From: an uncultured delta proteobacterium
Lineage (GTDB): Bacteria > Desulfobacterota > Binatia > UBA9968
DNA length: 64,000 nucleotides
Assembly (NCBI GenBank): GCA_963745835.1
Contig: CAVUZH010000016.1
Location: 64,001-128,000 of the forward strand
Direction: 5' to 3'
The notes below the pieces were generated by a model, which did no database searches, had not been told where the DNA came from, and saw only the letters and a list, made by a program, of their open reading frames with translations. The position numbers and the translations under genes were made by a program. Below, in pieces: positions 1 through 64,000 of the stretch. The first letter of the stretch is position 1, and each line of letters begins with the position of its first letter.

Positions 1-534
1 TTCATCTATGCGAAAAATCTTGGAGCGCCGGATTATCTGCCGCTCGATGAAAGTCATCCGTCCAAGCCGCAGGACGCTTACGGTCTTTCCAAAGTTGTCG
101 GCGAGCAGATCGCCGATTCCATCGCGACGGTACATAAAGGAATGACGATCAGCAGCCTGCGCTTTCCCGGAGTGAACTTCGATCTCTCCTACGCGAGCTT
201 TAGGGACAGGTGGCTTAACCCGCCGGCGCGGGCGAGTGGTTTTTGGACCTATATCGACGCGCGCGACGCTGCGATGACCTGCCGATTAGCCTTGGAAGCA
301 AATTTTCGTGGACACGAAGTCTTTATAGCGTCGGCACCGAACAACTGTATGATACAACCAACCTTGGAACTCATCAGAAAGTATCTCCCAAAGGGCGCAA
401 AAATAAAAAAGGTATCCGGCTCACATTGGAGCTGCGTAGATTCAGCAAAAGCCAAGCGAATACTTGGATTCAAGCCGAACCACGTTTGGCAGGATTATCT
501 GAAACAGGAGCAAAAACTTGCTACTTCCCGATAA
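1..534 (+). CDS. NAD-dependent epimerase/dehydratase family protein (5'-truncated by window edge)
   Basis: Frame 1 is open from base 1 (FIYAKNLGAPDYLPLDESHPSKPQDAYGLSK...). It has the SDR YxxxK motif (YGLSK), YIDARDAA and a C-terminal KAKRILGF. Confidence 0.85.
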   Translation, partial: FIYAKNLGAPDYLPLDESHPSKPQDAYGLSKVVGEQIADSIATVHKGMTISSLRFPGVNFDLSYASFRDRWLNPPARASGFWTYIDARDAAMTCRLALEANFRGHEVFIASAPNNCMIQPTLELIRKYLPKGAKIKKVSGSHWSCVDSAKAKRILGFKPNHVWQDYLKQEQKLATSR

Positions 535-617
535 CGCAGGTCTCAGCGAATTTCAAATTGCTGTTCGTTTTAGATTCGCTTCCTTGAGCATTCGGCTCCT
601 CGGTTGAATTGTTGGAA

Positions 618-2220
618 CTAACCCCCAAGTTTCTTTACCGGAACCCGTTGCTGTGAACGCTTCTCGCCGGTCTCGTAGTGTTCTCCCTTGACGGCCGCCT
701 GCGCTTCCGCTTCATCCTCATCCGACCACAAACCCAGATTGTATCCGAACCACGGGTCTTGCGGCTTGAGCTTGGGCAATTCCAGACGTTCCCATAGCTG
801 TTTAGCGCGTTCCATATATTCTTTTTTCGGCAGCGACACCGGTGGATAATCCCACTTGCGTGTCGCATCGATCAGCATCGCAGAAGCGCCGGCCAATTCG
901 TTTAATGAGTTGTCCAATTCTTTGCCCGGCGGAAATACAGACGGATCCATTTGCGGCGTGCGATTGCGAATGATCAAAACATCGCGGTGTGGCTGCATCC
1001 GAAAGGCCAAAGCCCAGAAAAGAGAATCGAGATTGCGCGGGTTGATATCTTCGTCGACGGCGATCACCATCTTGCCCGTGGCGGGATTGTAACCCACCAT
1101 GCTGTGCAGCGCCTGCCAGACGTGCGCCTGGTTGATCTTTTTCATTTTGATCACACAAATCTGCCGCACGGCGATGCTGTGAAAGGCGACTTCGACGATC
1201 CCTGGGATGTTACATTGGTCCCGCAGAAAGCGCAGATAGTTTCCTTCAGCGGCAACCTGACGCATGACGCTCGACTCGCTAGGCGGCATCTGGCTGATGA
1301 TAGTGGCGAAGATCGGCTTTTTGCGGTGCGTGATGCACTTCACCTCGAAATAAGGATTGAGCAATCGTTCGGCAATGTAACCGGTGGACTCGCCGAACGG
1401 GGCTTCCGGCTCCAAGAACTCCGTGGAGATTTCACCTTCGATTACAATTTCGGCGTTCGCCGGCACGAGCAATGTCATGGGTGATGCACTTGACGACTTC
1501 AATCGGCGCGCCGGCAAGGCCGCCGGCGATATCGAGCTCGCTTACGCTAAACGGCACTCGAGCCGGCGCGGTATAGGCCACCGATGGCGGGGCCCCGATG
1601 ACCAAAGCGGCTTGTAGGGGTATGCCGCGCTCCTGGCATTTGCGCCAATGATAGCCGCCGTGATTGCTCGAGCTCAGAAACACACCAGTGCGGATCGGAC
1701 TCTTGATATGACCGCGGTAGTTGCCGATGTTGATCAGTCCGGTCTCGGGATCTTTGGTAAACCAATGCGACGCGGTAGTGAAAGGCGCGCAGTCGTAACC
1801 CGGCGTTGAAATCGGAATCGGAAATTCACCCAGGCCGCCCTTTTCCAGCAATGACGCCCCCATGTGAACTTCTTCGTGCACCGGTGCGTTCTCGACGACC
1901 TTCGGCGCGATCGGCTGGCTCTGCGCTTTGCTCCAACGCTCGACGATCTCCTCTGGCTTGCACTGCAATCCGAAGCCGTAAATTTGTCGCGAAGCGGCCA
2001 AGGTTCCGACCACCACCGGGATGTCGTACTTGCGTCCTTTGACATCAATGACGTTAGTAAACATGAACGCACGCCGTTCTTCTTCGGAAAGCCCGCGAAA
2101 CTGCCAGCGCACCAGCGGCATGAGCTCGGTGTCCTTATTGATTTGCTCATCAATCGTGACCAGCAATCCCGCTTGGTCCAGCGCCGCGATGTGCTCTCTC
2201 AAGTCCTTAAAATATCCCAT
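618..2220 (-). CDS. UbiD family (prFMN-dependent) decarboxylase, frameshifted near 1460
   Basis: ORF 1432..2250 gives the N-terminus (MGYFKDLREHIAAL, NIGNYRG). ORF 618..1517 gives the C-terminus (EIVIEG, EAPFGE, VDEDINP, IDATRK). The two join by one indel. Confidence 0.9.
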
Positions 2221-2324
2221 ACCCAGTCTCCTTAACCTTACTTTAGTCACTGGTGATATTTGATTTCCCGCTGGAAAGCCAGGGCAACAGGAGCGACAAT
2301 GGGCCTGAGGCTCGCCCGAAAATC

Positions 2325-2428
2325 TGTCACCCTGAGCGCCAGCGAAGGGTCTGCTTTTTGCGCCGTATTTTGTCTAGCCCAACCGAAACGCAAGCAGATT
2401 CTTCGTCGCTCCGCTCCTTACAATGACA
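2325..2428. repeat. REP-like imperfect palindrome (TGTCACCCTGAGC...GCGAAGGGTCTGCTT / AAGCAGATTCTTCG...AATGACA)
   Basis: Intergenic inverted arms at 2325-2356 and 2392-2428. Degenerate half copies occur near 43897 and 57166. Confidence 0.6.
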
Positions 2429-2553
2429 CGATGACAGATACGGCAAGGTTAGGGGTCAGTGGATTTACTTTGCGCGATTTCCTCGGCGCGGGATGTTCGG
2501 ATTTGGTTGTGGCTGCACCGTCTGGGTTTGTTGTTGTAGAGGGTTCGAATTTC

Positions 2554-4132
2554 TCAGAAACCTAGGGCGCAGCCGCCTTTGCGCGGATCCGATCCGCCCA
2601 CAAATGCGCCGGATTCGGAATGAATGACAATCGCGTGCGCGCCGCCGAAGCTTTCTGGATTGCCGCCGACGACTTCGTGGCCGCGGCGGGTCAATTCATT
2701 TTTTACGCTTTCGGAGAATTCCGGCTCCAATCCAACTTTCGTGCCCTCGATGTGATTGAAGCGTGGTGCTGAGATCGCTTCCTGCGGGGTCATGCCGAAA
2801 TCGATGATGTTTGAGATAAGCTGCACCTGTACCTGAGGCTGCACGTGCCCGCCCTTCAACCCAAGCGCTGCATACGGTTTTCCGTCGCGCAAAATCATGC
2901 CCGGCATCAGGGTATGCAGACAGCGTTTATGCGGTCCGATACAGTTCGGATGGTTTTCGTCCAGAGAAAACAAATGGCCGCGGTTCTGCAGGATGATCGC
3001 AGTGTCAGGCTCGACAACGCCGGAGCCGAAACCCATGAAATTGCTTTGAATGAAAGAGACAAGATTGCCTTCGCGATCGGCCGCGGCAACATATTCAGTG
3101 TCCGTACCCGAATCTGCATTTTGGACGTTGGCCCCGGCTCGATCCATTCGAATCCTTGCCCGTTGCGCCTGCAGCGTGTTTTTCAGACAGAAAGATTGGT
3201 GACTGTGATTTTCATAAAATCCCGATCCGCTATATGTCGATCGCGGTCGGCAAAGACCAGTTTCTTGGCTTCGATCATCAGATGCAACCTATCTGCGCTG
3301 TTTCGCCCGATCGATTTTAAATCGAAACCCTCGAGAATTTTCAGCATCGCCAAGGCGACGAACCCCTGAGTGGCGGGAGGCAACTCATAGACATCGTAGC
3401 CGCGGTAATTGGCTGTGATCGGCTCGACCCAATCGGAACGATGAGCCGAGAAATCTTTGAGCGTGAACAGCCCGCCATTCTTTTCAGAACAGCGCACGAT
3501 CTTTTCCGCGATGGTGCCCTTATAGAAGATATCGGCACCGTTTTCGGCAATGCGCCGCAGCGTTGCTGCCATACGCGGGTTCTTGAAGGTCTGACCCGCC
3601 TTCGGCGCGCGGCCATCAATCAAATAATTGAGTCTCGCACCTTCGTCAGTTTTCAACCTCGCTTCCGACTCGTGCCACGACTCTGCCGTCAGCTCGGCAA
3701 CCGGAAACCCTTCGTCTGCGTATTGGATCGCACTCTGCAAAACGTCGCTCGAGCTTTAGCCTGCCATGAGAATTCAACAGAGTCGCCCATCCATCCACCG
3801 CTCCGGGCACAGTGACGGAATGGATTCCTCGCTGTGGCATCTCCTTGAAGCCGCTCTTACGGCAGAACTCCAAATTCACTCCATACGGCGATCTCCCGCT
3901 CGCATCCAGGGCCTTGAGAGCCTTGTCTTTGGCAGAATAGAACAGTGCAAAGGCATCGCCGCCGATTCCGATCGAGCTCGGCTCGACAACGCCAAGCACC
4001 GCCGCAGTGGCAATTGCTGCATCGATGGCATTGCCGCCGTTCATCAAAATCTTAACGCCGGCTAAGGTCGCGAGCGGCTGGCTGGACGACCACCATGCCG
4101 TTTTTTGCTATTGTTGAAAATTGTTCCGCCAT
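2554..4132 (-). CDS. ggt: Gamma-glutamyltransferase, frameshifted (about 3 indels)
   Basis: Pieces: KNGMV..SQPLATLAG, GGNAIDAAIATAAVLGVVEP, IGGDAF, VTVPGAVDGW, nucleophile region DTEY, QSNFMGFGSG, LQNRG, HTLMPG, GGSDPRKGGCALGF. Confidence 0.9.
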
Positions 4133-4257
4133 CGTTCTCTTTATGAATGGACCATCCGCAACGAGCTGCTTGTATGGATAGACGGTTCCAATGTTCTCCG
4201 AACTAGTCGTACCCGAATGTTCTTATGGAGGCAGTATCCGGTCGCTCGCTTCGTCAA

Positions 4258-4611
4258 TCACTTCGGCCAGCGCCGGCTGACGGCCATATCCACCCAGTGG
4301 CCGTCGGGATCTTGGATCCGATGGTCAGAATCTTTGTCAGCCTTAGAGTCGATCTCGGCGGCAAATCCCGATTCGTCCAGCCTTCGTTTAATATCTTCGA
4401 GGTCATCGACCTCGAAACCGAAATGGTTGATGCCTTCTTTTTGTTCGTCTCGTTTGACCTCAATCAACGCGATATTCACGTCGCCATCGGACATGTAAAT
4501 GGCGCCGCCAAAACCACGCTTGGGCTCCAGGCCAAAAACCTTCTGATAAAATTCGACCATCTTTTCACGATTCTTCGTCATCACGGCTATGTGTCTGACT
4601 TTTGGACGCAT
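4258..4611 (-). CDS. VOC (glyoxalase/bleomycin resistance/dioxygenase) family protein
   Basis: RHIAV...FYQKVFGL...GINHFGFEV...IQDPDGHWVD, with an AGGAGG RBS. Confidence 0.85.
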   Translation of the reverse strand: MRPKVRHIAVMTKNREKMVEFYQKVFGLEPKRGFGGAIYMSDGDVNIALIEVKRDEQKEGINHFGFEVDDLEDIKRRLDESGFAAEIDSKADKDSDHRIQDPDGHWVDMAVSRRWPK

Positions 4612-4641
4612 GCTATTTGCCTCCTTCTTTCTTGGTATTTT

Positions 4642-5768
4642 TTAGAGCTGGTATAATCGCGCTGCATTCTCCCACTGGATCAATCGTCTTTCACTCTCTG
4701 GCAGATCGGCAAAGCTCTGCTCTGCTCGAGCGCGGGTGTTGGGCCAAGTGGATGTCGCCAGTGGAAAATTGCTCGACCACAAGATATTGGTCGAGCCCAG
4801 ATAATGCCGGACCCGCAGGCTCATTCGATCGTACCAGCAGGTAAAATAGCATTGTCGTCCAAACAGCTCCGACGGTTTGAGCGGGTAACCTTCCGACGGC
4901 AACCCGTCGGCATCCGACTGGTAATCGGCGTACTCAAGCTCATAGGCGCCCCAGCCGAGCGAAGCTTCAGCGAACACGACTTTCAGGTTGGGAAAACGGT
5001 GCAGCACGCGCGAAATGATGAAGTTGGCAAGCACTGCAATCGAGCTTACCGGGCGGACCACATGGCTGAAAGCAGCAGCCAGCGCTGGCGAGAAGTTCGC
5101 GCCCGGCTGCAGCTGTATCTTCGTGGAGGCGCCCGAATGAAAGCACAAAGGCAAACCGAGCTCCTCACAAGTGGCCCAGAGCGGATCATATGCCGGCTCG
5201 TTGATATGCGGCACCGCGCGGAGCTCCATCGGCGATGCCGGGTAGATCACACCTTTATGCCCCTTCTCTGCGCAGCGCTTGATTTCGGCGATGGTTCGCT
5301 CCAAGGGCCAGATCGGAACGATACACTGCGGCACAAACCGTGGACTGACATTAGCCCATTCTTCTATGAGCCAGTCGTTATAAGCTTGCACACAGGCCAA
5401 CTCCAAATCGGCATCGGCGAGCTTGCCGAAAGCCTCGCCGGCCAAACCGCCGACAATCGGATAAAGAACGGAGTAGTCGACGCTCGTCGATGTCCATCGC
5501 CTTGAGACGTGCCGTAGCGCTAAAAGCCATCTCCGGGACATCGCTCCAGCGCTTCGGCTCTTGGACACGGTCGGCCATGAGCGCCCCGGCGATCGCGAGC
5601 GGGTACGGATGCTCTTTCGCCGATGACCCAGCACTGGGTGCCGTCGGCCTGCTCTTCGACATGAGGAATGCGATTGCCCCATTTTTGTTTTGACATTCGC
5701 GACGTCCAAACCTCAGGATGTTCCTGAACATGGTCATCCGCGCTAATAAACCCGTACTTCAATTCCAT
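4642..5768 (-). CDS. Amidohydrolase_2 family protein, frameshifted
   Basis: N-terminus MELKYGFISADDHVQE; C-terminus AYNDWL, YDPLWATCEELGLPLCFH, FPNLKVVFAE, ILWSSNFP, ENAARLY. Confidence 0.85.
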
Positions 5769-5796
5769 AATCAATTAGAGAGCAGGCGCTCTGCGC

Positions 5797-6946
5797 TTAA
5801 TTCAGTCGATAGAGCCGGGCCGCATTGCGAAACAGCATCTTCTCCCGGTCGGCGATGGGAACGCCTGCCAAAGAATGTTCCACCGCGGCCCATGAGTTCG
5901 GATATGTAGACGTGATATGCGGAAAGTCAGATTCCCAGAGAATATTGTCGATGCCGATATAATCGCGCATCTGTATGCCGACTGTTTCAAACCAGAAGTC
6001 GATATAAATCTGCCGGCGGAAGAGTTCGCTCGGCCGATTGAGAATCCCCTCCGTCCAAAGATGTCGCCTTTCCCATTCGTAGTCGCAAGCTTCCAAGACC
6101 GAGCTCACCCACCCCGCTCCGGTCTCGGCGAACACCCAATTAAGCCGCGGGAACTTTTCCAACGTTCCGGAAAATATCAAGTAAGGGACAATTTGTGTAG
6201 CCGTGCAGAAGTTGCGCAATGTGGAAACGCAGTGTGCCTGTCGGTTGGTGTAACCCTTCCATTGCGGCAACGATAACTTGCCGGCCAGGCCGGCCGACGC
6301 GTGTAGATGAACGGCAACACCCAGCTCCTGGCAGGACTTCCCACAGCGGGTGCCAAAACGGATCCGCCAGATTTTTCTGTCCTTTCACCGAGACGCTGGG
6401 ATCTCCGAGCATGTTGATGCCGCAATGACCGGCGGCCACCGCGCGTTCGACTTCGGCGACGATCGTCTCGATGGGACTCATGAACGGAATGGCCGCAAGC
6501 GGGATAAAGCGCTGGCTTGCCTGACGGAACTCGGCGAGCGCATCGTTATAGGCTCGTACGCACGCGAGCTCAAACTCCTCGTCATCGTAGAAGAACGTTG
6601 CTCCGGGTCCGTTCGGAAACAGCACTTCGGCATCGACACGATCACGATCCAAAGCTTTGAGCCGACTGATCGGATCATAGACTTCCGGCGGCACCTCTTC
6701 CCAGCGCTGCGGGTAATAGCCGCGCTTGTCCATTGCCGTGGGGCAATTGCAAACATTGCCGCCCTGAATCTCGCGGTTAACGGACCAACGCTCCACCGGG
6801 AATGAGAACTTTTCATCGCGCACTTCGACGATGTGAGGGATACGATCTCCCCATTTTTGTTTCGACATCCTGCTCGTATAAGCGTCTTTGCCGAGCTGCC
6901 CATGCGAATCAGAACTGATCAGGCCGTACTTTATTTCCATGCTCAT
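5797..6946 (-). CDS. Amidohydrolase_2 family protein, frameshifted near 6335
   Basis: ISSDSH, AYNDAL, FWHPLWE, FAETGAGW, ILWESDFPH, NAARLY. It is a tandem paralog of the downstream gene. Confidence 0.85.
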
Positions 6947-6974
6947 CCTAGCGAAACGACAAAAGATCGTTGCC

Positions 6975-8087
6975 TTATTTTGTTTTTTGGTCGTTTATTG
7001 CCGCAGCTTTCTTAACGAAATCAAAAACCGGAGTCAAATCCTGCCATTCCGGGCGGCTGACATCAAAGTAACGCCTGCCCTCAACGAGCCTGTATGCAGG
7101 GTCGACATCGTCTTTTGGAATGTCGATCCTCCGCGAATTTACTCCTTCATCGGAGGTCCCTTCTTTCTGAACAGCAATTTGACCCTTTCGAGAAAGATAC
7201 CAGTTGATGAAAATTTTGGCGGCATTCGGGTGAGGCGCTTTGTTGGCTAAACTTAGTGAGCCGCTAAGAGAAATACGGCCGCCCTCTTTCCAAGCACTGG
7301 TATCGAGAGAATCCACCGGCAAACCCTGCTTCTTTGCTCTTGCGATCTCATTGTTTCTGCAACCCAAACAGATGGCGAACCTCCCCTGAGCGAGCCAGTC
7401 CATCATCTGCCGCGGGTCGCCACTGAACGTTACATCCATGCTGCCAAAAAATTTCTTGAGAAATTCCTGACCCAGCTCTGGATGATAGTAAAGGAACTGC
7501 AATGTCGAACCCATCGTGGTGGACGTGGGGGTTAGAGAAACGATCTTTCCCTTCCATTTGGGACTTACAACATCCCAGTAGGATTTGAATTCGGAAGGGC
7601 TTACCAAATTACTGTTGTAATCAAACACCGAGCTGGGGTTGGAGAGATAGACAAAAATATACTGCCGTTCGGGATCAATGAACGGATGCTCCCCTCCTAG
7701 CCATTTTGATTGATCGAGCACCTCCGGAAGAATGAGAGTGGATTTGAGAGGATCTAAAGCCTTCGCGCGGTACAGCACATTGAAGCTGGTGTTAGAGCCG
7801 ACGGCAACCACGTCAGCCAGATATTTTCCGGCTCTTTTTTCTGCTATGATCCTCGTTGCTACGTCTGATGATCTCCCTCCGACCGAAGTTAATTTGATCT
7901 CGGGATATTCCGTCTTGAAGGATTCCAAGACTCGTTCGTAAGTAGAGGCATAGACGGTGATTTGCCCTTCTGCCTTCGCAGCCGCCAATGTTTTTTCCCA
8001 TTCCTTTTTCCAGTCGGTCTGACCCAGCGCCGCTCCCGGCACGATCGCGGAAATCAGAACGAACCAAGAAATAAAAAGAGCAAGCAT
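6975..8087 (-). CDS. ABC transporter substrate-binding protein (AfuA/Fe3+/SBP_bac_6-like)
   Basis: Signal peptide; AAAKAEGQITVY, PKWKGKI, APHPNAAKIFINWYLSRKGQ. Confidence 0.85.
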   Translation of the reverse strand: MLALFISWFVLISAIVPGAALGQTDWKKEWEKTLAAAKAEGQITVYASTYERVLESFKTEYPEIKLTSVGGRSSDVATRIIAEKRAGKYLADVVAVGSNTSFNVLYRAKALDPLKSTLILPEVLDQSKWLGGEHPFIDPERQYIFVYLSNPSSVFDYNSNLVSPSEFKSYWDVVSPKWKGKIVSLTPTSTTMGSTLQFLYYHPELGQEFLKKFFGSMDVTFSGDPRQMMDWLAQGRFAICLGCRNNEIARAKKQGLPVDSLDTSAWKEGGRISLSGSLSLANKAPHPNAAKIFINWYLSRKGQIAVQKEGTSDEGVNSRRIDIPKDDVDPAYRLVEGRRYFDVSRPEWQDLTPVFDFVKKAAAINDQKTK

Positions 8088-8295
8088 TTTTGTTATCGCG
8101 CTCGGCCATCGTCGCTCTCTTCTACATTAGTTTCTGAATGAAACAGATTAATGTGAGCTCGCGTTGCCGCCGCTGCGAAATCAAAACTGACATCATCGGA
8201 TCCCGCAGCAGGCTGCTATCTCGGGCTGTGGGTTGATGATCGATTATCGGCTTGAATCTTGTTTATTCAATTGCAACGGCAACGGGCCGCCAAGC

Positions 8296-8994
8296 CTAGG
8301 CCGCCTTCGATTCGGCAATTCTTGACATCGCCGTCGCCAACGCGCTGCGATAGGCGCGGTCGACGTCGAGACTATCGCGCGCGGCTTGAATCACCGCCTG
8401 GGCGATTCTCTCATCGGTGATGTATTTGTCATAAATCGGTTCGAACATATCGGAATGGTCTTCATCGGCAACCATGTGCACTTTCGTGTTCGCATCGAGG
8501 CTCTCCACCGTGCCACCCAGGTCGGCGACTTTCTTGTGGGCCAACCGCGCGGTAAAACCGCCGCCTTTAACGATGGCGGGGTTGTTTTTTCTCTCGGTAA
8601 TGTGATTTACGGTTAAGCTCTCAATCCATGGACGCGTCGTCGCCAGATGCATCCATGCAAAGAATACCGCGCGGACAGCTGGCAGCAGATTCGATTCCGC
8701 CGTAGCTTCAGCCATTTGCTCATCGGTCAGATGCGCCGATCCCAAGCGTTTGTCGAAGATCAACTCATCCTTTTCATGTTCCCAGATAGCCCGTTTAACA
8801 TCGAGCGGAGCTCTCACCGCCGCCGCTCCCCAACCATCACGACGGCTTTTGATGTAGTGCGGATAGTGCAGATCGAGAATTTTTTGCCGTTCCGGAGTCA
8901 GTTTTACCGAAAAAAACTGCCGGTATTCCGGCGTTTCGAAATGCCGGTTCACCATGTCATCGAGCTCTTGTCTTGTTTTAGGCCACAAACTCAT
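8296..8994 (-). CDS. Heme-oxygenase-like diiron oxidase (iron-containing redox enzyme; CADD/PqqC/TenA fold), divergent copy 1
   Basis: EHEKDE..H, ITE, and HMVADEDHSD (H-x3-D-x2-H) ligand pattern; homologous to the four downstream copies. Confidence 0.7.
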   Translation of the reverse strand: MSLWPKTRQELDDMVNRHFETPEYRQFFSVKLTPERQKILDLHYPHYIKSRRDGWGAAAVRAPLDVKRAIWEHEKDELIFDKRLGSAHLTDEQMAEATAESNLLPAVRAVFFAWMHLATTRPWIESLTVNHITERKNNPAIVKGGGFTARLAHKKVADLGGTVESLDANTKVHMVADEDHSDMFEPIYDKYITDERIAQAVIQAARDSLDVDRAYRSALATAMSRIAESKAA

Positions 8995-9082
8995 AGTTAC
9001 CTCCTGTAGGGTGTTCTAGTTATTCAGTGCGAAGTTACTTCATGGCGATAGCGTATTCTCTACTGTTAGTGGTAGCGCAAAC

Positions 9083-10114
9083 CTATGGCATGCCAAAGAC
9101 GTCGCGATACAGCTTCAAATACTGTTGGGCGTCTTGCGCCTTCTCCGGATGAAGCACGATTCGTTTGAAGCCCTTGATCAGCCTCGGCGGGTTCGGTTCG
9201 ACGCCTTCGCGCAAGGTCACACGGCTGAAGCTCTGCAATAACTGCTGGCCGGCCTGGGAGAGAATAAAGTCGATAAACAATTTGGCAGCGTTGGGGTGGG
9301 CCGCCTTGGAGCCGAGCATAATCCCGTCGAACTTGATGATCACGGGCTCCAGGTTTACCCAGTCAACCGGCGTGCCTTGGGATTTCGACCACTCTATCGT
9401 GTGAGTATAAGCGATGGCCAGAGGAAACTCCCCGACGGCCAAAAGTTGCGTGCGCTGCGTATTGCCACGCCCAACGATCGGATCCTGTGCGGCGAGTTTT
9501 TTGAGATATTCTGTTGCCGCGCCGCGGCCCCACGCCTGACCCAGTCCGACCAGAAGCTCGTATCCTTCATCGTCGACCGAGATTCTTTTGCCTTTCCATT
9601 TAGGATTTAGCAGGTCCTGGTAGTTTTTAGGAGCCTCTTCACGTTTAATCTGCTGCGTATTAAACCCAAGTCCGGTCGGCAGCGCATAGGTACCGGTCCA
9701 AAATCCGTCTTTGTCTTTCAAATCGTTGCTGAAGTGGCGTCGCTCAGAAGACTGGTACGGCGCGATCAATTTTTTCTCTTTGAGCTCGAAAATAAATTCC
9801 GGCGTCGTTTGCGAAACCACATCCCAACTCGACCGTCCGGCGCGCGCTTCCAGCAGGATCTTGTTATGCAGCCCGACACTGCCGCTGCGCCAGTAGTTCG
9901 CTTTGATGAAAGGATAAAGCCTCATGAACTCATCGACGATCTTTTGCGACTGATCCTGAGCGATCGTGCTCCACCAAAACAGCTCGCCTTCTTTTTTTGC
10001 CGCCTCGATAACTTTGGGATCGGCAAATGCGGCTGACGGCATTACCCCACAGAAAAATAGTGAGAAGCAGAAAACTGGAATCCAGGGGAAGCGCCTAACC
10101 AATGTATGAATCAT
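9083..10114 (-). CDS. ABC transporter substrate-binding protein (AfuA/Fe3+-like)
   Basis: AAKKEGEL, DLLNPKWKGK, AAHPNAAKLFIDFILSQAGQ. The ATG at 10114 overlaps the corrected stop of the upstream M20 gene (ATGA). Confidence 0.85.
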   Translation of the reverse strand: MIHTLVRRFPWIPVFCFSLFFCGVMPSAAFADPKVIEAAKKEGELFWWSTIAQDQSQKIVDEFMRLYPFIKANYWRSGSVGLHNKILLEARAGRSSWDVVSQTTPEFIFELKEKKLIAPYQSSERRHFSNDLKDKDGFWTGTYALPTGLGFNTQQIKREEAPKNYQDLLNPKWKGKRISVDDEGYELLVGLGQAWGRGAATEYLKKLAAQDPIVGRGNTQRTQLLAVGEFPLAIAYTHTIEWSKSQGTPVDWVNLEPVIIKFDGIMLGSKAAHPNAAKLFIDFILSQAGQQLLQSFSRVTLREGVEPNPPRLIKGFKRIVLHPEKAQDAQQYLKLYRDVFGMP

Positions 10115-11401
10115 GAAGACGCCTCTCTGTTGCATACGTCCAGCGCCGTCAGAGCAAAGACTTTCGCTACTTTCACTACGTCGTCAATGTTCTGATATTC
10201 GCGCCCGCCGGTGTTTGTGGCGGTGTCGGCTGGGCCGGGGTCCATAATTGATCGCCGGAATTCCGAAGTGTGTCAGAACGCTCGCGTCAGAATCGATCGC
10301 GCCGTACACATTTTGCGGGTCTTGGCTATAAACCTCTTTGTGAGCGCTTTGAACAGACTTGACGAGTTGGTGATCAGGCTCGATCTCTGCCCCCGGCACC
10401 GTTAGATAAAACTCGACATCGAAGTCGAATTCAGGGTCCTCGCGGCTAAGCTCTTTCTTCAGCCGGTTCAGAAGCTGCACGATGTCTCTTTTCAATTCGG
10501 CAGGCGCCTGTTTTGTTCTAATGTCAAGATAGAGACTGCAGATCCCCGATGGTCTGGCCAATCTCCAAGGTGTGCCTCCTTGAATCGCAGACATTCTCAC
10601 CACCGGCTTTGTTTTCATCGTCGGATATCGATTGTAAATTTTTTCCTCATAACCAGGGATCCAGGCCTTCAGGGCGCCGATAATTTTAAGCATTCGGTCT
10701 ATCGGATTGATTACGTGCGCTGAGTAGACCGTGTTAGCGGTCACCCCATAAGTCGAGATCTTCACCCATTGGGGGCCGAAATGGCCTAGCCTGATAACAC
10801 TGCCGGTAGGCTCCGCAACGATGGCCATGTCCGCGCTGTAACCGTGCGTGACCAGATAGTGAGTGCCTCTGGTGTAGCCGCGAAGTTTGGGCTCTTTGTA
10901 TTCATCAACCGATGCCATGATGATCTCTCCGATGACACCCGCCACCATCAGATCGCCCCGGAGCTTCACACCCGCCTTCTTAATGGCCTCCGCCGCGATC
11001 GTAAAGGCAGCCACGCCCCCTTTCATGTTCGTCGCTCCAAGACCGTAAATTCTGTCATTCTCAGCCACAGCGTGGGCACCAGAAGACACCGTCGGCAGGA
11101 GGCCGTACCCTCCTTTTAGCCCTACTTTTTCACGTCCGGTGAAGGTGGTGTCCATATGGCCGTTGAACATGAGGCTAAGACCGGAGCCATCGCCTTCCAA
11201 CACACCCACAGCGTTGTACCGGTCCTGGTCGGCCTCTTGTAGGATTGCTTTCAATCCGACTTTCTCGAATCGGTCAGCGAGATATTTCGCGATCTCCGCT
11301 TCCTCTCCTGTGGGGCTACTGATATTGACCAGATCGGTTAGAAGTTTTGCGGTTGTTTGCTTATCAATAAGTTCCAAGACACTTTTCGTTTCGTCGGCCA
11401 T
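10111..11401 (-). CDS. M20/M25/M40 metallo-hydrolase (ArgE/DapE-like), C-terminal frameshift near 10238
   Basis: SPTGEE, FNGHMDT, GLGATNMKGG, IVAEPT. Removing one base in the G-run restores NYGPGPAD...EYQNIDDVVKVAKVFALTALDVC, ending at TGA 10111. Confidence 0.85.
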
Positions 11402-11416
11402 CGTTCTCTCCTTGGT

Positions 11417-12400
11417 TCATTTGTTGTAAAGTTTGTCCGTAAAGCCTTCCTGGACTAATTTATCAATGATGCTGTTGTCAAAAATTTTTACTCCCTGGGG
11501 CGCAGACTGGCCAACCATCGCAAGAATGGTTTCCACCGCTGCGGGCTCGATTCGCGGGATTGGATCGAAGTACTTGAGAATATATTCATAATGCATCTCG
11601 GGCGAACCACCTCTCTGTCTCATGTACTTTCCCAGGACATTCAGTGCTTGCTGCTTCTGCGTTCTGAGTCTGGCTACGCCCTCGGTATAAGCCATGACGA
11701 TTCTCTCGACTGACCGAGGAGATTTTCGATAGAAATCGCTGTTTACAGCCAGGAAATCCGCCGAAAATGGGATCTGCAGCTCGGCCGCGTCGACTAAACT
11801 TTTGGCCTGAGGTCCGGGCGCTTGAGTGCCCACTCGACCATCGGCCATGCGCGCTCGAAAGCCGATATCCGCTTCGACTACACCCCCAAAAGGGCGCACA
11901 TTTACTTTCCCGTCAAGACCGAGTTTTTTTAGCATTAACCGAGTCATAAAATCCGTGACGGAACCAAACCGGGTGATTGCTATGGTTTTGCCGTTCAATT
12001 GCTCAGGTCTGACTATCTCGGGCTGAACCCACAACGCCATTGAAGGCCGGCTCGTGTTGCACCCAACGGCTATGATGGGCGCGTTTTTTAGAATAGCGGC
12101 CACGACGGCATTGCTCGCGCCGAGCCCGGCCTGGATGCTGCCTCCGACGAGCGCCTGAATGACCACCGCCCCAGAGCTGATATAAACAAGATCAGCGCTC
12201 AAACCATGCCTCTCAAACGCTCCTGTCTCCTTGGCCATCCAGACCCCGGCCATATCGGGACTAATCGACGAGTAACCGAACGTGATTTTTTCTTCGGCGG
12301 GGTGTCCCGATCCGGGCCCTATGAGAAACATAGCCCCGAGGAAAGGAAAAATAAGCCTCACTGGTGAAAGGCTGCTTTTCAACAATTTTAAGTGCTTCAA
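11417..12400 (-). CDS. ABC substrate-binding protein (NitT/TauT/SsuA/NMT1-like)
   Basis: Signal peptide; GVWMAKETGAFERHGL, QALVGGS, GKTIAITRFGS, FDNSIIDKLVQEGF. Confidence 0.85.
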   Translation of the reverse strand: MKHLKLLKSSLSPVRLIFPFLGAMFLIGPGSGHPAEEKITFGYSSISPDMAGVWMAKETGAFERHGLSADLVYISSGAVVIQALVGGSIQAGLGASNAVVAAILKNAPIIAVGCNTSRPSMALWVQPEIVRPEQLNGKTIAITRFGSVTDFMTRLMLKKLGLDGKVNVRPFGGVVEADIGFRARMADGRVGTQAPGPQAKSLVDAAELQIPFSADFLAVNSDFYRKSPRSVERIVMAYTEGVARLRTQKQQALNVLGKYMRQRGGSPEMHYEYILKYFDPIPRIEPAAVETILAMVGQSAPQGVKIFDNSIIDKLVQEGFTDKLYNK

Positions 12401-12427
12401 CGATTTGAACCCTACAAATCAGACCTC

Positions 12428-13420
12428 CTAGGGTTTCCAACCTTTTGCCGCTAATTCGTCTCGAACCTTTCTCGCAACCGAGAAGTTGTACATCCTGTCC
12501 AATGGCGGAGGCTCCTTGATTCCCACGCGCTCGATGACATTCTCGATGGACCTTTTCTGCAAAGCTTCATTGATCGTTCCATCACGGGTGGTGCCCGGCA
12601 AAATCAGATTATAGAGCCGTCCAGCGAGATCTTCTTTGCTCTTTAGAAAACGGGCCAAGGATGAGACGGAACCGGCTCGGTTGCTGCGAAAATAAAAAAG
12701 TCCTTTCACAGTCGCCCGGACAAGCTTTTCAGTCACGATAGGATCGGCTTTGATCAGCTCTTGTCGCATGAAGATGCTTCCCTGCACTTCCACCAGATCC
12801 TGCTCAATGAAAGAGACTAGCTCGCGAAATCCGCCGTCCTGGGCCATGAAGTTTCCCGGCGCCGTGAGCATCGTCGCGTCAACGGTCCCGGCCTTCAGCG
12901 CAACAAAGCGGGCCGTTCCCGCGCCGATCGCCATGATGGCGACATCCCGGCCGCCCTCCATACCATACTTTTTCAAGAAATCGCGCAGCAGCGAATCCGG
13001 TCCGCTTCCGATGCTTGAGACTCCGACTCGCTTCCCCTTGAGATTCTCCACCGAGCGGATGTCCTGCTTAGCGTACAGCCAATACTGAGGCCGGTAGAAA
13101 GTAACAAAAAGATATTGAAGCGGAGCACCGCGCAGAACCGGCAGCAGTCCTGCCCCTCCCGTGCCGACAAATTCCACGTCGCCGCCGATCAATGCTTGAG
13201 TAGCTACGGCCGCGGGCATGACGATTAGATCCAGATCCAATCCTTCCTCGCGATAGTAACCCTTCTCCCGGGCGATCACGAAAACAATCGACGAAGGAGA
13301 AATAGAAGGGATGGCGGCGTGGACTTTTCGAAGCCCTTGGGCTTCGGCCGTGCGCAACGATTCGAGGATGAGCCAGGAAAATAAGAGAAGACCAAAGCGG
13401 AATGGCGCGCTGCGATGCAT
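12428..13420 (-). CDS. ABC substrate-binding protein (NitT/TauT/SsuA-like)
   Basis: Probable start MHRSAPF; IAREKGYYREEGL, LKGKRVGVSSIGS, ALKAGTVDA. Confidence 0.85.
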   Translation of the reverse strand: MHRSAPFRFGLLLFSWLILESLRTAEAQGLRKVHAAIPSISPSSIVFVIAREKGYYREEGLDLDLIVMPAAVATQALIGGDVEFVGTGGAGLLPVLRGAPLQYLFVTFYRPQYWLYAKQDIRSVENLKGKRVGVSSIGSGPDSLLRDFLKKYGMEGGRDVAIMAIGAGTARFVALKAGTVDATMLTAPGNFMAQDGGFRELVSFIEQDLVEVQGSIFMRQELIKADPIVTEKLVRATVKGLFYFRSNRAGSVSSLARFLKSKEDLAGRLYNLILPGTTRDGTINEALQKRSIENVIERVGIKEPPPLDRMYNFSVARKVRDELAAKGWKP

Positions 13421-13424
13421 CGTG

Positions 13425-14138
13425 TTATCTGGCCGGGAACTTTTCCTGCGCCGCGGCAATGCCCTTACGAAAGATGGCATTGAAAGCCAAGGAATCCTTG
13501 GCCGCTTGAATCGCGCGCTTTTCCTTTTCGCCGGTGGCATATTGGCTGAGAAAAGGCAAGAACATATCGCTGTGCTTTTCGTCCGCCTGACTGTGCGCTT
13601 GCATGTTGGGAATTTGCTTCCAGGTAAAGCCCAACTCCTCCATCCATTTTTTCGCCATCCGCGTCGATTGACCGCCGCCGAGATCGCCCAGCAGCCGATC
13701 ATCGTTGCACCACTCGGTTATGGTCATCCCCGCCAGTCCTTCAATCCAGCTGATTTCGCTGGTGATCCACGACCAGGCATAGAGGACCGCCCGTGTCTCC
13801 GGCAACGGCTCGGCATTGAGAATCTGCTCGGGCTCGAGGCCCACTGATTTTCCCTGGTTGATGATCAGATGGAGATGGCCATAGTCGGAGAAATCATCGC
13901 GAATGATTTCCTCATATTCGTGCTCCAGAATCCGTTGTTTGATGCCCAGCATCGGACAATTGGCCGAAACGTGCGCCCAACAGTCGCGCCGATGGCGCAC
14001 GTAGAGACTTTGCTGCGTCACCATGATGGCGGCTCGCGGTTTGGTCATCTTGATCGAAAAATAATGCTCCAACTCGGCGAACGGATATAATCGCGCACCA
14101 AATCCCCCAAACATCTCATGCCATTGTTTTTCGTTCAC
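13425..14138 (-). CDS. Heme-oxygenase-like diiron oxidase, copy 2
   Basis: GTG start with an AGGAG RBS, overlapping the upstream SBP stop; RHRRDCW, SANCP, HEYEE, GHL, TEW, HSQADEKHSD. Confidence 0.8.
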   Translation of the reverse strand: MNEKQWHEMFGGFGARLYPFAELEHYFSIKMTKPRAAIMVTQQSLYVRHRRDCWAHVSANCPMLGIKQRILEHEYEEIIRDDFSDYGHLHLIINQGKSVGLEPEQILNAEPLPETRAVLYAWSWITSEISWIEGLAGMTITEWCNDDRLLGDLGGGQSTRMAKKWMEELGFTWKQIPNMQAHSQADEKHSDMFLPFLSQYATGEKEKRAIQAAKDSLAFNAIFRKGIAAAQEKFPAR

Positions 14139-15151
14139 GATTTGTCTCCTTTGTAGAGCTTGTCGATGAAGCCTTGCTGCGACCAACCGATCGACAATGG
14201 CTGTTGTCGAAGAGTTGCATTTTGGGCGAGCCCGACTGGCCAACCATCTCTAAGACCGTTTCGATCGCTGCTGGATCGACACGCGGAACAATCCAGATAC
14301 TTGGTGACGAAGTCATAGTGCTGCTCCGGCCGCCACCGCGCTGCCCCATGTACTTCTCGAGCATTTTAAGCGCCTGAGCCTTTCTAGTTTTGAGCGCCGC
14401 GATACCCTCGATATAGGACGGCGACGATAGCTTCAACGGATTTTAGGCGATTTTCGATAGAAATCGTTGCTCACGGCCAACAGGTTCATCGAGAAAGGAA
14501 TGCCCAGCTCCGCCGCATCGACCAACAACTTGCGCCTTCGGACCTGGCGCCTGTGAAGCACGCGCCCTTCCGCTTGCCCGGCGCGAAAACCAACATCCGC
14601 TTCAACCACTCCGCCGAACTGCCTCAAATCCACTTTGCCATCAGATTGCCAAGTTTGCGCATGATCAGCCGGGTGACAAAGTCACTGGTGGAGCCGAAGC
14701 GAGTGATCGCTAGCGTTTTGCCTTGTAAGCTGCTCGGCACGTTGAATATCCGGCTGGACCCAAGAGCGCATGCCGGGCCGGCTGGTGTTACTGCCGACGG
14801 CGATCATCGGTGCTCCTTTGATGAATCGCCGCCACCACCGCGTTGCTTGCGCCCAAAGCCGCATGAACACTGCCGCCGACCAACGCCTGAATTGCACGTA
14901 GCCCCCGAGCTGATTGAGACCAGATCGACGTTGAGTCCGTTGCGATCAAATGCCCCGATCTCTTTGGCCATCCAGACTCCGGCCATGCTAGGGCTGATGG
15001 AAGCATAGGCAAAAGCAACTTTCTCTTTGGGAGCGTCCGCTGAGAACGCGCTTTGTGACGACAGCAGCAAGAGCAGAACTAGTATGGCAAACAAAACACA
15101 CCGCAGGCTCAAAGCTTTTAGGTATATAGTTGAGTTAAAAAAATCTTGCAC
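14135..15151 (-). CDS. ABC substrate-binding protein (NitT/TauT-like), multiply frameshifted (possibly a pseudogene)
   Basis: Fragments in different frames (GVWMAKEIGAFDRNGL, QALVGGSV, SNTSRPGM, FGGVVEADVGFRAG, AAELGIPFS, GFIDKLYKGDKS*) are colinear with paralog 11417..12400. Confidence 0.75.
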
Positions 15152-15265
15152 TGACGGAAGATGTTGACTCCGCGCTATTCAACCTCAAGCGGGCATGGGT
15201 CGACCGGAAAACTCGATTCGAGTTATTCCATTGTCGTGCCTAAAGCACTTTAACATGATGTTCCA

Positions 15266-15982
15266 TCAGTCAGGTAGCGCCTTCATGGCGCCGGCAAGAC
15301 CCTTTTGATAGAGACGGTACAACTCTTCGGATTCTTTTGCGGCCTGCAATATCATCTCTCGGTTCTCGCCGGAGCCGAACTCCTCCCAAACCGGAAGAAA
15401 CATATCGACGTGACCTTTGTCGGCTTCGCGGTGTGCCTTCCAGTTCGGCAGATCGTCCCAGGTGATGCCCAGATATTTGACCCAGAGATTTCCCATTCGC
15501 GCCGAGTGACCGCCGCCAATATCGGCCAAAAGGCGATCGTCTTGGTTCCATTCGGTCATGCTCATTGCCGCCAAACCTTCGAGCCAGCTTTTCTTCTTGC
15601 ACATCCAACCCCACGCATACAAGGTCGCGGCTGTAGTCGGGATCGGCTTAGCTTGCAAAATATCCTGCGCCGTCAGTCCGATCGGTTTTCCCTGACGTAT
15701 GATCAAATCCAAATGACCATGCTCGGAGTGCGCATCGCGGATCATCTCCTCGTACTCGTGCGATAGTATTTTCTGCTTCACCGCCAGCACCGGGCAGTTT
15801 CCTGAAACATAGGCCCAGCAGTCGCGACGATGACGAACGTACAGGGAAAGCTGCTTTAGGATGAGCTGTGCCCTCGGCGTGGTTATCGGGATCGAATAGT
15901 ATCGCTCCAACTCCGGCGAAGACATCGTCGCGCGAGCTAACTCCCCGAACGCCGCGTTCCAACCGTGCGCATCCATAGTCAT
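15266..15982 (-). CDS. Heme-oxygenase-like diiron oxidase, copy 3
   Basis: RHRRDCW, SGNCP, HEYEE, HGHL, TEW, HREADKGHVD. Confidence 0.8.
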   Translation of the reverse strand: MTMDAHGWNAAFGELARATMSSPELERYYSIPITTPRAQLILKQLSLYVRHRRDCWAYVSGNCPVLAVKQKILSHEYEEMIRDAHSEHGHLDLIIRQGKPIGLTAQDILQAKPIPTTAATLYAWGWMCKKKSWLEGLAAMSMTEWNQDDRLLADIGGGHSARMGNLWVKYLGITWDDLPNWKAHREADKGHVDMFLPVWEEFGSGENREMILQAAKESEELYRLYQKGLAGAMKALPD

Positions 15983-16053
15983 TCTCCTCGATCTTCAAAA
16001 CAACGCCGCCCGGTTGGGCTGTGGAGTGTGCGGGGAATCTCTGAGGCTCTCGG

Positions 16054-16761
16054 CTAAGCGAACTTTGCCATCTCCTGCGCGATTCCCGCGCGGAATATCT
16101 TCAGCAACTCCATCGACTCTTTGGCCGCTCGGTAGGCAAGCGCTTCCTTCTCGCCGATAGCAAACCTTTCCAGATCTTCCAAAAACATGTCGCTATGCTC
16201 TTCGTCCGCCTCGCTGTGAACTTTGAAATTCGGCATTTGCTCCCAGCCAAAACCAAGATCGTCCATCCAGCGCTTGGCCATGCGGCTGGAGAGTCCGCCG
16301 CCGATATCCTGGAGCAAACGATCATCATTGGCCCACTCGGTGATGGTCAGGGCGGCCAAACCTTCGATCCAACTCTTCTCTCTCGTCATCCATGCCCAAG
16401 CATACAGAGTGGCGAAAGTGGTCGGCAACGGCTCGACTTCCAAAACTTCGTGGGGCGAGAGTCCTAACGCTTTTCCCTGCCGGACGATCAGGTCCAGATG
16501 CCCATGCTCGGTGTATTCATCCTTGATCACCTCGCCATATTCGTGCTGCAGGATCTTTTGCTTCACCGACATCTGCGGGCAGTTGCCGGAAACGTGCGCC
16601 CAACAATCCCGACGGTGTCGAATAAACAGTCCCAATTGCGTGATGAAGATTTGTGCGCCGGGTCGCGTGATCTTGACCTGAAAATAGCGATCCAGTTCCG
16701 GTGCGCGCATCGCGTCACGCACCAGCTCTCCCAGTCCCCGACGCCACTCAGCTCGCTTCAT
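16054..16761 (-). CDS. Heme-oxygenase-like diiron oxidase, copy 4
   Basis: RHRRDCW, SGNCP, HEYGE, HGHL, TEW, HSEADEEHSD. Confidence 0.8.
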   Translation of the reverse strand: MKRAEWRRGLGELVRDAMRAPELDRYFQVKITRPGAQIFITQLGLFIRHRRDCWAHVSGNCPQMSVKQKILQHEYGEVIKDEYTEHGHLDLIVRQGKALGLSPHEVLEVEPLPTTFATLYAWAWMTREKSWIEGLAALTITEWANDDRLLQDIGGGLSSRMAKRWMDDLGFGWEQMPNFKVHSEADEEHSDMFLEDLERFAIGEKEALAYRAAKESMELLKIFRAGIAQEMAKFA

Positions 16762-16775
16762 GCGGATCTCCCTCG

Positions 16776-17753
16776 TTATTTGTAAAGCTTGTCGACGAAG
16801 CCTTCTTTGATGATCGAATCGATGATGCTGTTATCGAAGAACTCGTTCAGCGAGCTATCCTTTTTGCCTTCCCAATTGAGTACGGTTTGAATCACCGCCG
16901 GGTCTGTTCTCGCGTTACGATCCAAATATTTGACGGCATAATCGTAGGCTTCGTCCAGTGAATCACCGCCTCCGAGGAGATATTTGGCTAGAACTTTATA
17001 AGCGAGGTCTTTTCTGTTTCTAAGCCCCGCGACTCCTTCGATGTAAGCCTTAAGCATAGCCTCCACCGTCCTCGGAGAACTTTTGTAGAAGTCCCGCTTG
17101 ACAGCGATCAGATCCATCGAGAAAGGAATTCCCATGTCGGGCAAATCAACTAACATGCGAACCTTTGGCCCGGGCTTCATGCTCCGTACAGCCCCGGCGA
17201 TCATCCCGGTGCGAATAGCAGTGTCGACCTCCCGGGTGCCACCCATCGGTTGAATTTTGACCTTGTCCTGGAGTCCCAGCTTTTCGAGCACGAATTGGGT
17301 TAAGAAATGCGTCGATGAGCCATGCCGGGTAATGCCCAGGACTTTTCCTTGAAGCTGCTCCGGTTTGGTGATCTCAGGCTGAACAAATAAACTCATCGCC
17401 GGCCGGTTGGTAATGCTGCCGACCGCAACAAGCGGCGCGCCACGCAGAATCGAGCTGACTACCGCGTTGCTAGCGGCCACGCTCATATCGAGATTGCCGC
17501 CTACCATCGCCTGAACCGTAACGCTGCCGGAGCTAATGTAGATGAGATCGGCCTTGACGCCATGCTTCTCAAAAGCTCCCATCTCCTTTGCCATCCATAC
17601 TCCGGCAAAGATCGGGCTGACTGCAGCATACGCAACGGTTACTTTGGGCGGCGTCTGCGCCGTTGAAAGTCCGGGCGCCAGAACCAGAGAAAACGAAACA
17701 AGCGCTGCGTCTAACCGAACTAGACAACGAACAATCGACATCACCGTTATCAC
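16776..17753 (-). CDS. ABC substrate-binding protein (NitT/TauT-like)
   Basis: GVWMAKEMGAFEKHG, GKVLGITRHGS, FFDNSIIDSIIKEGF. Confidence 0.85.
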   Translation of the reverse strand: MITVMSIVRCLVRLDAALVSFSLVLAPGLSTAQTPPKVTVAYAAVSPIFAGVWMAKEMGAFEKHGVKADLIYISSGSVTVQAMVGGNLDMSVAASNAVVSSILRGAPLVAVGSITNRPAMSLFVQPEITKPEQLQGKVLGITRHGSSTHFLTQFVLEKLGLQDKVKIQPMGGTREVDTAIRTGMIAGAVRSMKPGPKVRMLVDLPDMGIPFSMDLIAVKRDFYKSSPRTVEAMLKAYIEGVAGLRNRKDLAYKVLAKYLLGGGDSLDEAYDYAVKYLDRNARTDPAVIQTVLNWEGKKDSSLNEFFDNSIIDSIIKEGFVDKLYK

Positions 17754-17851
17754 ATGCGCCTCAACGCTGCCGTCCGAGTAAGGCGAGACCCGATACTTTG
17801 ACGCGAGAACCTGCCAACAGGTAACACAAAGAATTCTCTCAATGCAGGCTG

Positions 17852-18190
17852 CTAGATCGGCCAGCCGTGCTCGGAAACGTCAACGCGGTTCCCTTCGACA
17901 TCTTTGATCCAGCTTTCCGCAATAGCTCCGTAGGTGTTGTCCTCGGCTTTGGTATCGGCAATTTTCTCGATCTCTTTGACGCTTTCTACCTTGAACCCAA
18001 AGTGATGGATCCCCCATGGATATTTCTCACTATGGATGAGAGCGAGATCGAGATGGCCGTCGGATAGATAAATAGTTCCCCCAGGCCGCCGATGTTTTTC
18101 TTCCATGCCGAAAACTTTTTTATAGTACTCTGCGGTCTTGTCGAGATCTTCGACGTTGATTGCGATATGTCTGATTCTTGGTTTTTCCAT
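17852..18190 (-). CDS. VOC family protein
   Basis: RHIAINV, YLSDG, GIHHFGF, KDVEGNRVD; paralog of 4258..4611. Confidence 0.85.
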   Translation of the reverse strand: MEKPRIRHIAINVEDLDKTAEYYKKVFGMEEKHRRPGGTIYLSDGHLDLALIHSEKYPWGIHHFGFKVESVKEIEKIADTKAEDNTYGAIAESWIKDVEGNRVDVSEHGWPI

Positions 18191-18220
18191 GACAATCCTC
18201 CTTGTCTGAATGTAAATTGA

Positions 18221-18934
18221 TTAGCTGAGAGGTATTTTATCCATGGCCCGGGCCACGCCTTCACGATAAAGCCCAAACAGAGCGAGCGACTCTTTGACTG
18301 CGGCGAGCGCCAGTTCTTCCTTCTCGCCGGTGGCATAGTCCGAAAGAAACGGCAAAAACATGTCGCTGTGCTCTTCATCCGCCTGCGAATGCGCGACGAA
18401 ATTCGGCATGTCGCGCCACGCCAGTCCCAGGTCATCCATCCAGCGCCGCCCCATCCGGGTAGAGTGACCGCCGCCGATATCGTTCAAGAGACGGTCATCA
18501 TTGGTCCATTCGGTAACCGTCAGGGCGGATAAGCCTTCCACCCAGCTCTTAGCGTGCGTCAGCCAGGCCCAAGCGTAAAGCGTCGCGGTCGTGCTTAAAA
18601 GGGGTTTGGTGTCGACAACCTCGCGGGCGGTCAAGCCGAGCTTTTCCGCTTGGCGGATGATCAGATGAAGGTGGCCGAATTCTGAATACTGATCCTTGAT
18701 CACTTCGCCGAACTCGTGCCTTAGAATGGCTTGCTTCACCGCCATCACGGGACAATTGGCAGACACCAGCGACCAGCAATCACGCCGGTGGCGAATGTAA
18801 AGTCCCAGTTGCGTGATCATGAGCTGCGCCCGCTGCCTGTTCATTTTGACGGAAAAATAATATTCCAGCTCCGGCGAGCGCATGTGATCGCGCACCATCT
18901 CGCCGATCGCCTTTCTCCACTGCTCAACTTGCAT
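18221..18934 (-). CDS. Heme-oxygenase-like diiron oxidase, copy 5
   Basis: RHRRDCW, SANCP, HEFGE, GHL, TEW, HSQADEEHSD. Confidence 0.8.
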   Translation of the reverse strand: MQVEQWRKAIGEMVRDHMRSPELEYYFSVKMNRQRAQLMITQLGLYIRHRRDCWSLVSANCPVMAVKQAILRHEFGEVIKDQYSEFGHLHLIIRQAEKLGLTAREVVDTKPLLSTTATLYAWAWLTHAKSWVEGLSALTVTEWTNDDRLLNDIGGGHSTRMGRRWMDDLGLAWRDMPNFVAHSQADEEHSDMFLPFLSDYATGEKEELALAAVKESLALFGLYREGVARAMDKIPLS

Positions 18935-19017
18935 CCTTGTCTCCTCGATTTGCTTGCTTATTTACGCGGCTTTCAGTCAGCCATCTGTCTCCCTATATCC
19001 GATAATCGCTGCGCAGC

Positions 19018-19998
19018 TCAAGGCTTCTTGTAAAGCTTTTCAATAAACCCTTCGCGCACCATCTTATCCACCATCGAGTTGTCCGCGAACGTCTCGAGCG
19101 GTACTCCCTTTTTGCCGATGAACTCCAAAATCGAATCGATTGCTTCCGGCTCAACCCGCGGTGTTTTCTCGAGATACAAAATCGAATCCTGATAGATCTC
19201 GTCAATTTTCTTCTGATCGCGCAAGCGGGCATACTTGGCGATGGCTTTGTAGGCTCGCTCCTTTTGGAAATGAATTGCCGCTACCCCTTCCGTATAGGCG
19301 CGGACCATGCCGTCGACCACGTGCGGGAAGCGCTTTAGATCGTCGCGCGAATGGGCAACAACATCCATCGAATACTGAAAACCCAGGTCTTCGAGCTTGA
19401 GTAATAATCGTGGCTGCATACCGGCATCAACACGGAGGCTTGACGTGACAGCGCCGGCGATCTGCTTGTTTTGAAATGCCGCGCTGACTTCGATGGTGCC
19501 GCCCATCTGACGCACACTGACGGCGTTTTCCAAGCCGTATTTTTTGAGCAGCATGCGGGTCAGATTGTCGGTCACCGAACCAAAGCGTGTCACACCGATG
19601 GTCTTGCCCTTGAGATCTTCGATGCGGGTAATTTCCGGTTGAACCCAAAACCGATGATACGGCCTGTTCGCCGTGCTCAACACCGAAACAAGCGGCGCGC
19701 CGCGCAGAACCGCCGCGATCACGGCGTTGGTTGCGGCGACGCCGCCGACGATGTCGCCGCCCAACAATGCTTGCACCGTAGTCGGACCGGACGAGATGTA
19801 GATCATTTCGGCATCGATGCCGTACTTTTCATAGGCGCCGATCTCTTTGGCCATCCATGAGCCTGCGGCCATGGCTCCGACTGTGGAATAACCGAAAACA
19901 AGTTTTTTTGTTTGCGCGGCAAGCTCGGCGGGCGTGAATAGCAATGCGCAAACGCCGATCATCAAGGTGGATCTTAAAAAGTCTCTTAACAACCGCAT
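19018..19998 (-). CDS. ABC substrate-binding protein (NitT/TauT-like)
   Basis: GSWMAKEIGAYEKYG, LKGKTIGVTRFGS; probable start MRLLRDF. Confidence 0.85.
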   Translation of the reverse strand: MRLLRDFLRSTLMIGVCALLFTPAELAAQTKKLVFGYSTVGAMAAGSWMAKEIGAYEKYGIDAEMIYISSGPTTVQALLGGDIVGGVAATNAVIAAVLRGAPLVSVLSTANRPYHRFWVQPEITRIEDLKGKTIGVTRFGSVTDNLTRMLLKKYGLENAVSVRQMGGTIEVSAAFQNKQIAGAVTSSLRVDAGMQPRLLLKLEDLGFQYSMDVVAHSRDDLKRFPHVVDGMVRAYTEGVAAIHFQKERAYKAIAKYARLRDQKKIDEIYQDSILYLEKTPRVEPEAIDSILEFIGKKGVPLETFADNSMVDKMVREGFIEKLYKKP

Positions 19999-20453
19999 CT
20001 TTTTCCTTTCGTGTTGGTGTTGATGATCGAAGGACAACTCAAACATTGCCGGGTCTCCAGACCTCCAGCGTCATTAATCCACCTGGCCATCAAGTCTCGA
20101 TCGACTGCCTGCGAGATGAAGTTTTAATCCTAATCCGACAATAGTTCACGTTCACTTAGTCGGTTAGCAAGGCCAGCGAGGCCGGAAACCGTGGGCACGT
20201 GAACGCACAGGTTGTCTGCAGGCCCTGCTATCTGTATCACCACCCGCGGTGGCTTGGGGAGTGGCCCTCAAGGCACTGTCCCATTGCCTACGGTTGTAGG
20301 GCTCGCGGGCCCCGCCCCTCTGAAAAAATGTCGGATTAGGGTTAAATGCTGGCCCTCTAGCAATCGACTCGACGCTGCAAGATTGAGAAGGTTCGTTCCC
20401 ATGGATGCGATGAGCCGTATGACTGAACCGTCGAAGCTGACAAGAAAATCTTT

Positions 20454-21188
20454 CTACAACGCAGGACTGATCAATTCACGCCGAAGAAATTCAGTTACCA
20501 GTGGCCAGGCAAGATCCGCCAGATACGGTTGGTAGCCATCCGACTCCGTCGAAGCAAAGCCGTGATTACCGAAATGAAAGTAATGCCATTCCAACGGCTG
20601 TCCGTTGGCGTGAAAACTTTCCATCACCTTCTGTTGGATCGCGAACGTGCTGGTCCGGTCGTTGCCGCCGTACAGAACCATTGAAGGACATTTGATCTCA
20701 CGGGCGGCATCGTAAGGGTGGCGCGGTCTGATCGGAGTTGGCAGCTCTTCGCGCACCGATGGGTAATAGGCGACAAAGGCGCGCACGGCCGGCATCGCCG
20801 CGACAAAATGAATACCGATGCGCCCGCCCATGCAATAGCCGATGACACCCACCCGCGAACGATCAACGTCGTTGCGTGAAAGGCAATAACGCCATCCCTG
20901 ATCGATGACGCGGACGAAATCCGGATCGGGTGTCTTATTTTGGATTTCCGTTCCCTTGTCGATGTGGGTTTCGGCGGGATAACCGAGCATGTGATAGAGA
21001 TTGGGAACAACCGTGGTGTAACCCAATTGAGCGAATCTATAAGCGGCAGTCTTGAGGTACCCGGTGAGACCGGAGTGCTGGTGAATCAACAACAGCGCGG
21101 GGCCCTTCTGCGCCTGCTCTGGATGGGCGATGTAGCCTTCGACGCCGTCTTTCTCTTGCGACAATCTGCGCGTTTTAATGGTTGTCAT
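20454..21188 (-). CDS. Dienelactone hydrolase family protein
   Basis: GVIGYCMGG nucleophile motif, YGGND, GNHGF catalytic His. Confidence 0.9.
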   Translation of the reverse strand: MTTIKTRRLSQEKDGVEGYIAHPEQAQKGPALLLIHQHSGLTGYLKTAAYRFAQLGYTTVVPNLYHMLGYPAETHIDKGTEIQNKTPDPDFVRVIDQGWRYCLSRNDVDRSRVGVIGYCMGGRIGIHFVAAMPAVRAFVAYYPSVREELPTPIRPRHPYDAAREIKCPSMVLYGGNDRTSTFAIQQKVMESFHANGQPLEWHYFHFGNHGFASTESDGYQPYLADLAWPLVTEFLRRELISPAL

Positions 21189-21206
21189 CGTTTCAGCTCC
21201 TGATTG

Positions 21207-22187
21207 CTAGGACTTCTTGTAAAGCTTTTCGAAAAAGCCCTCCCGAGTAAGCTTCTCGACAATTGAGTTGTCCTGGAAAGTCTCGGCGGGAATCCCCCGT
21301 TTGCCCATAAATTCCAGGATTGTTTGCACTGCCTCGGGTTGGGCGAGTGGGATACGATCCAGATATGTGACCGAGTCGCGATAGTGATCTTCGATTTGCT
21401 TTGGATCACTGAGATGCCCGTACTTGGCGATGATCTTTAGCGCGCGGTCCTTGTTCTGATTCATGAACGCCACACCTTCGGCATAGGCACGGACAATTCC
21501 CTCGACCGTTTCCGGACTGCGCTTCAATGTATCGCGGGATACCGCGAGCATGTTCATCGAATATGGAATACCCATGTCGACCATATTGACCAGGATCTTC
21601 GGTACGGTTAGAGAAGGCCCGCGCAGTTCGCCGGTAACGGCGCCGGCGATCTGACGATTCTGAAATGCCGCCGCTACTTCCATGGTTCCGCCCATCTGGC
21701 GCACGTTGACGTTGCCTTCCAGTCCATGTTTTCGCAGCAAGATGCGGGTCAAGTTATCAGTGATCGAGCCGAAGCGCGTGACACCGAGAGTTTTTCCTCT
21801 TAAATCTTCGAGCCGGTTGATATCCGGCTGGACGAACAGCCGATGATAAGGCCGGTTGGCGGTTCCGCCGACGGCGACAATCGGCGCGCCGTTCAGAACT
21901 GCATTGATAACCGCATTGCTCGCCGCGCTGCCGCCGAGCAGATCGCCGCCGATCAGAGCCTGCACCACCACCGGACCGGAAGAAATGAAAATAATATCCG
22001 TCTGGATGCCGTTCTTCTCGAATGCGGCGATCTCCTTGGCCATCCACACGCCGGTCGCCATCGATCCCACCGAGGAGTACGCAAACTTCAGACGTGATTG
22101 AGCTTCGGCGACGGAGTGAATCTGAACGCCGAGAAAGATGGACACCACAAACACCGCGGCTTTCCAAAGCTTCAATCCAAGGCTCAT
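21207..22187 (-). CDS. ABC substrate-binding protein (NitT/TauT-like)
   Basis: GVWMAKEIAAFEKNG, LRGKTLGVTRFGS; closest paralog is 19018..19998. Confidence 0.85.
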   Translation of the reverse strand: MSLGLKLWKAAVFVVSIFLGVQIHSVAEAQSRLKFAYSSVGSMATGVWMAKEIAAFEKNGIQTDIIFISSGPVVVQALIGGDLLGGSAASNAVINAVLNGAPIVAVGGTANRPYHRLFVQPDINRLEDLRGKTLGVTRFGSITDNLTRILLRKHGLEGNVNVRQMGGTMEVAAAFQNRQIAGAVTGELRGPSLTVPKILVNMVDMGIPYSMNMLAVSRDTLKRSPETVEGIVRAYAEGVAFMNQNKDRALKIIAKYGHLSDPKQIEDHYRDSVTYLDRIPLAQPEAVQTILEFMGKRGIPAETFQDNSIVEKLTREGFFEKLYKKS

Positions 22188-22286
22188 GGCTGATCCTTTC
22201 GCACAAGTTGATACGATGTTTGCTTCAGGCTCGCGAGCCTCAGCAGCAACGAACAGCACAAAGTCGAATGTCTTTCATGTTTACTG

Positions 22287-24551
22287 TCAGGTTCGTGACC
22301 GGTGAACGGAAGTTGTGGGTCGCCCGGCATCTTTGATTGCGCGCCAGACTTTTTCCGGGGTCAAAGGCAGCGTCTTGATCCGCGCGCCCGAGCACCAGGC
22401 GATCGCGTTGGCGATCGCCGGAGCTACCGGAATGATCCCGCCTTCGCCCAAACCCTTGGCGCCGTACGGTCCAGGACCGTTAGCATCTTCGATGAGAATG
22501 GAATCGAATTGCTCGGGCACGTCATCGAAGCTCGGCACTTTGTAATCGACCATGCCGGCATTGATGATTTGGCCGCTATCGAATTGATAAGCCTCATAGA
22601 ACGTGTGTCCAATACCCATCATCGCCGAACCCTCGTCCTGGCCCTCGCAGTGCAGCGGATGCAGCGCTTTGCCGGCATCGGCTGCCGTCACGTACTTGTG
22701 CACGTGTACTTCTCCGGTCTCCTGATCGACATCCAGCTCCACCGCGCCGATGCCGATTTCCCAGAACAGCGGATTTGCCGGAGTGGGCGCCATGCCGCTA
22801 TGGGCGTAACCGCGGCCGACAAGCTCGCCTCCCTGCATGGCAAAATGCTTGTGAATCAATTCGCCGTAAGAAACTTTCTTTCCTCCGGCTATGGCCTGGC
22901 CATCTTTCAGAGTGATAGCTTCCTCCGGCGATTCGAAGTGTTCCTCGGCGAGCTCGAGGATCTGCCGGCGAGCATCGTTTCCGGCTAACTCAACTGCTTT
23001 GCCCATGACAGTCGTCGAACGGCTCGACCCGGTGGAGCGATCAAACGGCGTGAAAGCAGTGTCGATGGGGCGGATCGTGACCCGCTCCAGCGGCACCGAC
23101 AACTCTTCAGCAACGATCTGGCTCATAACTGTCTTGGCGCCCTGCCCGAGCTCCACCGTTCCACACAAGAGAACCACGCTGCCGTCAGCGAGCACATGCA
23201 CCGTTGATGTCGAAGCTAGAGGTGCTCCGGGATCGGTGGTGCCAAATCCCACGCCCCGACCCCGGCCGGTTTTGCTGAGCGCTCCATCCCAGCCCAGCTT
23301 GTCGGTGACGAGTTTCAGTCCCTTAGCGAGATCGGCATCCAACGGTTTGAGTTTGGGTCTAATCTCTTCGCCTTTCTTGACGAGATTCTTTAGCCGTAGC
23401 TCAACAGGATCGAGCCCGAGCTTTTGCGCGATGATATCCATCTGTGACTCGGTGGCCCAGGCAGTCTGCGGCCCGCCGATGGAACGGAAAGAAGCGGCGG
23501 ACACCGTGTTCGTATAGACACAGTAGGAGTTGATCTTCAGATTAGGATAGCGGTATGGCCCAAGTATGCGTGTCAAAGTTCGACCGGTCACGATTGGACC
23601 GGTTTCAGCGTAGGCGCCGGTATTGAGATAAATCTCCGCCTGCTTGGCAAGCAGGGTGCCGTCTTTTTTCACGCCGGTCTTGAGCTTGCATTGGACCGCG
23701 TGACGTCGGCAAGTCACCATCGCTTCAGCGACATTGAGTGCCACCCTAACCGGCCGTTGCGCTTTGCGCGCCAGGGCAACCACAAGCGGCTCGATCTTTC
23801 CTCCCGACTTGCTGCCATAGGCGCCACCGACGAAATTCACATGGACGCGGATCTTCGACAGCGGGTAATGATATATTTCCGCAATCTCCTGCCGCACGCC
23901 GAATGGGTGACCGGTCGACGTCCAAATATTGATCCCGTCGCTATCTACCTCGGCAATCGCGATGTGCGGCTCCATCGAGTAGTGATAGATCATCGGAAAC
24001 TCGAAAGTGTCCTCGAAGATCTCGTCGGCCTCGGCAAAGCCGCTTTCCACGTCGCCTTTGACAAGGTCGGTCTCGAAGCAAATATTTTTCTCGGCAAATT
24101 CGTGAATTCGCGGCGCGCCGGCTGCCAACGCATCCTCTACGTCGATAAGCGCCGGCAGCTCCTGGTATTCGACGGCGATCCTGGCTAACGCCTCCTCCGC
24201 GGTAGCCCGATCGACGGCGGCAACCGCCGCCACCGGCTGGCCGGCAAAGATTACCCGGTCCACCGCAATGATCGGGTGATCTCGGTTTTTTCCGCGCCCC
24301 ATGTACGGGCTCACATCGCTGAAGTCTTTGCTGGTGATCACAGCGATCACGCCAGGCAATGCTTCTGCTTCCCGTGTATCTATCGAGAGGATGCGCGCAT
24401 GCGCGTACGGACTGCGCAGAAATTTTCCTTCGATCATGCCGGGGACGATAAGATCACCGGCATACCTGGCCCTGCCGGTTACCTTGTCGGCGCCGTCAAC
24501 ACGCCGGACGGAAGTGCCGATGATGGAGAAATTACGCTTTTCTGCCTTCAA
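22287..24551 (-). CDS. Xanthine dehydrogenase family molybdopterin-binding (CoxL-like) large subunit
   Basis: RVDGADKVTG, LRSPYAHARI, VGGAYGSK, SFRSIGGPQ, ELGQG, GSSRST, GPYGAKGLGEGG. Confidence 0.92.
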   Translation of the reverse strand: MKAEKRNFSIIGTSVRRVDGADKVTGRARYAGDLIVPGMIEGKFLRSPYAHARILSIDTREAEALPGVIAVITSKDFSDVSPYMGRGKNRDHPIIAVDRVIFAGQPVAAVAAVDRATAEEALARIAVEYQELPALIDVEDALAAGAPRIHEFAEKNICFETDLVKGDVESGFAEADEIFEDTFEFPMIYHYSMEPHIAIAEVDSDGINIWTSTGHPFGVRQEIAEIYHYPLSKIRVHVNFVGGAYGSKSGGKIEPLVVALARKAQRPVRVALNVAEAMVTCRRHAVQCKLKTGVKKDGTLLAKQAEIYLNTGAYAETGPIVTGRTLTRILGPYRYPNLKINSYCVYTNTVSAASFRSIGGPQTAWATESQMDIIAQKLGLDPVELRLKNLVKKGEEIRPKLKPLDADLAKGLKLVTDKLGWDGALSKTGRGRGVGFGTTDPGAPLASTSTVHVLADGSVVLLCGTVELGQGAKTVMSQIVAEELSVPLERVTIRPIDTAFTPFDRSTGSSRSTTVMGKAVELAGNDARRQILELAEEHFESPEEAITLKDGQAIAGGKKVSYGELIHKHFAMQGGELVGRGYAHSGMAPTPANPLFWEIGIGAVELDVDQETGEVHVHKYVTAADAGKALHPLHCEGQDEGSAMMGIGHTFYEAYQFDSGQIINAGMVDYKVPSFDDVPEQFDSILIEDANGPGPYGAKGLGEGGIIPVAPAIANAIAWCSGARIKTLPLTPEKVWRAIKDAGRPTTSVHRSRT

Positions 24552-24852
24552 GTGAAACCTTTCCTCTTGCCTAGTTCATCAGAACTGTGCTTGGCGGTTA
24601 CCCAGGGACGATTTGCAACAATAGCCTTCGTAAACCGACGAGCTGTAAATACATCCTTCCCGTATATTGGCGCTAAATTCCTGTCAAGCTCTCTGGCCAT
24701 TTGACCATCATCTATCGCGGCACAAAAGGCGCAAGTCGATCACAAGCGCGGCGTCGAGTTTGTTTTTTATTTTTCCGATTTAGCTTTCATCTTCTGTGCG
24801 AATCCTTGAGCACCCCATCCATAGATGCGATGATGGCCATACAATTCATTGA

Positions 24853-25848
24853 ATGCCTCGTGAAACGACACTCTCATTGCGCAGCTATATCTCGAGAACT
24901 CTCCTGCTGATTTTATTCAGCTCGTGCAGTGTGCCGGCGCCCTCCGGTTTGGTTCAATTGCGCCCTTTTCAAATCGAGTCGAAGGAGAACCAACGGACGG
25001 AAATCGATGGGCTGATACTGTTGGGCGCTTTCGAACTCCGCTCGCGACATCCGCAATTCGGCGGCATTTCCGGACTGAGCATAGGCGCCGACGGCAGGCT
25101 TTACGCCGTCTCCGATCGCGGCTATTGGCTTTCTGCTCGCATGCGGCATGACAGCGAAGGCGCCCTAGTAGACCTGCTCGATTGGCAAATCAAACCCATT
25201 TTAACCCCGGAAAGAACTCCCACCGATGGACTGCTGACGGACTCGGAAGCGCTCGCCGGCGCGCCGGACGGGTCGTTCATCGTCGGCTTTGAACAGACCC
25301 ATCGCTTGTGGCGCTATCCGCCGCCGCCGATGACGTTCGATTCCCCGGCGCAGGCAATCCCAGCTCCGCACGATCTTGCCAAAGCGCCGCGCAACGGCGG
25401 TCTTGAATGCGTTACCGTTCTCCCCAGCGGAGAAATTCTCACCCTTGCGGAAGAACTGCAAAACAAAGACGGCAGTTTCAAAGGCTGGCTCATCGATGAC
25501 CAGCAAGCGGTGGAGTTATCTTACTTGCCAAGCGCCGGCTTTCGAGCATCGGATTGCGCGGCGTTGCCAAATGGCGATGTCATTGTCCTCGAACGGCACT
25601 TATCGATATTTCTCGCCTTTTCGGCGCGCCTGAAGCTCATTCGAGCTGCGAGCATACGGCCGCATGCTATGCTCAACGGTGAAGATCTGCTCCGGCTCGA
25701 TCCGCCGCTTCGGCTCGACAATTTCGAGGGTATCGCAATACAGGAGGATGCAGCCGGAACTTTGATCTACCTCATCTCGGACAATAACTTCCAGCCGTTC
25801 CAGCGCACACTGCTGTTGCAATTTCGCCTTCCTCGGACCGCTTACTAA
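24853..25848 (+). CDS. Esterase-like activity of phytase family protein
   Basis: FGGISGL, AVSDRG, DSEAL, NGGLE, LDNFEGI, LISDNNF..QRTLLLQF. Confidence 0.85.
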   Translation: MPRETTLSLRSYISRTLLLILFSSCSVPAPSGLVQLRPFQIESKENQRTEIDGLILLGAFELRSRHPQFGGISGLSIGADGRLYAVSDRGYWLSARMRHDSEGALVDLLDWQIKPILTPERTPTDGLLTDSEALAGAPDGSFIVGFEQTHRLWRYPPPPMTFDSPAQAIPAPHDLAKAPRNGGLECVTVLPSGEILTLAEELQNKDGSFKGWLIDDQQAVELSYLPSAGFRASDCAALPNGDVIVLERHLSIFLAFSARLKLIRAASIRPHAMLNGEDLLRLDPPLRLDNFEGIAIQEDAAGTLIYLISDNNFQPFQRTLLLQFRLPRTAY

Positions 25849-25853
25849 AGTAA

Positions 25854-25930
25854 TCAGAGGTTGAAAAACTCTCTTCACGGGCTGTTCAAAAGATTTCAGA
25901 GCCGAGGCGCCCGACGTTCGATGAGCTGAG
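25854..25930 (+). repeat. Left half of MITE-like ~155-bp repeat (interrupted by IS110)
   Basis: GGCTGTTCAAAAGATTTCAGAGCCGAGGCGC...GAGCTGAG aligns with the intact copy at 41487-41569. Confidence 0.85.
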
Positions 25931-25945
25931 ACTTTCTATGAGCCC

Positions 25946-25951
25946 TGTCAA
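25946..25951 (-). promoter_or_regulatory. -35 box (TTGACA) of circle-junction promoter; pairs with -10 TATATT at 27428-27423 after excision
   Basis: Junction reads TTGACA-gggctcatagaaagtCT-TATATT, a 17-nt spacer. Confidence 0.8.
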
Positions 25952-25969
25952 GCCCCATCGATTTTATTT

Positions 25970-27195
25970 TCACGCTGCCTGGCGCAATTTCTGTCGTGCA
26001 ATGTTGGCCAAGTGGTGGGTTTCGTCATAAGGTTTATGATCTCTCCACAGCACAAAAATAATTTTCAACCACTTCGCTCCCAAAGCCCGAAGTGCTTGGG
26101 GATGGCTGTGTCCTCTGGCCCGTTGGTCTCGATAAAAGGCCTTGGCCCACTGGCTGCGGTTTATCGAGATAAAAGCAAACCAGTAGACGGCGTAGCGCAA
26201 TTGTTTGTTACAAGAAAACCGAAACTCAACAATGCGACTCTTGCCACTCGATTTGGTCACCGGGACTGCTCCCGCTTCGGCCTGAAGGTGCTTAAAGGAT
26301 TCCCATCGAGCTGGGGCATCTCCCAGCTCGGCCCAAAGGGCCGGCAGCAACGTTCCGCTTTTCCCTCCCGGCAGCTTCTCCACAAGCCTAGCGGCCGGTG
26401 TAGAGGCGAAAAAACGTTCGACCTTGTCGCTGTACTTCTCAATGCTTCGCAGCGAAGCCTCAAGCTGATCGAGCAGCACTTCGAGCAACTGCGCCTTGGC
26501 TCTGACGACGTGATCGGGAACCACAAGTTGCGGCTTTTTCAGCTCCTCCCACCGCTTGGCACTGCGTGCTTTACCAAGATGAGGATGCTGCTGGGCAAAT
26601 CGGCTCCACTGCTTACGGCTAAGCTTCGAGAGCGCCGTTGGCGTCGAATACTGCTTGAGAAAGTCTACTGCTATACGAGCCTCCAGATCCCCAAAAACCT
26701 CCACCGGTCGAGGATAGTACTCCTTGAGAGTGAACTTGAGCTGATTGAGCAAACGCGTTTTGTGACGCACCATTCTTTGCTGATCCCGGGTAAGCAGCTT
26801 AAGCTCCTGGGCCTGCTCAGAGCTTGGCCGAAGGGGCCTGAGGTGACCGTGGTCGGTTCGAAGAAAGTCCGACAGTACCCAAGCGTCAAAGGGGTCGCTC
26901 TTGGATTGGCTCATGCGAAACCGGTCCCGAGCACGATCCAAGACCTTGGGATTGACCGGATAAACCACCCCCCATGATCCAAAAGAAAATCCACAATGCG
27001 CCCGTGGGGCTTCTCGATCGCCGCCCACAGCTCCACCTGCTCAGCTCTGCTCTGATTGAGCCAATGCGCCAACTCCGCCAGCCCTTCAGGGTTCTCTTGG
27101 ACTTTCATCTCCATTACCTTTATCCCGTTCTCGTCGCCACCGTAGAGCTGGTGTACTCGGTCTGCCCAATCTACTCCCAGATAGTATCGTGGCAC
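25970..27195 (-). CDS. IS110 family transposase/bridge recombinase (DEDD_Tnp_IS110 + Transposase_20), frameshift in homopolymer ~26970
   Basis: YLGVDWA, AAIEKP, VYPVNP, KSDPFDA (DEDD), and GAVPVTKSSGK (catalytic Ser), CNKQLR, ALRALGAKW; AAGGAGG RBS. Confidence 0.92.
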
Positions 27196-27231
27196 TTTGT
27201 TGTCCTCCTTCTTTGCTTACTTTACTCCAAT

Positions 27232-27415
27232 AGCTGTGAACGGAACGTTAGCCTTATATCGGTCCTCGACGGGACAACTTTCCATAGAACTTTTGACTCC
27301 GTTCTTTTGCTGGTCGGGACAGTCTCAGCTAGATCCTCTAACGGAATCGCGTACGTAAGGTCCTCTAACCAGCAAGCTTCTTGGACGACAATGCAATATC
27401 TATCATCGAGTATGA
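27232..27415 (-). ncRNA. Putative IS110 bridge RNA (target-binding and donor-binding loops)
   Basis: Stems 27368-75/27307-14 and 27298-304/27238-44 enclose guides CGUACGC, AGCUGAG(ACU), (AUG)GAAAGU and AUAUAAG(GC), which match the flanking target and the element-end donor. The 5' and 3' ends are approximate. Confidence 0.88.
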
Positions 27416-27430
27416 CTACAGTAATATAAG

Positions 27431-27503
27431 GCGTACGCTTCAGTACGTTGAAGCGAGTCGGGCGAGCGCAACGAAGGCTATAAGTCTTTTCAACAGCCTG
27501 TCA
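27431..27503 (+). repeat. Right half of MITE-like repeat
   Basis: GCGTACGCTTCAGTACGTTGAAGCGAG...GAGCGCAACGAAGG...TCTTTTCAACAGCCTG aligns with 41569-41642. Confidence 0.85.
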
Positions 27504-27570
27504 GTGCGTTGACACTAATAGGTTTCCTAGAGTAAGCCTGAGCCAAATCGACCATCACTGTGTTCTCAGC

Positions 27571-28671
27571 ATGCTCGATAACCAACCGACCTATATTTTC
27601 GCCGCGGAGTATCTGAAGAACTTTTCCGCTGCGGTATTCATGCACTTCGGCATTTCGGCAGAAGATGCCGCGCAAGCGGCGGATGTGTTGGCAACAAGCG
27701 ATTTACGCGGCATCGACTCTCATGGCGTCGCGCGCCTGCACACCTACTTCGAAATGCTCGATTTAGGCAGGATCAATCCCAGCCCCAACATCCGAATCGT
27801 CCGCGAGAAACACAGCGTCGCAACGATCGACGGGGACAACGGTTTGGGTCTGGTGGTGGCGCCCAAGGCCAATGCCATCGCCATGGACAAAGCCGAACAA
27901 CATGGCTCGGGCTGGGTGAGCGTCTGCAACACCAATCATTTCGGCATCGCCGGCTACTATCCTTTACAGGCGCTCAAGCGCGATCTCATCGGCTGGGCGA
28001 TGACCAACACGACCAAACTAGTGGCGCCGCTGTGGGGCGCGGAGAGAATGCTGGGAACGAATCCGATCGCCATTGCTTTTCCGGGATACGAAGAGCCGCC
28101 CATCGTCATCGACATGGCGACCAGCGCCGTGGCTTACGGCAAAATCGAAATCGCGCTGCGCAAAAAGGAATCCGTTCCGAAAGGCTGGATCGTCGACCGA
28201 GACGGCCGCGACACGACCAATCCGCAAGAGATGATCGACGGCGGCGCGCAACTGCCGCTCGGCTCGGAAAGAGATTTAGGCGGTCACAAAGGTTATGCCC
28301 TGGCCGCGATGGTGGACATTCTCTGCTGCGTGTTGAGCGGCGCCAACTGGGGTCCGTTCGCCCCTCCCTTTGCGCTGCGGCAGGAGATTCCCGAGCGCTC
28401 GGTCGGCAAAGGCATCGGACATTTCTTCGGCGCCATGCAGATCGACGGCTTCATCGACAAAGACGAATTTAAAAAGCAGATCGATGAATGGATTCGAATC
28501 TTTCGCAGCACCAAACCCGCTCCCGGCACCAACGGCCCCCTGATCCCTGGCGACCCGGAGCGAGAGGCGGAAGCCATCAGAAGCAAAGAAGGAATTCCGT
28601 TACTCAAACCAGTTATTGATGACTTGATGGATATATCGAGGAAGACCGGGATACCGTTTGAGATGAAATGA
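27571..28671 (+). CDS. Ldh_2 family (malate/L-lactate/ureidoglycolate-type) oxidoreductase
   Basis: DLRGIDSHG, IDGDNGLG, TNHFGIAGYY, GTNPIA, DMATS, GHKGYALA, IPGDPE. Confidence 0.92.
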   Translation: MLDNQPTYIFAAEYLKNFSAAVFMHFGISAEDAAQAADVLATSDLRGIDSHGVARLHTYFEMLDLGRINPSPNIRIVREKHSVATIDGDNGLGLVVAPKANAIAMDKAEQHGSGWVSVCNTNHFGIAGYYPLQALKRDLIGWAMTNTTKLVAPLWGAERMLGTNPIAIAFPGYEEPPIVIDMATSAVAYGKIEIALRKKESVPKGWIVDRDGRDTTNPQEMIDGGAQLPLGSERDLGGHKGYALAAMVDILCCVLSGANWGPFAPPFALRQEIPERSVGKGIGHFFGAMQIDGFIDKDEFKKQIDEWIRIFRSTKPAPGTNGPLIPGDPEREAEAIRSKEGIPLLKPVIDDLMDISRKTGIPFEMK

Positions 28672-28763
28672 TGAGCTTCTTCGAAAAAGGACGGGAGCCC
28701 GGTCTTCGTTTGATCAAACGGCTTGTCTAAATCGCAACCTGAGCCAATTTCCCGATTCGACCG

Positions 28764-29155
28764 TTATTTTTTAGATTTCTCTTTGTCGGTTTCGGGCTCT
28801 GCCAACTCTTTTTCCAGTTCTTCTAGAGGCGGTAAGAGCTTCTCGACCGCTTCCTTGACCACCGGCAATCATGCTGCACGATCCGCCATATGCGTTTCAG
28901 ATCAATGCCTTCATAAGCGTGGATCAGAACGTCTCGGAAACCGGCCATCAGACCCATGAGATCTTGAGAATGCGCTCTACAGTATGCCTCAGGCACTCGT
29001 TTCGCCGCTTCACCAATAATCTCAAAATTGCGGATCACAGCATCCTGAAGCATCGTATCGTTGTGAAATTCTTTCTCGCCGCCCTTAGTGTAGCGCTCGA
29101 TTTTTTGCGCGCATTCCAAAATGTGGGCGAGGTCGACACGCGGATCTTTCTTCAC
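28764..29155 (-). pseudogene. HepT-like HEPN ribonuclease (DUF86) toxin, frameshifted/partly deleted
   Basis: HILECAQKI, QDAVIRNFEIIGEAAK, RDVLIH (R-x4-H). The usual IPW segment is missing and the tail continues in another frame. Confidence 0.8.
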
Positions 29156-29430
29156 AAAGGCCTGGCTTCCTTCAAAATGCGCCGTTCCGATAAAAAAGGT
29201 GTCCCATGCTCACGATTCTGGCGATATTCTTCACCGCTTAAGATCGTTGGGGCAAGATTCATATCTTTAAGCGAGATCGATATCGAGAGACTCTTCGACG
29301 ATCCGGCGGTAAAGCGCTCTGTCCTTATCCTGAACTACCACCAAAACATCGAGATCGGACTCCTCGGTCCCTTCATCGCGCGCCCTTGACCAAAGAGACG
29401 TATCGACAACAGCTTGGAGCGAAATGCGGA
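29152..29430 (-). pseudogene. Minimal nucleotidyltransferase (MNT) antitoxin remnant
   Basis: Across frameshifts it reads IRLFGSRARDEGTEESDLDVLVVV...NLAPTILSGEEY...TPF then ERRILKEARPL*, overlapping the HepT GTG start. Confidence 0.7.
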
Positions 29431-29434
29431 CCAC

Positions 29435-29843
29435 ATGCTCTCCGAGTTAGTCCGGGTCGCGAAACCCGGCGGACGGGGGGCGGTTATAGTGCGAGCGATC
29501 GATATCCCATTGGTGGTGAATGTCCCACTTCGCCCCGAGCTGAAAACCAAAGCTCAAATCCCCCCCGGGTTCGTAGGGGCACGGGGTGTGCCGATGCTAG
29601 CCTGTATCTACATTTTCATCAGGCGGGGCTGACGCACACGCAGATATGGCCGCAGTTTGCCGCCTCTGAGCAGCCCGATACGGCTCAGGCGCAGTTAGCG
29701 CACGGCGCTATTCTCTGTGCCCTTAGCGCCGAGGAAACGCAGGAGTGGCACACGGGCATGGCGCAAGCAGTGGCGATGGAACCTATTTTATTGCGCAGCC
29801 GTTTCACTGCGCCGCCGGAACAAAGGCCGAGACGCCGGGTTAA
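29435..29843 (+). pseudogene. C-terminal fragment of SAM-dependent methyltransferase
   Basis: MLSELVRVAKPGGR motif followed by frameshifted ...FHQAGL...FIAQPFHCAAGTK. The N-terminal SAM-binding motif is absent. Confidence 0.55.
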
Positions 29844-31024
29844 GTTCGAGGGAATCCTAGCGTGCGCGCTTGGTCTTCTGCGAGGAACCCTATGACCGGT
29901 GCGACAAGCTCCATGGCCTCTTCATGGGTCGCCGGAAGATGGTTGTAACCTTCGAGGGCCAGTAACCGAGCACCGGGAATTTTGGCCGCAAGCTCTCGTC
30001 CCCCGGAAAACGGCACGTGATCTCCTCTGCGGTGAATAACCAGAGTGGGAACCGAAACATTGGCGAGGATCGGCGTAACATCATCTCGTTTCTGCCTGAG
30101 AGCCATCAGTCGTTCCAATGCCTCACTAGATACCGAGAGCCGTAACCATCGCGCAAGCCTTTCGACATCCTCCCTTGTTCCGCCATGCGGCATCAATCGT
30201 TCTACCCTCATCTTAGAGCCAACTTCCCAACTGGCGCGCATCACGGAGATCGTGACCTCCCGTTGCCTCTTCCGCTCCCTACCGACAGGCTCAAGATCTG
30301 TTCCGTAAAAAACTAGTTGGCTTACGCGATTGGGATGCTTCGCGTAATAGCGCAGCGCCAACAGCGCTCCCCCGCACAGGCCGTACAACGGAAACCTTTC
30401 CAGTTTCAATTCATCCACGACCGCCTCAAGGTCGAGAACGAAATGGTGCTCCGACGACAGGGGGGCATCGCGGTCCGACAGCCCTGTACCGCGCATATCG
30501 AAGCGCACCAACGTATGGCGCCGCGCCAGCGCTTCATAAACTTCGGCGAGGGGTCCCTCGACCAAATCGGCTTCGAGGTGCGTTACAAGCTGCGGGGGAA
30601 TGACGATGGGTGGACCATCTCCCATCGTCGAATAAGCGATTCGCACGCCATCGGCAGTGCTGCAAAAGCGAATGTTCTGCGTTGTCGTTGCCGCGCGCTG
30701 AACGCCATTGCGAACGGGAGCTAAGAATCGATATCCCCGCCGATGCACCGTTTCAATAAATTTTGGCTTGGTGGATATATCTCCGAGCGCCTTGCGAATC
30801 TCGCCGATACAGACAGTCAAAACAGCGTCCGTGACTGCGATATTGGGCCAGAGGGTGTTGAGAAGCGCTTCCTTCGTGACCAACTGATCAGAGTGGTCAG
30901 CCAGATAGCGCAATAGAGAGAAGGCCTTGGGCGTCAGGCGGATCTGCTTTCCGTTTCGCAACAACCGTTCGTTGATCGCGTCCAGGCAAAACGGTTCAAA
31001 AACTAACTCCGTTTGTGATGCCAT
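29840..31024 (-). CDS. OmpR/CadC-type winged-helix regulator fused to alpha/beta-hydrolase domain
   Basis: LTPKAFSLL, VTKEALLNTLW, IETVHRRGYRF; then FCSTADGVRIAY, RFDMRGTGLSD, GLCGG, PTLVIHRRGD, NHL. Confidence 0.88.
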   Translation of the reverse strand: MASQTELVFEPFCLDAINERLLRNGKQIRLTPKAFSLLRYLADHSDQLVTKEALLNTLWPNIAVTDAVLTVCIGEIRKALGDISTKPKFIETVHRRGYRFLAPVRNGVQRAATTTQNIRFCSTADGVRIAYSTMGDGPPIVIPPQLVTHLEADLVEGPLAEVYEALARRHTLVRFDMRGTGLSDRDAPLSSEHHFVLDLEAVVDELKLERFPLYGLCGGALLALRYYAKHPNRVSQLVFYGTDLEPVGRERKRQREVTISVMRASWEVGSKMRVERLMPHGGTREDVERLARWLRLSVSSEALERLMALRQKRDDVTPILANVSVPTLVIHRRGDHVPFSGGRELAAKIPGARLLALEGYNHLPATHEEAMELVAPVIGFLAEDQARTLGFPRT

Positions 31025-31170
31025 ATTCCACTCCTACAGAGCTTAGAAGTATCTTCGACAAACTTTAGTTCTTCTTAAGGACTTCCCCTCTGCCGGGTCA
31101 TTAAATTCACAATCAAAGCTCCGGTTCAACAACGGTGCTCGAAAACATCATTCAGAAACGAGGAGGTAAT

Positions 31171-31644
31171 ATGAAAAACCATGTTCTCGCAATTGTTGCG
31201 GTTGGCATCGGTATCTGTTTTTTGGGAGTCCCTGTGACTTCGGCCCAACATGTCGCACACGTGATGATTACTCCCAGCGATCTCAAGTGGTCCGACGTGC
31301 CATCGTTACCGCCGGGAGCCAAAATCGCTGTTATAGAAGGACCGATGAACGAAGCCGTGCCGTTTACCGTCCGAATCAGATTCCCAGCGGACTACAAGCT
31401 TCCTGCGCACTGGCATCCGGCGGTTGAGCGGGTAACCGTTCTATCCGGCACCTTTCACATGGGCGTCGGCGACAAATTTGATCCACAGAAGACGACTCCT
31501 TTAGCTTCTGGAAGTATCGCGATTATGCAACCGAAGACGAATCACTTCGCCTGGACCAAAGAAGAAACGGTCGTTCAACTCAACGGAGTTGGCCCCTGGG
31601 GCGTCACTTACGTCAACCCGAAAGACGATCCGAGGACGAAGTAG
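31171..31644 (+). CDS. Exported cupin domain protein (DUF4437-like)
   Basis: GGAGG RBS, signal peptide, LPAHWHPAVERVTVLSG, HFAW. Confidence 0.8.
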   Translation: MKNHVLAIVAVGIGICFLGVPVTSAQHVAHVMITPSDLKWSDVPSLPPGAKIAVIEGPMNEAVPFTVRIRFPADYKLPAHWHPAVERVTVLSGTFHMGVGDKFDPQKTTPLASGSIAIMQPKTNHFAWTKEETVVQLNGVGPWGVTYVNPKDDPRTK

Positions 31645-31793
31645 AAACCGAAGTTGCGATAGAAACTTGCTTGACAGCTCAGGATTGGAAGTCCCCAAGC
31701 AATCCGGGCACACGTAAAAATACGCCCGGTTGATCTGGTGTCGGAAAGTAGAACTTCTTGAATTGGAGAAATCGTAGAAAAGAGGGCGATTCA

Positions 31794-32267
31794 ATGTCGG
31801 AATTCCATGAGGGCGGATGTGTTTGTGACGCGGTACGGTATCGCGTCAACGGCGACCCACAAACTGCGTACGTGTGCCACTGCACTTTTTGCCAAAGGCG
31901 TACCGGCAGCGCATTTGCCGTAATCGTCTGGTTCGAAGAGGAGAATGTCGAATTAATGGGCGATGGGCCAACTATCTACGAACATCGGGTCGATGAGAAT
32001 AATCGATGGTTTCGGCTGCATTTCTGCAACCGATGCGGAACAACCGTCATGGCAACCGTCGAACGCCGACCAAGCCGCCGGTTGATTATGGTCGGCACAC
32101 TCGACGACCCCAACTGGGTCAAGTTAGATCGACACATCTGGACGCGTTCTGCCCAACACTGGATGGTTTACCCGCAAGATATGAAGCGCTTCGAGAAAAG
32201 CGCCGGGATAGGCAAGGCCTTGAGTGGCGAAGGGAAATCGGTTCCGAGCGGGCTCACACGTCGGTGA
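31794..32267 (+). CDS. GFA (glutathione-dependent formaldehyde-activating/CENP-V) family protein
   Basis: GGCVCDAVRY, CHCTFCQRRTGS, FCNRCGT, GTLDDP, HIWTRS. Confidence 0.9.
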   Translation: MSEFHEGGCVCDAVRYRVNGDPQTAYVCHCTFCQRRTGSAFAVIVWFEEENVELMGDGPTIYEHRVDENNRWFRLHFCNRCGTTVMATVERRPSRRLIMVGTLDDPNWVKLDRHIWTRSAQHWMVYPQDMKRFEKSAGIGKALSGEGKSVPSGLTRR

Positions 32268-32438
32268 ACTTGAGGCAGGCCCGGCATTTTGCGCTTCAGG
32301 CCGGTCACATGCTGTGATATCAGTGGCGGCAGAGCTTAGTCGCCGCTCGTTTCAGAGTGCGGCATGGGCGGCCCTGGGGTCGCGGCGCGAGCATCTCCTC
32401 GCGCAAAGATTCACGGCTCCACCCCCTTGGAGGAACTC

Positions 32439-33491
32439 ATGGCGACATTTCCGGATTTCACGCTAGCCGCCATCCAGGCGGCGCCTGTTTACTTCGACCG
32501 CGACGCTTCGACCGAAAAGGCCTGCAGACTGATTGAGCAAGCGGCGCGGAAGGGAGCCACGCTGGCGGCGTTTAGCGAGACCTGGCTGCCGGGCTATCCG
32601 TTTTTTCATAACTCTTCACGCCGCACCGAAGCTGCGGCGGACTATCTGGCAAACGCCGTGGAAATTCCTAGCCCGACCACGGAACGCCTGTGCGAAGCTG
32701 CCCATGATGTCGGGATTGACGTAGTCGTCGGCATCGTCGAGCTCGATAAACGGACACGCGGTACCGTCTATTGCACCATGCTGTTCATCAGCCGCGAAGG
32801 CAAGATCCTCGGCCGGCATCGCAAGCTCAAGCCGACCGCTACAGAGCGCGCGGTTTGGGGAGAAGGTGACGGAGTCGGTCTCACTGTTTACGAGCGCCCT
32901 TACGGCCGCATCAGCGGCTTGGCCTGCTGGGAGCATATGATGCTGCTCCCCGGATATACCCTGATGGCTCAGGGCACTCAGATTCACATAGCAACATGGC
33001 CCTATCCCCGCACTCTATTTGATTTCGGCGGTCTACTCCTGTCGCGCGCTTTCGCACTCCAGGGGAGTTGTTACGTGATGGCGGTTTGTTCCCTGTTGAG
33101 ACCGGACGATGTCCCGGAAGCTTATCGTGAACTGACAACCGAGCGTGATCGAAACAAGGCCGAAAGCGGCAGTTGCATCATCGCGCCGGGCGGAGAAGTA
33201 GTCGCAGCCGCTTCGGCCAACGAAGAAACGATTCTGACGGCGACGGTGTCGCTAGAAGCGGTACTCCGCTCCAAGGCTCGACTCGACGTTGGAGGCCACT
33301 ACTCTCGCCCGGATGTCTTGAAGCTGTTGGTGAATCGCGGCCCACTTGAGCGGGTCTTAGACATGAGTCATGCCGATTCCACAAACCATGGTGCAGTAGA
33401 TGTCCATACCAAGGACGCTTTCGGCGTGATCGAACAAGAAACTGTGGGAGAAGTCTCAATGGGCCACGCTCAATCTCCGAAGTCGAGATGA
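32439..33491 (+). CDS. Nitrilase / carbon-nitrogen hydrolase
   Basis: E-K-C triad: FSETWLPGYP, HRKLKPT, LACWEH; also DVGGHYSRPDV. Confidence 0.92.
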   Translation: MATFPDFTLAAIQAAPVYFDRDASTEKACRLIEQAARKGATLAAFSETWLPGYPFFHNSSRRTEAAADYLANAVEIPSPTTERLCEAAHDVGIDVVVGIVELDKRTRGTVYCTMLFISREGKILGRHRKLKPTATERAVWGEGDGVGLTVYERPYGRISGLACWEHMMLLPGYTLMAQGTQIHIATWPYPRTLFDFGGLLLSRAFALQGSCYVMAVCSLLRPDDVPEAYRELTTERDRNKAESGSCIIAPGGEVVAAASANEETILTATVSLEAVLRSKARLDVGGHYSRPDVLKLLVNRGPLERVLDMSHADSTNHGAVDVHTKDAFGVIEQETVGEVSMGHAQSPKSR

Positions 33492-33560
33492 TAGAACCTC
33501 ACAGGGGATTCGCTTAGTTCGTCCTCTCTCTGTGCGGGCAGAGATTTGAAGGCTACCTAC

Positions 33561-33744
33561 TTCTTCGGCGCCATCGAGATCGACGGCTTCATCGACAAAG
33601 ACGAATTCAAAAAGCAGATCGACGAATGGATTCGAATCCTTCGCAGCACCAACCCGCTCCCGGCACCAACGGCCCGGTCCTCCGGGCGACCCGGAGCGCG
33701 CAGCCGAAGCGATCCGGAGCAAAGAAGCAGTCCCGCTGCTCAAA
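33561..33744 (+). repeat. Displaced 3'-end copy 1 of the Ldh_2 gene (decayed)
   Basis: TTCTTCGGCGCCAT..ATCGACGGCTTCATCGACAAAGACGAATT... aligns to 28423-28608. Confidence 0.9.
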
Positions 33745-34058
33745 AGAGACGCAACCCAAAAATCACCCTCTAAAATAACCCTTTGGTGCTTCATTCCTTC
33801 AGATCCCTGAGCTGCTCACCTACATTCGACGACTGGAACTGTCCAACTATTCTTAGTGATCGTTTACTTTGAACGGCCGCTTGTCGGCGACCGGTTTGAA
33901 TATCTGAAACGATTCTAACGCGATGCCGGTTGCCTCGGGACTGGAAAATATCCAGTTCGTGAAAGAATTTCCGCAAGCCGAGGTGTATACTCATACTAGC
34001 TGGAGTGGAGGAGTTAAAAATTTCTCAGTTCGATTATTGAAATTCGGGGAGAATCGAC

Positions 34059-35438
34059 ATGACGAAGATCTCCGCTAACGTGCTCGAAGCCGTCGGTAAC
34101 ACTCCGGTCGTCCGTCTCAACCATGTTACCGCCGGAATTTCTGCGACGGTCTGTGTGAAACTCGAGGCGTCCAATCCGGGAAGGAGCGTTAAGGACAGAA
34201 TCGCGCTCGCGGTGGTCGAGGATGCGGAGAGGAAGGGATTGCTCAAGCCGGGAGGCACGATCGTCGAGCCCACTTCGGGGAACATGGGCGTGGCGCTGGC
34301 GATTGTCGCTGCAGTGAAGGGTTACAAGTGTATCTTTACGATCCCGGACAAAATGAGCATCGAAAAAATTCGCCGGTTGCGAGCTTTCGGCGCGGAGGTC
34401 GTCGTGACTCCCACGGCGGTGCCGCCGGAATCCTCCCAGTCCTACTATTCGGTTGCCAAACGTCTCGCCGACGAGATCCCGGGTGCCTATATGCCCATGC
34501 AGTACGATAATCTCGCGAACCGGGAGGCTCATTACGCCTCCACGGGTCCGGAGATCTGGGAGCAGACCGACGGCAAGATCACACACTTTGTCGCCGGGAT
34601 CGGCACCGCAGGGACAATCTCGGGAACTGCCAAATACCTGAAAGAAAAAAATCCGCAGTGCACGGTTATCGGAGTCGATCCCGAGGGATCGATCCTCGCG
34701 AAGGCTTTTAAACGCGAGAAGTGGTCATGGAGCGACTCACACCCTTACAAGGTCGAAGGGATTGGCGAGGACTTTGTGCCGAAGAACCTGCTCATCGAAT
34801 ACATCGACGACGTGGTAACGGTTTCCGACCGCGACTCGTTTCTGATGGGCAGGCGGCTTACGCGGGAGGAAGGCCTCTTCTGCGGGGGATCTTCCGGTTC
34901 GGCCGTTGCGGGCGCGCTTGAATACGCTCGGGAGCGGCGGCTCGGCAAGGACAACCTCGTCGTCGTCTTACTTCCCGACGCGGGGGAAATTTATCTTTCG
35001 AAGATGTATTCCGATGAATGGATGAGGCAAAACCAGTTTCTTGGAAAAAGCGCCCGGGTGGGCGACATTCTCCAATCGAAGCGGCGAAAGCTCCCCGAGC
35101 TCCTGTCGGTCGAGACAACAGCCGTCGTGCGCGATGCGATCACGACCATGAACCGATTCGGTGTCTCGCAACTCCCGGTGTTCGATAAGGGGAATCTTAT
35201 CGGGTCGCTATGCGAGAGCGTACTCTTTCAGAGATCTATGGAGAGTCCCGAGGTGATGGATCTTACCGTTGGAGCTCTGCTCGAGCCGCCGTTTCCCACG
35301 ATCGGGCCGGACGAAGACGTCTATGAGGTCGTGCAGCTCCTCAAGTCTTCCCCCGCTGTTCTCGTCCGCGACGCGGAGAAGTACCAGGGAATCGTGACAC
35401 GATTCGACGTCGTCGGTCACATAGGTGGACAGTCCTGA
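34059..35438 (+). CDS. cbs: Cystathionine beta-synthase (PLP domain + C-terminal CBS domains)
   Basis: GNTPVVRL, SVKDRIA, EPTSGN, GPEIWEQTDG, YKVEGIGEDF, SKMYSDEWM, CBS pair (SQLPV). Confidence 0.9.
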   Translation: MTKISANVLEAVGNTPVVRLNHVTAGISATVCVKLEASNPGRSVKDRIALAVVEDAERKGLLKPGGTIVEPTSGNMGVALAIVAAVKGYKCIFTIPDKMSIEKIRRLRAFGAEVVVTPTAVPPESSQSYYSVAKRLADEIPGAYMPMQYDNLANREAHYASTGPEIWEQTDGKITHFVAGIGTAGTISGTAKYLKEKNPQCTVIGVDPEGSILAKAFKREKWSWSDSHPYKVEGIGEDFVPKNLLIEYIDDVVTVSDRDSFLMGRRLTREEGLFCGGSSGSAVAGALEYARERRLGKDNLVVVLLPDAGEIYLSKMYSDEWMRQNQFLGKSARVGDILQSKRRKLPELLSVETTAVVRDAITTMNRFGVSQLPVFDKGNLIGSLCESVLFQRSMESPEVMDLTVGALLEPPFPTIGPDEDVYEVVQLLKSSPAVLVRDAEKYQGIVTRFDVVGHIGGQS

Positions 35439-36604
35439 TGGCACGAAAAACGGGCGGTGAGTCCAGGCGATTTGCTACGCGCGCGATCCACGCCGGACAA
35501 GAACCGGAACCCGCAACCGGAGCGATCACCGTTCCGATCTATCAGACCAGCACTTTCGCGCAGAGCGCGCCCGGCATTCACAAAGGCTACGACTACTCGA
35601 GGACCGACAATCCGACGCGCACCGCCCTCCAGACCGCGCTCGCGAGCTTGGAGTCGGCCGAATCCTGCCTCGCCTTCTCTTCCGGTATGGGCGCCGCGAC
35701 TACCGCGATGCTCCTGCTCAAAAGGGGCGATCACGTGGTCTCCTCGCGCGACGTTTACGGCGGCACCTACCGGCTCTTCAGGGCCGTGTTGCAAAATTTC
35801 GGGCTGACGTTTTCCTTCGTCGAAACTTCAAACGTCAGAGAAGTCGAGCGCGCCATGACTCGGCGCACCCGCCTTGTTTGGATCGAGTCGCCGACCAACC
35901 CGCTGCTCCGGATTACCGACATCAAGACAGCGGCGAAAATCGCCCACCGCCACGGCGCGCTCTGCCTGGTCGACAACACCTTCGCGTCGCCGGTTTTTCA
36001 GCGACCGCTCGAGCTCGGCGCCGATCTCGCCCTCCACTCGACGACAAAGTACCTGGCGGGACACGCGGACGTCGTCGGGGGAGCGATCTGTCTCAATGAA
36101 CCCTCACTCTATAAGCGGCTCAAGTTCCTGCAAAACGCCGCCGGCGCGACGCCTTCGCCCTTCGATTGCTTTCTCACACTTCGAGGGATAAAGACCCTCG
36201 CCCTGCGCATGCGGGAGCATGAAAAGAACGCGATGCAGATCGCGCAGTTCCTGCAAGATCATGCGCGCGTACGACGGGTCTACTATCCCGGACTCGAAAA
36301 TCATCCTGGCCATGATGTCGCGGCTGCCCAAATGGACGGCTTCAGCGGCATCGTTTCGTTTGAGGTAAAGGGAGGACTCGCGCAAGCGCGCCGCGTTCTG
36401 GCGCGCTTGCGTCTCTTCAAGATCGCCGAAAGTCTCGGCGGCGTCGAGTCGCTCGTCGAGTTGCCCGCAGTCATGACCCATGCCTCGATCCCCAAACCAG
36501 AGCGCAAGAAGGCGGGACTCGATGACGGACTGATCCGTCTGTCAGTGGGAATTGAGGACCTACAGGATCTTCTTGAGGATCTGAACCGAGGACTGGACCG
36601 GTAA
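35438..36604 (+). CDS. Cystathionine gamma-lyase/synthase (Cys/Met PLP family)
   Basis: FATRAIHAGQ, YSRTDNPT, ESPTNP, VDNTFASP, HSTTKYLAGH, AESLGGVESL, IRLSVGIE; TGATG coupling with cbs. Confidence 0.92.
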   Translation: MARKTGGESRRFATRAIHAGQEPEPATGAITVPIYQTSTFAQSAPGIHKGYDYSRTDNPTRTALQTALASLESAESCLAFSSGMGAATTAMLLLKRGDHVVSSRDVYGGTYRLFRAVLQNFGLTFSFVETSNVREVERAMTRRTRLVWIESPTNPLLRITDIKTAAKIAHRHGALCLVDNTFASPVFQRPLELGADLALHSTTKYLAGHADVVGGAICLNEPSLYKRLKFLQNAAGATPSPFDCFLTLRGIKTLALRMREHEKNAMQIAQFLQDHARVRRVYYPGLENHPGHDVAAAQMDGFSGIVSFEVKGGLAQARRVLARLRLFKIAESLGGVESLVELPAVMTHASIPKPERKKAGLDDGLIRLSVGIEDLQDLLEDLNRGLDR

Positions 36605-36898
36605 GACGGAGTTCGTGGGCAATAACTCACGCCAGTCCGCACCCGTCCCAAATTGCATCGCGCTTGCTCCGAACGTTGAACGACTGAAATGAGTTGGACC
36701 TATAAGCGACTTGAACGGCTGGTGCTGCAGAATATATGAATCCAGAGTCCTGACTCCGCAATTTTTGTTGGGCGTCTTTTTCAGCTGTACTCTATAAAGA
36801 CAAAATTGCCTTACAAGCAAATTAAGCGATAATAGAATGCAACCGCCCAGAGAGTGATCGTGAGCCATGGCAATAAAGTAATGTGAGCGGTTCGCAGC

Positions 36899-37198
36899 GT
36901 CGGCAAAGGCATCGGCCATTTCTTCGGCGCCATGCAGATCGACGGCTTCATCGACAAAGACGAATTCAAAAAGCAGATCGACGAATGGATTCGGGTTTTT
37001 CGCAACACCAAACCCGCTCCCGACAGCAGCGGCACGCTGATCCCCGGCGATCCCGAGAGAGAAGCCGAGGCGATTCGAAGCAAAGAGGGTATTCCGCTGT
37101 TGAAACCCGTCATGGATGATTTGCTGGAGATAGCAAAGAAGACCGGGATACCGTTTAAGTTGGAAAAGGGAAGGCTTGCCGTTAAAAAGAACCCATAG
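36899..37198 (+). repeat. Displaced 3'-end copy 2 of the Ldh_2 gene (frame still open)
   Basis: VGKGIGHFFGAMQIDGFIDKDEFKKQIDEWIR...GIPF aligns to 28402-28659, with mostly synonymous changes. Confidence 0.92.
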
Positions 37199-37589
37199 AA
37201 ATAATTCAAGGAGCAGGTCAATGCCTTACAATGTCAAAGGCCGCGGCCGAATCCTTTACAAAGGATCTCTTCGGCACACTCAGCTACATTTCCGGTCACG
37301 GCGGCCGATTTCTGTGCAAGACAACGGTGACCAGCGGACCGGCGAAGAATCAATCCGCGGAACTGATTCAGCACGAACGGTCATACAGGATTGCGCTTTC
37401 AACCGAACTCGAATGCTGGTATGGAATTTTCCAGGTCGTGAGCGAGCGGTGAGAAACATGGCAAGAGCGTGCAGCCGAAGACAAATGTCTGCGGTATCCA
37501 GCAAAAGATTCTTCTCCTTCAAGCAGATTCTGTGCTCGCGGTTTCTACTCTAGAGTTCCGATTCTCAGAACCGAGAAAGAAAAACAACA

Positions 37590-38627
37590 ATGGAAGCGCA
37601 GAAACACGAATGCATCGGAATTGTCGCTCTGGCTTCGGTCCTGATAATTCTATCGACTGCCGCGATCGCCTCATCTCAGGATGGAAGGCTCGCCGAGGCG
37701 CGACGCGAGGGCAAGGTCGTCTGGTACACGGGAGCCGCTCTGATGACTGCCGAGCGTGTCGCCAGACTCTTTGAACAGGCTCATCCCGATATCAAAGTGG
37801 AAGTTCATCGCTCAGGCTCTGAGCGGATTCTCCAGCGTCTCATGCAAGAGGCCACCGCCGGCATCAAAAACGCCGATGTTTTTAATTCTTCCGATGCAGG
37901 GCACTATGTGCTCTTAAAGAAGAAGGGCATGCTAGCTAAACACACGCCGGTGGGTGCGGAGCGTTTTCCTGACGGTTTTCGCGACCCGGACGGCACCGTT
38001 TTTGGCTGGCGCGCATTCTTAATCGTCATGTCGTACAACTCCAAACTGTTGCCCGCTGGAGAGGCGCCCAAGACATGGAAGGATCTGCTCGATCCGAAAT
38101 GGAAGGGAAAGCTGGTTACCGCTCATCCCAGCTACAGCGGCAGTATCGCAAGCTATATGCTGGCGCTGTTGAATATTTACGGATGGGATTATTTCAAACA
38201 ATTGGCACAGAACAAACCGCATCTGACCCAATCGGTGCATGATCCGGCACAACTGGTCGCCGCGGGAGAGCGCATCGTGGGGGCCAACGGCGCGGATTAT
38301 TTTCTTTATTCGGAGAGAAAAAAGGGTAACCCAATTGGCATCGTCTATCCGCAGGATGGCGCTCCGCTGATTGTTTCGCCGTCGGCGATCACAAGCTTTT
38401 CTCTTCGCCCGTCCGCCGCCAGGCTGTTTACAGACTTCATTTTCACTAAAGAGGTGCAACAGTTCTTAGCCGACAGCGAAGCACTGTATGTTCCTCATGC
38501 CGAGGTCACCTATGCCTCGGACAGAGCGAAACTTTCCGAACTGAAGATCTTGACGGTGGACCCCGAGGAACTCGAACGGCGCACCGAGGAGATCAAGAAG
38601 CGGTTTGTTGAATTCTTCGGCGCGTAA
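37590..38627 (+). CDS. ABC substrate-binding protein (AfuA/Fe3+-like)
   Basis: ARREGKVVWYT, APKTWKDLLDPKWKGK, AARLFTDF. Confidence 0.85.
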   Translation: MEAQKHECIGIVALASVLIILSTAAIASSQDGRLAEARREGKVVWYTGAALMTAERVARLFEQAHPDIKVEVHRSGSERILQRLMQEATAGIKNADVFNSSDAGHYVLLKKKGMLAKHTPVGAERFPDGFRDPDGTVFGWRAFLIVMSYNSKLLPAGEAPKTWKDLLDPKWKGKLVTAHPSYSGSIASYMLALLNIYGWDYFKQLAQNKPHLTQSVHDPAQLVAAGERIVGANGADYFLYSERKKGNPIGIVYPQDGAPLIVSPSAITSFSLRPSAARLFTDFIFTKEVQQFLADSEALYVPHAEVTYASDRAKLSELKILTVDPEELERRTEEIKKRFVEFFGA

Positions 38628-38829
38628 GCAAGAAAGAGCATGCCCATCATCGTCACCATTGCCTAAGAACGAGTTGAGCTCCTACCCTCGGGCAATGCGC
38701 GAGGCTCAAACCAGCGTGTTAGACGTTACAAAAGGAGAGGATGATATTAGCTGGAGGCGGATTCGATCAGCACGTCATCTCGCTGCGCAGACAGAGAAAG
38801 GCTCGACCTTCGAACATATTGAAATGAAA

Positions 38830-39062
38830 GCTTTATCGAAAACTCGAGTTCCAAAAAACAGATGGATGAATGGATTCGCATCTTTCGCAACACCAAACCC
38901 GCTCCCGACAACAGCGGTCCGCTGATCCCCGGCGATCCCGAGCGAGAAGCCGAGGCGATTCGCAGCAAAGAAGGTATTCCACTCTTAAAACCAGTCGTGG
39001 ACGATTTGTTGGAGATTGCGGAGAAAACAGCGATACCGTTTGAGATCAGCCGGCTGATATGA
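38830..39062 (+). repeat. Displaced 3'-end copy 3 of the Ldh_2 gene
   Basis: KKQMDEWIRIFRNTKPAPDNSGPLIPGDPEREAEAIRSKEGIPLLKPVVDDLLEIAEKTAIPFEI. Confidence 0.9.
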
Positions 39063-39097
39063 TTCGGCCGATCAGCCTAACTTAAAATGGAGGAGCT

Positions 39098-39409
39098 ATG
39101 GTGACAGCATTCGTTCAATTCAAGATACCTGCGCCTCTGAGCCGGGAGCAAGCCAAAGAGGTATTTATGAGCACCGCGCCGAAGTACCAACAGGCACCAG
39201 GATTGATTCGCAAGTACTATCTCCTCTCCGAAGATGGTGGCACGGCCGGTGGTGTGTACTTATGGCGATCACGAGAGGATGCCGAGAGTCTCTATACGGA
39301 GGAATGGAAGAACTTCGTCAAAGAAAAATATGGCGCTGAACCGACGATTGTCTATTTTCAGACTCCGGTTGTCGTCGACAATCTTACAAAGGAGATTATC
39401 AGAGATTAG
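39098..39409 (+). CDS. YdhR-like dimeric alpha/beta-barrel putative monooxygenase
   Basis: PGLIRKYYL, AGGVYLW; GGAGG RBS. Confidence 0.75.
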   Translation: MVTAFVQFKIPAPLSREQAKEVFMSTAPKYQQAPGLIRKYYLLSEDGGTAGGVYLWRSREDAESLYTEEWKNFVKEKYGAEPTIVYFQTPVVVDNLTKEIIRD

Positions 39410-39569
39410 CCGTTTACAGCCCGGGTGGGACGTAGCGTCTGACAGTGGGAACAGATTCAAAAACAAAGACGAGGTCCGGCACAAGCTGTGACCCGATCCA
39501 CGCGATCCGAGAAGGAGCTGACGCCGTTCGGAGCAAAGAAGACCCCTCGAGGAACTCTTGGTAGACGCT

Positions 39570-39800
39570 TTATTCTTCACTGTCGATGATAAAAGACCGC
39601 AGCGTTTCATAGACATCGCGCCGATGACCGACTAGGAGTACTTGACTGTCATTTCAGCGTCGTTGCGACGGTAAACGATCGGTATCTCTTTGCCTTCAAC
39701 GATCGATAGCCCTCCAGCTCTCCGGTTAATTCCGAACCGGACTCAGGATTGACCGAAAGCTCGTCATTGGAAGTGCGAGACAAATCGTTTCACGTCCGCA
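39570..39800 (-). pseudogene. RelE/ParE-family toxin remnant
   Basis: Across two indels it reads DELSVNPESGSELTGELEGYRSLKAKRYRIVYRRND...VLLVGHRRDVYETLR*. Confidence 0.7.
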
Positions 39801-40085
39801 CCGAATGATAGCTGATGGCGATCGATGCGGACGCTAGAACCGGTCTTCCTTCTCCATTCTCCCCACCGCTCTGTCCTCGACTAAGTCTTCCGCTTGGGAC
39901 GGCAATCTTCTCGTTCTTCGGCACCGAACAGCCGGATGACAGTACATCTAAAAGCAACTGCCGCAACTTTTTTGCTCATCATATGTTTTCAACTTCTCTT
40001 AAGCCCTTCATCTTCCCGCCCGTGAGTGGGATAATCAGACAACTTCGAAGATGCAGCTGGGTTCAAGTCTGCTCTTTCTCATTCG

Positions 40086-41360
40086 ATGCGATTAAATTTT
40101 TCCGCTTCATCGCCGCTATGGCGCTCACTGCGCCATCGCAATTACCGGCTCTATCTTACCGGCCAGCTGGTCTCGGTCTGTGGAACCTGGATGCAGCAGG
40201 TGGCGCTGAGTTGGCTGGTCTATCGCCTTACCGGATCGGCGACCTTGCTCGGCATCGTCGGCTTTGCATCGCAAATCCCGATCTTGGTTTTGGGCCCAAT
40301 CGGCGGCGTAATCAACGATCGCTACTCCACTCACCGGGTCGCCATATGGACGCAATGCGCGGCCTTGGCTCAAGCGCTGCTGCTCGCATTGCTGGCCCTG
40401 ACCGGTTGGATACAGCCAGTCCATATAATCCTGTTGGGAATCGCGCTGGGAGTCGTCTATGCGTTCGATATGCCCGCGCGCCAAGCTTTGGTGCATCGAT
40501 TAGTCGATACAGAAGACTTGGCCAATGCGGTAGCGCTTAATTCTTCGATGATCAACGCGGCGCGAATTGTCGGACCCGCGCTTGCCGGGCTGGTCGTCGC
40601 CAGGTTCGGCGAAGGCATCTGTTTCGTTATCAACGCGGCGAGTTATGTAGCGACCATTGTGGCATTACTCAAGATGAAATTCGCCGAGCCGCCGCGTCGC
40701 GACTCGACCGTAACCTCCATCAGTCGCTCGTTGATTGAAGGTTACCAGTACACGATGGCAACCACGCCGATACGCGATCTGCTGATTCTATTGGGCGTGG
40801 TCGGCGTTATGGGCATGCCCTATATGACACTGATGCCGGTGTTTGCGGCGCAAGTCCATGGGAGCGGCGCGGATACCCTCGGGATTATGTTCGGAGCGGT
40901 CGGTCTTGGCGCGCTCACCGGCGCGCTCTTTCTCGCTCAAAGAAAAAACATCATCGGACTTGGCCGGGTGATTGTCTTCGCCACCCTGGGATTCGGCGTG
41001 GGACTCGTTTGTTTCACGGTATCGCAGATGTTTTGGCTGTCACTGCTGCTTCTTGTCGGAGTGGGCTATGGCTGGATGGTCTTGATCGCCGCGAGCAACA
41101 CGGTGCTGCAAACCCTTGCCGATAACCAGATGCGCGGCAGGGTGATGAGCCTGTTCTCGATGATGCTCGTCGGCATGGCGCCATTCGGCAGCTTGCTGGC
41201 AGGATGGGCCGCTGACCAGGTGGGCGCTCCCATGGTGGTCGCAATCGGCGGCGGCTTTTGCGCCATCGCCGGAATCGTTTTCGCCAGGCGATTACCCGGG
41301 CTACGGGAGGCGGCAAAGCCGATCTTGGCCGCCCGCGGGATTATTCTAGAAACAAAGTGA
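40086..41360 (+). CDS. MFS transporter (MFS_3/EntS-like)
   Basis: SLRHRNYRLY, GTWMQQVALSWLVY, FDMPARQA, NAARIVGPALAG, MRGRVMS; about 12 TM segments. Confidence 0.9.
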   Translation: MRLNFSASSPLWRSLRHRNYRLYLTGQLVSVCGTWMQQVALSWLVYRLTGSATLLGIVGFASQIPILVLGPIGGVINDRYSTHRVAIWTQCAALAQALLLALLALTGWIQPVHIILLGIALGVVYAFDMPARQALVHRLVDTEDLANAVALNSSMINAARIVGPALAGLVVARFGEGICFVINAASYVATIVALLKMKFAEPPRRDSTVTSISRSLIEGYQYTMATTPIRDLLILLGVVGVMGMPYMTLMPVFAAQVHGSGADTLGIMFGAVGLGALTGALFLAQRKNIIGLGRVIVFATLGFGVGLVCFTVSQMFWLSLLLLVGVGYGWMVLIAASNTVLQTLADNQMRGRVMSLFSMMLVGMAPFGSLLAGWAADQVGAPMVVAIGGGFCAIAGIVFARRLPGLREAAKPILAARGIILETK

Positions 41361-41486
41361 AGGAAGTCTTTCCGACATTTGAGATTCTTCGGGCAAGTAA
41401 CATCCACCCGCCTGATGATACGGATCCCCATTGACATAAAGCAGCTGCGCGCTCCTGGAACGGGAGCGTAGCGACACACAACAGAT

Positions 41487-41642
41487 CAGCAGGTTGATGA
41501 AAAACCCGAATTGCAGGCTGCTCAAAAAGATCTCAGAGCCGAGGCGCGCGACAAATCGACGAGCGGAGGCGTACTAAGCGAGTACGTTGACGTGAGGCGA
41601 TTGAGCGCAACGAAGGATTGAGTCTTTTTCAGCAGGCTGCTA
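41487..41642 (+). repeat. Intact MITE-like repeat with imperfect TIRs (CAGCAGGTTGATGAAAAA / TTTTTCAGCAGGCTGCTA)
   Basis: Homologous to the split copy at 25854/27503 and the inverted copy at 52032. Its right end overlaps the TAG stop of the adjacent gene. Confidence 0.85.
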
Positions 41643-43760
41643 CAGCACCCCCGCTCCCCGCGCCCATTTGTACTTGGCGCCCAGCACCGCGACGGGCAAT
41701 TCCGTCGTATATGGATAAGCGACAATGCCGCGCTCGTAGAGATACTCGCTCGCTTCTTCGACCTGCACGTCGCCGACCAGCGACGCGACCACCGGTTTGT
41801 CGATGCCTTTATCGCGCGCTTCTTGGACGACTTCGGCGCACAGTTTAGCGAATACCATGGGCGGCGTGATGATCGTGTGCCAGTATCCGAGGATCAGCGA
41901 ATCGATGCGCGGTTCGCCCAGCGCATAGCGAATGGTATTTGCATAGGTTGTCGGCGGCTCGCCGCCGGTAATGTCAATGGGATTGCCGGCGGCGCCGAAA
42001 GGCGGAATAAATTTTCGAAACGCAGCGTCGAGATCCGGCGGCATTTTCATCAAGGACAAGCCGTTGTCGACGCATGCGTCCGACAACAATACGCCCGATC
42101 CGCCGGCGCCGGTAATGATCACGACGTTCTCTCCTTTGGGATTCGGCAGCACCTGCAGGCCGCGAGCGAATTGCAGCATGTCATTTAAACTTTTCGCCCG
42201 GACGACGCCGCATTGTCGCAGCACGTCATCATAGATCTTATCGTTTCCCGCCAGCGCCCCCGTATGCGACGCCGCGGCGCGCGCGCCCAGCGCCGTACGC
42301 CCGGCTTTGAGCACGACCACCGGCTTCTTTTTCGACACCCGGCTCGCTATCTCGGCGAACGAACGGCCGTCCTTTAGATCCTCGCAGTGCATCGCGATGA
42401 CTTGGGTGTTATCGTCCTGTTCGAAATAAGTCAGGAGATCGTCTTCATCGAGATCCGACTTGTTGCCAAGACCGACGATGGCCGATACTCCCATCTTCGT
42501 GGAGCGCGAAAATCCGATAATCGACATGCCGACCCCGCCCGACTGCGAGCTGAGCGCGACTTTACCCTTTACGTCGTAGGGCGTGCAAAAAGTCGCGCAG
42601 AGATTTTGCGGCGTATAGTAAAAGCCGTAGATATTCGGGCCCATGACCCGCACGTTGTGCTTGCGCGCCACTCCAAGCAGCTCGTCCTGCAGCGCCTGCT
42701 CACCGATCTCGGCAAAACCCGAGGGGATCATGACGGCGCCGGGAATTTTCTTTTGCCCGACTTCCTGCATCGCCGCGGCGCAAAATTTAGCCGGGATCGC
42801 GAACACCGCCACATCGATTTCCCCGTCCACTTTGAGCACGCTTGGGTACGCCTTGCGCCCGAGGATTTCGCCGGCCTTGGGATGAATCGGCAAGATCGCT
42901 CCTTGATAGCCGCCGTTGATAAGATTTTTCATCACGGAATTGCCGATCTTGCCGTCTTCCGCCGAGGCGCCGATCACGGCGACAGAACGGGGATTCATGA
43001 TGCGCTGCATAGCTGCGAGAATTTCGCTCTGACTGTAGCGCTGCCGCGATTGTGGCGGCTCTCCTAGGACGATCCGCACGTCCACGGCACTGGCTCCCGT
43101 ATCCGTGGCAAAGATCGGGTTCAAATCAACCTCGTGAATTTCTGGAAAATCAGTCACCAGCTTTGACACTTTCGAGATGATGTCGGCCAGCGCCGCGCGA
43201 TCGACGCCTTTACCGCCGCGCACGCCGCGCAGAACCTCAGCGGCTGCGATAGAATCAAGCATTGCCAGCGCCTCGGTTTCGCTCACTGGGGCCATGCGAA
43301 AGGTAATGTCTTTCATCACTTCGACCAGAACTCCGCCAAGACCAAAGGCGATCATTTTACCGAAGGTGGCATCGGTCACGGCGCCAACCATGACTTCCTG
43401 GCCGCCTTTGAGCATTTGCTGGACCTGCACGCCCTGTATGCTGACGTTGCTGTTGTACTGCTTGGCATTGTTGACGAGCTGTTCGAACCCCGCCCGAACA
43501 TCTGCTGCGTTCTCCAGTCCAACGATAACGCCACCCGCTTCGGTTTTGTGAAGGATATCGCCCGAAACTATTTTCAAAACGACGGGGAAGCCCAACGCCG
43601 CGGCTACTTCCGCTGCCTTTGACGCTGTTGTTGCCAGCGCTTGCTTCGGCGTAGAGATTCCGTACGCTTCGCAGAATTGCTGCGCCTCGGGCGCGGTCAG
43701 AGCGCGCCGCCCGGCAGCCAGAGCAGAGTTGATAACGGTGCGTAAGCCTTCATCGTTCAT
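41640..43760 (-). CDS. Acetate--CoA ligase (ADP-forming) family protein, ATP-grasp N-terminal
   Basis: FPVVLKIVS..HKTEAGGV, FGLGGV, DLNP; then PRSVAVIGAS, GPN, SQSGG, ASHTGALAG (phospho-His), NPIDITG. Confidence 0.9.
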   Translation of the reverse strand: MNDEGLRTVINSALAAGRRALTAPEAQQFCEAYGISTPKQALATTASKAAEVAAALGFPVVLKIVSGDILHKTEAGGVIVGLENAADVRAGFEQLVNNAKQYNSNVSIQGVQVQQMLKGGQEVMVGAVTDATFGKMIAFGLGGVLVEVMKDITFRMAPVSETEALAMLDSIAAAEVLRGVRGGKGVDRAALADIISKVSKLVTDFPEIHEVDLNPIFATDTGASAVDVRIVLGEPPQSRQRYSQSEILAAMQRIMNPRSVAVIGASAEDGKIGNSVMKNLINGGYQGAILPIHPKAGEILGRKAYPSVLKVDGEIDVAVFAIPAKFCAAAMQEVGQKKIPGAVMIPSGFAEIGEQALQDELLGVARKHNVRVMGPNIYGFYYTPQNLCATFCTPYDVKGKVALSSQSGGVGMSIIGFSRSTKMGVSAIVGLGNKSDLDEDDLLTYFEQDDNTQVIAMHCEDLKDGRSFAEIASRVSKKKPVVVLKAGRTALGARAAASHTGALAGNDKIYDDVLRQCGVVRAKSLNDMLQFARGLQVLPNPKGENVVIITGAGGSGVLLSDACVDNGLSLMKMPPDLDAAFRKFIPPFGAAGNPIDITGGEPPTTYANTIRYALGEPRIDSLILGYWHTIITPPMVFAKLCAEVVQEARDKGIDKPVVASLVGDVQVEEASEYLYERGIVAYPYTTELPVAVLGAKYKWARGAGVL

Positions 43761-44052
43761 CGGAACCTCCGAGACTTCGTTATGCGATTGTTAAATTAAG
43801 CTCAGGCAGCAAAAACTGAGCGTCCTTGGCTAACGGCTGTGTTATTCGTTTTGATTGACTCCGGAGAATTGTGAACGGAAAAAAATTTCTCGCTGATGTT
43901 ACCCTGAGGCCCACCGAAGGGCTCGAAAAGACATCGCAGAATTTAAGTGAACCACGTGGCATGTCCAAGGATGGTGAGGGTTTTAGCTCGAAGTTCACTT
44001 GGCCGATCCCCGATGCACTTATACCAAGCAGCGTTGTCGCCATCGCGCGAGA

Positions 44053-45294
44053 TTAGATCGCGCCTTCGTTTTGGGCCTCTTCGATCTCATCGTCATCCAG
44101 ACCCAAGACGGATTCCAATATCTCGCCGGTGTGCTCGCCCAACAGCGGCGAACGCTTAACTTCCGTCGGTGAATCCGAGAGCTTGATCGGGTTCCCAACG
44201 GTGAGAAATTTGCCGCGCTTGGGGTGATTCACTTCGACAACCGTGCCGGTTTCGCGCAAAGACCGCTCCGCGGCAATTTCGCGCATGTCGAGGATCGGCC
44301 CGCATGGGATGTCGAATTCGTTGAGCGTGCGCATCACTTCCAGTTTATCGAGACTCATTGTCCACTGCTCGATGATCTCAAAACATTTATCGAGCTTCGG
44401 TAGGCGCTTCTCCGGTGTCGCCCATTCGGGATCGGTGATCAATTCGGGCCGGCCGCAGAGCTTCATCAGCGGTTCCCAGCCTACCGGCTGGATGATGACG
44501 TAGATGTAGTCGTTCGCCCCGCCGCCTTTGGTGCGCACCGCCGATCCCGGCTGCCCGCCGCCGGACGCGTTGCCGGCGCGCGGCACGGCGGCGCCGAAAA
44601 CTCCGTTCGGGTATTGCGGATATTCGGTCAGCGGTCCGGCCGCAAGTCTCTGCTGGTCGCGCAGCTTGACCCGGCAGAGATTTAATACGGCGTCCTGCAT
44701 CGCGCAGGTAACGCGTTGTCCTCTGCCGGTCTTCTCACGCTGGAAGAGTGCCGCGAGAATGCCCGCCGCCAGGTGGACGCCGGTGCCCGAGTCGCCGATC
44801 TGCGCGCCGGTGACGAGCGGCGGGCCATCGTCGAAGCCGGTGGTACTGGCCGCGCCACCGGTACACTGAGCGACGTTTTCATAAACTTTGCAGTCTTCAA
44901 ACGGACCGGGGCCAAAGCCCTTGACCGATGCGTAAATGATCCGAGGATTGAGCCCCTGAATGGCTTCCCAAGTAAAGCCTTGACGGTCCAGCGCGCCGGG
45001 CGCGAAGTTTTCCACCAAAACGTCGCAACGGCGAATTAGCTCGCGGAAAATCTCTTTGCCTTTTTTAGTCTTGGTGTTGAGCGTGATGCTCCGTTTGTTG
45101 CAGTTGAGCATCGTGAAATAAAGGCTGTCGACATTCGGCTTGTCGCGCAATTGGCCGCGCGTAATGTCGCCGCGGCCAGGCAGTTCCACCTTAATCACGT
45201 CGGCGCCGAACCAGGCCAAGAGTTGCGTGCAAGTAGGTCCGGATTGCACATGGGTCATGTCGAGAATACGAACTCCATCGAGCGCTTTTCCCAT
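44053..45294 (-). CDS. frc: Formyl-CoA transferase
   Basis: [48 protein letters not shown] (catalytic Asp), [10 protein letters not shown] glycine loop. Confidence 0.93.
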
Positions 45295-45326
45295 CGATGT
45301 GTTTACTCCTTAAGAAAATTCAATCT

Positions 45327-45519
45327 CACCACGAAGATCACGAAGGACACGAAGATTTCAGATAATCAGCTTCAATTTCGAAAATCCGAATATCGAAATT
45401 CGAAACAATTTCAAAAATCCGAGAAAATTCAAAACTCAATCGGGCGCGAGACTGCTGAAACATTCGATCTTTTGTCATTTCCAAATTGTTTCGACTTTCG
45501 CATTTCGTGCTTCGAATTT
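45327..45519. repeat. Nested periodic intergenic repeats: 9-nt CACGAAG(N2) x3 and a 7-nt-periodic inverted repeat
   Basis: CACGAAGAT-CACGAAGGA-CACGAAGAT (45330-45356); AAATCCGAATATCGAAATTCGAAACAATTT ... AAATTGTTTCGACTTTCGCATTTCGTGCTTCGAATTT. Confidence 0.65.
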
Positions 45520-45559
45520 ATTGTTAAGCCTTTGGCCTTGCGCGAGCATCTCCGATTTT

Positions 45560-47278
45560 CTATTTGTACATTGTTTGCGCTTTGGTGCCGGGCGCATACT
45601 CATTGATATCGACCCAGATGTTGACGATCGCGCATTGACCGCCAGCAACACGCTCGCGCGCCTTCTCCAGCGCGGGGCGAATCTGACCCGGCTCACGCAC
45701 CGCAATGCCCCAGCCGCCGAAGCACTCAGCAAATTTTTCGAAATCCACGTCGCCGAGCTTATTACCGACACAGCCGCGCTCGGGACCGTATTTACCGATT
45801 TGGCCGCAGCGGATCTGGTTCATGGCCGAGTTGTTGCCGATCACGGCAAGATAAGGCAGGCCGAAACGCTGCGCCGTTTCCATGTCCCACGACGTCATGC
45901 CGAAGGAACCATCGCCGTAGTAGCAGAGCACTTCTTTCTTGGGATGGACGAATTTCGTCGCCATGGCGAAGGAGGTGCCGACTCCCAGCGTACCGAGCGG
46001 CCCGGGATCCATCCAATTGCCGGCTTTGCGCGGTTCCACCGCGGTCGCGGTGATCGTAACCACATCGCCGCCGTCGCCGATGTAAACGGTGTTGTCCGTT
46101 AGAAACTCGTTGATCTCATAGGCAACCCGGTACGGATTGATCGGCGTCGATTCGGATTTAAACGACGGCAAGAGTTTTTCGTAGGCTTTGCCTTCCGCAG
46201 CGCGCAATTCTTTCATCCACTCAGCGCGTTGTGCATTGCCCTTCGCTGCACGGCCCGACGCCGCTTGCTCGACCGCTTTGAGAATCGCGCCGCAATCACC
46301 GACGAGCCCCAGGGATATATCGCGATTCTTACCGACGTTGCGGTAATCCAAATCGATTTGCACGACCGTCGCATCGGCACGCAACCGCCGGCCGTAACCG
46401 AGACGAAAATCGAATGGGCTGCCGACGATAAGGATCACGTCGGCCTTGTCGAACGCAAGCCGCCGTGTTCGGTTAAAGCCATGCGGATCGCCGGGGGCGA
46501 AAACGCCGCGCGCCGACCCGTTCATATAGCCAGGAATATTGAGCGCGCGGCAAAACTCCACCGCCGCATCATGCCCTCGGCAGGTCCAAACTTGCGTGCC
46601 GAATAGCGCCGCCGGACGCTCGGCCTTGACTAAAATATCGGCGAGCCGCTCGATATCCGCGGGATCGCCCACCGATTTAGTCGAGGCGCGATAGGCGCCG
46701 GGTTTGGGAACCCGCGCTCGCTCCAGCGGCACCTTGGCATCAAGCACGTCGCGGGGGATTTCCAAATAGCTCGGTCCCGGGGCGCCGTTGACCGATTCGC
46801 GGAACGCCATTGAAACCATGTCGGCAATCCGTTCCGTGTGCGGCACACTCGCAGCAAACTTGGTTATCGGCGACATGAAGTCCACGTGTGGCAAATCCTG
46901 CAGCGATCCCATCTTGTGCTGACTCAGCGCCCCTTGCCCGCCGATCATGAGAAGCGGGCTTTCGGCGCGAAAGGCATTGGCGATGCCGGTCATGGCGTTG
47001 GTGGTGCCGGGCCCCGCGGTCGTCACCACGCAGCCGATTTTGCCGCTCTGGCGCGAGTAACCGTCGGCGGCGTGCGCGGCAACCTGCTCATGGCGCACGT
47101 CGATGATTTTGATGCCTTCGTCGATGCAGCCGTCGTAGATATCGATGATATGACCGCCGCAGAGCGTCCAGATAACCTCGACGCCTTCATTCTTGAGCGC
47201 TTTGGCAACCAAATGCCCGCCGGAGATAACCGGACCGGTCGTTTCCTTTTTCGCATCGACATTAACTGATTGAGCCAT
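45560..47278 (-). CDS. TPP-dependent lyase, oxalyl-CoA decarboxylase / 2-hydroxyacyl-CoA lyase-like
   Basis: TLCGGHI, DVRHEQVAAHAADG, TAGPG, DPGPLGTLGVG, GDGSFG...NNS TPP motif; located directly upstream of frc. Confidence 0.8.
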   Translation of the reverse strand: MAQSVNVDAKKETTGPVISGGHLVAKALKNEGVEVIWTLCGGHIIDIYDGCIDEGIKIIDVRHEQVAAHAADGYSRQSGKIGCVVTTAGPGTTNAMTGIANAFRAESPLLMIGGQGALSQHKMGSLQDLPHVDFMSPITKFAASVPHTERIADMVSMAFRESVNGAPGPSYLEIPRDVLDAKVPLERARVPKPGAYRASTKSVGDPADIERLADILVKAERPAALFGTQVWTCRGHDAAVEFCRALNIPGYMNGSARGVFAPGDPHGFNRTRRLAFDKADVILIVGSPFDFRLGYGRRLRADATVVQIDLDYRNVGKNRDISLGLVGDCGAILKAVEQAASGRAAKGNAQRAEWMKELRAAEGKAYEKLLPSFKSESTPINPYRVAYEINEFLTDNTVYIGDGGDVVTITATAVEPRKAGNWMDPGPLGTLGVGTSFAMATKFVHPKKEVLCYYGDGSFGMTSWDMETAQRFGLPYLAVIGNNSAMNQIRCGQIGKYGPERGCVGNKLGDVDFEKFAECFGGWGIAVREPGQIRPALEKARERVAGGQCAIVNIWVDINEYAPGTKAQTMYK

Positions 47279-47615
47279 AGTTCCTCCTTCCTGGTTTTCG
47301 TATCCGGATACCGCGCTAGTTTAGATGCAGTAACCCGTAGCGCACTCGTGTCAATTCCGACTGCGCCGCGCCGCCCAAGGGGCAAGCAGGCAACGGATTT
47401 TAAAACGAACGAAGCTTAAAGGACCTATTGAGGGTAAGTTGAAACCACGCGGTTCTACCGGCGGGATGCACTTTCCTCTTCCGTATTAGCTTTGGCGCCT
47501 TGTATCTATACTAACATATAGAATACCGCTTTCGGGCTCAAGCTTCTGTTAATCCAGATCAGACACACCGAAATCGGCTTCGGATTCCGATACAGGCCGC
47601 AAAGGCTGGCTTAAA

Positions 47616-47650
47616 TCCCCGCCGACCCTTAATCTCGGAGCGGCGGGATA
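47616..47650 (-). terminator. Possible intrinsic terminator after oxidoreductase beta subunit
   Basis: Hairpin TCCCCGCCG / CGGCGGGA about 25 nt downstream of the stop; the U-tract is weak. Confidence 0.35.
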
Positions 47651-47674
47651 GTTTTGACGCAGGCGAAAAACAAT

Positions 47675-48673
47675 TTAAATTCGCGCTTTTAGAATTCCTC
47701 GTAACGGCGCGACTCCCGGCATCTCCCATTCATCCCACATCGTGTCCACCATCTTCTGGATGTGGGTGAAGTGCTCTTCTTGGAGATGATCGAAGCGGCC
47801 CTGTTTGGTGAGAAATTCTTTCACCGGAATTCGTCCCTTGCCGGTTTTGCGCGCGTCCCAGGTGTAAATGATGTTGCCGTCGACGATTTCGTAGAGCGGA
47901 TAGATGCCGCATTTGATTCCCAACTCGCCGAGCTCGTTTGAGAAGCGAGGGTGATAGTCCCAGCCCTTTGGACATGGATCGTAGGTGTGGATGAAGGTCG
48001 GGCCACCGATGGCGAGCGCCTTTTGCACCTTGTTGAGATAGTCCGTGGGCGGAAAGGTGGCACAGGCGGTAGCGACGTAGCGGCAGGTCGGATGGCCGAC
48101 GGCGAGCATGCCGGCGACGTTCTTTTTCCAGCGCCGCTGCATGATCGGGTGCTTCGTTCCCGGAGGCGTGAACGTCGTCTGCGCGCCGAAAGTTGTCAGC
48201 CCTGTCGCCTGGATGTCGGTATTGGCGGCCGATTCGTTGTCGTACATGATAATCAGCAAGTCATAATCGCTCTGCAGCGCGGCGGAAATCCCTCCAATTC
48301 CCATATCGCCGGCGCCGAGATCGCCGGAGAAGTTGATGACATTGATCTTCTCGTCTTTGATCTTCCCCTTGCGCTTGAGCGCGCGCAGGCCCGCGGCCAT
48401 ACCCACGGCCGAAGAGCCACCGGCGCCGAGCTGGGTGTGCATCCAGGGCACGATCCAGGGCGTGGTCAAGTAAGAGGTGTTGGCCACATACATGCAGCCG
48501 GTCGCTCCCGTGACCACTGTGCGCGAACCCGCGACCTTGATAAAGCCGCGCATCGTCGTCGCCGACTCGCATCCCTGACAGGTGCGATGGCCAGAGGTGT
48601 AAAGCTCTTCCAGCGGAATTTTGTGAACGCCTTTGATCTTCTCGTAATCGATTTGTGGTGCAGTTGACGACAT
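47675..48673 (-). CDS. oorB: 2-oxoacid:ferredoxin oxidoreductase beta subunit, oxalate oxidoreductase-like
   Basis: GHRTCQGCE, ATGCMYVANTSY, YDNESAANT, DPCPKGW. Confidence 0.78.
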   Translation of the reverse strand: MSSTAPQIDYEKIKGVHKIPLEELYTSGHRTCQGCESATTMRGFIKVAGSRTVVTGATGCMYVANTSYLTTPWIVPWMHTQLGAGGSSAVGMAAGLRALKRKGKIKDEKINVINFSGDLGAGDMGIGGISAALQSDYDLLIIMYDNESAANTDIQATGLTTFGAQTTFTPPGTKHPIMQRRWKKNVAGMLAVGHPTCRYVATACATFPPTDYLNKVQKALAIGGPTFIHTYDPCPKGWDYHPRFSNELGELGIKCGIYPLYEIVDGNIIYTWDARKTGKGRIPVKEFLTKQGRFDHLQEEHFTHIQKMVDTMWDEWEMPGVAPLRGILKARI

Positions 48674-48690
48674 AATCGTTCCTTCCTATT

Positions 48691-49932
48691 TTACTCCCTT
48701 AGACCGATCCAGGTTACGAATTCGTCCATCGAATCCTTCTTGGCCGCCTGTTGCGTTATATCGTACATCTTCTGCGCGTCCGCGATCGAGAGATCGCGCC
48801 CGCCCAGGCCGCCCATGAAATTGACGATCGCAGGCCGATTTTTGGCCGGGTAGAGACAAGAGCGGACCTCGTGCATCAGGATGCCGCAATTGTCGGGCGA
48901 GCCGTGGGCGAAATCCCTATCGACCACGCCGACCGCTTTAAAGCGGCTCAAGCACTCGCGTAGCTCAACTGTCGGGAAAGGCCGGAACCAACGCAGGTTC
49001 ACGTAACCCACTTTTTGTCCCTTCTCGCGCAGCCGGCGCGCCGCCGTGCGCGCCGGAGCCGCCACCGTGCCGACGCCGATCAGGACCGCCTCCGCGTCGT
49101 CGGTCATGAATTCATCGAAGTAGTAGGGCGCGGAGTAGCGCTCGCCGAAAACTTCGTTGAATTCTTGATACGCATCCTTGATGACGCCGCGCGCCCGTTT
49201 GGCGGCCTCCCAGTTCTGGCGTCTCAGCTCCATAACCCAGTCCTCGTTGACCTGTGGGGCGACCGAGATCGGGTTGTCGGGATGAAGCCGGCGCTCGGCC
49301 AGATCGTACTGCGGGAGAAATCTCTTCGCCGCCTCCGGCGACGGAATCTTCACCATGTGCTGGGAGTGGGTGAGGAAGGCGCCGTCCATCGCCAGCCCCA
49401 TCGGCATCCTGACTTTTTTGTCCTCCGCGATGCGGTAGCCGATCAGCACGTGCTCGAGCGCTTCTTGCGGGGTTGTCACCCAGCAAAGAAGCCAGCCCAT
49501 GTCACGGACCGCCATCGCATCGTTGTGCTCGACGCCGAAGGCGCCCGGATCATCCAGAGCGCGGTTGCCCACCACGAAAAGCGGTGGGAGACGGTCGGTC
49601 GCGGTAACGACTAGCGCTTCCATACCGTACATCCAACCCGTGCCGCTCGATCCGCCGAAGGCGCGGGCGTTCACCGAGCTGGCGTGCTTGACGATCTCGA
49701 ACTGGGAGTGCTCGCTGTCCGCGATGATGTACTCCGCGTCGAACTTTCCGTCGGCGATCAGCTTCGAAAGCGCGTCCATCACCTCGGTATAGGGACGGAT
49801 CGGATAAGCGGCAATCACGTCCACGTCCGCCAGGCAGACCCCCTGCGCGACGGCCTGGCAGCCGTTTAAAAGGTCTTCCCGCTCGTAGACGCCTGATTGA
49901 TCTGATTTGGCTTTTGCGACTGCAACGCTCAT
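48691..49932 (-). CDS. oorA: Oxalate oxidoreductase alpha subunit
   Basis: AAYPIRPYTE (YPIRP instead of PFOR YPITP), DSEHSQF, RALD..G.FG.EH.D, RWFRPFP, GLGGRD. Confidence 0.8.
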   Translation of the reverse strand: MSVAVAKAKSDQSGVYEREDLLNGCQAVAQGVCLADVDVIAAYPIRPYTEVMDALSKLIADGKFDAEYIIADSEHSQFEIVKHASSVNARAFGGSSGTGWMYGMEALVVTATDRLPPLFVVGNRALDDPGAFGVEHNDAMAVRDMGWLLCWVTTPQEALEHVLIGYRIAEDKKVRMPMGLAMDGAFLTHSQHMVKIPSPEAAKRFLPQYDLAERRLHPDNPISVAPQVNEDWVMELRRQNWEAAKRARGVIKDAYQEFNEVFGERYSAPYYFDEFMTDDAEAVLIGVGTVAAPARTAARRLREKGQKVGYVNLRWFRPFPTVELRECLSRFKAVGVVDRDFAHGSPDNCGILMHEVRSCLYPAKNRPAIVNFMGGLGGRDLSIADAQKMYDITQQAAKKDSMDEFVTWIGLRE

Positions 49933-51128
49933 GCTTCAACCTCCTCGGTTTTTCTAACGGGTACGATCTTTCCCTCCGGCATGACCTCTCCCTGAGTAAC
50001 GGTAATGCCCTTGCCGGTTACGAAGGGATAGGAAACACGCGCCTTGCCTTTTTTCTCTTCGACCCAAGTGATGTACTCTTGGGAATCTTTTTTCCAATGC
50101 TCCCACGGGCTGTGGTCGTCCTCGAATTGCAACTCATCGACCATCACGATGCACTCTTTGACTGGACACACTTCGGCGCATTTGCCGCAGCCGACGCAAT
50201 ACTGATACTCGATGTCGTAGAAGCCGTCCGTGGTCGGATCGAAGCATTCGTCGGGACACTCGACCCAGCATAGGGTGCACTTGGTGCAGAGATCGAACCT
50301 GACCGCGGGTCTCTGCGTCTTGGTGGTGCCGCGCTTGAACATGGCATTTCTCGATTGTCCCTTCGGGCCCATCTCGAAGCCACGCTTCACCGCCGGAACC
50401 ACGGCGCCTTCTTGCATCTCGAACCACTTGGGCAGTACAGGTATCTCATGTGTCCACACGATTCCGTCGTTCGGCGTCACCGTCTTCACCCGTGGAGGTT
50501 TGGCCTCCTGTCTCAGCGACTCGTAGGCCGACCGCGCAGCTTCGGCACGGTGTTTCTGCTTGGTCTTGTCCATCAGATAGGATTCTACTGCCTCGATGCT
50601 GATCAGGGTGGGATCGATAGCGGCGATGCCGCCTAATATGTGCTCGTGGGTTAAATCATCCTTGTTGACCCAAAGCCCGGCGAGACTGGCGTCGCCATCG
50701 AGGATCGCCAGCCGATAATTGTAGGGTTTCTTGCCGATGAACTTGAGCAGATCATTATGCTCTTTCTTGGAAACCACGAGGAGGCAGCCGTCCTTGACCA
50801 CCCTCTCATTGATCGGCCGCACGCCGTGCCAACCCCAGGGCTCGACGCCCTTGCACATGGTGTCGTCCAGGACGACGGAGATGTTCGCCTCATCTATCTC
50901 GAGCTTGGCGCCGCATTCCGCTTCCAATTCCTCCTCGGCGAGATCTGGAGAAACAAAGGCGAAGTATTTGCAAGGGATACCGTTTCTCTCCGGCGAGTCG
51001 CTATAGCGACCGTTCGAAAATGCCCGCTGCCCCATTCGGCTCGCGATCATGACGATGTCGCTGCCGATCTTTTTCCCGAGATTTTTCTGAAAAATACCCC
51101 GATAGTTGACCTCGACGCGTTTGATCAT
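49929..51128 (-). CDS. oorD: Oxalate oxidoreductase gamma/delta-type subunit with 2x[4Fe-4S]
   Basis: YRGIFQK, RYSDSPERNGIP, CTKCTLCWVECP and CVGCGKCAEVCP; ATGA overlaps on both sides. Confidence 0.78.
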   Translation of the reverse strand: MIKRVEVNYRGIFQKNLGKKIGSDIVMIASRMGQRAFSNGRYSDSPERNGIPCKYFAFVSPDLAEEELEAECGAKLEIDEANISVVLDDTMCKGVEPWGWHGVRPINERVVKDGCLLVVSKKEHNDLLKFIGKKPYNYRLAILDGDASLAGLWVNKDDLTHEHILGGIAAIDPTLISIEAVESYLMDKTKQKHRAEAARSAYESLRQEAKPPRVKTVTPNDGIVWTHEIPVLPKWFEMQEGAVVPAVKRGFEMGPKGQSRNAMFKRGTTKTQRPAVRFDLCTKCTLCWVECPDECFDPTTDGFYDIEYQYCVGCGKCAEVCPVKECIVMVDELQFEDDHSPWEHWKKDSQEYITWVEEKKGKARVSYPFVTGKGITVTQGEVMPEGKIVPVRKTEEVEA

Positions 51129-51865
51129 GAAATCCGCCTCTCTTTTATAAGATTTTGACTCTCTTTTTTTGCCGGGCGCTTGGACAACAGCACGCTTTCC
51201 TCGACCTGTTCGATATGGCGCAGCATTTCACTGCGCGCTCTTGTCTTGTCGTGTTTCTCTATCGCGACAATGATCCTTCGGTGCGCGTCAATAGACGATT
51301 CGCGCCGCTCGTCGGTCTGCAACGATTCCTCACGGCTGCGGCTCAGCATCTCCATCAAGCCCGACACGAGCTTTTGCAGGGCTTGATTGCGCGTGGCGCG
51401 GCTAATGCAAAAGTGCAGCTCGGCGTCCGCCTCCACGCCGGTTTCGCCGCGACTTACCGCCTCGCCTTGTTTGGCAACGATTCTTTTCAGTTGCGCGATG
51501 TCATTCCCGGTCGCCCGCTGGGCGGCGAGAGCGGCGATATGGGGTTCGATCAACTTGCGCATTTCAAACATGTCCGCGAGAGCTTTTTTCTCATCGATCA
51601 GCAGCCGCGCGAGCGGCCCAATTAAAGATTCAACCGGCAGGTCGGCAACGAAATTGCCCGTGCCGGTTCGGCTGACGATCAGTCCCTGGGTTTCTAACGC
51701 GCGAAGCGCCTCGCGTACCGAAGTTCGGCTGACTTTGAAAGTTTCAGCCAACTCGCGCTCCGAAGGGAGCTGATCACGGGCCCTGAGTCTGCCCTCCTTG
51801 ATCAATTGATGGATCTGGTTGAAGACGTCCTCGTGAATTCTGATTTTTTTGATAGCTCGAAGCAT
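51125..51865 (-). CDS. GntR/FadR family transcriptional regulator
   Basis: LPSERELAETFKVSRTSVREAL HTH; FCD domain (EMRKLIE, DAELH, H..I..AI). Confidence 0.92.
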   Translation of the reverse strand: MLRAIKKIRIHEDVFNQIHQLIKEGRLRARDQLPSERELAETFKVSRTSVREALRALETQGLIVSRTGTGNFVADLPVESLIGPLARLLIDEKKALADMFEMRKLIEPHIAALAAQRATGNDIAQLKRIVAKQGEAVSRGETGVEADAELHFCISRATRNQALQKLVSGLMEMLSRSREESLQTDERRESSIDAHRRIIVAIEKHDKTRARSEMLRHIEQVEESVLLSKRPAKKESQNLIKERRIS

Positions 51866-51882
51866 AGTAGTCCAACTGTCTG

Positions 51883-51895
51883 CTGGTCTGACCAG
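51883..51895. promoter_or_regulatory. FadR-subfamily operator-like palindrome CTGGTCTGACCAG
   Basis: Matches TGGT-N3-ACCA and lies 18 nt upstream of the GntR start. A related palindrome TAGTCTGGACTA is at 52009-52020. Confidence 0.6.
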
Positions 51896-52031
51896 TTATC
51901 GAATTTTGGGCCGCTTGTCAACTCTCTTTTCGTTGCTCACGACTGATGGAAAAGTTCTTTGTCGGCCGCCCGCCGTCGACGAATGACAGAGCAAACTCTT
52001 GACCTTGCTAGTCTGGACTATTATGGATATC

Positions 52032-52182
52032 TAGTCAGGCTGCTGAAAACGTCTCATAGGATGCGTGCGCTCGCCCGACCCTGTTCAACGTACTGAAGCG
52101 TACGCTTCAGCTCATCAAACTTCGTAGCCTTGCCGCTGAAGTTTGGAGCAGCTTGCATTCAGAGTTTTTGAGCGATCTGCTA
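52032..52182 (-). repeat. Inverted copy of MITE-like repeat, in a CTAG context
   Basis: TAGTCAGGCTGCTGAAAAC...TTCAACGTACTGAAGCGTACGCTTCAGCTCATC...TTTTTGAGCGATCTGCTA. Confidence 0.8.
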
Positions 52183-52249
52183 AAGCAGCGACGCACTTCA
52201 GATCGATCCTGGCAGTAAAACTACACCCGCGTCTGGTAGACTAGACTAG

Positions 52250-53974
52250 ATGACTGAAGCTGATCTCATTCGCCTGCGCTCGGTACTCACCGAGTTGGCG
52301 CCGCAAGGGCGCGCTGCGCTCCTGCCGGCGTTGCACCTTGCACAGCAATTCCACGGCTGGTTGCCCGAAGCCGTTGCTGCGGAAGTCGGCCGCGCCTTGG
52401 GCGTGCCGCTCGCCGACGTGTATGGCGTTATCGATTTCTACCAGATGTTCTCCCGGCAGCCGATGGGCCGAACCGTCGCACGTGTCTGCAGCGCGCCTGT
52501 CTGCGCCCTCGCAGGAGCCGATGAGGTGACGAACGCCCTGTGCCGCCATCTGAACGTCGTCCCGGGCGAAATCAGCTCGGATGGTGAGTTCACCGTCGAG
52601 CACGCTCCCTGCCTCGGCTTATGCGATCACGCGCCGGCTGTGCTTATTGACGAAGCTGCCGTTGGACGTGCTGATCCCCAGCGCGCGCCCACGATCCACA
52701 CGCGCGGCGGCCAGAGACCGATCAGCTTCATCGGCGGCGATATTCGGATCCTCACCGGCAATTGCGGTCAAGGTCATCCCACTTCATTTACCGATTACAG
52801 CAGCGGCGGCGGTTATGCGGGATTGAAAAAAGCTTTGACGATGACGCCACAAGACGTGATTGCGGAGGTGAAGGCCGCGGGCTTGGTGGGCCGCGGCGGC
52901 GCGGCATTTCCAACCGGCATCAAATGGGAAGGAGCGGCCAAGGCGGCCGGCGAACCCAAGTACATCGTGTGCAATGCCGACGAATCCGAGCCTGGGACGT
53001 TCAAAGACCGCATTCTCATGGAGGAGGACCCGCACCGTACCCTTGAAGGCATGATCATCGCGGCCCATGCCGTGGGTGCGCGTCACGGCTACATCTACAT
53101 TCGCGGAGAATATCCCTACGCATTTAAAGTTGTCGGCGATGCGCTGGGCGAGGCGCGGCAGGCCGGCGTTATCGGCAAAAACATTTTCGGCTCCGGGTTG
53201 GACTTCGATATCGAAATGCGGCTGGGCGCCGGCGCCTATATTTGTGGGGAAGAAACCGCGCTGCTGGAATCCATCGAGGGTAAGCGCGGTTTTCCGCGCA
53301 TCAAGCCGCCGTTTCCGACCACCCACGGGTTGTTTGGCAAACCGACTGTGATCAACAATGTGGAGACTTTTTGCAACGTCCCACTGATTTTCCAAGGCGG
53401 CGCCGCCGAGTACCGCAAGACAGGCACACAACGCTCGCCCGGTCCCAAACTGTTTTGCGTGTCGGGGCAGATACAAAGACCCGGGCTGTACGAAGTGCCG
53501 TTTGGCGTTACCTTGCGCCATTTGCTGTTTGAGCTGGCGGGCGGGCTGGAGCAGGGGCGCAAACTTCAAGCCGTGCTCATGGGCGGCGCTGCGGGCGCGT
53601 TCGCCACTGAGAAAGACTTGGATGTGATCTTATCGTTTGAGAATCTGAGCGCCGCCGGCTTGCCGCTCGGCTCCGGCGCGGTAATGGTCTTCGACGACAG
53701 CGCCGACATGCGCGACGTGCTGAAGCGCCTGGGGCACTTTTTTGCCGACGAAAGCTGCGGCAAATGCTATCCCTGCCAGCTCGGCACGCAGCGACAGCAT
53801 GAAATTCTCGACCGCGCCGCTGCCGGAGCTGCCGTTGCCGGCGACCGGGAACGGTTATCGGATGTCGGCGGCACGATGATCGATGCGTCCCTGTGCGGCC
53901 TGGGCCAGACGGCGGCGACGGCGGTGTTGAGCGCCATGAAGCTATGGCCGGAGATGTTTGATGGCAAGAAGTAG
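52250..53974 (+). CDS. NAD-dependent formate dehydrogenase NuoE-NuoF (gamma-beta) fusion subunit
   Basis: C-SAPV-C and CLGLC [2Fe-2S]; GRGGAAFPTG, NADESEPG, GAGAYICGEET, ESCGKCYPCQLG, SLCGLG. Confidence 0.9.
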   Translation: MTEADLIRLRSVLTELAPQGRAALLPALHLAQQFHGWLPEAVAAEVGRALGVPLADVYGVIDFYQMFSRQPMGRTVARVCSAPVCALAGADEVTNALCRHLNVVPGEISSDGEFTVEHAPCLGLCDHAPAVLIDEAAVGRADPQRAPTIHTRGGQRPISFIGGDIRILTGNCGQGHPTSFTDYSSGGGYAGLKKALTMTPQDVIAEVKAAGLVGRGGAAFPTGIKWEGAAKAAGEPKYIVCNADESEPGTFKDRILMEEDPHRTLEGMIIAAHAVGARHGYIYIRGEYPYAFKVVGDALGEARQAGVIGKNIFGSGLDFDIEMRLGAGAYICGEETALLESIEGKRGFPRIKPPFPTTHGLFGKPTVINNVETFCNVPLIFQGGAAEYRKTGTQRSPGPKLFCVSGQIQRPGLYEVPFGVTLRHLLFELAGGLEQGRKLQAVLMGGAAGAFATEKDLDVILSFENLSAAGLPLGSGAVMVFDDSADMRDVLKRLGHFFADESCGKCYPCQLGTQRQHEILDRAAAGAAVAGDRERLSDVGGTMIDASLCGLGQTAATAVLSAMKLWPEMFDGKK

Positions 53975-53986
53975 CGTCTTGAAAGC

Positions 53987-54042
53987 GGAGTGATGGAGTA
54001 TTGGAGTGATGCGAGCCCAATACTCCACCACTCCAATACTCC
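53987..54042. repeat. Periodic palindromic repeat GGAGTGATGGAGTATTGG / CCAATACTCCACCACTCC
   Basis: 8-nt periodic inverted arms located between FDH subunit genes. Confidence 0.7.
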
Positions 54043-54053
54043 AGAGGCAATTT

Positions 54054-54756
54054 ATGGCTGATGTAACTCTTATTATCGACGGCAAGTCCGTCACTGTTCC
54101 TGACGGCACGACGATCCTCAAGGCGGCGGAAAAAGCCGGGCGGCAAATTCCCACTATATGCTACCACGATCATTGCACGGCCAACGGGCTTTGCCGCATC
54201 TGCGTGGTCGAAGTCGACGGCGTAAAGCCGCTTGTCCCTGCCTGTCTGAGCCGGGCGAGCGAAGGCATGAAGGTCACTACCTCGAGCACGCGCGCCGAGC
54301 GCAGCCGCCGGACAATCCTGGAGATGCTCGCGTCGGCCGTGGATCTTTCTGAGGCGCCGGAGATCCAAAAGTTTATCGACTGCTTATCGCGCCGACACCG
54401 CGCGCTTTCCCGATGCCGAGCGGCGCGAGTATCCGGTGCTCGATGACAACCCGATGTATCTCCGCGACTACTCCAAATGCATCCTGTGCTGGCGCTGCGT
54501 TCAGGTGTGTGCCGACGATGCGCAGTTTACCTACGCGATCAACTTCAAAGGGCGCGGTTTTGACACCGGCATCGGCACCTTCTTTGACAAGCCGATGCCT
54601 GAAACAACCTGCGTATTTTGCGGCCAGTGCGTCGGCGTCTGCCCCACCGGCGCGCTCAAGCCCAAGCGCGAGTCGCTGCTCGAGCAGGGCCTTTCGTTGG
54701 ATGAAATCATGCAGGCGACCAGGGGCGGAAAGAAACGCCGGAGGAAGTCACCATGA
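54054..54756 (+). CDS. FDH Fe-S subunit (NuoG N-terminal-like; 2Fe-2S + 2x4Fe-4S), frameshift near 54385
   Basis: [20 protein letters not shown]; then [11 protein letters not shown] and [12 protein letters not shown]. Confidence 0.85.
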
Positions 54757-56918
54757 TTACACCGGATCGGATCGTCCCGACCACCTGCCCCTACTGCGGC
54801 GTGGGATGCAATCTGGAGCTGCACATCAAAGACGATTTCGTTTACAAAGTGACCTCGCCGTTTGACGCGGTCGTGAATCACGGCAACCTGTGCGTCAAAG
54901 GACGCTTCGGTTACGATTTTGTTTACAACAAGGACCGGATGACCACGCCGCTCATTCGCAAGACTGCGCAGGAGCCCGGGAGCGCGCACCCAGGCCTTCG
55001 ACCGCGACCAGTGGCGCGAGGTATCGTGGGACGAGGCCCTCGATTATACCACTGAGCGGCTGGTCGAGATTTACCAGCGGGATGGCGCCGATGCGATGGC
55101 GGTCTACTGCTGCGCCAAGGCAACCAACGAAGACAACTATCTCCTGCAAAAGCTGTTTCGCGCGCTGTTCCGCAGCAATAACGTCGATCACTGCACCCGA
55201 TTGTGCCATGCGGGCTCGGTGGTGGCGCTGCAAATGGCGCTCGGCTCCTCCGGCGATGAGCAACACCGCCGCCGAAGTCATTCACAGCGACGTTTTTCTC
55301 GTTACCGGCTCCAACACCGCCGAGACCCATCCGATCATTGCGCTGCAAATGAAAGCGGCGGTGGCCAACCACGGCGCCAAGCTCATCGTCGTCGATCCGC
55401 GACGAGTTGAGATGGTCAACTGGGCCGCGCTCTGGCTGCCGGAGAAGCCCGGCACCGACGTACCGCTCTTTTCCGCGATGGCGCATGTCATCATCAAGGA
55501 AGGACTTTATAACCGCGATTTCATCGAACGGCGCACCGAAGGCTTCGCAGAGTTCGTTAGGTCAATGGAAAAATTCACCCCCGAGTACGCCGAATCGATT
55601 TCCGGCGTGGACCGCAATCTCATCGTCGAAGCCGCCCGGATGTATGCGACGGCAAAGAACGCGGCGATCTATTGGGCGCTGGGCATTCCCGAGCATTCGC
55701 ACGGAACCGACAACGCGATGTCGCTGATTCATCTCGCGCTGCTCACCGGCCATATCGGCCGCCAAGGGCACCGGCCTCAATCCCTTGCGCGGGCAGAACA
55801 ACGTGCAGGGTGCATCGGATTCCGGCGCCATGCCATGGCACTATCCCGGTTATCAGAGAGTCGACGACGAGGCGGCCGCAAGTAAATTTGAGCACGCTTG
55901 GAACAGCGAGCCCGGTAGCTTAAACCGCAAGCTGGGACTGACGACCACAGAAATCATGAGCGCGGTGGGACCAGGCGGCGTGCGCGCTCTTCACATCATG
56001 GGCGAGAATCCGATGATGTCCGAGCCCAACCTGAACCACACGCGCCACAAGATGGAACAATTGGAGTTCCTGGTGGCGCAGGACTTGTTCATCAATGAGT
56101 CCGGCGCGTATGCCGACGTCTTTTTGCCGGCGGCTTCATGGGCGGAGAAGGAAGGGACTTTTACCAACACGGACCGGCGCGTCCAGCGCGTGCGCAAGGC
56201 GCTGGAGCCGCGCGGCCAATCCCGATCCGATTGGCAGATCATCTGTGATCTTGCTGAGCGCATTGAAAAGAAGCTCGGCCGCCCGCAGACAGCCTTTTGG
56301 GCATACAAGAGTCCCGCCGAAGTGCTCGAAGAGATGGGACGTGTGGTTCCTGAATACGCCGGAGTGAAATATCGGCGCATCGAAAATCAGGGCTTACAGA
56401 CGCCGGTGTGGGATGACGATCATCCCGGCACTCCCTATCTATTCGCCGAGACTTTCCCAAGCGGCAAGGGTAAGTTCCACCCGCTTGAGTACGTGCCGTC
56501 TGTGGAAATGCCGGATGACGAATACCCGTTCATCCTCACCACCGGACGCCTGCTCGAGCACTGGCACGGCGGCACGCTCACGCGCCATTCGAAGCTCGAC
56601 GAGCTTTATCCGGAGGCGCGCATTGAGATCAATCCTGCGGATGCTGCCCGCCTCAGGATCGAAGATGGACAGACGGTGCGGGTCTCGTCGCGGCGCGGTT
56701 CCATCGTTCTGCGCGCTTGGGTGACACAGCGGGCGACTGTGGGTGTGGTCTTCATCCCTATGCATTTCGCCGAGGCTGCCGCCAATCTGCTCACCATCGA
56801 CACCCTGGATCCCGTAGCTAAGATTCCCGAATACAAAGCCTGCGCGGTGCGCGTCGTACCCGCTACGGAAGACCAATTAGTCAGGCCCGAGGGGAAAGTT
56901 CAAAGAGGTAGATACTAA
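54753..56918 (+). CDS. fdhF: Formate dehydrogenase alpha (Mo/W-bisPGD, Cys-type), about 3 frameshifts
   Basis: [64 protein letters not shown]. Confidence 0.9.
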
Positions 56919-57192
56919 CGTCACGAACGGGACGAGCATCAACCTCGGTGACCCCGGTGAAAGTTACCGCGACGAAGTCTGATTAAGCCGATTTACCAAA
57001 TCGATAAAGACCGCTTACCGCAGAGTCGCGCAGGACACGGAGACGGATTCGTAAAGTGTTCGGCGCTCTGTGCCTCTATGGTGAAATCCCGCTTCTCGCT
57101 TATGGTTAGGGCTTTGCCGCTTCGACAGTTCGTAGCGAAGCCGGATTCTTCCTTTGTGACACCCCTGTCACCCTGAGTCTCTGCACGAATAC

Positions 57193-58713
57193 TTATAGAT
57201 GAGCTGATTCAGGCTTGCGATCAGGTATGCCCCGCATCTTACGCCACCAGGGTGTCAACAACGGCAAAATGAAAAAGAAAATCGCCGCCGCGGTGATCAC
57301 TCCTGAAATAGGCCGGGTGAAAAAGATCGCGAGCGATCCTTGAGACATAATTAGACTTTGCCGCAGGGCATTTTCGGCCATGTCGCCCAGGACGAGCGCC
57401 AGCACCAACGGCGCCAATGGATAGTCGAGTTTTTTAAAGACATAGCCGATGACACCGAAGATCAACATGTACCAGATGTCGATCATGCTGTTGTGCACGG
57501 CGTAAGAGCCGATGGCGCAGATAACGACGATCAGCGGCGTGAGGATCGCAAAAGGAATTCTCAGGATACCGGCAAAGAACGGCACGAAGGCCAGGACAAT
57601 CAGTACGCCGATGACATTCCCCGTATACATGCTGGCAATCAGACCCCAGACGAAATCGGGATTGTCGATGAAGAGCATCGGGCCCGGCTGGAGACCCCAG
57701 ATGATCAGCCCACCTAGCATCACCGCTGCCGTCGGCGAACCTGGGATGCCAAGGGTGATCATCGGCAACATGGCCGCGACGCCTGCCGCATGGGCGGCGG
57801 TCTCAGGCGCCACAATGCCCTCGATCTCGCCCTTGCCGAATCGTTCCGGGTTCTTTGAGAAACGCTTGGCGAAAGCGTAGCTCATGAACGACGCCGGCGT
57901 AGCGCCGCCGGGCTTGAAACCCATCCAGAAGCCGATAATGGAGCTACGTACGAATGTCCGGTAAAAGCGCGGTAAGACTTTCCAGGTATCGAGCACGACG
58001 CGCAGGTTCATGACCGTCTTTGCCCCTTGGAAGCGCAGTCCCTCTTCGACGCTGAGCAAAATTTCGCCGATGCCGAATAACCCAATAACTGCGATGATGA
58101 AGTCAAAGCCCTTCATCAGATCAGTGAAGCCGTAGGTGAGCCTGAGCTGGCCCGTCACGATATCCAACCCAACCGTCGAGAGCATGAAGCCGATGAGAAT
58201 CGTGGCTAACGACTTGAGCGGATTTCCCCCGCCCAGCCCGACGAAACTTGAAAACGTCAGGAGTTGGATCGCGAAAAACTCGGGCGGCCCGAACTTCAGC
58301 GCAACCTCGGCCAAGAGCGGCGCGAAAAACGTGATCAGCACGATTGAGAAGAAAGCACCGACAAACGAAGAGCTAAAGGCAGCCGTAAGCGCCTCCCCAC
58401 TCCTGCCCTCCTTGGCCAGCGGATAGCCGTCGAATGTCGTCGCCACCGACCACGGCTCGCCCGGAATATTGAAGAGCACTGACGTGATCGCGCCGCCGAA
58501 TAAAGCGCCCCAGTAAATACACGTCAGCAGGATGATGGCCGAAGTCGGCGGCATAGTGAAAGTAAGCGGCAGGAGAATCGCGACGCCGTTAGCGCCTCCG
58601 AGGCCGGGCAGTACGCCGATGATGGTGCCAAGCAAGATGCCCACCACCGCCATAAAAAGATTAAAAGGCGTTATCGCAATCTGGAAGCCAAGGAAAAGAT
58701 TCTCAAGTCCCAC
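57193..58713 (-). CDS. tctA: Tripartite tricarboxylate transporter large permease
   Basis: GVLPGLG, NIPGEP..VATTFDGYP, FGPPEFF, APETA, TLGIPGS, GLQPGP. Confidence 0.93.
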   Translation of the reverse strand: MGLENLFLGFQIAITPFNLFMAVVGILLGTIIGVLPGLGGANGVAILLPLTFTMPPTSAIILLTCIYWGALFGGAITSVLFNIPGEPWSVATTFDGYPLAKEGRSGEALTAAFSSSFVGAFFSIVLITFFAPLLAEVALKFGPPEFFAIQLLTFSSFVGLGGGNPLKSLATILIGFMLSTVGLDIVTGQLRLTYGFTDLMKGFDFIIAVIGLFGIGEILLSVEEGLRFQGAKTVMNLRVVLDTWKVLPRFYRTFVRSSIIGFWMGFKPGGATPASFMSYAFAKRFSKNPERFGKGEIEGIVAPETAAHAAGVAAMLPMITLGIPGSPTAAVMLGGLIIWGLQPGPMLFIDNPDFVWGLIASMYTGNVIGVLIVLAFVPFFAGILRIPFAILTPLIVVICAIGSYAVHNSMIDIWYMLIFGVIGYVFKKLDYPLAPLVLALVLGDMAENALRQSLIMSQGSLAIFFTRPISGVITAAAIFFFILPLLTPWWRKMRGIPDRKPESAHL

Positions 58714-58716
58714 GAC

Positions 58717-59196
58717 TCAGTACCCGAACCAGGCCTCGACCGGCCCCTTGGGCATCGGCACCAGGAACCAGGTCTCGAAAATGAGGAATGTGATAACCGG
58801 GACGGATGTGGCGAGCGCCACGACGGTCCGCCAGTCGTGGCGCCCAACCCAGCGCATGTAAAAACCGAGATAAAGACCCGCCGCAACATAGAGTCCAAGC
58901 CCGGACCACGGACCCGGCGGATCGGTGAGGATGACGAAGCCGGCCAGAGGACCCAGTACCTGGAGAACCGGCACAAACCGGTCTCGCGTGACGAAAGGTT
59001 CTCCGGATCGCTTTCGTAAAGCTTGCAAGAATAATACTATGCTGACCAGCGCCAGGAGGACGGCAAGCCAGAACGGGAAGAAACCGCTCTGAGGCCCTTC
59101 GGCCCCCCAACCGAAGCCGAGGCGCAGAGCGTCATAGATCACTATGGCGCTCAAGAGCATCAGCAGCGCGGCGGTCATGCTATCGAGAACGCGCAT
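58717..59196 (-). CDS. tctB: Tripartite tricarboxylate transporter small permease
   Basis: GPQSGFFPFW, 4 TM segments, FLVPMPKG; located between tctC and tctA. Confidence 0.88.
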   Translation of the reverse strand: MRVLDSMTAALLMLLSAIVIYDALRLGFGWGAEGPQSGFFPFWLAVLLALVSIVLFLQALRKRSGEPFVTRDRFVPVLQVLGPLAGFVILTDPPGPWSGLGLYVAAGLYLGFYMRWVGRHDWRTVVALATSVPVITFLIFETWFLVPMPKGPVEAWFGY

Positions 59197-59197
59197 G

Positions 59198-60181
59198 CTA
59201 CTTCTTGACCAAACCGCCTTTCTCCATCAGTTCCTTGTGGAGCTTGTCGTTCTCCTCTACCCATTTCACATACTCGCTACCGGTGGCGAAGGCTGGTTTC
59301 AGCGCGCCGGTGCGAAGATAATCCTGGAACTCTTTTGTCTCCGACAGCTTTTTCAAAAAGCCTTGATACCACTCCAACGCGTCTTTAGGCATGTCAGGCG
59401 CCCCAAAGATGCCTCGCAGCATGTTGTAAGAGATGTCCGCACCCAAAGCCTCTTTGATGGTCGGAATTCCACTCCACTCCTTGTCCGGGATACGCTCCGG
59501 GTCGAAAACTGCCAGCGGCCGCACGCGCTTTGCCTTCCAATTGCTCACGCATTCGGCCGGATTATTGACGGTTGAGTCAACGTGGTTGCCGACCAGGTTG
59601 GTACACACCTCACCTCCGCCTTTGAATGGCACATAAGTGAACTTCACTCCCTGGCTCTGCTCCAGCAATACGGTGATGATCTGATCCTCCTGTCTGGATC
59701 CGGTGCCGCCCATCTTCATACCCGGCTTCTGCTTCACGGCCGCTAAGTATTCTTTGGCGCTCTTATAAGGTGTTTCTTCATTGACCCACAGGATGAAACG
59801 ATCAAGGGCCATCCTGGCAACGGGGGTGAAATCGCGCCAGCTGAATGGGGTCCCGGTAGCCAGCGGTGTCGTGAACAGGTTAGACAGGGTTATGATGATC
59901 GTGTGCGCGTCGCCCTTCTTCTCCTTGACATGCAGGAAGCCCTCGGCGCCGGCGCCACCAGCCTTGTTGACGACGATAAAAGGCCGGGGTGAGAGCTTGT
60001 GCTTGTCAGCGAGGCCGGCCATCAAACGCGCCATTTGATCGGCGCCGCCGCCAGTGCCGGCCGGTATCACGAACTCAATGGGCTTGGTCGGCTCCCAAGC
60101 GATTGCTATGGATGGTCCAAGAAGGAGCTGAATGATAAAAGCCGCGGAGATCACAGTACTCAAGCCGCTGATAATTTTCAT
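59198..60181 (-). CDS. tctC: Tripartite tricarboxylate transporter substrate-binding protein
   Basis: PTKPIEFVIPAGTGGGAD, VNKAGGAG, YVPFKGGG, RGIFG. Confidence 0.92.
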   Translation of the reverse strand: MKIISGLSTVISAAFIIQLLLGPSIAIAWEPTKPIEFVIPAGTGGGADQMARLMAGLADKHKLSPRPFIVVNKAGGAGAEGFLHVKEKKGDAHTIIITLSNLFTTPLATGTPFSWRDFTPVARMALDRFILWVNEETPYKSAKEYLAAVKQKPGMKMGGTGSRQEDQIITVLLEQSQGVKFTYVPFKGGGEVCTNLVGNHVDSTVNNPAECVSNWKAKRVRPLAVFDPERIPDKEWSGIPTIKEALGADISYNMLRGIFGAPDMPKDALEWYQGFLKKLSETKEFQDYLRTGALKPAFATGSEYVKWVEENDKLHKELMEKGGLVKK

Positions 60182-60406
60182 AGAACCCCCCTTTTTCTGG
60201 TTCAGCTCTGGCTTCGACTAAGACTCAGGCTGTGCTTTAAAGCTGTCACATATCGTTGTCTTTGGCGAGTACGGCTAATCAAAATTCCAGGTGTCAGTCA
60301 AGTGATCGGCCAATGAGGAACGGTCTGACGATTGTTTTTTCTGCTTTGATCCAATAACGTCCCTGTCAATGCGCGGCTTCAAAAAAAGAACGTACCCGCG
60401 GGCGTC

Positions 60407-61225
60407 ATGAAGCGCTTTGGTCAAAGTAGAATCCTACGCTCAGTCCTTGGGCCGGCACTTTTCCTCAGTTGCCTGCTGACTTTTACCTCCGCCTCCTACT
60501 CATCTTGCCGCGACCCCGAAGTTGCGCGCGGCTTCGGGTCTGTCGCTTACGCGGCGAACGTCGACGCTACGATCCAATACTTCGGCCATAATTTTTTCCT
60601 CATCACCACCAGCAGGGGAACGCGCATCGTCACCGACCCTCTGGGACCCGGTTGGTATCCGAACCCGAACGTTGTCGGAGACGTCGTCACCGTCGGCAAA
60701 GAGCAATTCAACCACAATGCCGTTCAGATCGTGATGGGTAACCCGGTGATTTTGCGCGGGCTCAAGAACTATGGCGCGGGTTGGAATACCATCAGCACGA
60801 GCGTCAAAGACGCTTTCATCTATAACGTGCCGATTCATCAGAACGCTGAATTTATCCAGGGTATTCATGGTTCTGCCTTTGTCTTTGATTTGGGAACTTT
60901 GTGCATCGCGCACCTCGGCGACTTGAGCCAAAAACTAAACGATCAACAGATTAAAGCCTTCGGCAAGGTCGATGTCGCGCTCACACCCATCGGCGGCCGG
61001 CGAACGATGGATCCGGAACTCGCTCGCGAAGTTCTGGCTCAGCTCAAACCGAAGATCGCCATTCCGATGCATCATCGCGACAGTCCGTCTCTCGTACAAC
61101 AGTTTAGCGCCGGTATGAGAACGCAGGTGCTGCCAGGGGACACGCTGACGCTTAGCAAAAGCGTTCTGCCTCAGCCGACTGAAATCAAAGTGCTGCAACC
61201 GCGTGGCGCAATGGGCTATCAGTAA
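60407..61225 (+). CDS. Exported MBL-fold protein (Lactamase_B_3-like), degenerate metal site
   Basis: YFGHNFFLI, IVTDP, HLGDL, PIGG..TMD, IPMH. The HxHxDH motif is replaced by GKEQFNH. Confidence 0.75.
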   Translation: MKRFGQSRILRSVLGPALFLSCLLTFTSASYSSCRDPEVARGFGSVAYAANVDATIQYFGHNFFLITTSRGTRIVTDPLGPGWYPNPNVVGDVVTVGKEQFNHNAVQIVMGNPVILRGLKNYGAGWNTISTSVKDAFIYNVPIHQNAEFIQGIHGSAFVFDLGTLCIAHLGDLSQKLNDQQIKAFGKVDVALTPIGGRRTMDPELAREVLAQLKPKIAIPMHHRDSPSLVQQFSAGMRTQVLPGDTLTLSKSVLPQPTEIKVLQPRGAMGYQ

Positions 61226-61296
61226 TCGGTCGTGTAAGGACGCAATCCTGTTTGTGGGATGAGACCGCGATGCGGCGAACATCACCTGATCTCATT

Positions 61297-62859
61297 TCAT
61301 GCCGCGCTCAGACTCTTTCGGCTTGCTGATTTTCCTACCGCAATCAAGAACATCGCGCTCTTACCGGCGGCATCGGGCGAAAAAAATTCGGTCACATCAT
61401 CGTCGAAGAACGTCAGCCCCGACGCGCCGAGGCGTTGCGCGTAAGCGGCAAGATAGATTCTTCCGCCCATGATAGCGGCCTCGAGCTGCGCAGCGCGGTA
61501 GCCGCGATTGCCGAAATGCTCGAGGACGCGATGCATATCCGCCATAAAGTAAATGTTCACGCTACAATCCGCCGGAATCTCCTGACCGAGGCCGAGGTAT
61601 CCGGCGTCCCGGCGAAAATCGCCCGGCTTTAGCAACTCGAGTGCGCGCTGCTGGCGACGAAAGACATAGGCGCCGGAGGGGAGACCTTCCACGGCATGGA
61701 CGATCAGGTAGAGGTCGTTAAGCGTTTCTTCCGCGCCCAGAAAATCGGCCGTTAGACCGCGAGTCGCGCGATCGAGCATGCTTGAAAGTTCAGTAAAAGT
61801 AATCGAATCGGGTGAGAACTCGCGGGTCGACCCACGTCGGGTTATCACCTCCTCGATGGACTCTTTGGGTAGTTCCTCGTCATTAGGTGATTGGAGAGGA
61901 AAGAGCTGATCTTCTCTCGCGGCTTCATCCGTTGTCGTTTTCGTAGGTGCTTCTTCTCGCCGGCGCCACTGCGTAACTTCCGCGCCGGTTTCCAATGAGG
62001 ATGCCTCGTGCATCCGCCTCATCGCGGGATAATCGATTTCTGAGTTGGACAGAGGAGTAGTTTCAAATACTACGGGTTCGACCGGTAACGAGAGTGTGGC
62101 CTTTTGTTCTGCCGAACGGCCCAGCGCCACCAAAGAAAGGGGCGCCTCCCGCTGCGGATCCAATGCTAAAAGCTGGCACACGCTAGCGTCGACGAAACCC
62201 AGAACCACCTTTGCCGGAATGTTGCGAGCGGCAGTTGCGGCAAGCAGATTGGCCAGTATCGTTCCATTGTCCCAATAACAGTGTCGATACGCTCGCGCCT
62301 GATACTTCCAGGCGTTGCGCCAGAAGGTCGAAGCGCTAGCTATGACACACGACGCTTCTGAAATGGCGAGTTCCTCGCCGGTGGCTTTCACCAAAGCCGA
62401 CCGATAGTCACCCTGGCGCAATTGCCGCAGTGAAAAATCTTGCGGGCTGAAGTGATAGACTCCTGCATCGAGCCCCTCGAGATCGCCGCAAACAACATAT
62501 AAATCGACATGATAGAGCGCGCCAGTGCAGGCTGCCGCGCGAAACAACATCTCTACTGCGGCATACCTCCTCCGCCTAGTGATGCCTGCGGAGAAATAAA
62601 AGATCTCCGCCAAGGTTTGCAGATTAGGCCGGCCTTCGCTGGTCGCTGCGCTTGGTATGGTTGAAATCGCCTTCAGCGCAGGCACCCCCGAAGATGATAA
62701 GTTTTGCGGCAGAGAAATAGCCGGGAGATTTGAATAAATCTTAAAAGGCAGGGGCTGGTTTTCCCAATCCAAGTGATGCGCCGTGGCCCGGATACTCTGG
62801 TACGAGTGTTTGGTCGCATCATGATACGCCCATGCGGCTTCAGTCTGACGGTTTTCCAT
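61297..62859 (-). CDS. SagB/ThcOx-type tandem nitroreductase-domain protein
   Basis: YHDATKHS, RAAACTGALY, WRNAWKYQARAYRH, RRGSTR, GNRGYR, GASGLTFFDD. Confidence 0.85.
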   Translation of the reverse strand: MENRQTEAAWAYHDATKHSYQSIRATAHHLDWENQPLPFKIYSNLPAISLPQNLSSSGVPALKAISTIPSAATSEGRPNLQTLAEIFYFSAGITRRRRYAAVEMLFRAAACTGALYHVDLYVVCGDLEGLDAGVYHFSPQDFSLRQLRQGDYRSALVKATGEELAISEASCVIASASTFWRNAWKYQARAYRHCYWDNGTILANLLAATAARNIPAKVVLGFVDASVCQLLALDPQREAPLSLVALGRSAEQKATLSLPVEPVVFETTPLSNSEIDYPAMRRMHEASSLETGAEVTQWRRREEAPTKTTTDEAAREDQLFPLQSPNDEELPKESIEEVITRRGSTREFSPDSITFTELSSMLDRATRGLTADFLGAEETLNDLYLIVHAVEGLPSGAYVFRRQQRALELLKPGDFRRDAGYLGLGQEIPADCSVNIYFMADMHRVLEHFGNRGYRAAQLEAAIMGGRIYLAAYAQRLGASGLTFFDDDVTEFFSPDAAGKSAMFLIAVGKSASRKSLSAA

Positions 62860-63092
62860 CCGAACTCCTTCAACTCCAATTATATTTATATCGTATTATC
62901 CGACCCGCCTTGCCCAGTAGCTCTGATCCCTTACTTCGTACCAAGCCGATCCAGTTGGCGCCAGCGATCCGCCGGTTAAATAACTTGGACAGCAGCTCTG
63001 GCAATAAAGGCTCTGGGAACGGCTAGATGACCGATTTCACTTGTAACTTTGGCCAGCCTCGGTACCGTCTCGGCGCAAACGGGTAAAACACT

Positions 63093-64000
63093 ATGGAATG
63101 GTGGATCTGGATCGTGCTTGGGCTGGTGTCGCCAAGACCGCTGTGGTGGTACTGCAGCAGAGCGCCTATGTGGTCGAACGGCTCGGCAGGTACAGCGGCA
63201 TCTTGGGCGCCGGATTTCACATTCTGATCCCGTTTCTCGACGTCGTCCGCTATAAGCATTCTTTGAAAGAGCAAGCCGTCGATATTCCACCGCAAGTTTG
63301 CATCACCCGGGATAACGTTCAAGTGTCCGTGAACGGCGTGCTCTACTTGAAGGTTCTCAATCCCGAGCACGCCTCCTATGGTATTGGCGACTACGCCTTC
63401 GGCATTTCGCAACTGGCGCAGACGACGCTGCGCAGTGAATTCGGCAAGATCGAGCTGGATAGAACCTTCGAGGAGCGGACTAATATCAACACGCAAGTAG
63501 TTAGCGAGCTCAACAAGGCGTCTGAGCCTTGGGGCATCAAAGTGATGCGCTATGAGATCAAAAACATCACGCCGCCCCACGACGTGCTCGCCGCGATGGA
63601 AAAGCAGATGCGGGCAGAGCGCGAAAAACGCGCTCTCATTCTGGACCTCGGAAGGGCAAAGAGACGCGGCGATCAACAGCGCTGAAGGTGAAAAACAACA
63701 GGTCATCAAAGCTTCCGAAGCCAACAAGCAACAGCAAATCAACGAAGCCGAAGACGAAGCGGCAGCCATCATGGGGCGGTCGCTGAAGCGACGGCCAACG
63801 TATTCGTAAGGTCGCAGAATCGATTCAGCAGCCTGGAGGTTTCGAAGCGGTACAACTCCGTGTCGCCGATAACTACCTCACCCAATTCGGCAAGCTCGCG
63901 CAGGAAGGCAATATGATGATTCTTCCGGCGACGCTCAGCGACGTCGGCTCGATGATTTCGTTAGCCATGAACGTCATCAGGCAAAGGAAAGCAGGAACGG
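63093..64000 (+). CDS. SPFH/band 7 (stomatin-like/paraslipin) protein, frameshifted, runs off window end
   Basis: VVERLGRY, CITRDNV, LAQTTLRS, WGIKVMRYEIK, QMRAEREKRA, SEGQRDAAINSAEGEKQ. Confidence 0.88.

Follow-up and report, generated by a model that had tools for sequence, protein, structure and literature searches.

The window, a 64,000-nt stretch of one contig from a soil lineage (Candidatus Binatia, uncultured), carries a 1,500-bp insertion element on its minus strand (one CT counted), bounded by CT cores at 27430-29 and 25930-29. A REP-like palindromic repeat of ~125 bp surrounds the element. Read along the minus strand, the element consists of a non-coding left end, a recombinase gene that is broken in this copy, and a short right end, and a long open frame runs antisense to the gene and the left end (Table 1). 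The base-level coordinates and strings given in an earlier sequence-only reading of this DNA were all reproduced on the minus strand.

Table 1. Positions in the window of the element, its predicted RNA and its insertion site.
Feature	Position	Strand	Sequence, basis or remark
Left half of REP-like repeat	27431..27500	-	empty repeat copies in the genome
Left target (LT)	27437-27431	-	CGTACGC; final 7 nt of the repeat's left half; left-junction flank
Left CT core	27429..27430	-	sequence; empty/filled site comparison
First bases of the left end at the left junction	27428-27424	-	TATAT
Non-coding left end, 233 nt, encoding the predicted bridge RNA	27196..27428	-	sequence
Target-binding loop	27307..27375	-	coordinates, pairing, guide/flank covariation
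Target loop, outer stem	27375-27368 / 27314-27307	-	UUGCUGGU with ACCAGCAA
Target loop, further pairing	27365-60 / 27320-16	-	GaGGAC with GUCCC
Left target guide (LTG)	27355-27349	-	CGUACGC; identical to the left target
Target loop, inner hairpin	27347-33	-	
Right target guide (RTG)	27330-27324	-	AGCUG+AG
Target loop, handshake bases	27323-27321	-	ACU; directly after the RTG
Donor-binding loop	27238..27304	-	coordinates, pairing
Donor loop, outer stem	27304-27297 / 27245-27238	-	GAACGGA (27304-27298) pairs with UCCGUUC (27244-27238)
Left donor guide (LDG)	27285-27277	-	AUGGAAAGU
Donor loop, inner hairpin	27275-62	-	
Right donor guide (RDG)	27259-27253	-	AUAUAAG
Donor loop, handshake bases	27252-27251	-	GC; directly after the RDG
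Ribosome-binding site	27210-27203	-	AAGGAGGA; sequence
Recombinase, N-terminal fragment, 94 aa	26911..27195	-	starts with GTG at 27195; carries the first half of the DEDD/RuvC-like domain
Recombinase, frame with the remainder	25970..27028	-	second half of the RuvC-like domain and Tnp domain
Right end, 39 nt	25931..25969	-	sequence; 18 aligned right ends
-35 half of the predicted junction promoter	25951-25946	-	TTGACA; in the right end
Left donor arm	25937-25931	-	AGAAAGT; within the right end, at the right junction
Right CT core	25929..25930	-	sequence; empty/filled site comparison
Right target (RT)	25928-25924	-	CAGCT; initial 5 nt of the repeat's right half
Right half of REP-like repeat	25860..25928	-	empty copies; DNA fold
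Antisense codon-complementary open frame	26012..27429	+	split here into 26012-26977 and 26974-27429

Empty and filled copies of the host repeat

The genome holds three copies of the element, 99-100% identical and at the identical position in different copies of one repeat, together with one truncated remnant that retains the left end only. Filled and empty repeat copies differ solely by the element plus one CT, and the CT core is accordingly present once in an empty site and at both junctions of a filled one. The pre-insertion target CGTACGC-CT-CAGCT, which had been deduced from the window alone, is real: the empty 14-mer (CGTACGCCTCAGCT) is found 16 times exactly in the same genome against 0.07 expected from composition (35 sites at ≤1 mismatch, 105 at ≤2), and three target copies are occupied. 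An empty repeat copy folds strongly as DNA (z -5.39, with none of 200 shuffles equally stable).

With its left end of 233 nt, its right end of 39 nt and no target duplication beyond the CT, the element has the architecture of the IS110 group. Its ends, TATATTACTG... and ...CATAGAAAGT, do not form an inverted repeat. In IS621, too, the left end is long and the right end short, the core is CT, and terminal inverted repeats are lacking. IS621 targets REP repeats, and the use of a REP-type repeat as target is thus common to both. Assignment to the IS1111 group, where the seekRNA is in the right end, was considered and rejected, as the right end is short here and the RNA lies upstream of the gene. 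The criteria for that group in Durrant (2024) are a long right end, a short left end and subterminal inverted repeats of 7–17 bp.

The recombinase gene of the window copy is frameshifted near 26969-26970. The break had been taken for a simple homopolymer slip, but the window copy has a single base in place of two that both sibling copies carry. As its sequence reads, the window copy cannot make its own recombinase, although the siblings' enzyme could act on it in trans. Both siblings, on contigs 3 and 14, have intact 408-aa recombinase ORFs, and within the element only 12 alignment columns separate them from the window copy. In the RNA region (27430-27185) the three copies are identical. Repairing the window recombinase for an assay, as had been suggested, is therefore unnecessary, because two intact siblings with the identical RNA region exist.

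Homologs are present in 20 of the 123 same-order genomes (G000 among them) and in 29 GTDB loci. Some have decayed, such as L047 with 14 stops and L044 with one. Such decay, along with the frameshift and the truncated remnant, is what would be expected of a dead fossil whose guide matches record history only and reflect no present activity. We consider this very unlikely, given that the siblings are intact and nearly unchanged, that the three copies occupy different repeat copies next to different genes, and that another genome of the genus carries an intact, 95%-identical copy in the same repeat family. For annotation, the repeat family is shown to be a landing pad, and the window copy would be a non-autonomous member of an active family.

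Guides of the predicted RNA and the flanking DNA

The two-loop fold proposed for the left end was recovered by RNAalifold on the aligned homologs, independently of our hand-drawn structure. In the homolog alignment, the 35 pairs of the latter are 97.3% paired, compared with 28.8–50.8% when the partners were slid. Changes on both sides were seen in 4/35 pairs, and compensatory support for the stems is thin because the stems are mostly invariant. One stretch, CTTATATTA, is unchanged in 15/15 aligned left ends. A single-sequence fold of the whole left end contains both stems in its minimum free energy structure; as its energy is not significant (z -0.68, with 52 of 200 shuffles at least as stable), we relied on the alignment instead. 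A search against all 4,227 Rfam families at E up to 1 gave no matches.

The guides are laid out as in IS621, with a target and a donor loop, left guides that read the bottom strand and right guides that read the top strand, and handshake bases 3′ of the right guides. The unpaired A in the GaGGAY motifs of the element resembles the flipped-out A of IS621. The right guides are 7 nt long (5 nt plus the core) and run on into the handshake bases, as the sequence-only reading had stated. Reverse complementing the right junction AGTCTCAGCT gives exactly the extended right target guide AGCUGAGACU (10/10), and the left junction GCCTTATAT gives the extended right donor guide AUAUAAGGC in the same way (9/9). 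By sequence, ACU pairs with donor AGT and GC with target GC; before exchange, the donor-loop GC could still pair partially with donor GT via one G-T. The LDG AUGGAAAGU fits the left donor ATAGAAAGT at 8/9 positions, the odd one permitting G-T. The LDG match is 9/9 in most homologs. The RDG match is 7/7. Across all aligned homologs, both donor guides are conserved along with the ends of the element, which are conserved themselves. The seventh position of the LT is a C in 22/24 sites, which fits the invariant G of the donor-loop handshake. By arithmetic, a given 7-mer is expected about 0.014 times in a stretch of ~230 nt, and finding two of these together with a 9-mer and a 10-mer, all in the correct loops, is far beyond chance.

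The guides also follow the flanks from element to element. In 16 loci the RTG matched its own flank at 74/80 positions (permuted mean 44.3, maximum 63), and in 14 loci the LTG did so at 79/98 (permuted mean 52.4, maximum 72; 20,000 permutations each). A larger homolog set, which leaves out one unpublished genome, gave 100/105 for the RTG (21 loci) and 123/154 for the LTG (22 loci). None of 20,000 permutations reached either value, so that the covariation check proposed earlier is positive for 21–22 distinct elements. Ten distinct 5-nt RTGs each fit their own flank (47/50 positions) and 13 distinct LTGs track theirs; the weak LTG/site matches are L038 with 2/7 and L042 with 4/7.

That the complementarity arose by chance in an AT-rich leader with no functional RNA would be in line with the single-sequence fold energy and the empty Rfam search. 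It is contradicted by the homolog permutations and the scaffold pairing, and the four guides occupy the positions expected for them in two pseudo-symmetric loops; we regard it as barely conceivable.

The choice of site might instead depend mainly on a protein that recognises the REP hairpin, with the RNA complementarity secondary or coincidental. The target does adjoin a 7-bp hairpin (CGCTTCA/TGAAGCG, directly 5′ of the LT and overlapping it by 2 nt) within the strongly folding palindrome, and flanks read by hand place the relatives in hairpin-forming repeats as well. ISPpu10 of Pseudomonas putida, like the present element an IS110 element that enters many copies of one conserved intergenic repeat, is reported to have a stem-loop 5′ of its paired target that adds specificity. 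However, the tracking of own flanks by 10 RTGs and 13 LTGs is matched by 0/20,000 permutations, and a structural gate would supplement RNA guidance rather than substitute for it. We thus find choice by hairpin recognition unlikely, and RNA-guided choice remains our preferred reading.

Several details of the guides set the element apart from IS621. Its RTG pairs with 7 contiguous positions, compared with 4 in wild-type IS621; longer RTGs in some orthologues are mentioned by Durrant (2024). Its RDG is contiguous whereas that of IS621 is discontiguous, and the 3-nt target-loop handshake is a further difference. In IS621 the core is included in all four guide pairings. Here RTG and RDG carry AG opposite CT, while the left guides omit the core, with GA after the LTG and UG after the LDG. 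Neither left guide extends past position 7, which leaves 1 nt before the inner hairpin; in this they are unlike those of IS621, as had been claimed: there the LTG pairs with positions 1–9 and the LDG with 1–8 (Hiraizumi 2024). The LTG without core pairing also goes against the strong preference of IS621 for pairing to both core strands (Durrant 2024).

The claim that left guides stop before the core holds for this element but not among its close relatives, some of which include CU. In relatives the LTG is succeeded by CU, C+N or neither, and CU is found in some that share the scaffold. Within one conserved scaffold the LTG appears to take three registers, the inner hairpin lying 3, 2 or 1 nt away from LT7. 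Judged by these homologs, a core-less LTG is not a clade trait. The register variation and the missing core pairing bear on design rules derived from IS621.

Recombinase and proposed route of insertion

In the sibling protein, PF01548 (DEDD RuvC-like) matches residues 6–162 (E 7e-31) and PF02371 (C-terminal Tnp domain) matches at E 2e-10; the PF01548 domain is the one divided between the two fragments of the window copy. NCBIfam NF033542, "IS110 family RNA-guided transposase", scores 148 bits against a cutoff of 140. D9, E61, D101, D104 and S317 are invariant in 11/11 clade proteins. D101 and D104 align with D102 and D105 of IS621, and S317, within TKSSGKS, corresponds to the serine of YESGSS in IS621 (S241 once a 2-residue chain offset is applied). 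The role of D9 and E61 is presumed from the motif. The nearest plasmid-borne relatives, at 33–36% identity, are IS110 transposases of Mesorhizobium, Mycobacterium, Streptomyces and Variovorax.

Sequence matches in the PDB were ISCro4 (9t56; 7e-9), the best, and IS621 (4e-8). An AF2 model of the recombinase (mean pLDDT 71.8; its Tnp-domain part has low confidence, with residues 294–335 below 50) was searched with Foldseek, and every hit at ranks 1–10 was a chain of IS621 or ISCro4 (E 8e-11 to 6e-10; TM 0.49–0.57, normalised to the target). On this model, the recombinase folds like the IS621 enzyme, also a DEDD and serine recombinase, despite an identity of 16–18% over the fold alignment. At 408 aa it is longer than the 328-residue IS621 PDB chain, with ~75 extra residues between the domains. 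ISCro4 (IS622), which has the same fold and family, differs in its enterobacterial host and shares 16–17% identity in the Foldseek alignment. Its activity has been demonstrated in human cells.

TATATT (27428-27423) opens the left end and reads as the -10 half of a promoter that would be completed only on a circle, a split between right and left ends that IS621 shares. The right-end TTGACA and ATAGAAAGT-CT were found in 18/18 aligned right ends, and no sigma-70-like site was found in the integrated state. The circle junction had no hit in the assembly, either exact or at one mismatch. Sequencing runs were examined as Logan contigs only, among which no back-joint (circle) was listed; the RNA contigs show no start, strand or level. 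Joints that skip 1500 were rejected as excisions, being empty paralogous or orthologous repeat copies. An RNA-library contig of 1,575 nt covers 25918-27418 with 69 differences. DNA carry-over is possible, and the contig shows that a relative is present in the library, which does not imply transcription.

Taken together, we conclude with high confidence that this is an IS110-group copy moved by bridge-RNA-guided serine/DEDD recombination between its own circle and the 14-bp site. By analogy with IS621, the circle would bring the right-end TTGACA and the left-end TATATT to 17 nt from each other, and the resulting junction promoter would drive an RNA of ~180 nt with the recombinase gene behind it. 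The first internal loop of the RNA would read the target CGTACGC-CT-CAGCT, and the second would likewise read ATAGAAAGT-CT-TATAT at the junction of the circle. Once the top strands have been exchanged, the right guides may pair through their 3′ extensions with the swapped-in strands, and the ACU/AGT and GC/GC handshake pairing would favour the inserted product. The REP-like repeat that holds the target could supply dozens of landing sites.

The element is a further example of the mechanism described in 2024, very distant from IS621, and a natural bridge-RNA system, well documented, from a lineage that is not in culture. Because its 7-nt right guides are contiguous and empty and filled sites reveal both the cognate target and the donor, it is a ready-made orthologue to test.

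The open antisense frame

The siblings' antisense frame is one 472-aa ORF within 495 stop-free codons, and its terminator TAA is made of the core T and the initial two bases of the left end. In the clade, the antisense frame is kept free of stops through the whole recombinase gene and the two RNA loops. The sole sense codons that give antisense stops are TTA, CTA and TCA. They make up 3/895 Leu+Ser codons in 14 genes versus 116 expected, and the remaining A-ending codons are used normally in the clade genes. Four other IS110-family genes of the same genome contain 5–9 TTA/CTA/TCA codons each. The host DNA has a G+C content of only 54%, so the open frame is not attributable to base composition.

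The antisense protein is poorly conserved: among diverged homologs its identity is 38–54% versus 67–70% for the sense protein, and in the near-identical L031 copy 86% versus 95%. What would matter is therefore that the frame stays open, so that ribosomes can pass through from the flank, and not a particular protein. Within the RNA region the frame varies between elements. A Pfam search with three antisense proteins found no families at E up to 0.1. We also considered whether the whole circle is a single antisense frame with one TAA. This is true for the present element (1,500 nt, 495 codons) but was rejected as a general rule, as the lengths of the homologs are not divisible by 3 and their frames end elsewhere. 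A conserved peptide antisense to the RNA loops was likewise rejected, since the distances from landmarks to the gene frame are not conserved modulo 3.

We tentatively suggest that selection keeps the antisense frame open from the right end onwards and that the left target guide can move between registers, which would make left-guide pairing with the core dispensable in the clade, a combined reading on which we lean slightly towards doubt. If translated, the frame would touch an old unanswered question of the IS110 family. In the literature on antisense ORFs in IS110 elements, only the description of 'hed' in IS900 was found. According to that source (PMC8141618), IS900 of Mycobacterium avium subsp. 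paratuberculosis is an IS110-family element of ~1.45 kb with a transposase gene of 1,200 bp, and 'hed' is a complementary-strand ORF that spans the whole element and has no ribosome-binding site and start codon of its own. The clade described here has the same sense/antisense arrangement, a likeness drawn from the published description of IS900 and not from its sequence. If true, antisense selection would provide a clean statistical case for the 1997 'hed' puzzle in a genome that is not G+C-rich. An open antisense frame was also present in the IS110 genes of the four plasmid-borne relatives examined.

Boundaries, copies and landing site of the element

Reading the minus strand from 27700 to 25700 returned all strings and coordinates of the sequence-only reading, which had described an IS110 element with a legible bridge RNA; the two stems, the four guide strings and the extended guide complementarities of 10/10 and 9/9 were found as described. 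That main reading is real and was made correctly. The element belongs to the known bridge-RNA kind of IS110, as a new individual example, and would move by ordinary bridge recombination. Conserved ends, CT-TATATTA at the left and cTTGACA...ATAGAAAGT-CT at the right, are seen in every aligned row, which fixes the boundaries independently of the RNA. Anatomy, sites and guide/flank covariation are direct observations on these sequences.

Coordinates of the features of the element and its copies
Feature	Location	Strand	Remark
Left junction CGTACGC-CT-TATAT	27437-27424	minus	sequence reading
Right junction AGAAAGT-CT-CAGCT	25937-25924	minus	sequence reading
Gene, two frames	26911-27195; 25970-27028		window copy
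Frame break	near 26969-70		window copy
RNA region	27430-27185		window copy
Right-end TTGACA	25951-25946		right core ends 17 nt further on
Interval of contig depth over the left half of the repeat	27393-27510		
REP-like repeat	41515-41641	minus	~125 bp
Left-end remnant	L004 ~1500-1640		contig 14
Antisense open frame	26012-27429	plus	window copy
Antisense open frame	L002 1607-3025	plus	
Antisense open frame	L003 1528-2946	minus	

Three full copies, 99-100% identical, are present in the genome (the window copy and two siblings on contigs 3 and 14), along with a partial copy of 120 nt. The full copies differ in 12 alignment columns inside the element and in none within the RNA region. The IS110-type gene of the window copy is split into two frames, of which one carries the first half of the Pfam domain DEDD_Tnp_IS110 and the other its second half plus Transposase_20. 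At the frame break the contig sequence has one base where the siblings have two, through either a biological change or an assembly error. The window copy is non-autonomous; both siblings encode an uninterrupted 408-aa protein. As the three near-identical copies lie in different copies of a repeat, and a congeneric genome has a 95%-identical copy in that repeat family, the element family has been active recently. The remnant at locus L004 consists of the left half of the repeat and ~95 nt from the start of the left end; its left target (LT) reads TGTACGC, followed by CT, and it is cut inside the target loop and continues into unrelated DNA. The genome also contains four more intact IS110-family transposase genes of other subgroups (L090, L091, L093, L096; 314-366 codons).

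About 30 places in the genome match only the 32 nt left of the element, and the left-flank word occurs in 27 of 30 lined-up loci. After this word, the filled sites (n=3) have CT and the element, and the empty sites (n=24) have CT (one has TT), mostly with CAGCTCATCG... behind it. Alignment of filled with empty sites gives the pre-insertion site as CGTACGC-CT-CAGCT, to which insertion adds the element and one CT. The exact 14-mer target occurs 16 times genome-wide, against 0.07 expected from composition, with 35 sites at ≤1 mismatch and 105 at ≤2; each junction word occurs three times.

The insertion site lies near the centre of a ~125 bp palindromic repeat, whose single strand folds with z -5.39 (0/200 shuffles equally stable). 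Among 153 first-look candidates in the genome, 40 were scored as matches. This REP-like family is the landing pad of the element, and targeting of palindromic repeats seems, from the aligned flanks, to be general in the clade. A 7-bp hairpin (CGCTTCA / TGAAGCG) stands directly 5′ of the left target. Members of the family have ~24-bp inverted termini; a further one lies elsewhere in the window, and at least 40 other places in the genome carry the repeat. Read by hand, the aligned flanks of the relatives L034, L039, L047, L059 and L036-L038 place these at the tip of other hairpin-forming repeats, e.g. ...CCCTCGCC-CT-CTCCCAGAGGGCGAGGG... Contigs from three RNA-library runs had a summed depth of 14-462 over the left half of the repeat versus 5-22 over most of the element; this depth is no measure of expression, because many repeat copies from many organisms add up there.

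Guides and flanks among relatives, and comparison with IS621

A scan with one genome per species yielded 29 loci (17 full length; 48-95% protein identity), two of them in Verrucomicrobia and most in MAGs whose titles name Candidatus Binatia or 'Deltaproteobacteria'; 20 of the 123 genomes of the window's order match at E <= 1e-60, genome G000 counted. The left ends share a common scaffold in which only two short stretches vary, and both track the flanks. The left target guide (LTG), which follows GAGGACC, is the same 7 nt as precede the left CT. The right target guide (RTG), 5 nt before an invariant AG-ACU, is the reverse complement of the 5 nt that follow the right CT, and agrees with its own flank at 109/115 positions in 23 distinct rows (112 with wobble). 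The match of guides to their own junctions first noticed in the window copy thus held across homologous copies: both guides beat all 20,000 permutations in every test, the elements being related and hence not independent.

Matches of guides to their own flanks, compared with 20,000 permutations each
Guide	Set	Loci	Own matches	Permuted mean	Permuted max	Permutations reaching own
RTG	first	16	74/80	44.3	63	0
LTG, best of three registers	first	14	79/98	52.4	72	0
RTG	larger	21	100/105	59.3	81	0
LTG	larger	22	123/154	81.4	103	0

Duplicates L031 and L045 were removed from the first set before counting, and the larger set is without the locus from a genome flagged unpublished and without one window-type duplicate. 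With distinct guides only, ten RTGs of the first set match at 47/50 and 13 LTGs at 75/91, and neither score is reached by any permutation. The counts include the weak LTG fits of L038 (2/7), L042 (4/7), and L067 and L088 (4/7). No claim rests solely on L033/L063, the locus of the flagged genome. Two MAGs (L044 / L045) carry, ~250 nt upstream of the ORF, identical variants whose left terminus CTTAT appears to run straight into the target loop's inner hairpin, without outer stem and LTG; their ORF has one TAA. At locus L047 the copy is heavily decayed, with 14 stops.

How the four guides read the two strands is as in IS621, and so are the CT core, the split promoter and the repeat target. Shared as well are the handshake (bases 3′ of the right guides that pair with partner DNA after strand exchange) and the position-7 rule, LT7 being C and LD7 of the left donor T, which differ as required. 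Unlike in IS621, the right donor guide is contiguous, 3 nt of the target-loop handshake can pair, and the left guides do not cover the core. The RTG has 7 contiguous paired positions, compared with 4 in wild-type IS621; longer RTGs in some orthologues are already noted in Durrant 2024.

That the left guides stop before the core, as the sequence-only reading had proposed as a difference from IS621, holds for the window element, and relatives vary. Their loops are of essentially constant length, and within them a variable number of nucleotides separates the last base of the left target from the inner hairpin.

Spacing between LT7 and the inner hairpin in the target loop
Distance	Next bases	Loci
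3 nt (IS621-like)	C, U and one linker	L064, L040/42, L043, L067, L070, L073, L088/89; also L033 (flagged genome)
2 nt	C and U, A or C	L032, L035, L036, L037, L059, L078
2 nt	no core match	L065
1 nt	G or A	window type, L041, L034, L047; L039 ambiguous

Good LTG matches occur in every distance class (L064 7/7; L036 7/7, or 9/9 over a longer stretch; L041 and the window type 7/7). As the donor loop has the 1-nt geometry in all elements, the target loop of the window element repeats the geometry of its donor loop. Pairing with both core strands is described as strongly preferred in IS621 (Durrant 2024); judging from these loops, the clade could either tolerate the missing left-guide core pairing or pay for it.

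Bridge RNA fold, putative junction promoter and recombinase

The two-loop fold proposed for the left end was returned by RNAalifold as the consensus of 15 left ends, and a single-sequence fold also contains both stems, with no unusual stability (z -0.68). A hand-drawn structure consisting of the two loops, the G-a-GGAC/GUCC-C helices and inner hairpins is 97.3% paired over 524 cells, compared with 28.8-50.8% when 3′ partners are slid by 1-3 columns. Only 4 of its 35 pairs changed on both sides and most are invariant, so that support for the fold consists of conservation and one-sided G-U changes, not of rich covariation. The loops are pseudo-symmetric: each runs from the stem through the left guide and an inner hairpin closed by G-a-GGAY to two linker bases, a 5-nt right guide, the core-facing AG and the handshake bases. 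The unpaired A of the GaGGAY motifs resembles, and does no more than resemble, the conserved 'flipped-out A' described for IS621 (Hiraizumi 2024). No Rfam family matched the left-end RNA.

TTGACA is found in 18/18 aligned right ends and the left end opens with the hexamer TATATT, so that a circle with one CT would read TTGACA-17-TATATT; CTTATATTA is unchanged in 15/15 aligned left ends. The same split promoter is described for IS621 (Durrant 2024; Hiraizumi 2024). A consensus scan of both strands of 25850-27560 revealed no promoter-like site in the integrated state. The split arrangement also fits a report that integrated IS621 loci express bRNA only weakly. By analogy, the RNA is presumably expressed from the circle-junction promoter.

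The sibling protein contains both Pfam domains and passes NF033542, 'IS110 family RNA-guided transposase' (148 bits, cutoff 140). Among solved structures, its sequence matches only ISCro4 (7e-9) and IS621 (4e-8). An AF2 model built with 11 clade sequences has a mean pLDDT of 71.8, with good RuvC-like and helical parts and a poor serine segment. Foldseek matches of the model are headed by ten chains of IS621 or ISCro4 and continue with Nop5/Nop56-type proteins, TIGR-TasR and RuvC. D9, E61, D101, D104 and S317 are invariant in the clade; D101/D104 and S317 align with D102/D105 and S241 of IS621, which is ~80 residues shorter, the extra residues here lying between the two domains. On plasmids, the nearest relatives (33-36% identity) are IS110 transposases of ~400 aa from Mesorhizobium, Mycobacterium, Streptomyces and Variovorax. 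Recombination chemistry and RNA expression would be as in IS621, from which we carry them over.

An open frame opposite the recombinase gene

A side observation that may outweigh the main finding concerns the strand opposite the recombinase. In the siblings this strand has a 472-aa ORF within 495 stop-free codons, which starts 10 nt inside the right end, crosses the whole gene and both RNA loops, and ends in a TAA to which the core contributes its T and the left end its first two bases. Such a frame is present in each of the 13 homolog loci examined, with 437-508 stop-free codons; in 21 distinct intact elements it is open for 437-629 codons and runs into the right flank in about half.

As the frame is codon-complementary to the gene, its only possible stops are the sense codons TTA, CTA and TCA. 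These account for 3 of 895 Leu and Ser codons in 14 genes, where the window's genome, judged by its long frames, would predict 116. Codons ending in A are otherwise used at normal or raised frequency (GTA 0.123 vs 0.106, ATA 0.18 vs 0.098, GGA 0.307 vs 0.192), and within the gene body the same three trinucleotides number 3 in the reading frame, compared with 403 and 443 in the two alternative frames. Only 11 of 1,815 genome frames of at least 380 codons lack them (median 8.2 per 408 codons), and four other IS110-family genes of the genome have 5-9. Three distant plasmid relatives and a fourth, of which 225 codons of frame were read, have none, and their antisense frames are open for 409-533 codons; the signal is weaker there because these relatives are G+C-rich. 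Codon usage thus suggests that the frame is kept open by selection throughout the clade.

The antisense protein is 38-54% identical in diverged homologs, where the sense protein is 67-70% identical; in the near-identical L031 copy the values are 86% and 95%. It has no Pfam match, and the RNA loops are read in different antisense frames in different elements. Together these comparisons indicate that what is preserved seems to be the open frame rather than a particular protein. A search of the literature on antisense ORFs in IS110 elements found only the description of IS900 'hed', a known parallel; the account in PMC8141618 places it on the complementary strand, spanning the element, with no RBS or start codon and no known function. 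Our guess is that ribosome passage might shield read-in transcripts from termination, or damp sense expression.
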